From the NCBI RefSeq assembly GCF_001447785.1, contig NW_015161975.1:227320-291319 (forward strand): a stretch of 64,000 nucleotides of DNA, in the 5' to 3' direction. Positions 1-64,000 of the stretch are shown here, in pieces (positions within the stretch are counted from its first letter, which is position 1; every line of letters starts with the position of its first letter). The DNA is from Gekko japonicus. Lineage: Eukaryota. A program made the position numbers and the translations under genes. The notes under the pieces are model-generated. The model did no database searches, was not told the origin of the DNA, and saw only the letters and a list, made by a program, of their open reading frames with translations.

Positions 1-69
1 TCAAAAACGACACACCAGAAGGGCTGTGCTCAGCAAACTGTATTACACACACGGGTTTGTGAATTAAGA

Positions 70-107
70 TTTATTGATTTCCATCATACTTGCTTTTTCA
101 TTTTATT
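70..107 (-). terminator. Candidate UBFD1 polyadenylation signals
   Basis: AATAAA on the minus strand at 102-107 and 70-75, about 240-280 nt after the stop. Confidence 0.45.
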
Positions 108-348
108 TTTAAAGTGGGGTGGAAGCCGCCTGCAGAAAAAGAGGGCTGCTGCTGCTGCTGCTGCAATTTTTAAGTTAAAAATAAGCTAATGGCGAGAGAT
201 TTTCCCCACCTCTGGCGTCCTCCCGGGCCTCTCCGAGATCGTGCTGATTTTAAGAAGTTCCAGGACAACAACCCACATCCACCAGGCCTCTCCCAGCAAG
301 TGTCCTTTCGGTTCGAGTCAGTCTCCAGTGCCAGAGGTGAGCGTGCCT

Positions 349-459
349 TCAAAAATACTGCCATTTCCCCAGCACCGTGTCTTTGATTGCGTCGACGAAT
401 TGAGTCGGGACCCAGTAGACCCAGTAGTAAGAGGCTTCGGTGGGACCCAGCTGGAAGGC
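349..459 (-). CDS. UBFD1: UBFD1 exon 7 (last coding exon)
   Basis: AFQLGPTEASYYWVYWVPTQFVDAIKDTVLGKWQYF-TGA. Confidence 0.96.
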   Translation of the reverse strand, partial: AFQLGPTEASYYWVYWVPTQFVDAIKDTVLGKWQYF

Positions 460-3400
460 CTGGAGGGGCGGGAAGAGGAGGAGGCAGCTCAGCATCTAAG
501 CCCTTCGGGGCGGGGGTGGGTGGGCGGGTGGGGGAACCACTCAATCCGCACCAGTTCAGACTTATCTGCAACCAGTGCTCCCTCTAAGCTGTGGAGTCTC
601 GTGAGCAAAAATTCTCCTTTGTGAGCTACGGGCATTAAAGTTGTAAGCCAGCGATTTGGCTACTGCATAAATTAAGTTTGCTCTGGAGCCGTCCTTCCAG
701 AGCTGAGACAAAAAATGTGTGAGCGGGAGGCTGAAAAACCGTGAGCTAGCTCACACTAACTCAGCTTGGAGGGAACACTGTCTGGAACGGCTCTTCCTCC
801 TTCAGGATACTTGCCACCAATGTCCCCTCTAAGCTGTGGAGTCCTGTGAGCAAAAATTCTATTCTGTGAGCTACGGGCATTAAAGTTGTGAGCCAGCGAT
901 TTGGCTACTGCATGAATTAGTTTGCTCTGGAACACTGCTTGCTGGCTAGTGGGAGAAGCTCCACCACCAAAAACACCCTTCCTCCAACCCCTCTTTCCAC
1001 CCACTTGGCCTCTGCTGACAGGGGTCTGAGGTTAGGCAGAGGTCAAAAGGAGGACCCCATTTCTTCTCTAGGAAGGAGGGAAGGAAAAGACCAGGCTCCC
1101 ATGAACGTGAGCTTGCCGGTTAGATGCAAGAAGTCACCATCCGCACTCAGCACCCACCCACCCGTCCCACGCAGCGTCATCCTGCGAAAGCTCTTACCAT
1201 CATGTGATATTCTTCGTGTCCTTCAATAGGTTCGCTCACCACATTCTTGATGGACCCCATGGGCAGTTTTTCTGTTCTCTCTAGATGCAAATAGTTCAGT
1301 TTATTTAAAGTTTAGTAGCCCATAGGCCATACACCATTTAAAAAAATATATTTACGAATTTAAAAGAACAGTAGAACAGAAATTTGCCACACCCATGATG
1401 CAATTTTGGCAGAGGCTGCTCAGTAGTAGTCTTAATCTTGATGCATCGTGAAAAGATGGAACATTTCGACAGCCGTTTCCCTAAGAATCTTTCTCTTGCC
1501 GCTGCACATTTTGGACAGTAGAAGAAAACATGACATGCCAAGTCCAGTTCTGTCAAAGGGCAGTCAGAATAGCGCTGGTCTTGAGAAAGCGCCCCTTCAC
1601 CTGGGCTGTTGGAAACGCATTGCAGCGTGCAATCGTGTACGGCCGCCTCAATTTTGGAATGGCCAACATGTTTAAGTAGAGAGGCGGGTCAAATTTAGTG
1701 GAATGTTTTGTAATTGCGTTGATTTGTTTAACAACATCCAATGCACACCAGAAGTAGCTTTGCTTAACTTATGGGATAACGCAATCACAGGGGCCACCAA
1801 AGAATTAACAGCAATTCTATTGGCAATGGCCAGGTTGACGATTGCGGCGGCTTGGAAATCGCCCGCTCCACCCACAATATCAGACTGGCAAGAGAAGATT
1901 TGGGAGCAATTTATAATGGCCAAAATCACAGATTCCATTCGTAGAACACATAATCCTTCTACGCCAACCTATTCTAAATTTTTACATATATGGGCTCCGG
2001 CACTTGAATACCTGACATTACAGAACCTACTCCCACAAAAACAAACATATCAGAGATGGCTACATCTCTAAGGCACGATAGACAATAGGTGAGCTAGGTG
2101 GAATAGACAGGTTTACTTGAACATTCAATAAAACAGGCTGAATACACGTTAAAAAGCCTAACCAAATCACACAGAGAGTAAAATAATTATATCCACAGGC
2201 TAGGAAGGTGGGAATTTTTGATTTAACAACAATATAATAAGATGTCTTTTACTGCACTGTTCAATTTGCTTTTTTATGTCGGATGTAACATGCTGTGTAT
2301 TGTAAGAAATTGATCAATAAAGCTTAAAAAAAATAATTAGTGGAATGTTTAATTCCTAGATGAAGTGGGGAGCATTTTCATCATCTAGCATCTAGCATGC
2401 AAATAGGAAGGCTCGTTGTTTCGACTGCCTGCCGCTGCAGAGGCTTCCGTCGCCACTCCCACCCCCCACCCCCTTCCAGAACCAGGGGAAAGAGAAGGGG
2501 GGCCCCCAAGACACCACCAGCGCCAACTCATGCGCTGAGCCGTAGAGAGCAGAACGGAGACGTAAAGGCTCGGCGTGCCCCAGAGTTCGTTGTTGCTGCT
2601 CCGACTCCATCCAGTTTCTCCAGTGAGGAAACAAAGTGCCTGGAACTGGGAACGGACAGGCCAGGGCCGCCGACCACCCTGATCAGCTCCTCTGGCTGCA
2701 AACAGGCAGGATGCTACCCGGCTGCCGTGTTTCCCCCCAAACTAAACTGCAGCAGGGCTGCAACTAACTGCTCTCCCTAGAGCAGGGATCCGCCCCCTTC
2801 TCACTAGCCTGTGGCCGAGAACTGTCCCAGCCCCACCCCAAAATACCCCTTGTGTGGCAATGGCCCCTGTACAGCAAGGCGTAAGCACTGGCAGTGCCTC
2901 AAATACATTTTAAGGTAAAGGTTCCCTTGCTCAAAAGCCAGTCGAATCCGACTCTAGGGTTGCGGTGCTCATCTCCGTTTCAAAGCCGAAGAGCCAGCGC
3001 TCCGTGGTCATGTGGCCGGCATGACTAAACAAGAAGGTGCACGGAACGCTGTTACCTTCCCACTGGAGTGGTACCTATTTATGTACTTGCAATTTCTTGC
3101 TTTTGAACTGCTAGGTTGGCAGGAGCTGGAACTAGAGACGGGAGCTCACTCCGTCATGCGGCGCACCCGGGTCTCGAACTGCTGAACTACCGACCTTCCA
3201 CAGCCTGCAGTTCAGCATCTTAACCACTTGAGCCACCGTAGCGCCTCAAATACATTTTACCAATGTACAAACAAACCAAAGCCCAAATGGCTGCATCCAC
3301 TCCCAATACCCAGATGACCAGTGCATTTGGTTTCCTAAGCTGCATGTGCCTTATTGCACGCTTCCACGTATTGCTCAAATTACAAACAAGCACAAAACAA

Positions 3401-6400
3401 CAACAACACCACCCCTGGAAGGGGGTAAAATGGGCGGCACCTGTTCTCTTCCAAAGACATGCTTCTAGGGTGTAAACTACGGGGGTGCCAACCTTTAAAA
3501 TAATTATTTTACTAAACTTATACCCCGTCCTTTTAGACCATCAAGGAAGCTAACAAATTAAAACGAAGAAGAAGAGGAGGAGGAGGAGGATTGCTTGAAG
3601 TGACTTAAGAAGAAGAAGAAGAAGAAGAGATCGGATTTATATCCTGCCCTTCGCTAGCCAAAGGAGTCTCAGAGCAGCTGACAAACTCCTCTCCCTTCCC
3701 CTCCCCACGACAGACGCCCTGTGAGGCAGGTGGGGGCTGAGAGAGCTCTGACAGAAACTGCTCTCTTTCAAGAAAAGCTGTGCCAGAACTATGGCTTGCC
3801 CAAGGTCATCCAGCATCTGCAAGTGGAGGAGGAGTGGGGAATCAAACCCGGTTCTCCCAGATTAGAGTCTGCGCACTTAAGCACTACACCAAACATACGT
3901 CATAAAATCCACATCTTAAAAACCATTACCTTTAGTACCAATCCAGAGCTGATCTTGTTCGAGTTTAAAGGTGAGCCGCACTTTCCCGCCAGACTTGTTA
4001 TACATCCCCGACAGAGGAACGGTTGGCAGGCGCTCCTGAAGAGGAGGAAAAACACAAAGCTTTTGTTTCAGCAGAAGAGCGGAAAGCGCTCTCTGTGTAT
4101 GCAAGAGGAAGAAGAGTTTCAGGGACCGCCTTAGGCCCTTACCTGCCTTGAGAACAACAACGCTTACTTGCTCACCTGTGCACCTTTGACTGAAGGCATC
4201 ACGTCATCTGGCTTGCCTTTATCCAACACTTTCCTATGTTGCTGTGACAAAGCAGAAATCACAGGTGAGTCAACATGACAGAAGCCCAGAAGGATTCCCC
4301 TTCTGCCCATTTGCTAGCTCTTCCAAAGGCTAGGCAGACGCAGAATAAGAAAGCAGCTTATTATGAATCATGCTTCTGTAAAATAATCCAAACAACCTGG
4401 ATGCTGCATAGAAAATACACAAGCCTACCAAAACCAGACTGGTAATTTCCCTTTCGCTGTATCTGAAGTGTGCGGACATGCAAAAGCTTATACCTTGAAT
4501 AAAACTTTGTTGGTCTTAAAGGTGCCACTGGGCGCAAGCTTTGTTCCCCCCCCCCCCATTAGTGTCTTGGTAGTACAGAATTAAAACACGTTCCGTACAA
4601 TTTTGGCTAAAGTTTCACACATGTTAAGCGTGCAGCTTTTATAAACAGTAACTCAAGGTCCAACCTTGCAACAGACAACAGACACAGCACCCATGAGAGA
4701 AAAAAATTCATTTACAAATTAATAATTGTGCACAAATATCAGTGCAAATTTCAGGAAAACATAAATGTTGAACTGAAATCCAAGCGTACAATTGGCCCAA
4801 TTATTAACAGAATTGTCTAATTGAAAATGTCAAAAGGAGTAATATTCAGCTTCAAAAGTGATAACATAAGAACATAAGAGACGCCAATGTTGGATCAGGC
4901 CAAAGGCCCAACCAGTCCAACACTCTGTCACATAGTGGCCAAAAATACCAGGTGCCATCAGGAGGTCCACCAGTATATGTATATATTGTTCAATTATGAC
5001 TACAACTAGGCAAGCATACAAAGGTAAAGGTAAAGGTTCCCTTGCTCGAAAGCCAGTTGAATCCGACTCTAGGGTTGCGGTGCTCATCTCCGTTTCAAAG
5101 CCGAAGAGCCAGCACTGTCCGAAGACGTTTCCGTGGTCATGCGGCCGGCATGACAGAACGCTGTTACCTTCCCACCAAAGCGGTACCTATTTATCTCCTT
5201 GCAATTTCTTGCTTTCAAACTGCTAGGTTGGCAGGAGCTGGACCTAGAGACGGGCGCTCACTCTGTCATCTACAAAACCACCTGTCCTCCTATGCTCTAC
5301 CGCAACAGCCTTGTTCGTCTGACCGGGGCCTTTCGGGGGGGGGGGGCAACTCTAAGCTGTGGAGTCTTGTGAGCAAAAATTCTACTTTGTGAGCCGGAGG
5401 TTAAAAAATTGTGAGTTAGCTCACACTAACTCAGCTTAGAGGGAACACTGGGTGGGACCACCTTTAAAAAATGCAAGATCAACAACTGCCGATACACATG
5501 CATCGTCTCTGTTGAGGCCCTGCTTTCTAGAATGGACTGTCTGAGGAGATGAGGAGGGCTCCCACCATACTATCTGCAAACAATGCAAAACAAAATTGCT
5601 CCAGAAAACATTTCTATAGACATAATAGGGCAACAGAATGATTCTGGAAGATCGAGTTTTTGTTTGTTTGTTTACAAAGAATGGGACGGTGGACTAGACC
5701 ACTATGTATAGCATGCATTATCTCTTTGCTCTATGTACTATACGCTTCCTCCGCATTGTCTCTTACTTAAGTGATACCGTTTTCTTCATTAACGTATATG
5801 CTTTGCTTTAAATTTCTGCAATCGTCGTTTAATTACACAGTTTATTGGTTTCAGGGAGTAGCCGTGCTGGTCTGCACCAGAGCCGTTAAATTTGAGTCCA
5901 AGTAGCACCTCCGAGACCAGTAAGAGTTCCAGGATATGACCGCCTGAGAATCTGTTGAAGGGAACTCTTGACTCTCAAAAGATTGCTGTTATTGGTCTCT
6001 AGCGTGCCAATGGACGCAAACCCGACAATTTATTGGAGATCACATCCTACTGATTGCATTGACTTTTGCTGCATAATCCACCTTGAGTCTCAGGGGGAAA
6101 AGCAGCTGACACATAAACCGAATAAAGGGGACAGCCTGAGGCTCAGTGGAAGAGGTCCATCAGTGGCTATTAGCTACAAGGTATAAATAGGGACTCTGGG
6201 GCAAGTGATACTCTCTCATCTTGGTGCTTGGGGGGGGGGGACAACAGTGGGAGGGCTTCTAATGTCCTGGCCCCACTGGTGGACCTCCTGATGGCACCTG
6301 GTATTTCTGGCTACTGTGTGACACAGAGTGTTGGACTGGATGGGCCTTTGGCCTGATCCAACATTGGCATCTCTTATGTTCTAACACCTGTTCTGCATGC

Positions 6401-9400
6401 ACAAAATCCCACCGGCTCAAGCTGAAAGGTATCAGGCGGTAAGTGACGCGAAAGGTCTCTGTCTGAACCCCTGGAAATAACACTGACCTTGAAAGAGGAG
6501 CGGCCTGACATGACACAAAGCCTCATGTTTAAAACAAGGAATCAAATAACGTTGAGGCTCACTACGTAGAGTGCTCCAGCAAGGCCCGCTGGGTTACAAG
6601 CTAACATTTCAGTCAAGGAGGCAAGTTTCAAGCTCACCAAACTGTCAACTGTTACCTACATCTCTTAGACCAGAACCGGGTAGGCTAACAGCCACCGCTC
6701 ACCTTTTGCCTGCAGAGGGGCTCCTTTTTGGTCTCTTCCGACTTCACCTCCTGCTGTGCGGCGTCCTTCGGTATGCTGACCGCCAAGACGTCGTTGATGG
6801 TGGAACCCACCACCATGATTTTGGAGCCGTTGATGACTTTGATTTCCCGCAGCGTCTTCTCCTCTGGCAAAAGCCCTTTGAACATGACTTTTTGCATCGT
6901 GGGAGGAAGGCCTGCACCAGGAGAAATCCAACAAAAACTGCTTTTAGCCCGGATGAGGTTTTTTCCACTGCTGCAGGAAGTGGTGGGGCTGCTACAAGCA
7001 TACACAGATTTTAAAAGGGATCGGATAAACATCTGGAGCAGAGGACCTTGAGTGGCTATTTGCCACCTTGTACAGATGGAACACTCTGTCGGGGGCAGTG
7101 ATGCTCTGACTTCTTGGTGCTTTTGGGGGGGCAAGAGTAGGAGGACTCCTAGAGTTCTGGCCCTGCTGGGGGACCTCCAGATGGCATCTGGTTTTTGGCC
7201 ACTGTATGACACAGAGTGTTGTACTGGATGGGCCATTAGCATGATCCAACAGGGCTTATGTTCTTATGTCTGGGGCAGCGATGCTCTGTATCCTTGGTGC
7301 TGAAGGAGCAAGAGTGTGAGGGGTTCTGGCCCCGCTGGTGGACCTCCTGATGGCACCTGGGTTTTGGCCACTGTGTGACACAGAGTGTTGTACTGGATGG
7401 GCCATTGGCCAGATCCAACCTGGCTTCTCTTATGTTCTTACGTCTGGGGCATAAGAACATAAGAGATGCCAATGTTGGATCAGGCCAAAGGCCCATCCAG
7501 TCCAACACTCTGTGTCACACAGTAGCCAGAAATACCAGGTGCCATCAGGAGGTCCACCAGTGGGGCCAGGACATTAGAAGCCCTCCCACTGTTGTCCCCT
7601 CCCCCCAAGCACCAAGATGAGAGAGTATTTGAAGCTGTCCATGCTTGTAGCACCCACCACTTCCTGTGGCAGTGAATTCCATGTGTTAATCACTCTTTGG
7701 GTGAAGAAGTACTTCCTTTTATCCGTTCTAACCTGACCGCTCTGCAGTTTCATGGAGTGCCCACGAGTTCTTGTATTGTGAGAAAGGGAGAAAAGTACCT
7801 CTTTCTTTACCTGCTCTTTCCCATGCATAATCTTATAAACCTCGATCATGTCACCCCTCAGTCGTCTTTTCTCCAAGCTAAAGAGCCCTAAGCGCTTTAA
7901 CCTTTCCTCATAGGGAAAGTGTTCCAACCCTTTTATCATTCGAGTTGCCCTTTTCTGCACTTTTTCCAAAGCTATAATATCCTTTTTAAGGTGTGGGGAC
8001 CAGAACTGCACACAGTATTCCAAATGAGGTCTCACCATTGATTTATATAGGGGCATTATGATATTGGCTGATCTGTTTTCAATGATGCTCTGTCTGCTGG
8101 GGGAGGTCAAGAGTGGGGGGGCTTCTGAGGTTCTGGCCTCACTGACGCCCCCTGGGTGACACAGAGCACTGGACTGGGCTGGCTACTGGCTTGACCCGAC
8201 AGGGCTCCTCTCATGCTCTAAAAAAGGCAGGGGTGTGTTGGGGGTGGGGGTAGTGGGGACCACTATTCCCTCTAAGCTGAGTTAGTGTGAGCTAGCTCAG
8301 AGTTTTTTAGCCTCCGGCTCAGGCATTTTTGTCTCCGCTCAGGAAGGACCACTCCAGAGCAAACTGATTTATGCAGTAGCCAAATTAGCTTGCTTACAAC
8401 TTTAATGCCAGTGGCTCACAAAACAGGATTTCGGCTCACAAGACTCCACTGCTTAAAGGGAGCATTGGTTGGAACTTCTTAGATGCGCCCCCCCCCCCCA
8501 ACACACCACAACACACAAAACACACNNNNNNNNNNNNNNNNNNNNNNNNNNNNNNNNNNNNNNNNNNNNNNNNNNNNNNNNNNNNNNNNNNNNNNNNNNN
8601 NNNNNNNNNNNNNNNNNNNNNNNNNNNNNNNNNNNNNNNNNNNNNNNNNNNNNNNNNNNNNNNNNNNNNNNNNNNNNNNNNNNNNNNNNNNNNNNNNNNN
8701 NNNNNNNNNNNNNNNNNNNNNNNNNNNNNNNNNNNNNNNNNNNNNNNNNNNNNNNNNNNNNNNNNNNNNNNNNNNNNNNNNNNNNNNNNNNNNNNNNNNN
8801 NNNNNNNNNNNNNNNNNNNNNNNNNNNNNNNNNNNNNNNNNNNNNNNNNNNNNNNNNNNNNNNNNNNNNNNNNNNNNNNNNNNNNNNNNNNNNNNNNNNN
8901 NNNNNNNNNNNNNNNNNNNNNNNNNNNNNNNNNNNNNNNNNNNNNNNNNNNNNNNNNNNNNNNNNNNNNNNNNNNNNNNNGTCGCCAAATCGCTCGCTCA
9001 CAGCTTGGCTCACAAAGTAAGGTTTCGGCTCAGAGGGAGGTGTTGGTGTGGGGGGAGAGGCTGCCGCCCCCTCTCCCCCAGGCTCCCCCACCCCACCCCC
9101 CCTCACCGGTCAGGGCGTGGATCTTCTCCTTGAGCTCGGCGCCCGTGCTGCCCAGCGGGAACTTGACGTCGTACTTGTTCTTGTTCCAGATGACCTTCAG
9201 CTCCACCAGCTCCTTCTCCGGGCCGGGCGAGGAGGGGTCGCCGCCGTTGCTGACCGAGGCCTGGGCGGCGGCGGCGGCGGCAGAGGACGAAGAAGGCGAC
9301 TCCCCGGGCGGGGGCTCCCCCTCGGGCTCCTCCGTCTGGGCGGCGGCGGCGGGGTCCTGGGCGGGCGCGGGCCCGGGCTGGCCGTCCTCCCGGCTCCCCA

Positions 9401-9711
9401 GGGGCGGGTTCTGGGACTCCTCGGCGTCCATGCCGGCGGCGCCGTCCTCCGAATCTGCGCGCGGGGGGAGAGACGGAGAGAGGAACGAGCCGTGAGGAAG
9501 AGGCGTGGAGGGAGGGCGGGACTCCTCGAGAGGAGGCGGTGAATCGNNNNNNNNNNNNNNNNNNNNNTGGGTCCCTCCTTCGCCCCCCCTTTTCTCCCGC
9601 CGGCCCGGAGCCTCCTCCTCCTTCCCCGCCGCCGCCCGGCCTCCCTCCCTCCCTCCCTGCCTGGGTCCCGGCCTGAGGCGCACCGGGGGAGGCAGACGCG
9701 GCGGCGGCCAT
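349..9711 (-). CDS. UBFD1: Ubiquitin domain-containing protein UBFD1, whole-gene span, 7 coding exons, 316 aa
   Basis: Exons 9711-9684, 9454-9107, 6911-6703, 4241-4176, 4035-3930, 1280-1198, 459-349. All introns are GT-AG with consistent phase; total 951 nt. Translation includes LKVIWNKNKYDVKFPL, QHRKVLDKGKP and YYWVYWVPTQFVDAIKDTVLGKWQYF*, matching recalled UBFD1. Confidence 0.96.
573..780. mobile_element. About 210-bp non-autonomous hAT MITE (family A); representative of more than 20 copies in the window
   Basis: TIR CAGTGYTCCCTCTAAGCTG...CAGCTTAGAGGGAACACTG; near-TSD tctgcaac/tctggaac. Other copies near 8263, 10630, 11095, 16506, 21682, 24195, 29723, 36860, 40058, 53032, 57683, 62226. Confidence 0.85.
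1198..1280 (-). CDS. UBFD1: UBFD1 exon 6
   Basis: RTEKLPMGSIKNVVSEPIEGHEEYHMM. Confidence 0.95.
1290..1690 (-). mobile_element. Degenerate non-LTR retrotransposon 3' fragment
   Basis: Frameshifted C-terminal ORF2-like peptides (ARCNAFPTAQVKGRF, HVFFYCPK) and an AT-rich tail. Confidence 0.55.
1709..2336 (+). mobile_element. 5'-truncated L1-clade LINE with target-site duplication
   Basis: ORF2 C-terminus (ARLTIAAAWKSPAPPTISDW...FLHIWAP), AATAAA at 2316, A-tail, 14-bp TSD TTAGTGGAATGTTT at 1695-1708 and 2337-2350. Confidence 0.88.
2911..3245 (-). mobile_element. Sauria SINE (Squam1-like)
   Basis: Reverse copy of the element at 19310-19668; further copies near 5020-5270 (-), 35950-36115 (+), 41810-42108 (+). 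Confidence 0.8.
3930..4035 (-). CDS. UBFD1: UBFD1 exon 5
   Basis: ERLPTVPLSGMYNKSGGKVRLTFKLEQDQLWIGTK. Confidence 0.96.
4176..4241 (-). CDS. UBFD1: UBFD1 exon 4
   Basis: QHRKVLDKGKPDDVMPSVKGAQ. Confidence 0.95.
6703..6911 (-). CDS. UBFD1: UBFD1 exon 3 (ubiquitin-like domain)
   Basis: LPPTMQKVMFKGLL...KEPLCRQK, AG/GT bounded. Confidence 0.96.
7625..8085 (-). mobile_element. CR1 LINE 3' fragment
   Basis: LYKSMVRPHLEYCVQFWSPHLKKDI...LFSLEKRRLRGDMIEVYK; related 3'-UTR copies with (TTCTTATG) ends nearby at 7020-7620. Confidence 0.92.
9107..9454 (-). CDS. UBFD1: UBFD1 exon 2
   Basis: cag| ...QASVSNGG...KIHALTG |gtgag. Confidence 0.93.
9684..9711 (-). CDS. UBFD1: UBFD1 exon 1 (MAAAASASP)
   Basis: ATG at 9711-9709, phase-1 donor G|GTGCGC. 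Confidence 0.8.
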
Positions 9712-9938
9712 GATGATTGTGTACAAGCCGCCCGCGGGGGGTGCCGGGAAAAAAAAGGGAGAGAGCGAGGCCCCGCGCTTGGCTTGGCCCCCGCCGGCCG
9801 CCGTCGCCCCGCCCCCGCTCCGGCCCAGGGGGCGGGGCTTCCTCGGCCACGCCCCCTCTTCTTCCCCGGCCGCGGCGCGCGGGGCGGACGGCGGGTAGAC
9901 TGCGCCTGCTCGGGGAGGCTCCGTCCGGAGGGGCCGCC
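9712..9938. promoter_or_regulatory. Bidirectional CpG-island promoter for UBFD1/EARS2
   Basis: Divergent ATGs about 227 bp apart; CpG-dense; GC boxes (CCCCGCCCCC, GGGGCGGGGC, GGCCACGCCCCC); no TATA box seen. Confidence 0.85.
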
Positions 9939-10008
9939 ATGGGGCTCGCCGGGGCCGCCGCGGCTTCCGCCTCCCTGGCGCGGGTGAGGTTCGCGCCCAG
10001 CCCCACAG
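9939..10008 (+). CDS. EARS2: EARS2 exon 1 coding part (start possibly upstream, see findings)
   Basis: GCCGCCATGG Kozak context; [10 protein letters not shown]|gtgag. Confidence 0.85.
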
Positions 10009-13000
10009 GTGAGGCCTCGCAGGGGGAGGCAGGCTGGCAGGCAGCCGAAGGGGGGCATGCGCATCCAAGGCTCCCTCTCTTGAGCCGCGGAGCCTTGTGA
10101 GCAGAAATCCTGCTTCCTGAGCTCAGCGGGCATGAAAGTTGGGAGCCATGAGCCATTTGGCTGCTGCATAAAATCAGTTTCCTCTGGAGCCCCGTCCCTT
10201 CCTGAGCTGAGACAAAAACGTGTGAGCTGGAGGCTGAAGAAACTGAGCTGGCTCGCACTAAACTCAGCTTAGAGGGAACGCCGGTTGCATTGCATGCCCC
10301 CCCCCCCCAGCCGGCCGAAGGGTGCCATCCCGTGCTCCCCCTAGGCTGTGNNNNNNNNNNNNNNNNNNNNNNNNNNNNNNNNNNNNNNNNNNNNNNNNNN
10401 NNNNNNNNNNNNNNNNNNNNNNNNNNNNNNNNNNNNNNNNNNNNNNNNNNNNNNNNNNNNNNNNNNNNNNNNNNNNNNNNNNNNNNNNNNNNNNNNNNNN
10501 NNNNNNNNNNNNNNNNNNNNNNNNNNNNNNNNNNNNNNNNNNNNNNNNNNNNNNNNNNNNNNNNNNNNNNNNNNNNNNNNCTTCCGCTTTTGCATCACCT
10601 CGGAGGGGAGCCCGCCGAAGGGTTGCATCCAGTGCTCCCTCTAAGCGTGGGGTCTTGTGAGCAAAAATTCTACTTTGTGAGCTCAACTGGCATGAAAGCG
10701 GTGAGCGAGAGATTGGGCTATACTGCGTAAATAAGTCTGCTCTGGAGCCCCGTCCTTCCTGAGCTAGAACAGAAACGCATGAGCCGGAGGCTAAAAAACC
10801 GTGAGCTGGCTCGCACTAAACTCAGCTTAGAGGGAACACTGCTTGCTATGGTGTTTGAAGGTTAAAAGTCCGCTTACTGGGACTCTGTGGATCTTAGCCT
10901 TGCAGGCTGTGTGCCAGGTTTCAGGCCTGACGTACGTGGTAGAAAAGGTGTGAAAAGGAACAAAAAGGTGTGAGACGGAGGCTAAAAGACTGTGAGCTGG
11001 CTAAACTCAGCTTAGAGGGAATGCACTAAACTCAGCTTAGAGGGAATGCCGGTTGCATTGCATGCCCCCCCCAAGCCTGCCGAAGGGTTGCATCCAGTGC
11101 TCCCTCTAAGCTGTGGGGTCTTGTGAGCAAAAATTCTACTTTCTGAGCTCAGCTGGCATTAAAGCAGTGAGCGAGAGATTGGGCTATACTGCGTAAATCA
11201 GTTTGCTCTGGAGCCCCATCCCTTCCTGAGCTAGAACAGAAACACGTGAGCCGGAGGCTAAAAAACCGTAAGCTGGCTCGCACTAAACTCAGCTTAGAGG
11301 GAACACTGCTTGTTATGGTGTTTGAAGGTTAAAAGTCGGCTTACTGTGACTCTGTGGATCTTAGCCTTGCAGGCTGTGTGCCAGGTTTCAGGCCTGACGT
11401 ACGTGGTAGAAAAGGAATCCAATTTTTTCCTGTGTAGGCTTATGGAAGAGGATCTCCGTGCAGTTATTGTATATCAGCTGTTACAGCATCCTGCATCCTT
11501 TCCTGTCATGTCTTTGTGACATCTCATTGCCCTGTAGTCTGCTCAGGAACACCTTCTTGGATTTTAGTTGCACCTTGGCTCAGTTGCTTGCTCTTTCTCT
11601 GAAGAATTCCTAAGAAGTTTTATTTGTAGGTAGACTGCTCCCAACAGGGAGTCTCCACTCCCAATTGCAACAGCTCTCTATCTCAGTCTCTGCCCTTCCT
11701 CCATGGGACTCACAGGAGGGCAGGAGGTTCTCCTCTCTTAAGAACATAAGAGAAGCCGATGTTGGATCAGGCCAATGGCCCATCCTGTCCAACACTCTGT
11801 CTGTCACACAGTGGCCAAGAATACCAGGGGCCCTTAGGAGGTCCAGCAGTGGGGCCAAGGACACCAGAAGCCCTCCCACTGTTGCCCCCCCCAAGCACCA
11901 AGAGGACAGAGCATCATCTGCCCCAGAGTCCCTATCTATACCTCTGCTCCATATGCTTATCTAATGCCCTCTTGAAGCCGTCCAGGCTTCCATATTAGGC
12001 CCCCAGCAGCCCAGTGAAGTAAGTGAGGCCGAGAGAGATCGTGTGTGCGTCTGGTCCCCAAATGCCCCACAGCCTTCGCAGCCCCCGTTTCCCTGGGCCT
12101 AGCACTGCCACGCTCCCTTGGTGACTCTCTGTCTCTTTTGCACAGGTTTCCTGCACCTGGGGGGCCTGCGGACGGCTTTGTACAACTACATTTTTGCCAA
12201 AAAGCACGGAGGACGCTTCATCCTTCGGCTGGAAGACACGGACCAGAGCCGGATCGTGCCCGGAGCCGCCGACGGGATCGAGGACATGCTGGAGTGGGCA
12301 GGTGACCCCTGTTGGCTTCCTTCGGGCCCCTTCCCCTCTTTCTCTGCGGTTGTCCCCAAATCGTTAATCTCATCAAACGGGTACCGGCTGTCTTCTCCTG
12401 TAAGTGGAACCCAAACCCTTTTCCTCTCGACTCGGCCAGAGCCGCTCCCAGAGAGGAGGACGAGGAACCTGCCCTTTGCCTCCCTGGCCAGCATGCTCTT
12501 AGGAACTGGGAAGGAAGCCGCGGCTCTCTGGCCTCCCTCCCACAGGGCTCCTGCGACAAAGAGGTGCAGGGGTGGGACGAACAACGGGGGCTCTCCTTCA
12601 TGCAGCAAATGACCCCAGTCGGAGCGCCCTTCTCTCTGGCCGGCCACCACGCCGACTGTCCCCCTCTCTGCCGCGCTGATCCTCTTGTCCGACCCGCTGT
12701 GAGTGCGTAGCTGGCGGCCACCCACCCAAAAGAGCTCGTGAGGAAGCTGGAGCGTCTCTCCGAGCCCACCCCCCCCGAGTTCCCGCACAGTTGCCCATGA
12801 AAGGTCTTGCGGGCCCCACAGAGATGGGATTCTCATGTGTGTGCAAGGACATCTGGCCACCGCCTGTGTGGATGGACTGGACTCCTGCTCGGGCCTGGAG
12901 CCAGGATCTGGTGGCTTGTGGGGCCGAGGTTCTCAGTGCGGAAAGGAAAGCCAGAATTCTGAGGATTCTGCATAGCTGTTCTTAACCGTTTAGCCCAGTG

Positions 13001-16000
13001 GTGGCGAACCTATGGCTCGGGTGCCAGAGGTGGCACTCAGAGCCCTCTCTGTGGGCACACGTGCCATCGCCCCAGCCAGGCCCAGACCATCATTAAAGTG
13101 TCGAATTCTCTGCCAAATAATGTTAAGTAAATGAAAGCATTTGGGATTGCTTTCCTTACTTTGTTTGGATCATCTTAAGTTAATGTATGAGTTGTTTTTT
13201 CTAAAGTAAAACCTCAGTATTCAGGTTAAATTGCCGTGTTGGCACTTTGCGATAAATAAGTGGGTTTTGGGTCGCAGTTTGGGCACTCGGTCTCTAAAAG
13301 GTTCGCCATCACTGCCATATGGTGTTCATTTCCAGCGTTGATCTTACTCGACGTGCACAGGCTGTCGATAATTCAACAGGAACCAGGCTATACAGTAGTT
13401 ACTAGTGATGGTACTAGAAATGTGCACCTAAGAACACATGAATGCAGACAGCATTTCTTCCTGTTCCAATTCTCTCTCTCTCTCATATGCAGGCATGTGC
13501 CCAGCTCTGCCAGACTCCCTGCTATTGCCCTTGGCTCCCTCCCCGTTGCCCGCCAGGCTCCCCCCTGGTTCTGGACGGATGCGGGTGCTGCAATATATGT
13601 GCTCGCAGGCTGGGAGAGCCCTGCAACCACCTTCATGTGTGTGATCAGAGCCAGGGTCTCGTCTGTGACTACAGCACTGCTCCTGCCGGGAGAAGAGGAG
13701 AAGGCACCTGCAATTGTGAGTTGACGGTCAGTCTTTTCAGGAATCCCTGAGGCACAAAGGGAGGGGATGTCCTTAAAGCTAGATAAAGCCATATCCTTTT
13801 TTGTTTCTCACAAAACAGTGGCCAGTAAACCAGCTCTCTCCTTTGGCCTTCTCCTGTTTTTACATATTTGGAAGTTCTGAACTTCAAATCAAGAGTTGGG
13901 CCAGACTGTAGATTTCACATATTCCCACCATTTGGTGGGCATCTTCACTGGGAAAGGATAAGGCTCTTGCAGTCGCATCAATCTAACTTGGTAATGACTG
14001 TTCAGAAATTGGGTACACACTACGGGCTTCCTTTTACGTCACCACCGTTTAGGGGCACCCACCAACAACCTGGCCGCTGCATTCTGCACCAGCTGCAGCC
14101 TCCGAATTTGATTTTTATCCCGTCCATTCCGGCCTAAGCTGGTAACCAGGTAAAAGTTATCATAATAAATAAAACATAGTACATAAAAACATTAATGCAA
14201 TACAATAGTATAAACAATATTAAAATCAGATATTTTAAGGTGCTAGCAATTCCAGTATTTACTTTAGTTCTATTGGTCCACTGCGATTGTGGGGGAGAGG
14301 GGTGGGGGGCTGGGCCAGGCAGTAGTCACTGGGACCTGTGGCTCAGGGCTTCCACCATGGTTATCGGTTATTACTAATAGCACTGTTGATGGTTGTACTG
14401 GTGGTGGTGGTGGCAGCTCCACAGGCCTGGCGGAAGAGCTCCGTTTTACAGGCCCTGTGGAACTGTGAAAGGTCCCTGACAGTTCTCAGCTGCTCCTGCA
14501 AGTTAATCCCTTCTGCCAGCCTAAGCAACGGTTCTGAGAACAAGCTGGCAGGTGGGAGGGGTGTGTGTGACTTCTACAGTCAAAAAAGCTAACACTTAGG
14601 CAGAAAAACCCTCTTAAAGGAGACCAGTTTCTTGACCCAGAGTTAGAAGGTGTCCTAGAGGTCACCTACTCCAACCCCCTTGCTCAGTGCGGGAACTAGG
14701 CAACTGCAGCACCCCACTCTGCTTAAAGGAACAGACACCTTTTAAAAAGTGTTTTAAAATGATAGGAAAAAAAGCATTTACAGAAGAAATTCTTGGGGGG
14801 GGGGCTGTGCCTTTAAGAAAGCCCCACCGTGCCTACAGGCCTGCTCCTGCTCAGAGCCCAGTTTGGTACGTGGCGAGAGTATTTGCTGAGCTCCGATACT
14901 GACTTGTTCTGTAGGCAGGTCTCGGGGCGGTCGTAACAAACGTGGCTCACCTTTGGGAAGGATGAGGGAACTTACTCATCCTCCCGTTCTGGCTCTCCCC
15001 TCCCAGGTATCCCTCCCGACGAAAGCCCTCGCCGGGGCGGGCCGGCCGGCCCTTACCAGCAATCTCATAGGCTCGATATCTACAGAGAAGCCGTCGAGCG
15101 GCTGCTTGAGGAGGGGTCCGCTTACCGCTGCTTCTGCACACCCCAGCGCCTGGAGCTCCTGAAGAAGGCCGCGCTACAGAACCAGGAGACGCCACGGTAA
15201 GGGCTTGTGGCATGGGTGGGGGAGGCCCCCCCGGGGCCTCGCCCGCCTCTCACAGCCTCGCCACCAAAGGTCTCGTAGATCCCCACTTTGTGTTATTCCT
15301 TAGTTCTGTCGATCTGTCAGCTTCTTCAGGAACCACTCAGACGCAATAAGTCCTTTTACAGGTTTTATTGAGAAAACCGATTTAGTTGCTGTGCAGTTGA
15401 ACTTTTTGACAGAACTAAGGAATAATACAAAGTGGGAATCTACGAGGCCTTTGGCCCAGCCCTCATTCATACGTCATGATTATGTAGTCCGTAGACAGGT
15501 TAATACAGTGCAATTGGGACGGGGTGTGAATGTTATCACTTGAGTCTCTCCGCAAGGCCATGAGAATGAGAAGCAGCGAAAGTTCCCTCCGGCCTTTGCG
15601 GAGGATGCTTCCTTTTCACAGAGGTACAAGCGCAGCTAATCTACGGTTCACACAGGCATGTCTCAGTCGCCCCCTCTCCCAGGGATGTCAGAGGAGGACC
15701 TTGCAGACAGATTGATACGATGCCAGCAGGTGCTAAACGGGAACTTGGGAACTACAGGCGGGGAGGGAGAACAGCTGGCGGAGCAATAACAGAGCATACC
15801 TGTGTACATCAGAGAACCCTAGTGACAGGGAGGATGGCCCGGGCAAGGGTCCGGTTCTGACAGTGGGTCAGCTGAGTGCCTGGGGTGAGCCCCACGCGGG
15901 CTCAGCTGGAACGGGCGCAGCCCCTCGCACGTCTGTCTGAGCCTCTCCCCTGGTTTCCCTGCCTCTGCAGGTATGACAACAGGTGCCGCCACCTGACCGC

Positions 16001-19000
16001 CAAGCAGGTGGCCGAGAAGGTGAGCCAAGGGGCCGACTCCGTGGTGCGGTTCCGCCTGGAGGAAGGGTCGGAGCCCTTCCACGACCTGGTCTACGGCTGG
16101 AGCCGGCACGAGGTGGCCAGCGTGGAGGGGGACCCGGTGATCCTGAAGAGCGACGGCTTCCCCACCTACCACCTGGCCAACGTGGTGGACGACCACCGGA
16201 TGGGGGTCAGCCACGTGCTGCGGGGGGCCGAGTGGCTGGCCTCCACCTCCAAGCACCTGCTGCTCTACCGGGCCTTCGGCTGGGACCCCCCCTGCTTCGG
16301 CCACCTGCCCCTCCTCCTCAACGCGGACGGCAGCAAGCTCTCCAAGCGGCAGGGCCACGTCTACGTGGAGCAGTTCGCGCGGGACGGCTGCCTGCCGGCG
16401 GCACTGATGGACGCCATCACCAACTGCGGCTCTGGGTTCACGGGTAAGGCTGCCCTTGGGGAGGGGGGAATTCTCTGCCGGAGAGGCTGACGAGGCCGAG
16501 AATCCAGGGCTCCCTCTAAGCTGTGGAGTCCTGTGAGCAAAGATTCTACTTGGTGAGCTCTTGGCACTAAAGTTGTGAGAGAGCGATTGGGCTACCCCAT
16601 AAATTAGTTTGCTCTGGAGCCCTCTTCTCACTCTGCCAGCTTGCTCTGGCCTCTCTTGCTCCTTCCCAAGAGCCGTGGTTCTAATAAGAGCTGTTCTTGA
16701 AAAAAGAGCAGTTTCTGTCAGAGCTCTCTCGGCCCCACCTGCCTCACAGGGTGTCTGTGGTGGGGAAGGGAAGGGAAAGGAGTTTGTAAGCTGCTCTGAG
16801 ACTCCAAGTGAAGGGCAAGGGGAATAAATCCAATCTCTTCTCCTTTTCTCCTTCTCCTTCTTGAGCTGAGACAAAAAATGTGTGAGCGGGAGGCTAAAAA
16901 ACTGTGAGCTGACTCACACGAACTCAGCTTAGGGGGAACATTGGCGAGACCCTCTTCCACAGGGGCCGGGTTCCTCGGAAGGTGGTCCGTGGACCACCTT
17001 GGCCTTGCCAAGCTCTTCTCGCTCTGCCGGCCTGCTCTGGCCTCGTCTCTCCGGCCCGCCTCTCCTTCTCCCTCCCAAGAGGCAGGGACCGGGTCTCACA
17101 CCCCCCCCCCGCCCGAGGGAAAGTGCTGCAGCGGGGAGAGAGGAGGCTGCAGGAGGAACTCGGTGGGCTGGCTGCTGTCTTCCCCAGGGAACCGGATGGG
17201 AAGGACGCTGGAAGAGCTGGTGGCTGAGTTCGACGTGGGCAAGATCGAGAAGCACTCCGCCCTGCTGGATCTGGGGAGGCTGAGCGAGTTCAACAGGTAG
17301 AGCTGGTGGGGGGGGGGGGCTGTACACCTCCCCGGGTGCTTCACATCACCTTCTGGATGCCGTCCTGGTTGGGTGACCCAGGGTCCCGCCTCCCCGGCAT
17401 TCCAGCTTTCCTGCAGCCTTATTCTTTCCGCAGGGAAGCCCCCATCCTCATTTTCTTTCCCCCTTCTTTTACCAGAGCAGCCAGGACCCAGGCTTGGGGG
17501 GGGGGGGGGAGACTTCACGGATGGGCTGCTACTGGCCTCGCTGAAAGACTCGTTCAGTATCCTCATAATCCTTGGGGGTCTCATATTGCTGCCATATTTT
17601 TAAAGCTTTGTTGGTTGTTTACTTAAGAGCATAAGAGAAGCCATGTTGGGTCAGGCCAATGGCCCCTCCAGTCCAATGCCCTGTGTCACACCATGGCCAA
17701 AACCCAGGGGCCGTCAGACTTCAGGAGCCCCCCCCCCTCTTGTCCCCTCAAGCACCAAGAATACAGGTCATCCCTGCCCCAGACATAAGAACATGAGAGA
17801 AGGCAGGTTGGATCAGGCCAGTGGCCCATCTAGTCCAACACTCTGTGTCACACCATGGCCAAAACCCAGGGGCCGTCAGACTTCAGGAGGGCCCCCCCCA
17901 CTCTTGCCCCCTCAAGCACCAAGAATACAGGTCATCCCTGCCCCAGACATAAGAACATGAGAGAAGGCAGGTTGGATCAGGCCAGTGGCCCATCTAGTCC
18001 AACACTCTGTGTCACACAGTGGCCAAAACCCAGGGGCCGTCAGACTTCAGGAGGGCCCCCCCCACTCTTGCCCCCTCAAGCACCAAGAATACAGGTCATC
18101 CCTGCCCCAGACATAAGAACATGAGAGAAGGCAGGTTGGATCAGGCCAGTGGCCCATCTAGTCCAACACTCTGTGTCACACAGTGGCCAAAACCCAGGGG
18201 CCGTCAGACTTCAGGAGGGCCCCCCCCACTCTTGCCCCCTCAAGCACCAAGAATACAGGTCATCCCTGCCCCAGACATAAGAACATGCAGCAATTAAATA
18301 TTACAATTGAAATAGTATTAAAATAACAATTTACACATAAAAGACCCTGTAAACAAATAGGTGATCAGATGACCAATCAGGATCAGGCCAGTGGTGGACA
18401 ATTGGCCAGAAAAGCTGGACCAGAAAAACTAGTGCCAGAGAAGAGTGGGGGGGACGTCCGTTGCCTCAACCAAATGCCTGGCGGAAGAGCTCCGTCTCGC
18501 AGTCCCTGCAGAACGGCAATAAGTCCCGCAGGGCCCTGATCTCATAGGAGAGGTCATTCCACCAGGCAGGGGCCAGGGCTGAGAATGCCCTGGTCGTGTT
18601 TGAGGCTAGTCGGACGTCCCTGGGGCCGGGGACACTAACAGAGTCCCCATCTATACCTGGGGGCTAATAGCCCTTGATGGACCTCTGCTCCATATGCTTA
18701 TCCAGTCCCCTCTTGAAGCTGTCAGTGCTTGTAGCCGCCACCACCACCCCTTCCAGTCGCAGTGAGTTCCAGGTGTGAATATGACTCTTTGGGTGAAGGG
18801 TGTTCCTCGAATGTACTTGGCTGGGTCAGCCTGGGGTGACTGAGGTTCCAGCAGGTTCTGTGATTACCCAGAATCCACCTGGCCCGGCAGATCGGGGACG
18901 AGAGGAGGCGGCCTGATTTGGTGGCGGAGGTGCAGGCGTCGGTGGAGCGGGTCTACGGGGCCCAGCTGGTGGACAGAGGGGTTCTCGAGAAGGCTTACGT

Positions 19001-21050
19001 CGAGCAGGTGCTTCTGCTGAGGAGGGTAAGCCGAACGCTGTCCGGGTTCTCCTCTTGGAGTCACCCTTCGCCTGCACTTTGGCCCAAGCACGCTCTGCCA
19101 GACGGGCAGTGACCCCGTTCACTCTGCCTGCGGACTCTCTGTCTATTATGGCCGCCGAGTGTTTTTCGAAAGTGTGTGGGGGGGGGAGGTGTCGTTTTTG
19201 CCCGGCCGGGGCTCTCACTGGCTGTGCACCCCAACTGCCACCACGGCCCAAAGATCTCCACTGCGGGGCTGAAGAAAAGCTCTGTGTGAGCAAGGAAATC
19301 CTTTTAAGCAACCCGTTAGCTGCGGTGGCTCAAGTGGTTAAGACGCTGAACTGCAGGCTGCGGAAGGTCGTTAGTTCAGCAGATCGAGACCCAGGTTGCC
19401 GCATGACGGAGTGAGCTCCCGTCTCTAGTTCCAGCTCCTGCCAACCTAGCAGTTCGAAAGCAAGACATTGCAAGTAGATCAATAGGTACCACTTTGGTGG
19501 GAAGGTAACAGCGTTCCGTGCGCCTTGGTGTTTAGTCATGCCGGCCACATGACCACGGAAACGTCTTCGGACAGCGCTGGCTCTTCGGCTTTGAAACGGA
19601 GATGAGCTCCGCAACCCTAGAGTTGGACTCGACTGGCTTTCGAGCAAGGGAACCTTTACCTTTACCTTTGAAGCAGAGCTCCTCCCTGAAATGTTGAAGG
19701 GGTACAGTTAGAGTTATGGTGAACCTCAGTCCTTGGTATTTTGAGACTGGCTCTGCCTCTCACGGCAGCCGTTTTGTGGCTGCATCCACCACCCTGTGCC
19801 CACAGGCTCAAAAACCTTGGGGACCCCTGGTCTGAGAGCCAGTTTGGTGTAGCGGTTAGGAGCGCGGACTCTAATCTGGGAGGACCGGGTTTGATTCCCC
19901 ACTCCTCTTCCACATGCAGCTGCTGGTGTGGCCTTGGGTCAGTCACAAGTTCTTTCAGAGCTGTGTTCTCTCAAGGGCAGTTCTCGGGAGAGCTCTCTCA
20001 GCCCCACCTGCCTCACAGGGGGTGTCTGTCTGTTGTGGGGAGTGGAAGGGAAAGGAGATTGTGAGCCGCTCTGAGACTCCTTCGGGTAGAGAAGGGCAGG
20101 GTATAAATCTGACCTCCTCTTCTTCTGTTGTCTGTCCTTTCTCTTCCAGGGCCACATAAGCCGTCTTCTGGATCTGGTGTCACCCCAATACGCTTTCCTG
20201 TGGATCCGGCCCACGGTGCCTCACGAGGAGCTGCAGGCCATTTCCCTGGAGGCCGAAGAGATAGGCCGGCTGGTCCTTGAGTAAGTTGGCACAGGAGCCC
20301 CTAGCGATGCTCAGGGCCCCCTGGAGAGGTGGGTTCTCTCTTGCGTGGTGGAAACGGACACTGCCTCTGCGTTCGGCTGGGCGGTGCCTTGTGGTGAAGG
20401 GTATCTGGTTCCTGTCCCAAGGTTGCTGGACCAGCCGGTGGCCACCCTCACCGTCGAAGAGCTCAGCAGAGACTTGCGGCGTCTGCCGGAGCGGGTCCAA
20501 GTCACCCAGTACAGCGCCATGATGAAGCTCCTCCGCATGGCCCTCAGCGGCCAGCAGGTGAGCGTCTGGCCCAAAAACTTCCCCGCCTCGGATCCTTCAG
20601 CTTGGGCCGCAGCTGCGTTGGGTGTGTCCGGTGTTTTTATAACAGCCTTCCCGGGATCTTTGGGAATCAGGTCGCAAAACAGCCTGCTTGGAATTTGTGC
20701 CAGTTCTGTGCCCAGATCTGGGCTCTGCCATCTCTCCGGTCCCGTGGGGATGATGGCAGCAAGCTGCCTCATGTGGGCACTGCTGCAGAAGCCAACAGGT
20801 TTAGACGGGCACTGTGCCAGTTCTGTGGGTGCTGCCAGACGGGGCAGCTGCCTTGGTCATCCGGGTGGGAAAGTCCGCCAAGCCCCTGATTTGCCAACAT
20901 GCGGCTTGGCAGACAGGAAATGTCCCCCTGTCCCTGCACCGACGGTAACCCTCTGGTGTGTTTTAGCAAGGACCCAGCGTTGCCGAAATGATGGTCTCCT
21001 TGGGACGTGGAGAAACTCGGGCGCGGATCCGAAGGGCCTTGCGCGGTTAA
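9939..21050 (+). CDS. EARS2: Mitochondrial glutamate--tRNA ligase EARS2, whole-gene span, 9 exons, 500 aa from ATG 9939
   Basis: Exons 9939-10008, 12146-12301, 15007-15196, 15971-16443, 17188-17296, 18872-19025, 20150-20280, 20422-20557, 20967-21050; total 1503 nt in frame. Motifs [14 protein letters not shown] (HIGH), KLSKR (KMSKS), [11 protein letters not shown]. Confidence 0.96.
12146..12301 (+). CDS. EARS2: EARS2 exon 2
   Basis: [35 protein letters not shown]. Confidence 0.96.
12996..13314. mobile_element. hAT-like MITE (family B)
   Basis: TIR CAGTGGTGGCGAACCT / AGGTTCGCCATCACTG; the same 3' end recurs at about 57646-57686; no matching TSD. Confidence 0.7.
13493..13715 (+). pseudogene. 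CCN5: Isolated CCN5/WISP2-like IGFBP-domain exon inside EARS2 intron 2
   Basis: [58 protein letters not shown]...GTCN; GCGCCxxC motif; pyrimidine tract plus AG before, GTGAGT after; no other CCN exon seen in the window. Confidence 0.85.
15007..15196 (+). CDS. EARS2: EARS2 exon 3
   Basis: [22 protein letters not shown]...[11 protein letters not shown]. Confidence 0.95.
15264..15454. repeat. Short element with about 46-bp inverted repeats, possibly Penelope-derived
   Basis: CCAAAGGTCTCGTAGATCCCCACTTTGTGTTATTCCTTAGTTCTGTC and its near reverse complement ending at 15454. Confidence 0.7.
15971..16443 (+). CDS. EARS2: EARS2 exon 4
   Basis: YDNRCRHL...[12 protein letters not shown]...KLSKRQG. Confidence 0.97.
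17188..17296 (+). CDS. EARS2: EARS2 exon 5
   Basis: [11 protein letters not shown]...[15 protein letters not shown]. Confidence 0.94.
17625..18285 (-). repeat. Tandem array of 4 x about 164 bp derived from the CR1 3' UTR
   Basis: ACATAAGAACATG recurs at 17783, 17947, 18111, 18275. Confidence 0.92.
18872..19025 (+). CDS. EARS2: EARS2 exon 6
   Basis: IHLARQI...[10 protein letters not shown]; phases 2/0 fit the neighbouring exons. Confidence 0.92.
19310..19668 (+). mobile_element. Sauria SINE (Squam1-like), near full length
   Basis: tRNA-like head, CCTGCCAACCTAGCAGTTCGAAAGC core, (ACCTTT)n tail. Confidence 0.85.
19834..20125 (+). mobile_element. tRNA-derived SINE (Squam3-like); representative of about 20 copies
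   Basis: A box TGGTGTAGCGG, B box GGTTTGATTCCC, CT-rich tail. Copies near 3625(-), 24837, 30055, 38755, 39122, 49786, 50343-51113, 52958-55301 (mostly -), 58402, 60382. Confidence 0.85.
20150..20280 (+). CDS. EARS2: EARS2 exon 7
   Basis: [21 protein letters not shown]. Confidence 0.94.
20422..20557 (+). CDS. EARS2: EARS2 exon 8
   Basis: [16 protein letters not shown]|gtgag. Confidence 0.93.
20967..21050 (+). CDS. EARS2: EARS2 exon 9 (last coding exon)
   Basis: [13 protein letters not shown]...TAA. Confidence 0.94.
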   Translation, partial: QGPSVAEMMVSLGRGETRARIRRALRG

Positions 21051-21274
21051 CCCACCCTCTGGGGGAAAGAGACACACAGCGACACCGGGGGAGCCTTGCG
21101 TTGGGGCGCGAAGCAAGTTGGACCTCGAAGACTCCCGCAGATCTTGCGAGCCCTTGTGGCGGCGCTCAGCGCATCCTGCAGGAAGCAGCGCTGGGTTTCA
21201 GGACTCGAAGAAACGATTTCCTAATGTAATCTCATAGGTTGTTGTTGGTTCAGTCTTGGGCCTGATGCGGCCAT

Positions 21275-21280
21275 AATAAA
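21275..21280 (+). terminator. EARS2 polyadenylation signal
   Basis: AATAAA about 225 nt after the stop, followed by GT-rich sequence. Confidence 0.6.
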
Positions 21281-22414
21281 AAGCGGACTCAGTCGCCAAG
21301 TGGCAGGGTTTGGTGTTCACATGACGCCACCTGGCCCTCCCTGCAGGGGGGGCGGGGACCCCAGGTCAGAAGGCCACGGGTGAATGGGCCAAACCAGGAC
21401 TCTGGTTCCTCCTAAATAAGCCCCGTGGAGGATGGAAGGATTCTAGCCTGCCTTGGGGCTGGGGTGTTGGGGAAGGAGGGGGGGGGGCTGAATCCTGTTT
21501 CCTTGCTGCACCGTTGCCGTCTGGCCTCCTCCCTCTTTGGTTCCTGTTTTTCTACCCGATTGGGAAACAGAAGGATGGAACGGCCTTCCCAGTTTGAGCC
21601 ACAGCACTTCTTCTTGCCGTTGGAGCGACTGCCGCAGAACAGTTTTGGCCTGGAGGAAAACGCAGGGTCCCCCCCACAACCAGGGTTCCCTCTCAGCTGA
21701 GTCAGTGTGAGCCACCTCACCGTTTTTTGGCCCCCGGCTCACACATTTTTTTTGTCTCGGCTCAGGAAGGATGGGGCTCCGGAGCAAACTAATTTATGCA
21801 GCAGCCCAATCGCTGGTTCACAACTTTAATGCCACGAGCTCACAAAGGAGGTTTTTTTGCTCACGAGACTCTGGCCACAACCGGCCAACCCGCCCGGCTC
21901 CTTGGCCCCCCCCCCCCCGCCCCCCCCACCAACCTGCCAGTCCGTCCTGCTGGTCTCCGGAAGAGCAGCTCCAAAGCTCCCTTTTCCAAAGCTGGGCTGG
22001 TGACATTTGGCTCTCCCTTCCCATCCAGTTGGCGTGAGAGGGAGAGGGCCAGGCCTTCCAGAACCGGGTTTCAGGGGCTGCCCACCCACCCCATTCCGCA
22101 GTCTCCAGTGGCCGTCCCCATCACCACAGGCAGCCAGCCGCACTGCCCCCCTGGCAAGGGATTGCTGGCTGGGGGGGGGCACCGCTAGAGCCACATGCAG
22201 TGATGGGTGGGGGGGGGGCATGGTGCAACCTCACAGGGAACTTTGCCAGCTCCTGAATGCCTGCCCCCAAGTGCCTGCCAGTTCCTGGGCAAAGGTCTGC
22301 CCCCCCCCCCCTGGCAGGTCCTCAGGGGAGTGGGGGCATTCTCTGCCGCACCTGGCTGGTGAAGCCGAAATCCTCACCCCGCCCCTGTGGGGCCCCCTCC
22401 CCCCCTGTTGGGAC

Positions 22415-23295
22415 CAGTGTTCCCTCTCAGCTGAGTTTAGTGTGAGCTCACAGCTGTTTAGCCTCTGGCTCATGCATTTCTGCTCAGGAAGGAGGGCTCC
22501 AGTGTTCCCTCTAAGCTGAGTGAGTGTGAGCCAGCTCACAGTTCTTTGCTCAGGAAGGATGGGGGATCCAGAGCAAACGGATGTATGCAGCAGCCCAATC
22601 GCCTGCTCACCACTTTCATGCCCAGGAGCTCACCAAGGATAATTTTTGCTCACAAGAAGCCTCCGCAGCTTAGAGGGAGGGTTGGTCCCCCTGCCCGTGT
22701 GTTCTAAAGGGTCTTCTTCAGCCAGGGTGTGGCGAGTCCAATAGATCCGTCAGCAGGAGCTGAACTCCTGCTGGCGGTCTGCAGCTGGCATGGCCTCAGC
22801 CTGGTGATCTTGAGGGGGGGGGTTGTCTCCCCCTGGGGCTTAGCAGCAGCAGCCGCTCTTCTGAAAGTGCCCTCCCTCTAAGCTGAGTTTAGTGTGAGCC
22901 AGCTCACAGTTCTGTAGCCTCCGGCTCGCACCGTTTTGTCTTTGCTTCGGAAGGAGGGCTCCAGAGCAAGCTGATTTCAGGCAGCAGCCCAATCACTTGC
23001 TCCCACGACTTCCATGCCAAGCGCTCACAAAGCAGAATTTCGGCTCACCAGCAATGTTCCCTCTAAGCTCCGGAGAGTCTGGTGAGCCAAGATTCTACTT
23101 TGTGAGCTCCTGGCACTAAAGCTGTGAGCGAGCGACTTGGCTGCTGCATAACTCAGTTGGCTCTGGAGCCCCGTCCCTTCCTGAGCCAAGACAGAAATGT
23201 GTGAGCTGGAGGCTAAAAGATTGTGAGCTGGCTCACACTCACGCAGCTTAGAGGGAGCCCTGCTCACCAGACTGCACGGCTTAGAGGGAGCCCTG
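22415..23295. mobile_element. Composite MITE-cargo-MITE element with a nested MITE
   Basis: Outer TIRs flanked by perfect TSD GTTGGGAC (22407-22414, 23296-23303); nested MITE 23052-23262 with TSD CTCACCAG. Confidence 0.85.
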
Positions 23296-23569
23296 GTTGG
23301 GACCAGCCCTTTGGACGGACTCGGCGATGGCTGACCATACCCACACCCACCCCTTTAACTGCGCGCCCGTGGGGAGGGAGGGCTCTGCTGAGCCTGCCGC
23401 CGGGCTGCGTCTTCCGCGTTTCGGACCCGCCCGCCCGCTGGCTTGGCAGCCGCCCCTTCGGGTCACGCCGTCCTCCTCACGTGCCCCCGAAGGGGCGGGC
23501 TGCGCCGGGCCGGCTTCCTGGTTGCGGCTCGGGGGGCCCTGCGGGGAAGGGCGGGCGGACGGACGGGCC

Positions 23570-23612
23570 ATGGCCGGGGCGGCTCCGCCGGGCCCGCTGG
23601 AGCTGCTGCTGC
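23570..23612 (+). CDS. GGA2: GGA2 exon 1
   Basis: GCCATGG; [15 protein letters not shown]|gtgagt in a CpG island. Confidence 0.85.
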
Positions 23613-26600
23613 GTGAGTGGGCTGGGGGGGGGGGGGGGGGGGGGGACACGCGCCNNNNNNNNNNNNNNNNNNNNNNNNNNNNNNNNNNNNNNNNNNNNNN
23701 NNNNNNNNNNNNNNNNNNNNNNNNNNNNNNNNNNNNNNNNNNNNNNNNNNNNNNNNNNNNNNNNNNNNNNNNNNNNNNNNNNNNNNNNNNNNNNNNNNNN
23801 NNNNNNNNNNNNNNNNNNNNNNNNNNNNNNNNNNNNNNNNNNNNNNNNNNNNNNNNNNNNNNNGCCCGGGAGTCTGGCGGGCGACGGCTCTGCTTGCGGA
23901 GCGACTGGCACGGAAGGGGTGGGTGAGCCACCCACTTGGAGTTCGCGGGCTCCGGAGCCCCATCCTTCCTTCCTTCCTTCCTAAGGCACACATGCGTGGC
24001 CCCGAGGCTGGGAAACGGTGAGCCCAGCTCAGCACTACACTCGGCTTCGAGGGAACACGGGGGCGCCCAAAGAATACCTGCCACTGCCAGGCTTCCTCCG
24101 GGTCGACTGCTGCAGAAGTTAGTTTGCAGGCTCCTGAAAGCTCCGCCTGCCCAGTGGCTTCCCTGTCATTCAGACCGGCCAAAGTCTCCCAACCAGGGCT
24201 CCTTCCCCCTAAGCTGAGTCAGTGCGAGCCAGCTCGCCGTTCTTTAGCCTCCGGCTCACACATTTCTGTCTCCGCTCCGGAAGGGACGGGGCTCCAGAGC
24301 AAACGAATTGGTGCGGTAGCCAAATGGCTCATAGCTCACCACTTGAATGCCGGCAGCTCACAAAGCAGAATTTTTGCTCACAGGACTCCACAGCTTAGAG
24401 GGAGCATTGTTCCCAACAACCTAGAAATCCCGCCATCCCTCCCAAGACAGGAGTTTTGCTCCAGCCAGGTCTCAATGGGTGTGTGTGTGTGGCTGTGGCT
24501 GTTACAATCATCTTTCCATGAAGCCTACCCTCTTCAGGGGTCATTTCCTAGAAAAAGAGGTGCAGGGGCTCATTAGCATAACTTATTTGCCTATGCCACA
24601 CCCCCTGGCATCACCGGAAGTGTGTCAGAAGGCAACACCCACTGCAACTTACCTGGCTGCTTCTTGCTCCTCCTGGCCTGGGGCTGCTGGGAGCAGGGGG
24701 CGGGGCTTCTTGCATTTGCCCGCCCCCTGGGCTCTTTTTGAGAGCCCAGGGGGCGCATTGCAAGGTGGGCACTGCATTTCCAAGAGGAGGGGAGCCAGCA
24801 GTCCCTGGAGTTGCATGTTGCACGTGCCCGCCCCCTGAGAGCCAGTTTGGTGTAGTGGTTAAGTGCGCGGACTCTAATCTGGGAGAACCGGGTTTGATTC
24901 CCCACTCCTCCGCTTGCACCTGCTGATGTGACCTTGGTTCAGTCACAAGCTCTGGCACAGCTGTCCTTGAAAAAAAGAGCAGTTTCTGTCCGAGCTCTCT
25001 CAGCCCCACCCACCTCACAGGGTGTCTGTTGTGGGGAAGGGAAGGGAAAGGAGTTTGTAAGCCACTCTGAGACTCCAAGTGAAGGGCAAGGGGAATAAAT
25101 CCAATCTCTTCTTCTTCTTCTTCTTCTTTACTGCCGGAGCTCCGCTCCTGTGCGCTCCTGCAGGAAATGACCCATGACCCTCTTACCGATGCACCTCCCT
25201 CCCCATCTCTCCAAGGCCCCTGCAGGGACTGCCAGGGTTAAGAGGCAAACTCCCGCTGCCACCCAAGGGAACCTCAAAGGTGTTTCTCCCGCCAGACCAG
25301 ATGACTCCCGTCCTGCCACTCTCCTCCTCTCTTCAGTGAGGGCCAGCGGCGGCTCTGCTGAAGGAACTGGGCTCAAGCCCACGAAAGGAGGCCTTGGACT
25401 CCCACCCCGTGGCCCCTCCTCCCTTCCATGGGAGACGGTTGACTCCCCTGTCGGGATCCTGACTCCACAAGACCTGTTCCCTTAAAGTTTGCTCCTGACG
25501 CCTTTTGAGGGGGCTGGTTTCCAGTACGGCAAAGCTCCTTGGCTTCCTCGCCCCGATATTTTCACGCCTCTCCGAGAGTCACCCAGGCCAGAGGCCACGG
25601 CTGCTGATGCAGAGCCACTGATGGTGGGCCCTCACCCTCCGTGTCCCTTTGCAGTCCTGCCTTGTTCGTTGCAAAGAACTGTCTCACCAACAGAGGCAGG
25701 CCGTGCCCGGTGCGCCAGATGGCCGTCCCTCCCAGCTTCAGGGGTGACGGGAAACGCTTCTGTCTACAGCGCTTCAGACATGGGTCCATGCCTTGCACCA
25801 AACAAAAAAACCCCAGTAATGTCTCTGTTCTTCTTCTTCTTCTTCTTCTTTTTTTTTTTTTTGGTAATTTTATTGAACACAGTAACAGTTGTACAACAAA
25901 AGAAAAACGGAACAGGCATACAATACATAACACAAAATACGGTTCGAACTGACATATTCAGAAAGCAGAAATATAATTACTTATTGTACAACGCAGTACT
26001 AAAAATGCGTCAGAAAGTTTTTTGGTTTTTAGTGTGTCGCAGCTTATGGAACCGAAATTACCATAAGAATAACAGAACGAATGTCTTAGAATGTGGCAGA
26101 GTAGTAAGGTAATAACAAATCTAAACATTTTGACAGGGGACTTTAAAAGAGTACAACCGAGCGGTTAGTAATGTTTGGTTCTGACTCCTCAGAAGTTAAT
26201 TATATTCAATAGACATTACTTATTTTTTTAATTTCGGTTTTGCCTAACCCCCTCCTGCCTCCTGCCAGAGTGGAATTCAGGATTGCACATGAACTGTCCG
26301 CATTACCTGACATTGTCCTGGCAAAGGAGCAAGCCAGGCCGACCCACTGGAGGAACATCTGTGCGCGTGAGCTCTCCCCGTCCAGGAAGCATCTGGCAGT
26401 GCTCTGCAGCCCTGGGCCGCTGCTGAGGTTCTGAGAGTTCTCCAGGGCCCCTCTGCTTCCAGAAGGAACACCCCCCTCCCCGGGACTTTTTGCGGGCAGG
26501 CTGTGCCTCCGCTGGCAGAGGATTTCCCACTCCCGCAGTCTGGATAGGCTCCCTTGGCATCCTTCTCTCTTCCGAGGCTGTTTTGGGGCAGGAGGGCGGC

Positions 26601-29600
26601 GTCAGCCAGCTCCAGGTGGGCCTGGCCTGGCTCTGTCCGCCTGCGTCGCTTGACTGACCCTCCGCGGTCTTCTCCCCTCGACAGACAAAGCCACGGACCC
26701 CAGTAAGACCGATACAGACTGGGAGTGCATCCAGAGGTTTTGCGACCAGGTCAACACAGACGCGGAAGGGTAAGAAAGCGTGGCGCCGGTTGGGAGGGGG
26801 GGCTGCCCCAGATTTTGACTGCAGGGAAGAAGAAAGGGGCCCGAGTGGTTTCCCTCGTGGTTCGGCTGCAGAACCGGCATTCCAAGCGCCTGCAATAATG
26901 CGAGTGGCAAAGAGTGCTTCTGAGCATAGCCAGAGTGCCTTGCAGTGGAGTGATGCCGGTTGCCCACCACATCCCCTGGGATTCGGGGCGGGACAGAGGG
27001 CCCCGTAGGGCAGACCCAGAGAGCGGGACTTCAGTTTCTGCTCCTCTCGTCTGCTGGTGGCCCACCTCTCTGGGCTGTTGTGAACACCACCACGATTTCA
27101 ACGCCTCCTCTTGCTCCCCAGGCCCGCCGTTGCCCTCAGGCTGTTGGAACACAAGATCCAGTCCCCCCAGGAGGCGGAGGCCCTGCAGGCCCTGACGGTC
27201 GGTGTCCCCTGCCCGCCCCACTGGCCTCTGGGATCTGGGCTTCCTTGCAAGGGAGGGGGGTGGGATCGCCGGAGTGCCGCTTCGCCCTTCGTTCACCTTT
27301 GGAACGGCTGCTGGCACATCGCGTCTCCAGGCCCCGGGTGCCTGGTTGCTCCGGACTCCACGGGGCCCCTGCGCCGTGTTTGTGGGCCACTGTGTGAAGC
27401 AGAGGGCAGGGGGGGGGGGCTCTTGATAGCCCAGTCCAGCAGTTGGATTGGGGCCTGAGCCCGGAATGCTGGGGCGCAGCTCTGGTATTCACATGGTGGG
27501 TGGGTGGGTTTTTTTGGGGTGTGTGTGTGTGTCTCTTCTTCTCCCAGGAGGTGCCTCCTGTTAGGCTGGCTCTGCGACCTCCCGTCTGGGGTGCACATTC
27601 CGCCAGGGGTCCTGGGAAGGGTGTCTGCCCCACCCCACTGTTGCAGAAGGGGCCGGACTCCCTGCAGAGGGCTGTCCTAAAGTCCCTGGGCCTTTCCCGT
27701 GGATTTTCCTCTCTGCCTGCAGGTCCTGGAGATGTGCGTCAATAACTGCGGGGAGAATTTCCACAGCGAAATGGGGAAGTTCCGGTTTCTCAACGGCCTC
27801 ATCAAAGTCCTCTCCCCCAAGTACCTCGGCGAGTGGTCGGCGGAGAGCGTCAAGTCTCGGATCATCCAGAACCTCTTCAGCTGGACGGTGTGGTTTCCCC
27901 AGGAAGTGAAAATCCGCGACGCTTATCAGATGCTGAAGAAACGAGGTGGGGTTTTTTTGCCGTTGTTCCTTTTCTGGTCATCACGGGATCACACACACAC
28001 ACCCCAAGTCACAAGCCTCGGACTCTGACGGGCTTTTTGCTGGTGTGGCTGCAGGAGGGAGGGGGCAAAAGAGGATCTTGGCGACAGCCGCTCCGCTCGG
28101 AGCTTGCGTCGGTGGGTGCCGGGGATTATGGGATGGAAAGCTTCTAGGCACACACTGTGGTTGCATGGGCTTCGTGCAAGACACAGGGCATTTTACCTTC
28201 TTTCTGTGGCTTTTCTGTTCCCGTTAACGGCAAGAAATGGCGACCGCAGAAGGGAAATTGCCCCTGCAGACCAGCTGGCCTGCTGACTCACATGCTGTCT
28301 CTCTGTTTCGGTGCGAATGCCCTTCGCCCCCTGAGGGTGTTCCGGTTGCAAGCGCCTTTTCAAAAGCCCCTTCGACAGTGCTGCAGTTTGGGGGGGGGGG
28401 CTCTTGGCAGTGCAGTGCAGCCATCCTGACTCCAGGGGGCAGCGTTCAACAACCAACGGCCCCTGAGAGCCAGTTTGGTGTGTCGTGGTTGGGCGCGCCG
28501 GCCGGACTCTGATCTGGGAGAACCTGGTTTGATTCCCCGCTCCTCCTCCACATGCAGCTGCTGGTGTCATTTTCATTTTAATATAATTTTTATCGAGTAT
28601 ATATTTCATGTTTCATAAAAGTAATTCATATCCTTCTATATTATACTCTCACGTTTTAAACAAAAAATAAATAAATTGAGGTTACATTCCATCTACACAA
28701 CCGACAAACCCAATCCCAATCCAGTTTGTATCCTCTTTTTTATTCCCTTATCCCACCCACTTATCAGCTGCTGGTGTGACCTTGGGTCAGTCACAAGTTC
28801 TCTCGGAGCTGTTCTCCCTCAATGGCGGTTCTCGAGAGAGCTCTCTCAGCCCCGCCTACCTCACAGGCAATGCTCCCTCTAAGCTGTGGCGTCTTGTGAG
28901 CAAAAAATTCTACTTTGTGAGCTACTGGTATTAAAGTTGTGAGCGAGTGATTTGGCTATTGCATAAATTAGTTTGCTTCTGGAGCCCCATCCTTCCTGAG
29001 CNNNNNNNNNNNNNNNNNNNNNNNNNNNNNNNNNNNNNNNNNNNNNNNNNNNNNNNNNNNNNNNNNNNNNNNNNNNNNNNNNNNNNNNNNNNNNNNNNNN
29101 NNNNNNNNNNNNNNNNNNNNNNNNNNNNNNNNNNNNNNNNNNNNNNNNNNNNNNNNNNNNNNNNNNNNNNNNNNNNNNNNNNNNNNNNNNNNNNNNNNNN
29201 NNNNNNNNNNNNNNNNNNNNNNNNNNNNNNNNNNNCGCCAGTTTGGGGGGGGGGGCTCTTGGCAGTGCAGTGCAGGCATCCTGACTCCAGGGGGCAGCGT
29301 TCAACAACCAACGGCCCCTGAGAGCCAGTTTGGTGTGTCGTGGTTGGGCGCGCCGGCCGGACTCTGATCTGGGAGAACCTGGTTTGATTCCCCGCTCCTC
29401 CTCCACATGCAGCTGCTGGTGTCATTTTCATTTTAATATAATTTTTATCGAGTATATATTTCATGTTTCATAAAAGTAATTCATATCCTTCTATATTATA
29501 CTCTCACGTTTTAAACAAAAAATAAATAAATTGAGGTTACATTCCATCTACACAACCGACAAACCCAATCCCAATCCAGTTTGTATCCTCTTTTTTATTC

Positions 29601-32600
29601 CCTTATCCCACCCACTTATCAGCTGTTGGTGTGACCTTGGGTCAGTCACAAGTTCTCTCGGAGCTGTTCTCCCTCAATGGCGGTCCTCGAGAGAGCTCTC
29701 TCAGCCCCGCCTACCTCACAGGCAATGCTCCCTCAAAGCTGTGGAGTCTTGTGAGCAAAAAATTCTACTTTGTGAGCCATTGGTATTAAAGTTGGGAGCG
29801 AGTGATTTGGCTACTGCATAAATTAGTTTGCTTCTGGAGCCCCATCCTTCCTGAGCAAAGACAAAAATCGGGGAGCCAGGGGCTAAAAAATTGTGAGCTA
29901 GCTCACACTAACTCAGCTTAGAGGGAACACTGCTCACAGGGCGTCTGCTGTGGGGAGGGGAAGGGAAAGGAGTTTGTAAGCAGCTCTGAGACTCCTTCGG
30001 GTAGTGAAGGGCCATGTACAAGTCCAATTTCTTCTTCTTTCCTGCCACTGAGTGTATTCTAATCTGGGAGAACCAGGTCTGATTCCCCACTCCTCCTCCA
30101 CGTGCAGCTGCTGGTGTGACCTTGGGTCAGTCACAAGTTATCTCAGAGCTGTTCTCTCTCTCAGAGACAGTCCTCGAGAGAGCTCTCTCAGCCCCACCTG
30201 CCTCACAGGGTGTCTGTTGTGGGGAGGGGAAGGGAAAGGAGACTGTAGGCCGCTCTGAGACTCCTTCGGGTAGTGAAGGGCCATGGGGTATAAATCCAAT
30301 TTCTTCTTCCTCCGCTTCCCAGGAATTGTGAGGCAGGACCCCAAACTCCTGGAAGACAGAATTGTGCCACCCCCTCCGAGACCGGCAGGCTCCATTTTTG
30401 ATGCTGAGGATGAGAAATCCCAGGTAAGCCCTGGGGACCAAGCCTGCGGGATGTGGCAGAAGCCGCCCCCCCCAAAAAAAACCTTCCGGGGCTCTGCAGG
30501 GGTTATCAACTTTGGCTATTCCACACAGATCTGCCTCGCTGGTGGCACCGTTCAGGGCTTGCTCATGTTGCGGCTCACAGAGCAGAGCTGGAAAAGCCCA
30601 ACAAAGGTTTTAAGTGGTTCTGATTAAGAACATCAGAGAGAAGCCAATGTTGGCTGAGGCCAATGGCCCCTCCAGTCCAACACTCTGTGTCACACAGGGG
30701 CCAAAAATACCAGGTGCCATCAGGAGGTCCAGCAGTGGGGCCACCCAGGACACTAGGAGCCCCCCCACCTCTTGCCCCCCCTCCAAGCACCAAGAAGACA
30801 GAGCATCACTTGCCCCAGACCGAGAGTTCCTATAAGAACATCAGAGAAGCCAGTGTTGTATCAGGCCAGTGGCACATCCAGTCCAACACTCTGAGTCACA
30901 CAGTGGCCAAAACCCAGGTGCCATCAGAAGGCCAGAACTCCAGAATCCCTCCCACTGTTGCCGCCGAAGCACCAAGAATACAGAGCATCACTGCCCCAAA
31001 CATAGTGTTCCATCTAGACCTCATGGCTAATGTCTGCTAGTGGACCTCTGCTCCACATGTTTATCCAATCCCCCCTTGAAGCTTTCTCTGCTTGTAGCCA
31101 CCATGACTTCCTGCAGCAGTGAACTTTACATGTTAATTACTCTTTGCGTGAAGAAGTGCTTCCTTTTATCTGTTCTAAGCCTGCTCATAAATTTCACTGA
31201 GTGTCCACAAGTTCTTGTATTGTGAGAAAGGGAGAAAAGTACTCCTTTCTCTACCTTCTCTATTCCATGCATAATTTGTTAACCTCTGTCATTATCACCT
31301 TTCCATTGTTGTTTCTCCAAGCTAAAAAGTCCTAACCTGTTTAACATTTCTTCATAGGGAAGATGTTCCATCCCCTTAATCATTTTAGTTCTCCTTTTTT
31401 GCACCTTTTCCAATGTTATACCTTTTTTGAGGTGCAGTGACCAGAACTGTACACAGTATTTCAAATGACGGCTGCACCATCGATCTATACAGGGGCATTA
31501 TGATACTGGCTGATTTGTTTTCAGTGCCCTTCCTGGTAATCCCCAGCATAGCATTTACTTTTTTTTATTCTCCTCCTTTTCTCTTATGTGTTATCCATTG
31601 TCTGTCATTCCAAGTGGGCACTGTGGTTGCATTTAGGTTGGACTATAACTTTGCCGCCTCCTCCTGTGGCAGTGAGTTCCACGTGTTGGTCACTCTTTGG
31701 GCGAAGAAGGACTTCCTTTTATCCGTCCTAACCCGTCTGTGGTGCTTTGGTTTGAGGGGTGGTTTTGTCCTAATGCCCGGGGAGTCTGAGCGTGTGAAGC
31801 TGCCCTCCAGCGAGGGAGGCTCTAGGGAACCTCAGGCCGGGCGGGGCCTCTCCTGCTCCTGCTGGGGTGGCACGGGGGCAGGACCTGCCCGCAAGGCAGG
31901 CAGGCAGGCAGGCAGACACTTCCTGATCCTGTCACGTCCTAGAAACGCAGAGCTGGGAGGGGTCCCAAAGGGTCATCTAGCCCCCAATCCCCCAGTGACC
32001 CCCGCTGTGTGCCCAGAAGAAGGCAAAACTTCTCCCTGGGCCAGTCTTGCTGACCCCAGAGTGGCGATCGGCATTTCCCTGGGCGCGTAAGAAAGGGGCA
32101 CGAGAACTAAGCCCTGCCCTCCCTTCTCCTGATCTGCCCAAGTTCACAGAATCTGCACACGGCTGTCAGACGGCCACCCAGCCTCTGCTTGAAAATCTCC
32201 AAAGAAGGAGAGCCCACCACCTCCTCCTCCTGAGGAAGCCTGTTCCGCTGAGGAACCCCTTTGACTGTCAGGAAGCTCTCTAATGTTTAGCTGAAAACTC
32301 TTCTGGTTGGATTTCAACTCGTTGGTTCCGGTCTGGCCTTCCGGGGCCACAGGAAGCCACTCTGCTTCCTCCTCTCGCTGATAAATGTTTTGGGGACCTT
32401 TGGCCCTTGGGGGGGCCGGAGTGGGGCCACGCCCCTGTCTTCTCCCCCATGGCCCCGGGCTCACCCCGCCTCCCTCTCTGCCGCAGATGCTGGTGAGGCT
32501 CCTCCAGAGCAAGGACCCGGAAGACCTGCGGGCTGCGAACCGGCTGATCAAGGGGCTGATCAAAGAGGTGGGCGTCTCCCTCGGAGGCCGTCTCGCCCAG

Positions 32601-35600
32601 AGACACGGGCAGAGTTTGGGGGTGCCCTCCTCACCCCTGCCCCGCTTGGTTGAGCCTGGGGGGGGTGGGGGAGGAAGGGGCCCTTGGCGGCTGATCCAAT
32701 TTGGAGGCCATCTAAGCGTGCCGGGCTCTTGCAGGAGCAGGAAAAAACAGCCAAGGTGACCCGGCGGATGAATGCCGTCAAGGAGGCCCAAAGCCACGCT
32801 GAGGCCTTGGAGGAGAGGCTGAGCCGCTGCCCTGCGCGAGGCGGGGGGATCGTGGCCCAGCCTGAGCCGCAAGAGCTGCAGGTACGCCCCCCTCCCCCGC
32901 CTTTGCTCTCCCTGGCGAGCAGAGAGCACGGCTTGTGCCTGCGGGGCCTTCATCCCGGCCGGAGAGTGGCCCCTGCACAGGAGGCCGGTGCGAAGTGGGT
33001 GGGCCCTTTCCCTCGGCGTCGGCGGTGTCTGCCGGAGGGCCCCTGGAGCCCCTTGCCGCTCTAGGACTCTGCATTTTACCTGGCTCCATGGTTTTAAGCC
33101 AGCGTCTCAGGGAGGGTCTTCTTTGGCTCTCTCCTTCCTCAGGACCTGCAGGCCAAGTGTGAGAAGCTGAAGCCCCTGATGTTCCGGGTGGCCAGTGAGA
33201 CCCTGGAGGATGAGGCGGCTTTGGGTAACCCCTGGGACCCGGGGAGGGCGGGGAGGACAGAGGCGGGCAGGTGGGCGGCGGCAGGGGGGGGATTGGGGCA
33301 GGAGGTCGCCAGGAGGAAGCAGCACGAGTCTGGGGAGGGGAGGGGGGGGTGAACTCAGACCTGGTCCCACAACCAAATCTGTGCCCAGACTGAATGTGCG
33401 GCTAAGCCTGAGTCAGTCACAGGTTCTCTCAGAGCTGTTCTCTCAAGGGCAGTTCTCGGGAGCGCTCTCTCAGCCCCTCCTACCCCACAGGGGTGTCTGT
33501 TNNNNNNNNNNNNNNNNNNNNNNNNNNNNNNNNNNNNNNNNNNNNNNNNNNNNNNNNNNNNNNNNNNNNNNNNNNNNNNNNNNNNNNNNNNNNNNNNNNN
33601 NNNNNNNNNNNNNNNNNNNNNNNNNNNNNNNNNNNNNNNNNNNNNNNNNNNNNNNNNNNNNNNNNNNNNNNNNNNNNNNNNNNNNNNNNNNNNNNNNNNN
33701 NNNNNNNNNNNNNNNNNNNNNNNNNNNNNNNNNNNNNNNNNNNNNNNNNNNNNNNNNNNNNNNNNNNNNNNNNNNNNNNNNNNNNNNNNNNNNNNNNNNN
33801 NNNNNNNNNNNNNNNNNNNNNNNNNNNNNNNNNNNNNNNNNNNNNNNNNNNNNNNNNNNNNNNNNNNNNNNNNNNNNNNNNNNNNNNNNNNNNNNNNNNN
33901 NNNNNNNNNNNNNNNNNNNNNNNNNNNNNNNNNNNNNNNNNNNNNNNNNNNNNNNNNNNNNNNNNNNNNNNNNNNAGTTTGTAAGCCGCTCTGAGACACC
34001 TTTGGGTAGTGAAAGGCGGGGTATAAATCCCAACTCTTTTCTCTCCTGAATTTGGAGAACAGCTGGATTTGCAAATGCTTCTCCTGGAGAAGTCTTTGAC
34101 TAAGCCAGGCTACATAATGGCAAAATCTTGGCTTTCCAAGGTGTCCATTTATAAACTGTGAACCGGCGTGTTGGCGGGCTGTGAATTCTGGAGCTTCTTT
34201 CCAGATGTCTGCTGGAAGTGTAAAATTTGTGCTGAAGAACTCCCAGCTTCAGTGTGAGAAACCGCCTGGCAGGTGTTGAGGCCAGCCTCCCCCACCCCCT
34301 TTTGCATGGGCAGCTCCATTTGGATTCAGGGCTGCTCTTGCGGTGGCCGATTCCTGGTTCACTTTGCACCAACCCCAGATTGAGGGAAGCGGCGCTTGCA
34401 AAGTAATACATGGATGTTGGCAGTACCTCGCATGGGGGTCACGGCCGCAGTTTGCAAGCGAGTGAGGCACGGGTGGCGTTTGTGTGTGGTGCACACTGAT
34501 GGGTCACGGAGTGTGCCAGGGGCTGCACACAGGCCAAGCAGACCCTTGAGCATGTGCCGAGTGCCCTGTGCTTTGGGCTGAGGAGCCGCAGCACTCCCCT
34601 TGCCCTGGGATGACAGAGGGCACGACAGCTCAGGCTGCCTCCGGCCCCCTCCCTCCCTCCTCCCTCCCTCCCTTCCTTCCTTCCTTCCTTCCTTCCTTCC
34701 TTCCTTCCTTCCTTCCTTCCTTCCTTCCTTCTCAGAAGAGCCAAGCTCTCGGAGGGCTCCTCTCCTTTGAATCTTACATTTTTTTTATTTTCTTCAACAG
34801 ATGCAACATAATCAATCAGTTCAAATTGACTTATAAATTCAATACACAAACAGTTAAACATTTCTTAAACTACTTCATGTCACTACACACTCAACAGGTT
34901 TTAACAACAAAATGAGGCATTTAATAAGTACTCAATAAAATACAAAGTCTAGATATTTTTTTGGAGTAGACCATTTCTTGTTCAGGGGGGATTTGTAATA
35001 TAATCAAAGAGAGGAAACCATTTTTCTAAACATTTGGAAGATTTCTGAGTGGTATTAAAGGCTAACATCTGTGTTGCCATTTTATCTGACATAGCTAAAT
35101 CCCATAGTTTCATAAACCATTGACTCAAAGTCGGGGATTTTTTAGACTTCCAATTTTGAGCTATTAGAGTCTTAGCAGCAATAAGAAAAATTAAGAGAAG
35201 GTCTATTTTGTATCTGGATAGTTTTAAGAGTTGGCCAATGATTTAGTAAAACAGATTCTGGTGTAAAAGGGATTTTAATATTTACTATTTGTTCAGAGTA
35301 TCTCACAACCATTTCCCAAAACGATGCTATTGTGCGGCAACCCCACCAGCAATGCCGGAATGTCCCAAGAAGTCCACAGCCCTCCCAACAGTACGGATTT
35401 AATGTAGGGATTATATGAGTGAAACGTGTTGGTGTTAAATACCATCTGGCATGTAATTTAAAGTTCTGTAACCTAATGTTCAGTGCAGGAGTTGTGAATA
35501 GGTGGTTGGACCAGATATTTTGTCATTGTACTCCACTCCTTTCCTTTCTGCGCCCACAGCTGAGATACTTCAGGCCAACGACCGCCTCACCCGGGCACTG

Positions 35601-38600
35601 GGCCTGTACAAGCAGGTGGTGGGCACCTGCCAGAACCCTGCAGCTGGGGCTGTCGATGCCCCAGGTGACACTGATCCGCTCGTCATTTCTAGAGTGTCTC
35701 CCTTCGCCTTGGCCATGAAAACAACCAGGGCTAAGACTGCAGCTTCAGAAAATTAACCTTTTCATGATTAACCGGGTTTAACAGCATGTTGTACTGTGTG
35801 TAAATTATGATTTTAGTGTACTGTTATAGATTGTTTTAGAGGCATTGTTTTATTGGTTTTAATGTTGTAAGCCGCCCTGAGCCGCTTCGGCGGGAGGGTG
35901 GGAGAAAAATCAAATAAATAATAAATAAATAATAATAATTGCTTCCCCTCCTAACAGCATTCCGTGCGCCTCGGCGTTTAGTCATGCCGGCCACATGACC
36001 ACGGAGAAGTCTCCGGACAGCACTGGCTCTTCGGCTTGGAAACGGAGATGAGCACCGCAACCCTAGAGTCGGATTCGACTGGCTTTCGAGCAAGGGAAAT
36101 CTTCACCTTTACCTATATGCAGTGCCTCAGTCCCAGAGGACATTCTTCACTTTATATTATTCGGTCCTATGTATACAGCAGTTAGGTCTCAATTTCTTGA
36201 TAATCTGCTAATAGGACAAAAAAAATTATATTGACAAGCTGGTCTTCTTATTAGCTGACACTGTTCTGCTCAGAAAATTAACCTTTTCATGACTAACCGG
36301 GTTTATTTTTCTCCCCAATTTTATCGTTTATAACATTAATAGCTGGTCCATATCTGTGTGCAAATTCTTTTAATCGCTGTTTTATCTATGTACGATTAGA
36401 ATTATATATATCCTCTTTTTTTTTTGTATTGTGACGGGCCAGCCTTTGGCATTATACACAATAAAACCCTGGACTTATTTCTGGGCAAAGCTGGGGTCGA
36501 GAGGAGGCCCTTTGCTAAGGCAGAGCAGCGAGCGAGAGAGCCGGTGTCGATGGGCACGGCTTCTTGCCAAGACCACAGAGGTGGGCTGCCTTCTGTTTCT
36601 TCCTCTTCCTCCTGGGCCTTGCCCCCTGGCCTCTCTCTCTCCCCGACATCTGGCTTTCTTCCAGCAGCCCCCCAGCCCCCTCCAGACAGTGCCGGGACCC
36701 CCTCGCTCATCGACTTCTCCGAGCTGGACTCTGCCTTCGGCACTCCCGGGTCCTTCCAAGGAAAGGCCAAGAGCAAGCCTTCTTCCTCCTCCTCCTCCTC
36801 CACTCACTCCCTGGATGAAGAGCTGGTATCCTTAGGTCAGTGGCGGGGGCGGGGGGGGAGTGTTCCTGCTAAACTGGGTGAGTGTGAGCTAGGTCACAGT
36901 TCTTTAGCCTCCGGCTCACACATTTTTTTTGTCTCAGCTCAGGAAGGATGGCTCCAGGGCAAATTCATTTATGCAGCAGCCGAATCGCTCGCTCACAAGT
37001 ACTTTAAGGCCAGTAGCTCACAAAGCAGGATTTTTGCTCACAAGACTCCACAGCTTAGAGGGAGCATTGCTCACAGGCAGTGTTCCCTCTAAACAGTGTG
37101 AGCCAGCTCACCGTTTTTAAGCCTCCGGCTCACACATTCTTGTCTCCGCTCAGGAAGGAAGGATGGGGCTCCAGAGCAAACTCATTGATGCAGGAGCCCT
37201 ATCGCTCGCTCACAAGTACTTTAACGCCAGTGTAGCTCACAAAGCAGGATTTTTGCTCACAGGACTCCACAGCCTAGAGGGAGGCATTGCCTGGGGCACC
37301 TGAGCCTGGCGACCGGGCATCCCTTGGCGCTGCTTCCTGCGGGCGAGGAGGGCAGGGGAGAGTCCAGCAGCCGTGGCGCGTGTAAGAACAGGCCCCCGCC
37401 AGGCACCAGGGCTGCGGCAGTGCCCAGTTAAGTGGGCACAAGTTCTGCCAGGACTCCTCTGTGTGGGGGTGGGGGTGGGTTCCAATCCACCCCTCTTGGG
37501 GGGCAAGGAAAAGGGAACCTGGGCGTGAGGTGGGGGCTTCTTTGGACCCTTCTGCGTGGGNNNNNNNNNNNNNNNNNNNNNNNNNNNNNNNNNNNNNNNN
37601 NNNNNNNNNNNNNNNNNNNNNNNNNNNNNNNNNNNNNNNNNNNNNNNNNNNNNNNNNNNNNNNNNNNNNNNNNNNNNNNNNNNNNNNNNNNNNNNNNNNN
37701 NNNNNNNNNNNNNNNNNNNNNNNNNNNNNNNNNNNNNNNNNNNNNNNNNNNNNNNNNNNNNNNNNNNNNNNNNNNNNNNNNNNNNNNNNNNNNNNNNNNN
37801 NNNNNNNNNNNNNNNNNNNNNNNNNNNNNNNNNNNNNNNNNNNNNNNNNNNNNNNNNNNNNNNNNNNNNNNNNNNNNNNNNNNNNNNNNNNNNNNNNNNN
37901 NNNNNNNNNNNNNNNNNNNNNNNNNNNNNNNNNNNNNNNNNNNNNNNNNNNNNNNNNNNNNNNNNNNNNNNNNNNNNNNNNNNNNNNNNNNNNNNNNNNN
38001 GGGCCGTGGGTGGGCGGGAGAGAGCTGGGGGAGTCCGGGACGGAGCGGCAGGGAAGGGCCCCCCCCCGGCTGTAAGCAGAGAAGCCGCCTCCAGCCTCCT
38101 CGCTCTCTCTCTCTCTCTGCCAGGTCTTCCCAACAGCCCTGCGAGGGAGGCTGCCTTCTCCTGTGGGCTCCCGCAAGTGACCCCTCCGTCACCCTCCTGC
38201 CCAGCAAACCTCCTAGCTAATCTTTTCATCCCTCTGGAATCTGTCGTGCTGAGTAAGTGCCGGGGATTTCAGGCTTTCCTTCGGTGGTGGTGGTGGGGTT
38301 GTTGCCGGGCAATGGTGTTGCTGGGAAGGGGGCGCCAGGGGCCGTCTCCCCCCCCTTCCTCGTGCCTCTCCTCCCTGCCGACAGCTGCCTTTCCCGTTCT
38401 TTTCCCCGGCAGGCCCGATTCCCCCGGTCACCGTCTACGAGCGGAACGGCCTTAAGGCCCTGCTGCACTTCGCCAGGGACCCGGTGCCCGGCCAGCTGGC
38501 TGCCCGCGTGATGGTCCTCTCTCTCCTGAGCACGTCTCCTCAGCCGACCCAGCAGGTGGTGTTTCAGGCCGCGGTGCCAAAGGTGAGTGGCTGGAAGGGG

Positions 38601-39820
38601 CCCCTCTTTCCTCCGAACTCAGCCAGCCATTCACACTGGGGCTTTCTAAAAAAGCTGGCCGGCACCGAGAAGCCGAGAGTCCAGTAGCCTCCAGAGTCCG
38701 AGGAGATCTCTGGAAAATCTTGCGGCCTCTTTGAGAGTTCTTGGGAGCTAAGCTTGAATTGTGGTGTGATGGTTGGGAGCGCGGACTCTAACCTGGGGGA
38801 ACTGGGTTTGATTCCCCACTCCTCCACATGCAGCCAGCTGGTGTGATCTTGGGTCAGTCACAAGTTCTCTCAGAGCTGTTCTCTCAGGAGCAGTCCTCAA
38901 AAGAGCTCTCTCAGCCCCACCTACCTCACAGGGTGTCTGTTGTGGGGAGGGGAAGGGAAAGGCGATTGTAAGCCACTCTGAGACTCCGAATGAAGGGCGG
39001 GGTATGAATCCAACAACAACAACTATTATTATTATTACTACAAACTTTGTAAGAAAGAGGAGAGAGAAGTCTGTCTAGCTAGGAGAATCAGCAGACTAAG
39101 AGTTCTCAGCAGGAGCAGGAAGGAGAGCTCGTTTGGTGTCGTGGTTAAGAGTGGCAGACTCTAATCCGGGAGAACCGGGTTTGATTCCCCACTCCTCCAC
39201 ATGCAGCCAGCTGGTGTGACCTTGGGTCAGTCACAAGTTCTCTCGGAGCTCTCTCAGCCCCACCCGCCTCACAGGGTGTCTGTTGTGGGGAGGGGAAGGG
39301 AAAGGAGATTGTAAGCCGCTCTGAGACTCCCCTGGGTAGTGAAGGGTGGGGTATAAATGCAACCTCCTCCTCCTCTTCCTCCTCTCCAGTCCATGTCCAT
39401 CAAGCTGCAACCAGCCACAGGCTCCGCCCTGCAGGCCTTCAACCCACTCCTGCCCCCGGCGGTCATTTCCCAAGTCCTGCTGGTGGCCAACCCTCTCCAG
39501 GTGAGGGCCGGGGGGGGGCTGGGGGGGGAAGTTGGCAGGTGGGCTGGGTCAGCGTCCAGAGAACAGCGCTGGTGTGATTGCGGCACCAGGAGCGTTTGGC
39601 CCTGGCGGGGGGAGCCGTTGCCGCTGGCCCAGTGCAGGACGGGGGGGAGGGGGCAGGAGGGCGTGTGGGGGCGCTGCAGAGATTCTGACCCTTTCTTCTC
39701 CCTCCTCAGGCTCCCCTGCGACTGAAGTACCGGCTGCTCTACACCCAGGGCCGGCAGCCCCACTGCGAAGAGGGGGAGGTGACCGATTTCCCCCACGCGG
39801 AGCTCTGGGGAGGGAGCTGA
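23570..39820 (+). CDS. GGA2: ADP-ribosylation factor-binding protein GGA2, whole-gene span, at least 14 coding exons, about 544 aa
   Basis: Exons 23570-23612, 26685-26769, 27122-27197, 27723-27945, 30323-30423, 32487-32567, 32735-32881, 33143-33224, 35560-35664, 36665-36835, 38124-38252, 38413-38582, 39390-39500, 39710-39820; total 1635 nt in frame. VHS-GAT-hinge-GAE domain order; position between EARS2 and COG7 supports GGA2. Extra hinge exons could lie in the gap 37561-38000. Confidence 0.92.
26685..26769 (+). CDS. GGA2: GGA2 exon 2 (VHS)
   Basis: [25 protein letters not shown]. Confidence 0.94.
27122..27197 (+). CDS. GGA2: GGA2 exon 3 (VHS)
   Basis: [19 protein letters not shown]. Confidence 0.94.
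27723..27945 (+). CDS. GGA2: GGA2 exon 4 (VHS; 223 nt, apparently two fused exons)
   Basis: [10 protein letters not shown]...[19 protein letters not shown]...DAYQMLKKR. Confidence 0.95.
30323..30423 (+). CDS. GGA2: GGA2 exon 5
   Basis: IVRQDPKL...[11 protein letters not shown]. Confidence 0.93.
30625..31560 (-). mobile_element. CR1 LINE 3' fragment with duplicated 3' UTR
   Basis: [12 protein letters not shown]...LGLFSLEK, decayed; two UTR units. Confidence 0.85.
32487..32567 (+). CDS. GGA2: GGA2 exon 6 (N-GAT, ARF-binding)
   Basis: [18 protein letters not shown]. Confidence 0.94.
32735..32881 (+). CDS. GGA2: GGA2 exon 7 (GAT)
   Basis: [17 protein letters not shown]...ELQ. Confidence 0.9.
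33143..33224 (+). CDS. GGA2: GGA2 exon 8 (GAT)
   Basis: [23 protein letters not shown]. Confidence 0.92.
34670..34731. repeat. (CTTC)n microsatellite
   Basis: Visible directly in the sequence. Confidence 0.95.
34775..35525 (-). mobile_element. L1-clade LINE 3' fragment
   Basis: Minus-strand RWYLTP...[25 protein letters not shown] (CCHC knuckle); AT-rich; T-rich end on the plus strand. Confidence 0.85.
35560..35664 (+). CDS. GGA2: GGA2 exon 9
   Basis: [20 protein letters not shown]. Confidence 0.88.
36665..36835 (+). CDS. GGA2: GGA2 exon 10 (hinge); acceptor could instead be at 36668 or 36686
   Basis: LIDFS clathrin-box-like motif; [10 protein letters not shown]|gtcag. Confidence 0.8.
   Translation, partial: QPPSPLQTVPGPPRSSTSPSWTLPSALPGPSKERPRASLLPPPPPPLTPWMKSWYP
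38124..38252 (+). CDS. GGA2: GGA2 hinge/GAE-start exon
   Basis: [11 protein letters not shown], phases 1/1. Confidence 0.85.
38413..38582 (+). CDS. GGA2: GGA2 GAE exon
   Basis: [16 protein letters not shown]...FQAAVPK. Confidence 0.94.
39390..39500 (+). CDS. GGA2: GGA2 GAE exon
   Basis: [35 protein letters not shown]. Confidence 0.94.
39710..39820 (+). CDS. GGA2: GGA2 last coding exon
   Basis: [13 protein letters not shown]...GEVTDFP...TGA. Confidence 0.93.
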   Translation, partial: APLRLKYRLLYTQGRQPHCEEGEVTDFPHAELWGGS

Positions 39821-40439
39821 AGACAGTGGAAGGAGGGGGGGGAACGGAGCTTGCCCTCAGATTTCTGGGAGGGGCTGAGGATTTACTCGGCATCCTCTTT
39901 CTGTGAACCAATCAGCACCTTTTTGATAAAAATGTTCAGACTTTATGGATCGCATGGGGTTGGGAGTGGCGGGGTCTAATCCCGGCGGGACGGGGTTGGT
40001 TCCCCTGCAGCAAGCTGACCTTGGGTCAGTCACAAGTTCTCTCGGAGCTCTCTCAGCCAGTGTTCCCTCTCAGCTGAGTTAGTGTGAGCTAGCTGACAGT
40101 TTTTTAGCCTCCGGCTCACGCATTTTTGTCTCAGCTCAGGGAGGATGGGGCTCCAGAGCAAAGTAATGTATCCAGTAGCCAAATCGCTCGCTCACCACTT
40201 TAATGCCAGGAGCTGACAAAGTAGGATTTCTGCTCACAGCACAGCTTAGAGGGAGCCTTGCTCCCAGCCCCACCTACCCTCATAGGCAATGCTCCCTCTA
40301 AGCTGTGGAGGTTGGTGTAGCTCCAGGGAGGTGAGCCATTGAGGGGGAAACTCCGGCCTGCTCTTCTTGGCCACTGGAGGGAGGCCTCCCACCCACCCTC
40401 TCAGCGTTTTCTGATGAATTCTGCTAGATTCGGGGAGGG

Positions 40440-40625
40440 AGGGGAGTAGCTACCTTGGTCTGAAGCAGCGGGACAGAGTTGGAGTCCAGGGGCACTCTTA
40501 AGACCAACAAAAGTCTTATTCTGGGCATACGTTTTCGTGTGCATGCAGACTTCTTCAGATAAAGCTTATACCCAGAATTAAACTTTTGTTGGTCTTAAAG
40601 GTGCCCCTGGACTCAAACTTTGTTT
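40440..40625. mobile_element. Penelope-like inverted-repeat remnant
   Basis: GAGTCCAGGGGCAC..AAGACCAACAAAAG and inverted CTTTTGTTGGTCTTAAAGGTGCCCCTGGACTC; related fragments at about 4440-4545 and 5850-6030. Confidence 0.65.
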
Positions 40626-42399
40626 GGATGAGTTTTTTGTTGCCTTTCCAGCCACTCAGGGTCCACAAGGCACCTAACTGTAAAATAAATAAATAAAATC
40701 AGAATCTTTAAACAATAAAAATGCTGTTAGAAACAGAAACATTCAATTTAAAACGCCCAAAGAATACTAGAGAATGAAGTCTTCACCTGCTAGTGAGAGA
40801 CACTGGTCGAGGGAGAAAGGCAGATCTCGCAGGAGAGGGAGTTCCAAAGTTCTGGTGATGTAACTCACAATTCCTCTGGAGTTCTGGGCTGTGCCCCCCA
40901 CCAGAGGAAATCTGGATTGGAACCACCGTGGAGAGAGTGCGCTGGACCACCTCGTCTGCCTCTCAGGTCTGAATACGGCCCAGTTTGTGGATGAAGAAGT
41001 GTGGAGTGAAGCTTGCCGCTCGTCAGGATCTTTTGTTTGCGGGCTAAACCCCAAAGCAGCCTTTCCACCAGAACCAGTTTCAGTCGGCAACATGCGCCTG
41101 GGGCCCACAAGCTGTCCAAATCGTGCCCCTGTTCCTGCAAGTCTATCAAGCGGCGTTTGAATTTGTCCTCCGTTTTTCCCACGTGGGTCTGCTGCCGGTG
41201 CTGTGGGAGGGAGCTTCACCCTCATTCTGTCCTCTGATCCATCCTGGGTTTTGCACACATGAAACACCAAAGGTGGAGGGAGTGGAGGTGGCAGAGAAAG
41301 CTGGATGCACCCGGCTGCGGATCCTCTAGGGCAGCTTTTGCAGACTGGTCCTTGGGCAGAGTTGCTTGGGCAGAGCAGCAAGCCCCGTGGCAGAGGGAGC
41401 TGGGCAGCTGGCACACACCGGCATCACCAGGAAAGGTGCCCCGGGAGCAGGACGGGGGGGGGGGAGACCCCCTGCCTGCGGGGCTTCCCAGTTTCTCCCG
41501 CTGCCCTTGTTGTCTCTGCTCTTCTCACCCGAGCCACCCTGCTCCCGTTCTCTGTACAGGCCTGACTGGCGTTATCTGTCAAAGGCTGGCACAGTCCCTG
41601 TTCATTTCAATGAGGCTTGTGCAAGTGGACTCCCTGGCGGATGGCTCCGGATCTGCTGCCTGGCCCCGGGGAAGTGCAAAGACATTCACACTGAACGCAG
41701 GAGCTGTGAGGAGGGAGGGGCCTGTGAGAACCCCCGTGGGTGTTTGCACGCATGGGGGAGGGGGGATCTAATAAACAATTGCATTTTTAAAATGTTTTAT
41801 GAGGTTGTAAAAAGGTCGGCAGTTCGAGACCCGAGTGTGCCGCATGACAGAGTGAGCTCCCGTCTCTGGCCCCAGGTCCTGCCATCCTAGCAGTTTGAAA
41901 GCAAGAAATTGCAAGGAGATAAATAGGCACCGCTTCGGTGGGAAGGTCACAGTGTTCCGTGCGCCTCGGCGTCTAGTCATGCCGGCCACATGGCCACGGA
42001 AACGTCTTCAGACAGCGCTGGCTCTTTGGCTTGGAAACGGAGATGAGCACCACAACCCTAGAGTCATCTTCGACTGGCTTTCGAGCAAGGGAAGCCTTTA
42101 CCTTTACCCTAAATCACCCAGAGCCTGCTTGCAAGGTGGGCGATTCACAAGTCCAATGAAATAAATAAAATTAATGAGGTTGCATTCAGGCCTTAGATAG
42201 TCTGCCAAGCAGGATCGCAAGCGGGAACTGGCTCAGCCAATCAGTGTCAGTGACATACTCGTACAAGGGTACACTCTTCCCTGAGATTAGTTCTGTGGGG
42301 GGGGGGATTGGGGAGGTGCTAAGCAAAACCTTCTATGAGTCCAAAAGAGCCTGCCCCCGGGTCTCAAGGAAGGGTGTTTTGTCTGTGCATGAATTCCTG

Positions 42400-42830
42400 T
42401 TGTACCGGGAGGAGGCTGCCCGCTGCGCCCCTGCAGGAGCGCCTGCTTTTGACAGGCTGCTCCTCTTCCGACCCGCCCGCGTGGCCCACTTCGTCCTCCG
42501 CCCTGAAGGAGGCGCTGCAAAGACGAAGGATTCCGATTGGCTGGAAGGACCAGCTGAGCGTCCAGCAACCAATCGCAGGATGACGTGCGTCTGGAATAGG
42601 CGGGGTCTGTGAACCAATGCGGGTCCGCGTTAAGCCGTGCTGGGCCAATGGCAGTCGTGTGCGGAGGAATTCCCGGAAGTCTCCGAAGGAAGGGCGTGAA
42701 GCCGCGGAAGGCGGAGCTACGGAAGGCACAGAGGCCCTCAGTCGAGATGGCGGCTAGCTGGGTGGGCTGACGGCGCCGCAGGCAGGTAGGGCGAGGTTGT
42801 TGCGGGCTGCGCGTGCGCGCAGGTGAGCTC
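42400..42830 (+). promoter_or_regulatory. CpG-island promoter and probable non-coding first exon of COG7
   Basis: CCAAT boxes at 42536 (reverse), 42569, 42614, 42645; TGACGT at 42581; GC box; ETS motif CCGGAAGT at 42673; YY1-like GAGATGGCGGC at 42744; donors at 42785|GTAGGG and 42822|GTGAGC; acceptor before 44889. Confidence 0.8.
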
Positions 42831-44944
42831 CCGGGGCACCCCTGGGGGTGGGGTGTGCGTAAAAGTGAGTTAGGTGGAAGCATTTGTAGTAGGCCTGATT
42901 CCAGCGGAGGGCAAACTTCGTAGCCTAGCCGGGCTCCCTTCTTCCTAGTGCCGTGGGCAGACCAATGGAGCCTCCTTGTCCCGAGGAAGTCTACCTGTAC
43001 GGGCAGGGAAGTTGCTGCCAATGGGAAACCAGCGCAGTAGGGCGGGTGTAGACCCATTTCTGCTTGCTGCGATGGGATTTTGTTTGCGCAAAGAAAAGCC
43101 CCGTGCTGGGATCCGTCCCTTGCCTATTTCTGAGCTCCCGCCGTCCTTGTCTTCTCGCATGTGTGGACCAGACCTGGGAGACTTGGCCTAGCTTTGCACA
43201 ATCCACCTCACAGGTCTGATGAAGGGGGAAGAGGAGGGTGCCAGGCTCCAGGTGGCACCGGGAGATTTCCCGCTATTGCAATTGATCTCTAGCTGACTGA
43301 GAGCAAGTCCCCCCTGGAGGAAATGGCTGCCTTGGAGTGTGGACCCTAATTGACATTATTATATCCCCCATGGAAGCCCCCTCCCCTCCCCATGCCCACA
43401 GTCTCCAGGTATTTCCCAGCCCGGATCTGGCAACCCTGCTGCATTCTGTCCTGTGCTCCACGGAGGGAAGGTCTAACAGGGAGCTGGGGAAACGCCCTTG
43501 CTTGGGGGGGATCTAGGCCTCCCAGTGGGCTCAGCACCTGCCCGGCTGTGTTTTGGGGGCAGCGGCTGAGCCATTTGGACGCCTGGTTGCTTTGGACCTG
43601 AAAGATCGTGGGAATGCCACGCTGTGTACCTTATGCAGCCCTGTGTTTAGAAACTGGGTTGAATTCTGTGGAATCGGGTGGGTGGCTAAGGGCAGTAAAA
43701 TACTGGCTGCGTCTTCATTACAGTGTGGACCAAGGAAGCCTTCGACCACAAATGCTCACAGAGTCAAATGTGTCCAAATGGCGATCACACATTGAGAATA
43801 AAATAACTGCCATGGGCGTCCTACTGGACTCACTCTTCATGCTCCCATTTACAGGCGCTTTTCAGATGATTAAACGTAGAGTCCTCGACACTGAAATGCA
43901 AAGGCTTAGCCAACAAATCTTGTTTCCCCCTGAACTTTGAGATGCCCCTAATGGTAGGCTGAATGGCCCCATATATATAGTAATCCTTTTAAAGGTATTT
44001 TATGCCAATAAAGGTGAACTGAACCTGTAAAGCCCTATATGGCCGGGGTCCAACATACCTACGGGACCGCCTTTCCCCATATATACCCCAGTGAGCACTA
44101 CGGTCTGGGTCTCAAAATCGGTTGACCCTCCCTGGCCCGAGGGAGGCCAGGCTTACCACTACCAGGGCCTTCTCGGTGGCGGCCCCTACCTGGTAGAACG
44201 AGCTCCCGGAGGAGATCAGGGCCCTGTGGGACCTCTCACAGTTCCGCAGGGCCTGCAAGACGGAGCTCTTCCGCCAGGCATACAATTAGGGGCCGCCACC
44301 CTAGTGCACGGCCCATAATGTTAACATTGAGCAGCTGCCTCAAGAACGAGCAGAATAATATCTAAACACTTTATGTGGAATAACACCAAAGCACTTTGTT
44401 GGAAAGCACTTTATTCGTTTGATTTTTAACTGCCGCCAGTATTCTGATATTTTGTAATGTACTATTTTAAATGCTGTGTTTTAATTCTGTATTTTTTATG
44501 TTTTTATTCTGTATTGTTGTGTTTGTTGTTGGAAGCCGCTCTGAGCCTGCTTTGCGGGGAGGGGGTGATGGTGTACATTTGACTATAAATACAAAAATAA
44601 ATAAATAAGCTTCAGTCTTGCCTCTCTCTCAGATGGAGAGTGGTTGGGCTGGACACACTCGACTTGAGAGCTGGGTAGGGATCTCCGGGAATTACAGTTC
44701 ATCTCCAGGCCGCAGTTCCCTGGGAGAAAAGGGCTGCTTCGGAGGGTGGATTCTGTGGCCCGGTGCCCCACTGAGGTCGCCTGTCCTCCCCGGGCTCCAC
44801 TCTCAAGTCTCTAGGAGTTTCCCAACCTGGAGCTGGCAACCCTGGGGCTGGGTCGATGCTAACGCCCGGCTCCCTTCTGCCCTCTCAGGGCCTCCCACCA
44901 CCACTGCTGCTGTGCCCCCCGCAAGGGGGTGCTGCAGGGCCAGC

Positions 44945-64000
<19,056 letters not shown>

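What the first reader, a model, noticed from the sequence alone, without database searches (positions are those of the whole stretch)
13315..14030. Orphan, intact CCN5/WISP2 IGFBP exon inside EARS2 intron 2
Seen: a 223-nt exon (13493-13715) with an open frame, all 12 IGFBP-module cysteines including GCGCCxxC, a strong pyrimidine tract plus AG, and a GTGAGT donor. It lies in the same sense as EARS2, in flanks less GC-rich than the surroundings, about 180 bp from a hAT-like MITE that lacks a matching TSD. Known: QLCxxPCxCPWx[32 protein letters not shown] is characteristic of CCN5, which is not part of the UBFD1-EARS2-GGA2-COG7 block in human. No signal-peptide, VWC or TSP1 exon is visible here. 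Inference: the retained intron flanks point to DNA-level capture or transduction rather than a processed retrocopy. If spliced into EARS2 (phase-1 intron), it reads to TGA at 13642-13644, so it would act as a poison exon triggering NMD.
Basis: partly seen in the sequence, partly recalled or inferred. Interest (0 to 1): 0.85.

Follow-up and report, generated by a model that had tools for sequence, protein, structure and literature searches.

The report
CCN5 exon copy, likely assembly chimera
A letter-perfect copy of one CCN5 exon with its flanks sits inside an intron of a glutamyl-tRNA synthetase gene (likely EARS2) in this lizard draft genome, but it is likely an assembly error made while filling a gap through a common small transposon, not a real gene capture.

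Summary
The exon is in the sequence (13493-13715, IGFBP module, best match a gecko CCN5). The complete CCN5 gene lies on another scaffold (C7885). The two places share 1,050 bp: a 319-bp MITE plus 731 bp of CCN5 intron/exon. All 12 differences lie in the MITE; the next 771 bp are identical. So the host intron's own MITE switches into the flank of a different MITE copy; MITE and exon did not move together. The borrowed 731 bp replaces an inferred 700-745 bp of host repeat sequence. Contigs from two other DNA runs of the species carry the MITE's left junction, but run past the right breakpoint into other sequence with no extra depth. An RNA run has no read on the exon. Three other MITE copies in this assembly show borrowed flanks; one ends exactly at an N gap. 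Verdict: likely a gap-filling chimera (about 0.8). A private, very recent template-switch insertion remains possible (about 0.15), because the right junction has no Ns and repeats 9 bp of the left flank. Reads of the assembled animal could not be tested.

The parts
12146..12301 (+). Host gene exon 2 (glutamyl-tRNA synthetase, likely EARS2); ends in phase 1
   Evidence: RNA depth about 24 in X22
12892..12995 (.). Left part of an older repeat ('R') into which the MITE inserted; its last 8 bp (12988-12995) are the left target-site copy
12996..13314 (.). 319-bp hAT-like MITE, the host intron's own copy (2 private changes; the C7885 copy has 10). The switch to the donor lies after 13274
   Evidence: left junction present in contigs of X1 and X2
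13315..14045 (+). 731 bp borrowed from CCN5 intron 1 / exon 2 / intron 2 (C7885:79443-78713, minus), 100% identical; starts with the donor's own TSD
13315..13417 (.). Right half of an older repeat that the donor MITE interrupts; the left half is at C7885 and not in the window, which fixes the direction donor to window
   Evidence: both halves adjoin in 18 of 18 other copies
13493..13715 (+). Copy of CCN5 exon 2 (IGFBP module), phase 0 in, phase 1 out
13642..13644 (+). Stop codon reached if the exon were spliced to host exon 2
14044..14052 (.). Right junction, no Ns; these 9 bp repeat 12985-12993 of the left flank
14048..14111 (-). 64-bp stub of a young LINE (L2-like, label recalled), internal ORF2 piece; its 3' part (about 635-680 bp in other copies) is missing from the window
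14108..14476 (-). Older LINE 3' remnant ('S'), joined to the stub by 4 shared bases; the join is unique in the assembly
14477..14560 (.). Repeat R resumes, 57-58 bp further on than where it stopped at 12995 (right end not mapped)
15007..15196 (+). Host gene exon 3
   Evidence: RNA depth about 23 in X22

Best explanation
The exon copy in the host intron is likely an assembly artefact: a gap-filling step likely walked from the intron into its 319-bp MITE, left through the flank of another copy of the same MITE in CCN5 intron 1, and copied 731 bp until the gap was full. Shown: the shared segment and its breakpoints, the donor locus, the switch inside the MITE, and similar borrowed flanks at other MITE copies. 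Inferred: the true allele is MITE + TSD + about 58 bp of repeat R + about 650 bp of young LINE, all repeats that a short-read assembler leaves as a gap. The assembler's behaviour is also inferred; which program was used is not known here.
For: (1) 12 differences in the first 279 bp, 0 in the next 771 bp (Fisher p 1e-7). The window MITE has 2 private changes, the donor MITE 10. (2) Length match: repeat R lacks 57-58 bp (4 of 7 copies; the other three gave 47, 125, 129), and the LINE extends 635-679 bp further in 7 of 9 copies. With the 8-bp TSD that predicts about 700-745 bp; 731 bp is borrowed. (3) In X1, X2 and X4 the contig on the segment stops fitting at exactly 14045 and runs on for 432, 461 and 435 other letters without a break. 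Depth at 13501 (85.7, 92.7) equals the upstream intron (83.3, 78.5) in X1 and X2, which do carry the MITE's left junction. (4) The pattern recurs. L055 has 315 bp identical to another scaffold replacing about 357 bp of a CR1-like repeat, also without Ns (one measurable copy). L051's borrowed 1,767 bp ends exactly at an N gap. The same MITE exit stands on 3 scaffolds. L104's right flank belongs to a different MITE copy with its own perfect TSD. 8 of 67 sampled copies lack a TSD. (5) The assembly has 191,500 pieces and 10 N gaps in this window. Gaps are mostly repeats, and iterative gap extension can choose wrongly among repeat copies (PMC3626529, passages and supplement part 3).
Against: The right junction has no Ns. 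Its two bases 14046-14047 are neither the donor's nor the LINE's usual letters (0 against 51 copies), and they complete a 9-bp repeat of the left flank, which looks like a repair junction. The donor's last 9 bp match the MITE's terminal repeat at 7 of 9. The donor scaffold has an N gap 16 bp past the breakpoint, as a real fork would cause, though a dead-end contig would too. X1 and X2 carry another host haplotype (21 differences in 924 bp), so a private insertion is not excluded. Logan contigs drop rare variants, and only the best-supported joints and pieces were shown. Neither the predicted true allele nor a deletion allele was found elsewhere in the assembly. The length match rests on the inference that the LINE stub once had its 3' end here.
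Confidence: 0.8

Rival explanations
1. A real, very recent and private insertion made by double-strand-break repair. A break at or near the host MITE was repaired by copying from the ectopic MITE in CCN5 intron 1; synthesis ran 731 bp into the flank and the end was rejoined through a short templated patch, deleting about 700 bp of host repeats. The allele would carry a potential poison exon.
For: N-free junction with a 9-bp repeat of the left flank and non-LINE bases. Switch inside shared MITE homology. Donor N gap beside the breakpoint. Template switching at DNA transposons is documented in animals (PMC8277862, passages), as are break-repair patches from distant sites (PMC5110952, passages).
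Against: Not seen in X1, X2 or X4. It gives no reason for the borrowed length to match the missing length here and in L055. Zero differences in 771 bp, although the reference differs from X1 at 5 of 526 sites there. Sister cases exist in the same assembly, one ending at an N gap.
Confidence: 0.15
2. Transposase-driven end-bypass or macro-transposition: the CCN5 MITE moved together with 731 bp of flank, using a cryptic terminal repeat at 14045.
For: The donor end resembles the terminal repeat at 7 of 9; the left flank fits the family's target pattern and partly recurs on the right.
Against: The window MITE lacks all 10 private changes of the donor MITE. The MITE is present at this site in animals lacking the right junction. 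There is no exact 8-bp duplication around the 1,050 bp, and host sequence is missing. Only two copies of the exit exist.
Confidence: 0.03
3. An old, fixed, selected exon capture that regulates the host gene as a poison exon.
For: Intact splice sites, same sense, stop codon 71 nt before the exon end.
Against: 100% identity includes 508 bp of intron, so no time has passed. Absent from other animals' contigs. RNA depth is 0 on the exon against about 24 and 23 on the flanking exons in X22 (that animal may lack the allele, and decay or the human-likeness filter could hide reads).
Confidence: 0.02

Closest known systems
Local misassembly by short-read gap closing across a repeat (GapCloser-type; PMC3626529, 10.1101/2021.11.24.469861)
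   Same: Switch inside a high-copy repeat, borrowed flank identical to another scaffold, fill of about the gap's length, sister cases in the same assembly, absent from independent contigs.
   Different: The junction carries a 9-bp repeat of the left flank that a plain abutment does not explain; the program used for this assembly is not known here.
Pack-TIR formed by gap-filling repair or FoSTeST (PMC8277862)
   Same: Host-gene sequence next to a DNA transposon, with a template switch implied.
   Different: The captured DNA lies outside the terminal repeats, not between them; no TSD encloses the unit; the switch uses long MITE homology on one side.
Class 2 templated sequence insertion polymorphism (PMC5110952)
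   Same: Patch from a distant locus, no TSD, no poly(A), local deletion and a few extra bases at one junction.
   Different: One end joins through homology in a shared MITE; its presence in real DNA is not shown.
CCN5/WISP2 exon 2 (IGFBP module)
   Same: Identical to exon 2 of the complete four-exon gene on C7885; 92% to a gecko CCN5.
   Different: No signal-peptide, VWC or TSP1 exon nearby; phase 0 entry does not fit the phase 1 host intron.

Membership tests
CCN5 exon 2 | IGFBP module with 12 cysteines and GCGCCxxC; best match CCN5 | tested here: met
CCN5 exon 2 | Parent locus with signal, VWC and TSP1 exons | tested here: met
   C7885 exons at 94350, 79265, 76313, about 75146
hAT-like MITE | Short terminal inverted repeats, high copy number | tested here: met
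   15 of 16 bases complementary; 1,029 candidates, a lower bound
hAT-like MITE | 8-bp target-site duplication | tested here: met
   59 of 67 sampled copies with 2 or fewer mismatches; perfect at the donor, not met at the window copy
hAT-like MITE | Matching autonomous hAT transposase | not tested
   The label hAT rests on TSD length and recall
Pack-TIR | Captured sequence lies between the two terminal repeats, unit bounded by a TSD | tested here: not met
   Capture starts after the right terminal repeat at 13314
End-bypass transduction / macro-transposon | Element and flank come from the same donor copy | tested here: not met
   12 of 279 against 0 of 771 differences
End-bypass transduction / macro-transposon | New 8-bp TSD around the whole unit, no loss of target DNA | tested here: not met
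   6 of 8 match; host repeat sequence missing
Processed retrocopy / LINE transduction | Introns lost or poly(A) tail with TSD | tested here: not met
   178 and 330 bp of intron kept; no tail
Class 2 templated insertion | End-joining marks (microhomology, small deletion, extra bases) | tested here: inconclusive
   2 extra bases and a 9-bp flank repeat, but a deletion of about 700 bp that matches the insert length
Class 2 templated insertion | Junction present in raw DNA of at least one individual | tested here: inconclusive
   Not seen in X1, X2, X4; the assembled animal's reads were not available
Poison exon | Frameshift with a stop more than 50-55 nt before the next junction | tested here: met
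   71 nt, in silico only
Poison exon | Inclusion seen in RNA, rising when decay is blocked | tested here: not met
   Depth 0 on 13478-14007 in X22; one run, 12% read, no decay block
Gap-filling chimera | Switch inside a high-copy repeat to a flank identical to another scaffold | tested here: met
Gap-filling chimera | Fill length close to the missing length | tested here: met
   731 against an inferred 700-745 bp
Gap-filling chimera | No junction reads and single-copy depth in the assembled animal | not testable with these tools
   No DNA run matching the reference haplotype was listed

The most novel reading that the evidence does not exclude
A young MITE family acts as a homology bridge in a living gecko: break repair starts in one copy, exits through another copy's flank, and drops intact foreign exons outside the terminal repeats. 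Here it would have made a private allele of an essential mitochondrial synthetase carrying a ready-made poison exon, and L055, L051 and L104 would be further events of the same kind.
Probability: 0.15. Interest if true: 0.5.

Novelty: not a real feature. Interest (0 to 1): 0.12.

Why it matters
If it is an artefact, it is a clean warning: gap closing through young MITEs can plant intact foreign exons with good splice sites and no Ns in introns. An old MITE copy joined to a zero-divergence flank, a missing TSD and a length-matched replacement give it away. If it is real, it would be a caught-in-the-act case of MITE-bridged exon capture in a vertebrate, with a testable effect on a mitochondrial tRNA synthetase transcript.

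Tried and rejected
Search of solved structures with the exon peptide: 0 hits. A protein search at near lengths found no close relative of the ORF; best 75%. Earlier findings: none. A cluster of differences between the window and X1/X2 at 12603-12882 was tested as a second borrowed stretch: single copy, rejected. Leftover copies of the predicted true allele or of a deletion allele: the one MITE-end-plus-TSD hit is chance, without a MITE; 0 hits for the deletion junction; none of 31 copies of the R continuation follows a MITE. The idea that 14046-14047 is a common LINE variant was rejected (0 against 51). L102's right flank is unique, so not every TSD-less copy has a borrowed flank; L184 looks like a small local deletion and L048 was not resolved. 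The automatic tail measure (470-641 bp) undercounts and found no end in 2 of 9 copies, so I used the alignment extents. The normal 12301-15007 splice joint was not among the 15 joints displayed (40 hidden), so it is not cited. Paper searches for this locus (gecko, CCN5, EARS2) gave one unrelated paper, and for this artefact type no paper on MITE-exit chimeras in the listings; the library lacks most subscription papers.

Full report
Observation. Window 13493-13715 is an open 223-nt exon with a pyrimidine tract, AG and GTGAGT. It encodes an IGFBP module (Pfam E 1e-11) whose best match among 106 hits is a gecko CCN5 at 92%, so the genome is likely a gecko's. The flanking exons 12146-12301 and 15007-15196 encode a bacterial-type glutamyl-tRNA synthetase; EARS2 is my recalled name for it. 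The host intron is phase 1 and the extra exon enters in phase 0, so inclusion would read to TGA at 13642-13644, 71 nt before the exon's end. No other CCN5 exon lies in the window.

The donor. The genome holds exactly one other full copy, at C7885. That place is the complete gene, with signal-peptide, IGFBP, VWC and TSP1 exons, and the first three splice into one open frame. The shared segment is window 12996-14045, 1,050 bp: a 319-bp MITE and 731 bp of CCN5 intron 1, exon 2 and intron 2. At C7885 the MITE has a perfect 8-bp TSD and interrupts an older repeat whose halves adjoin in 18 of 18 other copies; the window has only the right half. So C7885 is the donor.

The MITE did not travel with the exon. 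All 12 differences lie in 13017-13274; the following 771 bp are identical (Fisher p 1e-7). Against the commonest letter of 31 copies, the donor MITE has 10 private changes and the window MITE 2 (the copies were chosen for likeness to the window's). The window therefore starts in the host's own MITE and switches to the donor after 13274. This excludes co-transposition.

What is missing from the host. The left flank is a repeat (R) that in other copies continues 57-58 bp (4 of 7; others 47, 125, 129) to the point where it resumes in the window at 14477. Right of the borrowed DNA lies a 64-bp internal piece of a young LINE on the minus strand (L2-like is a recalled label), then an older LINE remnant at 14108-14476. 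In 7 of 9 other copies this LINE runs 635-679 bp further towards its 3' end, exactly where the CCN5 DNA now sits. LINE insertions keep their 3' end (established knowledge), so I infer the true allele had TSD, R and LINE 3' part, about 700-745 bp. The borrowed length is 731 bp.

Independent sequence. Of 24 listed runs I laid four: two DNA runs of the species (X1, X2; many loose ends begin at GATC, so likely proximity-ligation libraries), one of a related organism (X4) and one raw RNA run (X22). X1 and X2 each have a contig from 12100 into the MITE, so the MITE is real at this site, on a haplotype with 21 differences in 924 bp. In X1, X2 and X4 the contig on the borrowed part stops fitting at exactly 14045 and runs on unbroken for 432, 461 and 435 letters. 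Summed depth at 13501 (85.7, 92.7) equals the upstream intron (83.3, 78.5). X22 has depth 0 on 13478-14007 against about 24 and 23 on the host exons. Limits: contigs drop rare variants, most pieces and 40 joints were not shown, human-like records are filtered out, and none of these is shown to be the assembled animal.

Sister cases. Of 67 distinct MITE copies, 59 have a TSD with at most 2 mismatches and 8 do not (38 came from a query that included window flanks, and in the MITE-only set 6 of 39 lacked it). L055 has 315 bp identical to another scaffold's MITE flank in place of about 357 bp of a CR1-like repeat, joined without Ns (one copy measurable). L051 carries the same exit for 1,767 bp and stops exactly at an N gap; that exit stands on 3 scaffolds. 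L104's right flank belongs to a different MITE copy on C19168 with its own perfect TSD, in a duplication-rich region, so it is weaker evidence. L096 and L100 are local rearrangements; L102, L184 and L048 are not of this kind or unresolved. The assembly has 191,500 pieces and 10 N gaps in this window. The SOAPdenovo2 paper (PMC3626529; passages and supplement part 3) says most gaps are repeats, and that iterative extension can select wrongly among similar repeats and stops where reads disagree. A benchmark (10.1101/2021.11.24.469861; passages only, supplements closed) reports more misassemblies from that gap closer than from its own method. I do not know which program built this assembly.

Against the artefact reading. 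The right junction is free of Ns. Bases 14046-14047 come from neither the donor nor the usual LINE sequence (0 against 51) and complete a 9-bp repeat of 12985-12993. The donor's last 9 bp resemble the MITE's terminal repeat at 7 of 9. The donor has an N gap 16 bp past the breakpoint; with 4 gaps in 140 kb that is unlikely by chance, but both a real fork and a dead-end contig predict it. One way to reconcile these with an artefact is a second haplotype that lost the MITE and was rejoined through the shared five bases, with both haplotypes merged by the assembler; this is conjecture, and neither allele was found in the assembly. These points keep a real repair event at about 0.15.

Comparison with known things. 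It works like a gap-filling chimera. If real, it would work like template-switch repair at a DNA transposon (PMC8277862, passages) or a class 2 templated insertion (PMC5110952, passages), but it is not a Pack-TIR, because the capture lies outside the terminal repeats. Searches for this locus or this artefact type found nothing relevant in the listings, and no earlier scan notes.

Verdict. Observation confirmed; biological capture and poison-exon function not supported. Likely assembly artefact (0.8), interest 0.12.

Noticed in passing
window 12603-12882: 19 listed differences from both X1 and X2 are packed into 280 bp, many at C/T or G/A, while 12140-12602 shows only a 1-bp indel; single copy in the assembly. 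A divergent haplotype block, unexplained.
   Followed up: partly
L051, L055, L142 (C11934, C9505, C13964): The same MITE-to-retrotransposon exit (Copia-like, label recalled) stands on three scaffolds with three different left contexts, and no copy shows the matching left TSD.
   Followed up: yes
L100 (C13418:324736-325054): Two MITE copies 60 bp apart enclosed by one TSD; the spacer starts and ends with another near-TSD pair.
   Followed up: no
L096 (C11855:85496-85813): MITE between two copies of a 181-bp stretch that differ at a microsatellite, as if two haplotypes were assembled in tandem.
   Followed up: no
window 10075-11415: Several near-identical repeat units about 466 and 558 bp apart around an N gap at 10351-10580; possibly further gap-closing duplication.
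   Followed up: no
window 7628-8083: 456 bp, 98-99% identical to two places on C7885 (101537-101082, 69253-68798); likely a young repeat.
   Followed up: no
window 15264-15454: 47-bp inverted repeat, 94% complementary, 97 bp apart, in host intron 3; likely another small MITE.
   Followed up: no
window 13501-13955: Seven sites where X1 differs from the reference in the CCN5 segment carry the same letter in the related organism X4; X1 and X2 hold both alleles at 13501 and 13519.
   Followed up: no

Follow-up and report, generated by a model that had tools for sequence, protein, structure and literature searches.

Single-copy Pack-TIRs of animal genomes have mostly been proposed to arise by transposition-independent gap filling (Tan et al., 2021, PMC8277862). 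The hAT superfamily contributed 208 of the 370 Pack-TIR cases, the junctions showed microhomology with a median of 2 bp, and the parent was mostly located under 15 kb away (PMC8277862). A hybrid model of Pack-CACTA was put forward in Arabidopsis, where aberrant excision removes two inner TIRs and a single hybrid element results (Catoni et al., 2019, PMC6379663). In our study, a block of hAT-type MITEs with a non-MITE spacer was analysed upstream of GGA2 in the window, i.e., the whole 64-kb stretch of Gekko japonicus DNA. The block is a real but ordinary transposon-associated DNA duplication, of a kind already known from the Pack-hAT elements of animals. The evidence somewhat favours repair-type copying from the nearby COG7 gene over a joint jump of the transposons.

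The coordinates of the features are given in Table 1. The CpG island around the putative GGA2 start codon had a GC content of 0.77 and a CpG o/e of 0.77. Exons of the VHS and GGA_N-GAT domains were found downstream of it, at 27.1-32.7 kb, and the VHS exon matched human GGA2 best (131 bits vs 107 for GGA1 and GGA3). The MITE/spacer composite on the COG7 side was found in intron 7, between exons 7 and 8. The nearest COG7 proteins over the window exons were those of Gekko kuhli (94.9%), Paroedura picta (89.7%), and Eublepharis macularius (89.3%), in a protein comparison for which the exons were searched singly and not as a joined spliced protein.

Table 1. Features of the GGA2-side block and of the COG7-side locus (positions of the window).
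Feature	Position	Strand	Basis or remark
Left outer TSD copy GTTGGGAC	22407..22414	.	8/8 identical to 23296-23303
Partial MITE, first ~84-97 bp of family consensus, outer left TIR CAGTGTTCCCTCTCAGCTG	22415..22498	+	Matches adjoining MITE
GGA2 left (L) MITE, 31-bp internal deletion	22499..22686	+	Alignment to COG7 L MITE
L tail, spacer, and R head, clearly shared with about 60690-61007 in COG7 intron 7	22645..22927	+	19 mismatches/271 columns
Non-MITE spacer (cargo), 179 bp, first bases GTCCCCCTGC	22687..22865	+	2 window copies; WGS reads ~2.5x unique depth
GGA2 right (R) MITE, 5' part	22866..23051	+	Alignment to COG7 R MITE and consensus
Nested MITE, inverted inside R MITE	23052..23262	-	Own perfect 8-bp TSD CTCACCAG at 23044-23051 and 23263-23270
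R MITE 3' end, including second CTCACCAG copy; outer right TIR ...GGCTTAGAGGGAGCCCTG	23263..23295	+	Sequence
Right outer TSD copy GTTGGGAC	23296..23303	.	Partner of 22407-22414
Putative GGA2 start codon and first coding exon, then GT donor	23571..23612	+	Read from sequence; inside CpG island
COG7 exon 7	59318..59539	+	Pfam COG7 positions 275-341; Gekko kuhli COG7 exon mapping
Left flank of COG7 L MITE, GTCCCTGC, left near-TSD copy	60233..60240	.	Flank reading
COG7 L MITE, 60241-60385 and 60663-60730, split by tRNA-like SINE 60386-60662	60241..60730	+	BLAST/alignment
Probable parental spacer, COG7 intron 7, 215 bp; first GTCCCCCTGC, last GTCCCTGA (60937-60944)	60731..60945	+	Alignment
COG7 R MITE, complete, without TSD, right flank TGTGATGC	60946..61160	+	Flank comparison
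COG7 exon 8	61516..61641	+	Pfam COG7 positions 346-387; Gekko kuhli COG7 exon mapping

The MITE family comprised some 10^4 copies. The 19-bp TIR CAGTGYTCCCTCTAAGCTG was present at both ends of about 20 MITE copies and fitted the hAT TIR start CAG/TAG. The 8-bp flank repeats of single copies were identical at 8/8 positions in 29723-29932 and in the nested 23052-23262, and at 7/8 positions in the copies at 573, 24195, 40058, and 62226; the hAT character assigned to these MITEs by the first-pass annotation was borne out by such 8-bp TSDs. The target consensus of hAT elements is nTnnnnAn, and the TSDs of the MITEs fitted it, with T at position 2 in 10/12 and A at position 7 in 9/12. No cognate autonomous hAT transposase element was found in the 64-kb window. 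The window MITEs differed from the consensus by a minimum of 6.9% (mean 10.8%), and unrelated pairs of the family showed a mean mismatch of 16.8%. The target preference was strong, independent copies having the octamer GTTGGAAC in common; an 8/8 flank match of unrelated ends is therefore expected by chance in ~1% of cases, not 1e-5.

The unit between the GTTGGGAC copies spanned 22415-23295, with the termini CAGTGTTCCCTC... and ...GAGGGAGCCCTG abutting them on the left and right, respectively. It had earlier been described as an 881-bp unit with a perfect 8-bp TSD, lying ~38 kb from the COG7 copy and just upstream of GGA2, and the same length, an 8/8 match of the TSD copies, and a distance of 268 bp from the right TSD copy to the putative ATG were found here. 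The partial MITE at the left end was found to be a partial tandem duplicate with the following L MITE; its best match was the start of that adjoining MITE (92.9% over 56 columns), and it differed from the consensus by 8.4%. The tail of the L MITE (22645-22686) was co-derived with the COG7 L MITE and its body (22499-22644) was not. The head of the R MITE, to about 22927, had an identity of 93% with the COG7 R MITE and contained the same odd TIR AGTGCC[C/T]TCCC, and the R body, from 22928, was 22% from the consensus and showed no co-derivation with the COG7 R MITE. The block acts as a single TSD-bounded insertion with inner MITE ends devoid of TSDs, as supported by the inner flanks GTCCCCCT and CTCTTCTG, which matched nothing at GGA2, and by the 8/8 match of the outer flanks. 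The nested MITE was absent from the COG7 copy when the two loci were compared. Its divergence of 12.5% from the consensus was considered as a minimum age of the block and was dropped, because old cut-and-paste elements are still remobilisable. No tandem array was found at the GGA2 block by TRF. The Rfam searches of both loci gave no match for the spacer and only sub-threshold miRNA-like matches on the hairpin of the R MITE and nested MITE.

The recurrence of the spacer near 60731, put forward by the first-pass annotation, and the low copy number that would support its model were also found. The interval 60731-60945 was the single other match of the spacer in the window and was likewise located between two MITEs of the same family. 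BLAST of the GGA2 unit against the window gave MITE matches at about 25 places and a spacer match at one only, where 22613-23051 and 60663-61133 formed a 482-column alignment spanning the spacer. A 34-mer of the spacer occurred exactly 2 times in the window vs 0 in 100 shuffles, and a 28-mer gave 0 matches in the metagenome scan. In the raw reads of four WGS runs, counted at 80% likeness, the spacer bins 22720-22839 totalled 7.6x vs 3.15x over eleven unique flank bins. The spacer thus had ~2.5 times the unique depth (1.1-4.9 copies as the 95% Poisson range) and is therefore not the inside of a multi-copy element; by read depth, its genome-wide count was about two copies. The MITE bins in the same runs reached up to ~42,000x. 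A spacer belonging to the interior of a longer multi-copy transposon family, with both loci as ordinary copies, would be expected to follow the thousands-fold depth of the MITE parts and not to be restricted to two window copies, and we regard this explanation, which the first-pass annotation had named as refuting its model and for which no support was found, as practically negligible. The cargo was intronic, not coding, and had no Pfam or Rfam match.

The composite at COG7 has no outer TSD since its flanks differ, being GTCCCTGC at 60233-60240 and TGTGATGC at 61161-61168. The right flank of the COG7 L MITE, GTCCCCCTGC (60731-60740), was found to form a near-TSD with the left flank GTCCCTGC; matches to GTCCCTGC, exact or 1-2-nt-gapped, occurred at 4.5e-4 of the window positions. 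The GTCCCCCTGC at the start of the GGA2 spacer was a copy of this target octamer of the COG7 L MITE. As the right near-TSD copy of the L MITE lies inside the shared stretch, the comparison of the flanks points to COG7 intron 7 as the parent. The missing outer TSD of the COG7 copy, the near-TSD of its left MITE running into the spacer, and an origin of the spacer from COG7 intron 7 had all been claimed before; the flanks and the position between exons 7 and 8 agree with these claims. The SINE within the COG7 L MITE gave no tRNA call by ARAGORN. A tandem duplication within COG7 intron 7 as the source of the spacer was rejected, the similarity of flank and spacer being no greater than in shuffled controls.

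The opposite direction was also considered, where the spacer would be native to the region upstream of GGA2, or the GGA2 MITEs would be independent, with a chance match of GTTGGGAC and a derived copy at COG7. The strong target preference, with GTTGGAAC in unrelated copies and 8/8 matches of unrelated ends at about 1%, makes such a chance match easier to accept. Independent insertions would, however, have given each MITE a TSD, and the two inner flanks are unmatched at GGA2; moreover, the shared spacer opens with bases that have their counterpart to the left of the COG7 L MITE and nowhere at GGA2. This direction is very improbable.

The first-pass annotation had further claimed a joint mobilisation of one and the same MITE pair, and this part was not supported by the comparison of the two loci. 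The co-derived stretch was about 283 bp and consisted of the spacer with 42 bp of adjoining L MITE and 65 bp of adjoining R MITE; the outer bodies showed 15% and 23% mismatch vs 17% in the family. From left to right, the mismatch between GGA2 and COG7 was 14.9% in the L body, 2.6% in the L tail, 3.7% and 12.9% in the first and second halves of the spacer (about 92% identity overall; p 0.01-0.05 for the more diverged second half), 6.2% in the R head, 22.7% in the R body, and 8% in the R end. The shared tract contained 19/271 mismatches (7.0%) vs 48/260 (18.5%) in the MITE bodies (Fisher p = 7e-5). Common subfamily-polymorphic columns differed at 10/17 positions in the L bodies and 8/18 in the R bodies and ends, and at 45% in unrelated pairs; the probability of the observed subfamily alleles under co-derivation was 2e-6 and 1e-4, respectively. 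None of these columns differed in the shared MITE parts (0/5 in the R head and 0/2 in the L tail), which contained the rare variants GGGAGGGTTG, AAGCCTCC, and the odd TIR of the R head at these two loci only. The limits of the shared tract were found within conserved MITE stretches, TTTTTGCTCAC near 22645 and TAGCCTCCGGCTC near 22920, and were symmetric about the spacer. Judged by their sequences, the outer MITE parts, with the outer TIRs, are no closer between the loci than random family members. The overall reading thus stood in its low-copy spacer, single TSD-bounded block, and COG7 parent, and lacked support for the joint mobilisation of both MITEs.

These results bear directly on a compound (macro)transposition, in which the hAT transposase would have acted at the outer ends of the COG7 MITEs and moved the L MITE, spacer, and R MITE 38 kb to GTTGGGAC by local hopping, the COG7 locus being restored from the sister chromatid. 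Later rearrangements would then be required at both loci. At GGA2, the L body would have been exchanged by a nested insertion with recombination, or by a template switch, with the partial duplicate 22415-22498 as a by-product. The COG7 R MITE would have acquired a new body and lost its TSD by recombination with a downstream MITE. In a variant of this explanation, the transposition was old and the centre was later refreshed by interlocus gene conversion. The perfect 8-bp TSD beyond the outermost TIRs, the lack of TSDs at the inner ends, the same order of full MITE, spacer, and full MITE at both loci, and the near-TSD of the COG7 L MITE, which suits a donor, argue for such a move. The rearranged GGA2 L MITE and the TSD-less COG7 R MITE hint at both required events, and rare CACGG and GAGCC variants were common to the R ends of both loci. 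A second TSD-bounded MITE pair was found at 51612-52056. Its outer flanks matched at 7/8 positions and its inner flanks were unrelated; it enclosed an unrelated spacer of 29 bp, and its two MITEs were only 85.9% alike. The use of the ends of two nearby elements is known for maize hAT elements (PMC3744419; Huang and Dooner, 2008, therein). Against this, the outer MITE parts that carry the ends used by the transposase were not co-derived (P values above), and two independent replacements at two loci would have to mimic one conversion tract by coincidence. The shared tract, at about 7% pairwise, is also much younger than any window MITE, and a late transposase burst without a trace in the window would be needed. 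We consider a compound transposition of the COG7 pair less likely than repair-type copying. As a tentative suggestion, the hAT MITE family of Gekko japonicus may repeatedly move in nature by compound (macro)transposition of two MITEs; two TSD-bounded pairs per 64 kb would fit, and the GGA2 block would have been blurred later by repeat-mediated exchange.

In our preferred reading, to which we give about an even chance, MITEs resident at GGA2 received the COG7 stretch by homology-guided gap filling; the resident state of GGA2 before copying, the break, and the repair route are what we infer. The starting point would be a unique stretch of ~215 bp in COG7 intron 7 between two independently inserted MITEs, together with a resident GTTGGGAC-bounded block upstream of GGA2 that contained at least two different MITEs and predated the spacer. 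The resident block may have arisen from two insertions into the same preferred octamer, or from a pair inserted as a unit. Once the DNA had broken where the two resident MITEs met, or close by, the broken ends would have paired, via MITE homology, with the COG7 locus 38 kb off on the same DNA molecule. The tract made by repair synthesis would then have run from ~42 bp before the end of the COG7 L MITE, through the target-site copy and the spacer, to ~65 bp into the COG7 R MITE. By this gap filling, or by ectopic gene conversion, the cargo would have arrived without transposition, and the outcome would be an apparent cargo-bearing compound transposon. Ends of the shared tract inside homologous repeats on both sides are a prediction of homology-directed copying. 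The two copies of the shared tract have diverged by about 2-3.5% per lineage and no window MITE lay below 6.9% from the consensus, which suggests that the copying may be later than most of the transposition. A parent in cis and transposon-internal breakpoints in homology, as in the single-copy Pack-TIRs (PMC8277862), likewise speak by analogy for gap filling. A single resident MITE with one complex template-switch event was rejected, because the junctions were found at MITE ~165 (left) and ~65 (right) and the L and R bodies of GGA2 were 78.5% alike.

Several points weigh against repair-type copying. It has to assume two different resident MITEs with identical outer flanks, and the family divergence of about 17% is a level that normally suppresses homologous repair. 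The higher divergence in the second half of the spacer is somewhat easier to explain by an older duplication that was patchily converted afterwards. The pair at 51612-52056 indicates that such pairs recur, and compound transposition is most simply its explanation; the TSD is still perfect at 8/8, as would be expected of a fairly recent integration. The TSD-less COG7 R MITE and the partial duplicate 22415-22498 are left as unrelated accidents.

Foreign DNA of ~880 bp, flanked by repeats, is placed less than 270 bp from the putative start codon of GGA2, which has a housekeeping role in trafficking, and borders on the CpG island of this gene. No function is indicated for the copied stretch. The biological surprise is modest, because Pack-hAT elements are already known by the hundreds from the genomes of animals. 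The parent and daughter copies form a clean pair and provide a worked example for separating two routes of transposon-associated duplication: an outer TSD alone is no proof that the cargo was transposed, and the deciding test is the co-derivation of the flanking elements. If true, a compound transposition would provide a vertebrate case in which the donor can be seen as well as the target.

Like the Pack-TIRs (PMC8277862), the hAT-type gecko block contained host DNA, i.e., non-transposon sequence, between TIR termini within a TSD, it was present as one derived copy, and a parental copy was identifiable on the same chromosome, with transposon-internal breakpoints in homology. Unlike them, the gecko filler carries the inner ends and TIRs of the two parental flanking MITEs, and two complete MITEs are therefore found at GGA2 instead of one element with an insert. 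The junction homology was tens of bases of repeat and not the 2-bp median, the parent was 38 kb away, and the cargo was intronic, not exonic. The block also differed from the definitions of the plant Pack-MULE and Pack-CACTA elements, as its cargo was no coding gene fragment. Ectopic gene conversion or recombination between dispersed repeats, e.g., the Alu-mediated exchange in primates, usually homogenises or deletes sequences. The gecko locus resembled such exchange in its tract limits inside homologous repeats, in the unique DNA carried along, and in the partner in cis, whereas the gain of about 180 bp of unique DNA in a MITE block is a less common outcome. Alternative transposition of maize Ac/Ds has reportedly been studied by Zhang, Peterson and co-workers. 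As in the Ac/Ds macrotransposition of maize (Huang and Dooner, 2008, as cited in PMC3744419), two nearby hAT elements in direct orientation behaved as one, with an 8-bp TSD at the outer ends only and a linked target. In maize, the same two elements were present at donor and target, whereas the outer MITE parts of the gecko, compared by sequence, were not co-derived. As in the hybrid Pack-CACTA model (PMC6379663), the cargo was chromosomal DNA between two close, directly oriented non-autonomous elements; unlike those CACTA elements with their 3-bp TSD, the gecko block is hAT-type and keeps both of its inner TIRs.

In the window, a stretch of non-MITE DNA (the spacer) was found between a left (L) and a right (R) MITE at two loci, in an 881-bp block upstream of GGA2 (22415-23295) and in an intron of COG7, 38 kb away. 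Exons for VHS and GGA_N-GAT were found at 27.1-32.7 kb and those of COG7 at 59.3-63.3 kb (Pfam). The VHS exon scored 131 bits with human GGA2 vs. 107 and 104 bits with GGA1 and GGA3, respectively. COG7 exon 7, used in a representative search, led to squamate COG7 proteins, and Gekko kuhli COG7 showed 94.9% identity over ten exons (44945-63326), the exons being searched one at a time by reference and not as a joined spliced model. This mapping identified the window as gecko DNA and placed the composite between exons 7 and 8, in agreement with the first-pass annotation. The putative GGA2 ATG lay 268 bp from the end of the block, in an apparently good context and followed by a predicted GT donor, within a CpG island at 23304-23654 (GC 0.77, CpG o/e 0.77).

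Features of the two spacer-bearing loci (window positions)
Feature	Position	Detail
GGA2 side, outer TSD, left copy	22407-22414	GTTGGGAC; directly outside outermost MITE terminus
GGA2 side, partial MITE	22415-22498	first ~84-97 bp of consensus
GGA2 side, L MITE	22499-22686	full, with 31-bp internal deletion
GGA2 side, spacer	22687-22865	
GGA2 side, R MITE	22866-23051 + 23263-23295	in two pieces
GGA2 side, nested MITE	23052-23262	inverted; splits R MITE
GGA2 side, outer TSD, right copy	23296-23303	GTTGGGAC; directly outside opposite outermost MITE terminus
COG7 side, octamer left of L	60233-60240	GTCCCTGC
COG7 side, L MITE	60241-60730	carries SINE insert
COG7 side, tRNA-like SINE	60386-60662	inside L MITE; GGTTAAGTG...GGGTTTGATTCCC
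COG7 side, near-copy of octamer right of L	60731-60740	GTCCCCCTGC
COG7 side, spacer	60731-60945	
COG7 side, octamer left of R	60937-60944	GTCCCTGA
COG7 side, R MITE	60946-61160	complete

As the first-pass annotation had described, the outer TSD of the GGA2-side block was perfect, the COG7 copy had no shared outer TSD (flanks GTCCCTGC and TGTGATGC, no match), and the COG7 L MITE carried a near-TSD of its own (GTCCCTGC and GTCCCCCTGC). Exact or 1-2-nt-gapped matches to this octamer occupied 4.5e-4 of window positions. The near-copy left of R was 7/8 identical to it, so the parental spacer is bracketed by two copies of the target sequence of L. In the GGA2-side spacer, this near-copy fell in an 18-bp gap. 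The SINE, many copies of which were dispersed across the window, was not called by ARAGORN. On the GGA2 side, the partial MITE joined the full L MITE at a CCAG microhomology, and the nested MITE, not seen in the COG7 copy, had its own perfect TSD, CTCACCAG. The R body (22928-23051) adjoined the CpG island, had gained several CpGs and lay 22% from the family consensus, twice as far as the family mean of 10.8%. A partial 5' duplication similar in kind to that of the block was found at 46136-46748, where the first 99 bp of the MITE formed a tandem array (period 99, 5.1 copies, 95% alike) that ran into a full MITE.

The family elements were ~210 bp long, with 19-bp TIRs (CAGTGYTCCCTCTAAGCTG) and 8-bp TSDs, most of which had T as the second and A as the seventh base; these are hAT features. 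Genome-wide the family numbers on the order of 10^4 copies; the background used here was ~20 copies, all from the window, with a pairwise identity of 83.2 ± 2.8% and a minimum distance from consensus of 6.9%. Target choice was strongly biased toward GTTGG[A/G]AC, and two unrelated copies had the identical flank GTTGGAAC; unrelated ends are thus expected to match 8/8 by chance in ~1% of cases. Two MITEs at 36858-37289 lay exactly 8 bp apart, with CTCACAGG between them. This octamer, inside a SINE, was the TSD or flank of three more copies (28874, 29723-29932, and 40293) and is an insertion hot spot. A second TSD-bounded pair (51612-52056) contained two full MITEs 29 bp apart and 85.9% alike, at family level, with outer flanks GTTGGAAC and GTTGGAAT matching 7/8 and inner flanks unrelated; its 29-bp spacer had no second copy within the window. 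The MITE at 21681-21872 lacked the right TIR and ended in ...GAGACTCT, with flanks CCCACAAC and GCCACAAC matching 7/8; it seems to have suffered a terminal deletion that spared the TSD. Local duplications of a MITE with its flanks (10630-10841 / 11095-11308; 28430-28931 / 29285-29818) showed identical flanks GGGTTGCATC and CTTG[CT]TATGG and repeated ORF strings, and some adjoined N runs. Either true tandem duplication or assembly repeats may account for them.

When the 897-bp interval was searched (BLAST) against the window, MITE matches were found at ~25 places. The spacer had one other match only, in the alignment of 22613-23051 with 60663-61133, confirming the reported recurrence at COG7, and a spacer 34-mer occurred exactly twice vs. 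0 in 100 shuffles. Depth over 21880-23650 was examined in four WGS raw-read runs with the same species label (80% likeness, ~1.7-1.9 Gb read per run). The summed depth was 3.15x in unique flank bins and 7.6x in two bins wholly within the spacer (22720-22839); MITE bins reached 42,000x. The ratio of 2.5 (Poisson 95% range 1.1-4.9 copies; ~8 reads on 120 bp vs. ~18 on 660 bp) indicates a spacer present about twice per genome, an estimate from ~8 spacer reads. At this low copy number, it is very improbable that the spacer is an internal part of a multi-copy element, so the first-pass annotation survives this one of its own refutation tests.

The composites were aligned after removal of later insertions, and mismatches were counted per segment. 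The rate was 14.9% in the L body, 2.6% in the L tail (last 42 bp), 3.7% in the first half of the spacer, 12.9% with six gap events in the second half, 6.2% in the R head (first 65 bp), 22.7% in the R body and 8% in the R end. Mismatches numbered 19/271 between L tail and R head, both included (the tract), vs. 48/260 in the MITE bodies (p = 7e-5), so that the bodies diverge at the level of unrelated family members (16.8%). At columns with two family-common alleles, the L bodies differed in 10/17 and the R body plus end in 8/18 (unrelated pairs, 45%), with probabilities of 2e-6 and 1e-4, respectively, under co-derivation if each lineage had changed by 10%. Within the tract, no such column differed in the R head (0/5) or in the L tail (0/2). 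Rare variants found at both loci and in no other window copy were GGGAGGGTTG, AAGCCTCC and an odd R TIR, AGTGCC[C/T]TCCC. Together, these data place the clearly shared DNA at ~22645-22927, with both ends in MITE sequence, 42 bp beyond the spacer on the left and 65 bp on the right. Of the two copies of the COG7 L MITE's target octamer, the right one fell within this tract and the left one, present at COG7 only, fell outside; the tract thus originated at COG7, and GGA2 received the copy, as the first reading had held. Independent MITE insertions around native DNA at GGA2 are hardly credible.

From the outer TSD it is clear that both outermost MITE ends at GGA2 entered by transposition at one octamer, but the TSD is no proof that the spacer arrived with them. 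We consider the chances about even that the COG7 MITE pair was the source of the tract through homology-guided repair. A break would have occurred between two MITEs resident at GGA2, and a single repair event would have used the COG7 pair as template. One such event would account for the limits of the tract, for divergence at family level beyond them, for the cis location and for the two-copy status. Weaknesses of this model are that it presupposes a block of two MITEs, already resident and identical in their outer flanks, which is plausible from the target preference and the pair at 36858-37289, that the 17% family divergence should hinder homologous repair, and that divergence is higher in the second half of the spacer. 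A single resident MITE at GGA2 was rejected. The first-pass annotation had proposed that COG7 L, spacer and R moved as one compound unit, which predicts that both MITEs are co-derived at full length; this was not found, and we regard such a move as rather unlikely. It could be rescued by two later independent replacements. One would be of the GGA2 L body, where rearrangement does show in the partial duplicate, and the other of the R body at COG7, since recombination between MITEs would fit the lack of a TSD there. The transposase would also have to have been active at a later time than is suggested by any copy in the window.

Two-element transposition is known in maize Ac/Ds (PMC3744419; Huang and Dooner, 2008, as cited there), and for Pack-CACTA a model of capture between neighboring elements has been put forward (PMC6379663). 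Previously, 370 Pack-TIRs were reported in 100 animal genomes, 208 of them hAT; repair copying was the route inferred for most single-copy cases, which are mostly hAT and show cis bias and internal breakpoints with microhomology (PMC8277862), and the repair model for GGA2 matches this route. Animals are thus already known to carry host DNA between hAT termini where the parental copy can be seen. The GGA2 block adds a case in which the filler brings along the inner ends of both parental MITEs and the result therefore mimics a compound transposon.
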